Shown here: piece after piece, positions 1 through 840 of the stretch | Position numbering within the stretch: the stretch's first letter is position 1 | Layout of the letters: every line of letters starts with the position of its first letter | Made by a program: the position numbers and the translations under genes | Notes under the pieces: model-generated | What the model was told of the DNA's origin: nothing | Databases searched by the model: none | The model's input: only the letters and a program-made list of their open reading frames with translations | Source: Escherichia coli | Lineage (GTDB): Bacteria; Pseudomonadota; Gammaproteobacteria; Enterobacterales; Enterobacteriaceae | Reading direction: 5' to 3' (one strand) | DNA length: 840 nt | Assembly: GCF_003334335.1 (NCBI RefSeq) | Contig: NZ_QOWQ01000147.1

Positions 1-471
1 CAGAAAGGGCTTATCGCATGGTTTGAAAGCGGGGATGTCAGGGCCTATAAAATCCGGTTCCCGAATGGTACGGTGGATGTGTTCAGTGGCTGGGTCAGCA
101 GTATCGGTAAGGCCGTGACGGCGAAGGAAGTGATCACCAGAACGGTGAAAGTTACCAATGTGGGACGCCCGTCGATGGCTGAAAATCTCACTAAAATTAC
201 GCCGGTTTCCGGTGTGACCATTAAACCGGAAACCCTGACCCTAGAAAAGGGGAAGGCAGGCACACTTACTGTGGCTGTGTTGCCGGATAATGCGTCTGAT
301 CCTTCATTAAGGGTGTCGACCGTGCATCGTGCGGTGGCCACAGCCACGTTGAAGGAGAACACAGTGACGGTAAACGCACTTGAGAAAGGAACAACGTCGG
401 TCGTGGTCATGAGTGATAACGGTAATTTTGTTGCTCTGGCGACAGTAACCGTTAATGTCCCTGCCGCGTAA
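1..471 (+). CDS. V: Phage major tail (tube) protein, gpV-like, 5'-partial: C-terminal part of the tube domain followed by an Ig-like (Big_2-type) domain
   Basis: Seen in sequence: frame 1 is open from position 1 (no stop before the ATG at 73), so the 73..471 ORF in the track is only the in-window part of a longer gene that starts upstream. Translation from position 1 reads [61 protein letters not shown]..., which I recognise from memory as closely matching the corresponding region of phage lambda major tail protein V. The C-terminal ~110 aa (...[13 protein letters not shown]...[33 protein letters not shown]) has the alternating hydrophobic/Thr-Val-rich beta-strand pattern of a Big_2 Ig-like domain. 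TAA stop at 469..471. No database search was run. Confidence 0.9.
142..468 (+). other. C-terminal Ig-like (Big_2-type) domain of the major tail protein; boundaries approximate
   Basis: Inference from sequence composition and pattern: beta-strand-like T/V/A-rich segments, a conserved-looking 'NxGxxxV/ATVTV' C-terminal strand, and position at the C-terminus of a gpV-like protein, where lambda V is known to carry an Ig-like domain. Domain boundaries were not computed with an HMM. Confidence 0.6.
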
Positions 472-480
472 CGGGTGTTT

Positions 481-485
481 AGGAG
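481..485 (+). promoter_or_regulatory. Shine-Dalgarno / ribosome-binding site for the downstream chaperone gene
   Basis: Seen in sequence: AGGAG at 481..485, 7 nt upstream of the ATG at 493..495, which is canonical spacing; it lies in the 21-nt V-G intergenic spacer. Confidence 0.7.
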
Positions 486-492
486 AACACGC

Positions 493-840
493 ATGTTTCT
501 TAAAACAGAACAATTTGAATATAACGGTGTGTCTGTCACGCTTTCGGAGCTGTCTGCGCTGCAGCGTATCGAGCATCTTGCCCTGCTGAAACGGCGGGCA
601 GAAGAGGCTGAAGCCAGCGGCAACCTGCAGGTGAGTGTGGAAGATCTTGTCAGAACCGGCGCGTTTCTGGTGGCGATGTCCCTGTGGCATAACCATCCGG
701 AGAAAGTGCAGCTGCTGTCAATGAATGAGGCCGTGATGCAGATCGAACAGGATGTGCTGACGACCTGGCCGGCTGATGCCATTGCCCGGGCGGAAGAGGT
801 GGTGTTACGTCTGTCCGGGATGAGCGGGGCTGTTCATGCG
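493..840 (+). CDS. G: Phage tail assembly chaperone, gpG-like, 3'-partial (continues beyond the window end)
   Basis: Seen in sequence: ATG at 493 preceded by an SD motif; frame 1 is open through position 840 (116 codons, no stop). Translation MFLKTEQFEYNGVSVTLSELSALQRIEHLALLKRRAEEAEASGNLQVSVEDLVRTGAFLVAMSLWHNHPEKVQLLSMNEAVMQIEQDVLTTWPADAIARAEEVVLRLSGM... matches, from memory, the lambda tail assembly chaperone G along nearly its whole in-window length (lambda G begins MFLKTESFEHNGVTVTLSELSALQRIEHLAL...). The position immediately downstream of the major tail protein gene is the conserved lambdoid gene order V-G-(G-T)-H. Confidence 0.92.
   Translation, partial: MFLKTEQFEYNGVSVTLSELSALQRIEHLALLKRRAEEAEASGNLQVSVEDLVRTGAFLVAMSLWHNHPEKVQLLSMNEAVMQIEQDVLTTWPADAIARAEEVVLRLSGMSGAVHA

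Follow-up and report, generated by a model that had tools for sequence, protein, structure and literature searches.

The closest described system to the DNA analysed here is the tail gene cluster of phage lambda, in whose record the genes run in the order E-FI-FII-Z-U-V-G-T-H. In lambda gpV, the boundary between the domains gpVN and gpVC lies at residues 156/157, and removal of gpVC lowers activity ~100-fold while tails still form (PMC8718954). The same source, citing Fraser et al. 2006, describes phage-tail Ig-like domains as promiscuously shuffled and as proposed weak binders of cell-surface carbohydrates. The slippery sequence of lambda G/GT is GGGAAAG (PMC3296357). In that article, gpGT is stated to arise in ~4% of translations (Levin et al. 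1993, cited therein), the amount of gpG relative to gpGT is stated to matter, both proteins are described as needed for tail assembly, and both are described as absent from the finished lambda tail.

We analysed an 840-nt stretch of DNA, referred to as the window, together with the genes that surround it in related records. The window almost certainly comes from a temperate, lambda-like siphophage of E. coli and is the V-G junction of its late (tail) operon, and nothing in the analysis contradicted this reading.

Identity of the window

A megablast search of phage records matched the window to phage PhiR5_1 (PV340545.1, 34888-35727) at 840/840 nt (100% identity), where the record carries the labels 'major tail protein V' and 'tail component protein G'. 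An earlier note, made from the sequence without database searches, had placed the window at the V-G junction of a lambdoid tail module, and the identity to PhiR5_1 with its annotation bears this out. Four PhiR12 phages (PhiR12_1, _2, _4 and _5), which belong to the same GenBank series as PhiR5_1 (PV340545-PV340554), matched the whole window at 96% nucleotide identity by megablast, and lambda and its relatives gave partial matches in the phage records, with 57% coverage and ~84% identity. In the literature collection searched, no paper describing the PhiR5_1/PhiR12 phages was found.

A search of 5426 complete E. coli genomes recovered the whole window from 14, at 96-99.9% nucleotide identity, and all 14 carried the label 'phage tail protein' followed by 'gpG: phage tail assembly chaperone G'. 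Identity over the full window was 99.5-99.9% for prophages that included those of E. coli EC2 and S1-KEN-03-A, and some portion of the window was matched in 3689 of the 5426 genomes. The window is known sequence, namely lambda-type phage DNA that has already been deposited and annotated, and its earlier description as ordinary conserved phage structural DNA was correct. PhiR5_1 and an equivalent prophage fit equally as the source of the window, which could be either.

One record among the matches stood apart by its label. MW057783.1, 'Campylobacter phage CJLB-4' (48,361 bp, host Campylobacter jejuni), equalled lambda in coverage, identity and bit score against the window, with V and G at lambda-like coordinates. 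The record resembles a lambda genome and is possibly a case of contamination or mislabelling.

Genes V and G

V is read in frame +1, which stays open from the first base until the TAA stop codon at 469-471, a total of 157 codons. Another 276 nt of the gene lie upstream of the window, and positions 1-471 hold only V residues 93-248. On the plus strand, positions 1-180 cover the 3' part of the sequence for the N-terminal tail-tube domain (V residues 93-152; Pfam Phage_TTP_12, lambda gpV, PDB 2k4q/6p3e), and positions 181-471 encode the linker, a divergent allele of the C-terminal Big_2 Ig-like domain (Pfam Big_2, PDB 2l04) and the stop codon. Reading of the sequence identified a V-G intergenic spacer of 21 nt (472-492, plus strand) with the Shine-Dalgarno motif AGGAG at 481-485, 7 nt ahead of the ATG of G. 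The tail assembly chaperone gene G (Pfam Phage_TAC_2, lambda G) begins with this ATG at 493, on the same strand as V, and runs off the window end at 840 after codons 1-116 of 143. The canonical order V then G on one strand and the tight spacing were as the earlier note had given them.

The full V protein has 248 aa. Profile searches, of the kind that the note had proposed for both proteins, aligned V residues 18-152 with the complete Phage_TTP_12 model (PF16461, model 1-135/135, E 3.9e-69) and V residues 161-241 (window 205-447) with Big_2 (PF02368, model 2-79/79, E 4.5e-11). V also matched PHROG 41, 'major tail protein' (E 1.7e-111). Among solved structures, full V matched lambda gpV in PDB 6p3e (E 7e-106), its N-domain matched 2k4q (E 3.4e-87), and its Ig-like domain matched 2l04, the lambda gpV C-terminal domain (E 6.5e-11). 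The V fragment of the window alone matched lambda V by BLASTP (E 6e-59), and residues 93-152 were identical to lambda gpV 93-152 at 53/60 positions. The assignment of V to its family is supported by the profile, by the Big_2 decoration domain and by the position of the gene after U and before G and the tape-measure gene. The note's match of the coding region to V stands, with the qualification that the Ig-like domain is a swapped rare allele only ~35% identical to that of lambda.

G (143 aa) aligned over residues 1-121 with Phage_TAC_2 (PF06894, model 1-121/126, E 1e-48) and had 65% amino acid identity to lambda G (E 3e-65), confirming the second match. It also matched PHROG 42/32165, 'minor tail protein'. 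A PDB sequence search with G found no solved relative (best E 0.17). Family membership of G is supported by the profile, by its position in the order V-G-T-H and by a slippery heptamer in phase with an open -1 frame, described below.

The remainder of the window was searched for other features. A promoter/terminator scan of the window found no promoter-like or terminator-like site, which is consistent with co-transcription of V and G in the interior of a long late operon. An Rfam scan of both strands of the window at E<=1 found no RNA family, and a repeat scan found no inverted repeats. The only direct repeats in the window were two short, two-copy repeats of 75-83% identity, which we judged to be due to chance.

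The G-T frameshift signal

GGGAAAG had no match inside the 840-nt window. In PhiR5_1 the heptamer lies 60 nt past the window end, at window-equivalent positions 900-906 (8900-8906 of the extracted region). Relative to the G start at 8493 of the extracted region, its phase is G GGA AAG (X XXY YYZ). Translation in the -1 frame from this site meets no stop over 154 codons and gives a sequence with 72% identity to lambda T, and the sequence context of the site, tctgcGGGAAAGt[g/t]ttcgacgg, nearly matches that of lambda. On sequence grounds, the programmed G-T frameshift is very probably retained in PhiR5_1, with its signal outside the window.

The T region occupies 8900-9364 of the PhiR5_1 extract (window-equivalent 900-1364) and 20951-21364 of the EC2 extract. 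T is annotated as a separate CDS in both GenBank PV340545.1 and RefSeq, starting in PhiR5_1 from an internal ATG at 8951 of the extracted region. Since the heptamer is conserved and the -1 frame is open, T is probably made as a G-T fusion. These features indicate that T is a putative frameshift product, as in lambda, and that the free-standing T CDS reflects annotation convention, not biology.

Gene neighbourhood

We examined the genes flanking the window in PhiR5_1 and in the EC2 prophage. In PhiR5_1 the order is A, W, B, C/Nu3, D, E, FI, FII, Z, U, V, G, T, H, M, L, K, I, J, with terminase A and portal B at the head end, which is the exact lambda order. The E. coli EC2 chromosome has the same order, preceded by the genes for Q antiterminator, holin, lysozyme and the terminase small subunit. 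The neighbours that had been predicted from the window, U/Z upstream and T and the tape-measure gene H downstream, were found in both, with head genes farther upstream and M, L, K, I and J beyond H. As the note proposed, the window serves reliably to anchor a lambdoid tail module, whether of a prophage or of a phage, and its neighbours were rightly predicted.

Some annotations in the flanks were irregular. The PhiR5_1 record divides H into two adjoining CDS (9345-11678 and 11678-11917, extract coordinates), and the 99.9%-related EC2 prophage has a single H CDS of 2523 nt (EC2 extract 21345-23867). The split may stem from a frameshift or from a sequencing error, or H may be a length variant in the phage record. 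Tail gene I of the EC2 prophage is annotated as frameshifted (EC2 extract 25642-26222). Downstream of the EC2 tail-fibre genes, positions 33091-39255 of the extract hold a YadA C-terminal-domain protein, a 4-kb S6-family (SPATE-type) autotransporter peptidase and then an IS3 transposase. These genes may represent virulence cargo carried at the end of the prophage; alternatively, they may mark its boundary.

Mosaic structure of V and G

Segments of the window were delimited by DNA alignment with lambda and with PhiR12_2_star. At the end of the V tube domain (1-180), nucleotide identity was 84% to lambda and 87% to PhiR12_2_star. Across the V Ig-like domain (181-468) it was 49% and 54%, respectively, and across the V-G spacer (472-492) it was 19% and 43%, the spacer not being alignable with that of lambda. 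Within gene G (493-822) identity was 79% to lambda and 93% to PhiR12_2_star. The left edge of the drop falls at window position ~186, which corresponds to V residue ~154. On the left the junction coincides with the border between gpVN and gpVC, and on the right it coincides with the beginning of G.

Three Ig-domain alleles were found between similar flanks, in the window and PhiR5_1, in lambda and in PhiR12_2_star. The Ig-like domain of the window had ~35% amino acid identity to lambda, and the closest one in the phage records outside the PhiR5/PhiR12 group was that of phi80, at 48%. By megablast, the segment spanning the Ig-like domain and spacer (186-492) occurred in 14 of the 5426 complete E. 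coli genomes, at least 99% identical in all of them. Judged from these alignments, the Ig-like domain and spacer are a separate mosaic cassette, swapped by recombination in the standard lambdoid exchange of modules.

Within G, positions 502-698 form a 197-nt run that is 100% identical to PhiR12_2_star. The run is flanked on the left by the unrelated V Ig domain and on the right by G sequence of lower identity, with clustered differences from ~699. This suggests a further putative recombination patch within G.

Coding evidence and alternative explanations

We examined how the differences from relatives were distributed over codon positions. Against lambda, 17/28 differences in the V N-domain part and 39/68 in G fell at codon position 3, and differences from PhiR12_2_star had the same excess in both plus-strand frames. 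In the V N-domain part, 13 codon changes relative to lambda were synonymous and 7 were replacements; in G the two classes were equal, at 27 each. The bias towards codon position 3 is the pattern expected of real coding sequence under purifying selection.

The better-surviving alternative is that the window belongs to a decayed or cryptic prophage remnant, or to a domesticated tail-like element, in which V and G no longer build infectious phage. Many lambdoid prophages of E. coli are defective. Lambdoid V/G-like DNA, often in several copies, was what the matches in the 3689 complete genomes represented, and the frameshifted annotation of gene I in the EC2 prophage also points in this direction. 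Against this, the window matches at 100% identity a complete phage genome on deposit that has E. coli C entered as its host, the V and G frames are intact with the third-position substitution bias just described, and the full set of head, tail and lysis genes is present. We consider decay or domestication very unlikely, and the reading as the V-G junction of a lambda-like temperate siphophage is preferred.

The possibility that a minus-strand ORF at 45-782 (245 aa) or 307-696 (129 aa) is a genuine gene that overlaps V and G was rejected as negligible. In favour of the former, no complete ORF in the window is longer. Against both, they run across the end of V, the spacer and the beginning of G, neither has a PHROG family match, the substitutions relative to relatives track the codon phase of the plus-strand genes and are in the wrong phase for the minus-strand ORFs, and a minus-strand gene is annotated here in none of the records examined. 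The 245-aa ORF most likely arises from codon composition.

Discussion

The analysis established the identity of the genes, their domain content, the gene order and the conserved frameshift heptamer. The mechanism set out here is carried over from lambda, and the functions of V and G from lambda proteins that are 56-65% identical. By this analogy, V would polymerise into hexameric rings that stack around the tape-measure protein H and give a non-contractile tail tube, as the N-domain part of V is close in sequence (88% identity) to lambda gpV, the tube structure of which has been solved. The N-terminal domain of V would build the tube wall, with the C-terminal Big_2 domain on the outside. G and G-T would bind, coat and solubilise H, and G-T would recruit V. 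The tube would then grow to the length set by H and be terminated by U, and G and G-T would both be missing from the virion.

Beyond annotation the window matters little, and it holds nothing new biologically. The only feature mildly out of the ordinary is the small Ig-like domain of V, which faces outward and is present in a rare form. We suggest, tentatively and as a rather unlikely possibility, that this rare Big_2 cassette is an exchangeable surface-adhesion module. If true, the cassette would provide a weak-binding specificity unlike that of lambda gpVC rather than being a neutral variant, and its possible targets would include, for example, a given type of O-antigen, of capsule or of gut mucin glycan. 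The window also offers a clean textbook case of mosaicism in lambdoid phages: a protein domain boundary marks one recombination junction, and a gene boundary marks the other. It is a reminder, too, that the GenBank and RefSeq records mis-annotate T by giving it as a gene of its own instead of as the G-T frameshift product.

Compared with known systems, the V protein of the window shares with lambda gpV (PDB 2K4Q, 2L04, 6P3E, 8IYK) the two-domain architecture of Phage_TTP_12 followed by a C-terminal Big_2 domain, the genomic place between U and G, and 88% of amino acids in the N-domain part, and the proteins are of similar length (248 aa in the window, 246 aa in lambda). The V-G spacer differs, being 21 nt in the window and 15 nt in lambda, 6 nt longer and of unrelated sequence. 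G resembles lambda gpG/gpGT in its Phage_TAC_2 domain, in its place between V and the tape-measure gene and in the GGGAAAG heptamer and its phase; it has 143 aa where lambda gpG has 140 aa, and the last ~25 C-terminal residues ahead of the slip site have diverged between the two. PhiR12_2_star differs from the window in carrying the third Ig-domain allele, between flanks that are 87-93% identical. PhiR5_1, the PhiR12 group and the E. coli prophages have no substantial difference from the window.

Follow-up and report, generated by a model that had tools for sequence, protein, structure and literature searches.

Lambdoid phages are mosaic and evolve in modules, by recombination at conserved flanks. 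The tube protein gpV of phage lambda carries a carboxy-terminal Ig-like domain, gpVC, which belongs to the Big_2 family (PF02368) and of which an NMR structure is available (PDB entry 2L04; Pell et al. 2010, as cited in PMC8718954). In the lambda tail, this domain projects from the tube approximately parallel to its axis and touches the beta1-beta2 loop of the neighbouring subunit; when it is removed, tails still form and their activity is around 100-fold lower (PMC8718954). Ig-like domains on phage structural proteins have been described as modules that are both accessory and promiscuous (Fraser et al. 2006, J Mol Biol 359:496, as cited in PMC8718954 and PMC10721106), examples being those of T5 pb6 (Big_2), YSD1 (Big_1) and SPP1 gp17.1*, to which an FN3 domain is added by frameshift. 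The role in weak carbohydrate adhesion that was proposed by Fraser et al. 2006 is experimentally unverified, according to the summary given in PMC8718954.

The analysed window, a stretch of 840 nucleotides, is 100% identical over all its bases to positions 34888–35727 of the temperate Escherichia phage PhiR5_1 (PV340545.1). This phage is one of a panel of lambda-related temperate phages, the naming and use of which go back to Brenes & Laub 2025 (as cited in PMC13190303); it forms plaques and was propagated on E. coli C. Like lambda gpVC, the Ig-like domain encoded here is located at the carboxy-terminus of a lambda-type tube protein, where it follows the sequence ...GRPSMAE and comprises around 95 amino acids, and it has the same Pfam family and the same predicted fold. 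To lambda gpVC it has only 33–35% amino-acid identity and no detectable similarity at the DNA level, and from the ancestry of the remainder of V a different allele would be expected. It resembles the accessory modules mentioned above in being appended to the carboxy-terminus of a siphophage major tail protein, but differs from that of SPP1 gp17.1* in being fused in frame, so that no frameshift is needed. In PhiR5_1, one Big_2 allele appears to have been replaced by another within the prophage pool of a single species, with breakpoints located to a few bases. As in lambdoid mosaicism in general, the transitions from near-identity to unrelated sequence are sharp, occur among co-circulating E. 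coli prophages and have their crossovers in conserved sequence; in contrast to the usual situation, the boundary lies inside a gene, and the left crossover lies within a domain, not between two genes.

The gene order Z-U-V-G-T-H-M-L-K-I-J in PV340545.1 is collinear with that of lambda, and V, annotated as 'major tail protein V', sits within the tail gene order Z-U-V-G-T-H, the position expected of the gpV family. The last 156 codons of V form frame 1 of the window, and their translation is exactly as quoted in a preliminary description of this DNA. The parts of V and G listed here are on the plus strand. Positions 1–183 encode the 3' part of the amino-terminal tube domain (residues 93–153, ending in ...VGRPSMAE), assigned by Pfam, PDB matches and the annotation. 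This is followed by the carboxy-terminal module (184–468), made up of a linker, NLTKITPV, and the Big_2 Ig-like domain (Pfam core 205–447), here called the PhiR5_1-type allele, and by the stop codon TAA (469–471). A spacer of 21 nucleotides (472–492) contains the Shine-Dalgarno sequence AGGAG (481–485) of the tail assembly chaperone gene G, annotated as 'tail component protein G', the first 116 of whose 143 codons (493–840) are contained in the window before the gene runs off its end.

Pfam recognises Phage_TTP_12 (PF16461, lambda tail tube) over window residues 1–60, with an E-value of 1.8e-25, and a sequence search of the PDB matched full-length chains of lambda gpV (6p3e, 7t4f and 9mfe, E-values around 1e-48) and also 2k4q. 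V is a lambda-type siphophage major tail (tube) protein of the gpV family; by homology, it would assemble into the hexameric rings of the tail tube. Chain Va of PDB entry 9e7m (152 amino acids), a tail tube protein of known structure that is related to the tube domain of gpV, is without any carboxy-terminal Ig domain, so the module can be absent in the gpV-related family.

When the protein is compared to lambda gpV (NC_001416) by global alignment, 132 of the 153 residues of the full tube domain (86%) are identical, and 54 of 61 (88.5%) in the part encoded by the window, while of the 95 residues after ...PSMAE only 32 (34%) are. The switch takes place after codon 61 of the window, at nucleotides 183/184. 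The preliminary description had proposed near-identity in the tube segment followed by divergence, with a breakpoint near nucleotides 170–180; both are borne out by the alignment. Its span for the divergent Ig-like domain, 142–468, is right for the Ig part, but the start at 142 takes in 14 codons of the tube domain, as the switch comes only after nucleotide 183. At the DNA level, identity to lambda is 87–95% at window positions 42–191 and 35–53% at around 192–521, and is again 82–85% from 492 onwards, in G. Synonymous divergence (Nei-Gojobori) is saturated in the carboxy-terminal domain, with a pS of 0.70 and a dS of about 2.0, the dS of the tube domain being 0.89 and that of G 0.66. The other head and tail proteins of PhiR5_1 are 28–80% identical to those of lambda, of which PhiR5_1 is overall no close relative; the tube segment in the window is the best-conserved piece, and atypical of the PhiR5_1 genome in this comparison.

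The Big_2 assignment covers window residues 69–149 (nucleotides 205–447) and model positions 2–79 of 79, with an E-value of 1.5e-11, and the isolated lambda carboxy-terminal domain (PDB entry 2l04, NMR) was matched separately in the PDB sequence search, with an E-value of 3e-11. An AF2 model of the 96-residue module, calculated without templates from an alignment that contained lambda's own domain, contains eight beta-strands and has a mean pLDDT of 84. The top Foldseek matches to this model are Big_2 domains: 7quz, lambda V (7t4f) and 2l04. It can be superposed onto lambda V in the tube (7t4f) with a TM-score of 0.89 and an r.m.s.d. of 1.4 Å, at 34% sequence identity, and onto 2l04 with a TM-score of around 0.8; over the lambda structures, TM-scores range from 0.79 to 0.89 and r.m.s.d. 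values from 1.4 to 2.6 Å. The module is thus a Big_2 Ig-like domain with a predicted Ig-like beta-sandwich fold, in agreement with the Ig-like domain that had been read from the sequence; neither uniform identity to lambda V nor a lack of a Big_2 match was found. Twelve core positions are invariant in nine V-linked Ig domains, indicating that the core is kept while the surface is different. Net charge, pI and hydropathy of the PhiR5_1-type domain show no notable shift from those of the lambda domain. As a working model, the likeliest is that the domain decorates the outside of the tube in the same way as in lambda and presents a new surface. According to the preliminary description, a swapped domain could reflect adaptation to a different host surface. 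E. coli C was used to propagate phages of both allele types, and K-12 MG1655 also for carriers of the PhiR5_1-type allele, so on these laboratory hosts the allele is no obvious determinant of host range.

Because the whole PhiR5_1 genome has diverged from lambda, the lambda comparison by itself cannot tell a swap from fast divergence: a constrained tube domain joined to a weakly constrained accessory domain could give such a contrast without any exchange. Closer relatives were therefore compared. A scan of IMG/VR with the tube domain yielded 80 viral loci with tube domains 95–100% identical to that of PhiR5_1. Around 72 of them contain a lambda-like carboxy-terminal domain (ERSKITP...GNGQFAAVAE..., the ERS-type), and eight the PhiR5_1 allele (NLTKITP...); the two types of Ig domain are 36–44% identical. 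In an alignment of 11 proteins, the PhiR5_1 tube domain is 95–97% identical to those of the ERS-type, 86% to lambda, 84% to V of Stx phages, 76% to phi80 and 67–70% to HK225 and mEp460. The ERS-type Ig domain follows the same order at a faster rate (57–64% to the lambda and Stx Ig domains; for lambda and ERS-type V, 85% in the tube domain and 64% in the Ig domain), and exists in several sub-variants that are 79–87% identical to each other. The PhiR5_1 Ig domain, on the other hand, is 33–42% identical (global) to every other V-linked Ig domain in the alignment, and its divergence from lambda is neither commensurate nor congruent with that of the flanking tube domain and G, in contrast to what co-descent would give. 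With the ERS-type Ig domain following the order of the tube domains and the PhiR5_1 Ig domain discordant, the pattern is the signature of a replacement and not of accelerated divergence. An origin by recombination is supported, mainly by the sibling phages rather than by lambda.

The borders of the exchanged tract can be located by comparison with the siblings. Relative to 75 ERS-type loci, PhiR5_1 has a median DNA identity of 98.5% in the 5' part of V, dropping to 89.6% (with a tight range of 89.0–91.1%) from window position -9 to 183; no BLASTN match to these loci was obtained for 184–492, and the first 200 nucleotides of G are 94.2% identical. A comparison of nine PhiR5_1-type with 54 ERS-type sequences, all of them distinct, gives 126 fixed differences; with a single exception, these are located between -9 and 501, none being in the 570 nucleotides upstream and one in the 600 nucleotides downstream; contrasts between adjacent segments give Fisher p-values of 8e-9, 2e-12 and 1e-20. 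The tract, of which positions 1–501 lie in the window, consists of a sparse zone from -9 to around 150, with about 10% divergence, and a dense, unalignable zone from around 153 to 483; the fixed differences continue through 441–483, into the V-G spacer. Base-level alignments to PhiR12_2_star and phage 204576 give the same picture. PhiR12_2, which has the PhiR5_1-type allele, and PhiR12_2_star, which has the ERS-type, are 100% identical over 1.4 kb upstream of around codon 90 of V, and the first difference between them in this region is exactly at window position -9. The left crossover is thus located some 190 nucleotides inside the part of V that codes for the tube domain, and so away from the domain boundary, and the right crossover at the start of G; with the crossovers at these places, the exchanged unit exceeds the domain and takes in the V-G spacer. 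Of the recombinational swap at a domain boundary that had been suggested beforehand, the exchange stands and the position of the left end does not. Amid the dense differences, an island of around 14 nucleotides at window positions 193–207 or so (AAAATTACGCCGGT, encoding KITPV of the linker) is the same in PhiR5_1-type and ERS-type sequences; it could be a conserved string of linker codons, the vestige of a crossover point, or due to chance.

Within V, a second mosaic boundary is present in the tube domain. The DNA of codons 1–89 is 97.4% identical to PhiR12_2_star and 77.9% to lambda, while for codons 107–153 (window 43–183) the identity is 86.5% (pS 0.39) to PhiR12_2_star and 92.2% (pS 0.26) to lambda, so that this segment is nearer to lambda than to the siblings. 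Codons 154–248 and the spacer are unrelated at the DNA level to both. Judged from these comparisons, V is a mosaic of at least three parts. Among lambda, ERS-type and PhiR5_1-type sequences, the pS values of codons 107–153 (0.26–0.39) are about half of those upstream (0.6–0.67). In pairs with phi80, HK225 or mEp460, they are 0.6–0.74, so the low values do not reflect a general constraint on the nucleotide sequence; they are compatible with repeated exchange through the junction.

Two protein clusters of V from E. coli prophages (P0175 and P0199) combine a PhiR5_1-like tube end, with Ser121 and GRPS(M/L)AE, with different Ig variants. The Ig domain of P0175 itself seems to be mosaic, its first 25 or so residues being distinct, with a PhiR5_1-like LEKGK, and the rest ERS-like, which implies further crossover points inside the Ig domain. 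That Ser121 (in VDVFSGW) is a compensatory change for the new Ig domain was considered and rejected, Ser121 being present with other Ig variants. Elsewhere in the structural region, PhiR5_1 and the PhiR12 phages are 90–100% identical, except for troughs of around 49–54% identity in FI (around 4200–4400 in the coordinates of the locus, L001) and at the I/J junction (around 11780–11980); their cassette-like shape makes them consistent with mosaicism across the whole structural region.

The PhiR5_1-type allele is rare. Its Ig segment is present, at 99% DNA identity or more, in 14 of 5,426 complete E. coli genomes, compared with 1,438 for the ERS-type segment and 3,492 for the lambda-type segment; E. 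coli DETEC-S792 (NZ_CP116067.1) has three copies of it. DNA and protein searches of a phage collection found it only in PhiR5_1 and in PhiR12_1, PhiR12_2, PhiR12_4 and PhiR12_5, again at a DNA identity of at least 99%, the next best Ig domain there being that of phi80 at 48% (phi80-type domains range from 42 to 48%). Scans of IMG/VR for exact 24-mers and peptide patterns revealed seven contigs with the allele, all with the same backbone. The cluster of PhiR5_1-type V proteins (at 90% identity) numbers 486 proteins, where those of the common types run to thousands. DNA copies are either at least 99% identical or absent, which makes for a bimodal distribution, and no intermediates between the alleles were found among the 80 loci, the 5,426 genomes and 120 protein clusters.

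Searches for a donor were negative over a wide range of sequences. Among 1.84 billion representative proteins, a set clustered at 50% identity that could hide V proteins differing only in the Ig domain, no single domain other than the allele itself exceeded 44% identity; the list of matches was dominated by giant multi-repeat Big_2 surface proteins. A degenerate DNA probe for the peptide MSDNGNFVA gave zero matches in 100,044 species-representative genomes, and a query with the domain only against a set of 5.8 billion proteins returned three fragments. The nearest V-linked Ig relatives are found in a clade of 252-residue V proteins from E. coli and Citrobacter prophages (P0165, P0183, P0167, P0177 and P0194), whose identity is 43–52% in global and up to 56% in local alignment. 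Common to them and the PhiR5_1-type are the motifs ...TVAVxPDxASD..., ...H..VAT.T.K(D/E)N... and ...VTV.VPAA, but they differ from PhiR5_1 V in having a four-residue carboxy-terminal extension and a tube domain that is only 80–86% identical. They are too distant to be the donor, and, as none of these routes yields a close relative, the donor is unsampled.

Taken as a whole, the observations are very probably best explained by a V tube domain that acquired a foreign Big_2 allele on an imported tract of around 510 base pairs. The same pattern would arise by transfer in the reverse direction, if the PhiR5_1-type Ig domain were original to the backbone and the ERS-type had been swapped into the relatives. 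Sequence comparisons are symmetric in this respect and show only which tract has been replaced; nevertheless, reverse transfer is improbable. The ERS-type Ig domain diverges from lambda approximately in step with the tube (57–64% as against 85%), as on vertical co-descent, and is found on around 72 of the 80 loci in several sub-variants, while the PhiR5_1-type is near-invariant (at least 99%) and around 100-fold rarer, as expected of a recent arrival; moreover, tube codons 107–153, transferred together with it, are discordant with the rest of PhiR5_1 V. Being rare and near-invariant, and accompanied by a discordant 3' segment of the tube domain, the PhiR5_1-type looks like the newcomer on this backbone. 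It is parsimony and allele frequency, rather than a rooted tree, that point to this direction.

In-place divergence without exchange, with diversifying or relaxed selection acting on a domain that is accessory and exposed, would be in line with the Ig domain outpacing the tube in this family (64% versus 85% between lambda and the ERS-type) and with its being dispensable for tail formation in lambda (PMC8718954). It can be considered effectively excluded: the flanks are 98–100% identical to those of the siblings around a tract without detectable DNA similarity, synonymous sites are saturated, the non-coding V-G spacer has been replaced too, and intermediates are missing from the 80 loci, the 5,426 genomes and the 120 protein clusters alike. 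The smallest probability of all is assigned to an assembly artefact or to targeted mutagenesis, for instance by a diversity-generating retroelement. Databases do hold clearly mis-assembled V genes with internal duplications (P0153–P0163), but an artefact is excluded by the independent recurrence of the same allele and backbone, in 14 complete E. coli genomes, five complete phage genomes and seven IMG/VR contigs; the protein cluster of the allele has 486 members. Against a retroelement, no direct repeat of 30 nucleotides or more that could serve as template is present in the 12.8-kb locus (of a 51-kb genome), the annotated neighbours are all structural genes, and the differences extend beyond the Ig domain, into the spacer and a portion of the tube domain. 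The P0153–P0163 sequences (276–401 amino acids), with internal partial duplications of the tube and/or Ig domain, are mostly singletons and mostly from short contigs. Instead of true tandem-domain tube proteins, they probably represent errors in the assembly of genomes that contain several lambdoid prophages.

Downstream of the tract, G in the window is 82–90% identical to lambda G at the DNA level over most of its length and is the same as in PhiR12_2_star from 493 to around 700. The slippery heptamer of G/GT, GGGAAAG, is located around 20 nucleotides before the G stop codon (L001 6900–6906, around window 900–906) and is conserved between lambda, phage 204576, PhiR5_1, PhiR12_2 and PhiR12_2_star. 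In PhiR5_1, the annotation divides the tape measure gene H into two coding sequences (L001 7345–9678 and 9678–9917, spanning window 1345–3917); H is one continuous coding sequence in PhiR12_2 (7345–9918) and also split in PhiR12_2_star. A frameshift, a sequencing error or a premature stop, situated close to the 3' end of H, could account for the split. In the spacer, a regulatory hairpin at the Shine-Dalgarno sequence of G was considered and rejected, as the folding is no better than that of shuffled sequence (z = 0.61), and no promoter-like or terminator-like site was found between V and G. A 245-residue open reading frame on the minus strand (45–782, across V and G) was likewise rejected as a gene: the longest antisense reading frames of lambda, PhiR12_2_star and phi80 have other frames and lengths, and the one seen here crosses the non-conserved cassette, so that codon usage is the most likely explanation for it.

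The recombinant protein consists of a conserved tube-forming domain fused in frame to a carboxy-terminal Big_2 allele that is unlike those of its nearest relatives and of lambda. The tract runs from the last 64 or so tube codons through the linker, the Ig domain and the V-G spacer into the first codons of G. It would have come from a different lambdoid V-G region by homologous recombination, with both crossovers in conserved flanking sequence, on the left within the tube-domain part of V and on the right at the start of G. We infer a single event; yet the sparse (-9 to 150) and dense zones could represent two, since the tube end with Ser121 and GRPSMAE also occurs with other Ig domains (P0175, P0199). 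By homology with lambda gpV, V would stack as hexameric rings around the tape measure protein, with the tube domains forming the wall and one Ig domain per subunit on the outer surface. The swap retains the fold and the hydrophobic core and alters almost every surface residue, and it may have an effect on adhesion, tail assembly or stability.

Mosaicism in lambdoid phages, the mobility of phage Ig-like domains and intragenic mosaic joints are already known; specific to the present case are a Big_2 allele that is both rare and an orphan, and the clean borders of an exchange tract of around 510 base pairs. It is a rather speculative and doubtful idea that the 3' end of V and the start of G act as conserved 'linkers', making the Ig domain a hot-swappable surface cassette with allele-specific properties on the approximately 190 copies in the tail. 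If this were true, candidate properties would be adhesion to glycans or mucus, antigenicity and escape from a host factor that recognises the tube. As a natural case of a domain being replaced within the gene of a phage structural protein, the locus is well resolved, and it provides near-isogenic natural pairs differing in the Ig allele of the tube, PhiR12_2 and PhiR12_2_star, and PhiR5_1 and its ERS-type relatives, which may be used to address the long-standing, unverified idea that the Ig domains of tail tubes confer weak adhesion to surfaces or make the tail more stable.

Follow-up and report, generated by a model that had tools for sequence, protein, structure and literature searches.

In phage lambda, the tail assembly chaperone is made as two products, gpG and a gpGT fusion, and the second arises when about 4% of ribosomes slip at the heptamer G_GGA_AAG, giving a gpG:gpGT ratio of about 30:1 (PMC5009743, PMC3296357, PMC7618472), as described by Levin, Hendrix and Casjens in 1993 and by Xu, Hendrix and Duda in 2004, 2013 and 2014 (cited in PMC5009743). 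This ratio is needed for tail assembly (PMC5009743, PMC3296357), in which G binds the tape-measure protein H and T recruits the tail-tube protein V, after which both dissociate and are absent from virions (PMC5009743, PMC3296357, PMC7618472). The DNA analysed here, an 840-nt stretch from Escherichia coli (the window), ends inside a homolog of lambda G, short of the 3' end of the gene, and thus raises the question of whether a lambda-type slip site lies just beyond its edge, and whether T is reached by frameshifting there or is a gene of its own, as database records have it.

The window and its extension

We find that the window is 100% identical to positions 34888-35727 of PV340545.1, the genome of Escherichia phage PhiR5_1, a relative of lambda. 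It is one of the PhiR phages, a set of temperate, infectious lambda relatives that serves as a working panel (bioRxiv 10.1101/2025.11.03.685801). Several E. coli chromosomes carry prophages that are 99.9% identical to the window, and a match to all or part of it is present in 3,709 E. coli genome records. Sequence beyond the window was taken from PV340545.1 (locus L001; window coordinate = L001 coordinate minus 3000), and the presence of the slip site, which lies outside the window, rests on this database extension. The corresponding E. coli EC2 prophage differs from L001 by one base within the window (position 249) and by none from there to L001 4455. The features of the region are as follows, with positions beyond 840 given as window equivalents.

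1-471, plus strand: 3' end of the gene for the major tail tube protein V, last 156 codons including the C-terminal Ig-like domain, TAA stop at 469-471; V is annotated in PV340545.1 and RefSeq.
481-485, plus strand: Shine-Dalgarno sequence AGGAG of G, 7 nt before the ATG, by direct reading.
493-840, plus strand: tail assembly chaperone gene G, codons 1-116 of 143, running off the 3' edge; from the open reading frame, TIGR01674 and PF06894.
841-924, plus strand: last 27 codons of G, TGA stop at 922-924; from the PV340545.1 extension.
900-906 (L001 3900-3906), plus strand: slippery heptamer G_GGA_AAG, putative -1 frameshift site; from the PV340545.1 extension.
906-1364, plus strand: T frame (-1 relative to G), 152 codons and stop; from the PV340545.1 extension, TIGR01715 and PF06223.
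951-953, plus strand: ATG given as the T start in GenBank and RefSeq, read here as an internal Met codon of G-T.
914-984, plus strand: candidate two-helix RNA structure, with helix 1 at 914-921/977-984 and helix 2 at 940-955/960-975; from the PV340545.1 extension.

The gene order is V-G-T-H in both PV340545.1 and NZ_CP058571.1. The V part of the window matches the major tail protein family PHROG 41 (E 1.7e-55) as well as Ig-domain PHROGs. Its C-terminal Ig-like domain (window 180-470) diverges from lambda far more than the flanks do, and lambda-type phages align over only 57% of the window, in two pieces; as judged from these alignments, the divergence is consistent with mosaic exchange of a decoration domain. 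The Shine-Dalgarno sequence of G forms an anti-SD duplex of -7.3 kcal/mol with a 6-nt spacer, and is flanked in the V-G spacer by a short inverted repeat, GUGUU...AACAC (window 474-491). The hairpin that this repeat could form is no more stable than shuffled sequences (z 0.05) and has no counterpart in lambda, and the repeat is probably due to chance.

At the far end of the region, the PhiR5_1 H gene (L001 4345-6840) is annotated as two coding sequences, one of 777 aa and a second of 79 aa starting at 6678. Against the gene of the EC2 prophage, to which it is otherwise 97.6% identical, it has 51 nt inserted near codon 38 and one gap of 1 nt that truncates the open reading frame; either an error of sequencing or a true division of the C-terminal region may account for this.

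A lambda-type slip site 60 nt beyond the window

The first-pass annotation, made from the window by itself, had assigned about 116 codons of a lambda G homolog to its 3' part, out of an expected length of about 140, and had placed the slip site within roughly 100 nt past the edge. Each of these expectations is borne out by the extended sequence. The frame that begins with ATG at 493 is open to 840, which is 116 codons, and belongs to the G family (NCBIfam equivalog TIGR01674; 161.5 bits, cutoff 74.45); the complete G is 143 aa long, with its stop at L001 3922-3924, 84 nt beyond the window edge. GGGAAAG is absent from both strands of the window, as had been stated, and occurs a single time in 6.8 kb, at L001 3900-3906, 60 nt past the edge and at a position homologous to that of lambda. 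We find the heptamer in the register G_GGA_AAG, with its first G as the third base of a G-frame codon (phase 2), and 15 nt separate its end from the G stop, so that the forecast of a heptamer shortly before the stop holds; both the register and the spacing are identical to lambda. A search for other in-register X_XXY_YYZ heptamers in G found none, and CCCGGGC at 785-791, considered as a slip heptamer, was rejected as out of register.

After the slip, the -1 frame is open for 152 codons, compared with the 140 or more that had been anticipated, and ends at L001 4364, 20 nt inside the tape-measure gene H (start 4345). A random frame would stay open for 152 codons with a chance of approximately (61/64)^152, or about 7e-4. 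Upstream of the slip the T frame is closed by a TGA at 5 codons, whereas the corresponding stretch in lambda is open for 15. The -1 frame encodes the lambda T family (NCBIfam equivalog TIGR01715, 203.9 bits, cutoff 77.35), and the predicted G-T fusion of 290 aa contains the Pfam domains Phage_TAC_2 (PF06894, residues 1-121, E 7.8e-48) and Phage_tail_T (PF06223, residues 167-245, E 1.1e-12). PHROG 32165, a profile of 290 positions, is matched end to end, with G covering 1-141 and T covering 140-290, which indicates that this profile models the fused product. Identity to the lambda counterparts is 65% for G and 73% for T; no sequence relative of G-T was found in the PDB.

The C-terminal tail of G before the slip site (L001 3841-3899) comprises about 20 residues, is acidic and is almost unalignable between clades, with 53 of 59 columns variable, while the last few G residues (S/T-A-G/E-K) and the heptamer are fixed. 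From these alignments, sequence appears to be unconstrained in the linker that would join the G and T domains, with its acidic character kept.

The slip site is conserved across relatives

In a panel of 14 loci, the stop of every G is preceded, at a distance of 15 nt, by a slip site in the correct register, in the form of GGGAAAG, AAAAAAG or GGAAAAG. The heptamer is likewise present in 80 of 80 of the best viral-contig relatives, which were ranked by T protein or T alignment and are 87-100% identical, making them good for a census and poor for covariation; one of them, L025, has a Gly-to-Glu change in the anchor motif. Sampling was widened with a spread-ranked tblastn search and a degenerate DNA pattern specified by amino acids only, in which the residues E-x-G-R-P-D-W-R-A-M-L were fixed and all synonymous codons allowed. 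This motif-anchored set comprises 242 loci with 58 distinct junctions, and one of the three heptamers lies exactly 48 nt upstream of the motif in all 242. When all fetched loci are pooled, the slip site is found at the homologous position in 132 of 132.

Distant relatives, with 30-40% identity in T, keep an in-register A-rich slip site, each followed by a -1 open reading frame of more than 110 codons. The site is GGAAAAG, 3 nt before the G stop, in mEp460, cdtI and Fels-1, and C_CCA_AAA in Vibrio phage HY01. A G stop 3 nt rather than 15 nt after the heptamer is seen in these four phages, in the Klebsiella phage Kp4865-4 and in L169; the overlap of the G and T frames is minimal in such cases, and the heptamer keeps its distance from the T domain in all but HY01, where it lies 3 nt further upstream.

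T is probably read as part of a G-T fusion

Both PV340545.1 and NZ_CP058571.1 list a separate 137-aa T coding sequence (3951-4364) starting from the ATG at window-equivalent 951, a codon shared by all lambda-like and Stx-like relatives; if T were indeed an independent gene translated from there, no frameshift would be called for. The first-pass annotation had itself named a T gene standing alone, with a start and a ribosome-binding site of its own, as evidence against its proposal, and T is annotated as just such a gene, but the ATG fails when its Shine-Dalgarno pairing and its conservation are inspected directly. With a spacer of 2 nt, its anti-SD pairing amounts to -2.3 kcal/mol, as compared with -7.3 kcal/mol for G and -10.8 kcal/mol for H. 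Among eight starts in the neighbourhood it ranks last; 74% of positions taken arbitrarily from the locus pair more strongly, and its value falls short of their average. The ATG would also sit within a predicted stem. There is no ATG, GTG or TTG in the T frame between the upstream stop and L001 3951, and no promoter-like or terminator-like sites were found from V to H. The aligned codon is TTC or TTT (Phe) in mEp213, Flotzy, LLS, Phi06_2987S, phi80, HK225, mEp237 and others; in the first four, relatives of the GGAAAAG type, it is TTC. The phi80, N15 and mEp213-like relatives that carry the Phe codon still have the same T domain.

Without a frameshift, the stretch between the G stop and the T ATG would be intergenic. 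We find instead that relatives conserve, at the protein level, the 15 T-frame codons from the slip site to the ATG (VFDGELNFALRLARE), and that past the G stop the T frame alone is free of stops in 12 of 12 sequences, with stops in the other two frames in 8 and 9 of the 12. Pairwise nucleotide identity averages 0.42-0.51 over the variable tail of G and climbs to 0.79-0.92 once the slip site is reached, the TIGR01715 profile starts 11 residues upstream of the ATG, and PHROG 32165 also extends upstream of it. In lambda, the T sequence is reported only within gpGT (PMC5009743). Translation of T from its own ATG is therefore highly improbable, and the separate T gene is, on these sequence comparisons, an annotation artefact. 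In the panel, only the hand-curated records of phi80, LLS and HK630 show the fusion, either as a joined G-T product or through an annotated slip site; a stand-alone T is annotated in PhiR12_5, Stx2_12E129, mEp213, Flotzy, Fels-1, cdtI and others as well.

A fusion of the same composition could also arise if RNA polymerase rather than the ribosome slipped on the A run, through transcriptional realignment. The run is longer in some relatives (AAAAAAG in Stx phages), but the shift site here has three consecutive A's only (GGGAAAG), the same as in lambda, in place of a long homopolymer A/T run, and because of this we regard transcriptional slippage as unlikely, to the point of near-dismissal. Polymerase slippage is known on homopolymer runs far longer than three A's. 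All three heptamer variants, moreover, retain a tRNA re-pairing logic that ends in A_AAG. Trans-frame products are known to arise by transcriptional slippage as well (PMC5009743), whereas the rate in lambda depends on modification of U34 of tRNA-Lys, which is a ribosomal signature (PMC3296357).

With the heptamer, its register and spacing, the open -1 frame, both protein families, the V-G-T-H synteny and the conservation of the site established here, and with no independent T start, we put the probability that -1 ribosomal frameshifting at G_GGA_AAG yields a G-T fusion in the PhiR5_1-type phage at roughly 93%. By this mechanism, most ribosomes would pass the heptamer and stop 15 nt further on to give gpG (143 aa), while a few per cent, by analogy with lambda, would slip back by one base, with tRNA-Gly re-pairing from GGA to GGG and tRNA-Lys from AAG to AAA; the slipped ribosomes would then read the -1 frame for 152 codons to give the 290-aa fusion. 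As in lambda, the G part would be expected to bind the tape-measure protein H and the T part to recruit the tail-tube protein V. That the shift takes place, how efficient it is and what the proteins do are points that we infer from lambda; the heptamer by itself is probably sufficient for the shift.

A candidate RNA structure downstream of the heptamer

The lambda G-T site is the classic example of a frameshift without a stimulator. A reading contrary to this view, which keeps the shift ribosomal, has its rate set jointly by the heptamer and a conserved RNA structure downstream, and we consider it possible though rather unlikely. Two helices are predicted here. Helix 1 (914-921/977-984) would begin 7 nt past the heptamer, with its 5' arm adjoining the G stop, and helix 2 (940-955/960-975), an inner GC-rich hairpin containing UGGCGCG/CGCGCCA, would enclose the mis-annotated ATG. 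The 7-nt spacer falls within the 5-9 nt typical of -1 frameshift stimulators (PMC5009743). The 84 nt downstream of the heptamer fold better than dinucleotide shuffles, with z = -2.55 here and single-sequence values of -3.50 in lambda, -3.47 in Stx1, -3.58 in mEp213, -5.01 in Phi06_2987S, -4.07 in Kp4865-4 and -4.22 in L169. Across 24 distinct sequences, 94.2% of cells are paired and five pairs have changed on both sides, which none of 500 shuffles reach; of 58 distinct junctions, 51 keep the structure intact. At third positions, synonymous entropy is 1.06 where the base is unpaired and 0.48 where it is paired (p = 0.005), and a standard pair survives in 76 of the 95 synonymous variants that fall on paired positions; a change of GCC to GCU at column 84, for example, is coupled to one of G to A at column 16.

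These statistics have to be read against the protein-coding role of the region, which encodes the most conserved part of T, against the phylogenetic non-independence of the sequences, and against the fact that the structure was derived from the same sequences on which it was tested, with an inflated slid-partner control. The synonymous contrast inside the structured span falls short of significance (p = 0.078), and CTG and GCG, the codons that do not vary, are also among those that E. coli favours. The predicted structure is kept in lambda, Stx, phi80 and N15-type clades and is absent in at least three clades: it is lost in seven junctions of VLTRS-type clades (z +0.44, -0.55), where LAREFGRPDWRAML is encoded with other codons, and absent in mEp460/cdtI (z -0.17) and Fels-1 (z -1.37), all of which retain the same slip site and T domain. 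No Rfam family matches the downstream structure, and none was found over V-G-T, where the only match was a sub-threshold chance hit to a lncRNA. The literature examined does not report such an element for lambda G-T, tests of the lambda downstream sequence being represented there by a review's summary.

The evidence for a two-helix structure at this site is thus suggestive at the level of a folding model, and the structure, if formed, may or may not modulate the shift rate. It is a tentative and somewhat doubtful proposition that lambda, phi80, N15 and Stx-type sites share a bipartite structure, composed of a closing helix and a hairpin that buries the T 'start', and that this tunes the G:G-T ratio.

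Comparison with known frameshift systems

The system closest to that of PhiR5_1, which is known here from its sequence, is lambda gpG/gpGT. The two share the heptamer, the gene order and the overlap of the end of the T frame with the start of H, and both halves of the PhiR5_1 product pass the NCBIfam equivalog cutoffs; they differ in that G is 3 and T is 8 residues longer in PhiR5_1, and in that the acidic G tails before the slip are unrelated in sequence (DTDSTEVAKNNALTDDDFSAGK against VNNAPEQTEDAGPAEPVSAGK). The phi80, N15, HK225 and mEp213 type (G_GAA_AAG) and the Stx phages (A_AAA_AAG) have homologous G and T domains, a slip column that is likewise 48 nt upstream of E-x-G-R-P-D-W and the same predicted downstream structure, and differ in the first heptamer triplet. 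GGAAAAG of the phi80/mEp213 type is non-canonical with respect to XXXYYYZ and relies mainly on slippage at A_AAG; the phi80/N15/mEp213 type also has a Phe where lambda-like phages carry the Met mis-annotated as the T start.

More remote are E. coli dnaX and the cassettes of IS911 and the IS3 family, which combine A_AAA_AAG with a stem-loop and, in some cases, an upstream SD-like element. These are, like the G-T site, bacterial -1 frameshift signals with a heptamer ending in A_AAG, and the arrangement of heptamer, 7-nt spacer and helix would be alike if the predicted structure were functional; in contrast to dnaX and IS911, the downstream structure here is only predicted and is not universal. 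No SD-like element of the dnaX kind, which would lie some 6-17 nt upstream of the heptamer, was found; the 19 nt before the heptamer read ctgatgatgatttttctgc and have no GGAGG- or AGGAG-like run. The efficiency expected here is low, given the approximately 4% of lambda, whereas frameshifting in dnaX is far more efficient than that.

Implications

The prediction of a lambda-type G-T frameshift site past the edge of the window is confirmed, and the window lies beside a classical lambda G-T -1 programmed frameshift, the biology of which is already known; that the G:G-T ratio is essential to lambda tail assembly is likewise established. The value of the main result lies in annotation correction only. 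GenBank PV340545.1 and RefSeq/PGAP should list G alongside a joined G-T product that carries a ribosomal_slippage qualifier, and in many of the E. coli prophages matching the window, among the 3,709 records noted above, T is probably mis-annotated in the same way. Were the downstream structure to prove a true determinant of the shift rate, it would overturn the textbook view of the tail-chaperone frameshift as one that works without a stimulatory signal, and would offer a handle, of modest importance, for tuning the stoichiometry of tail assembly.
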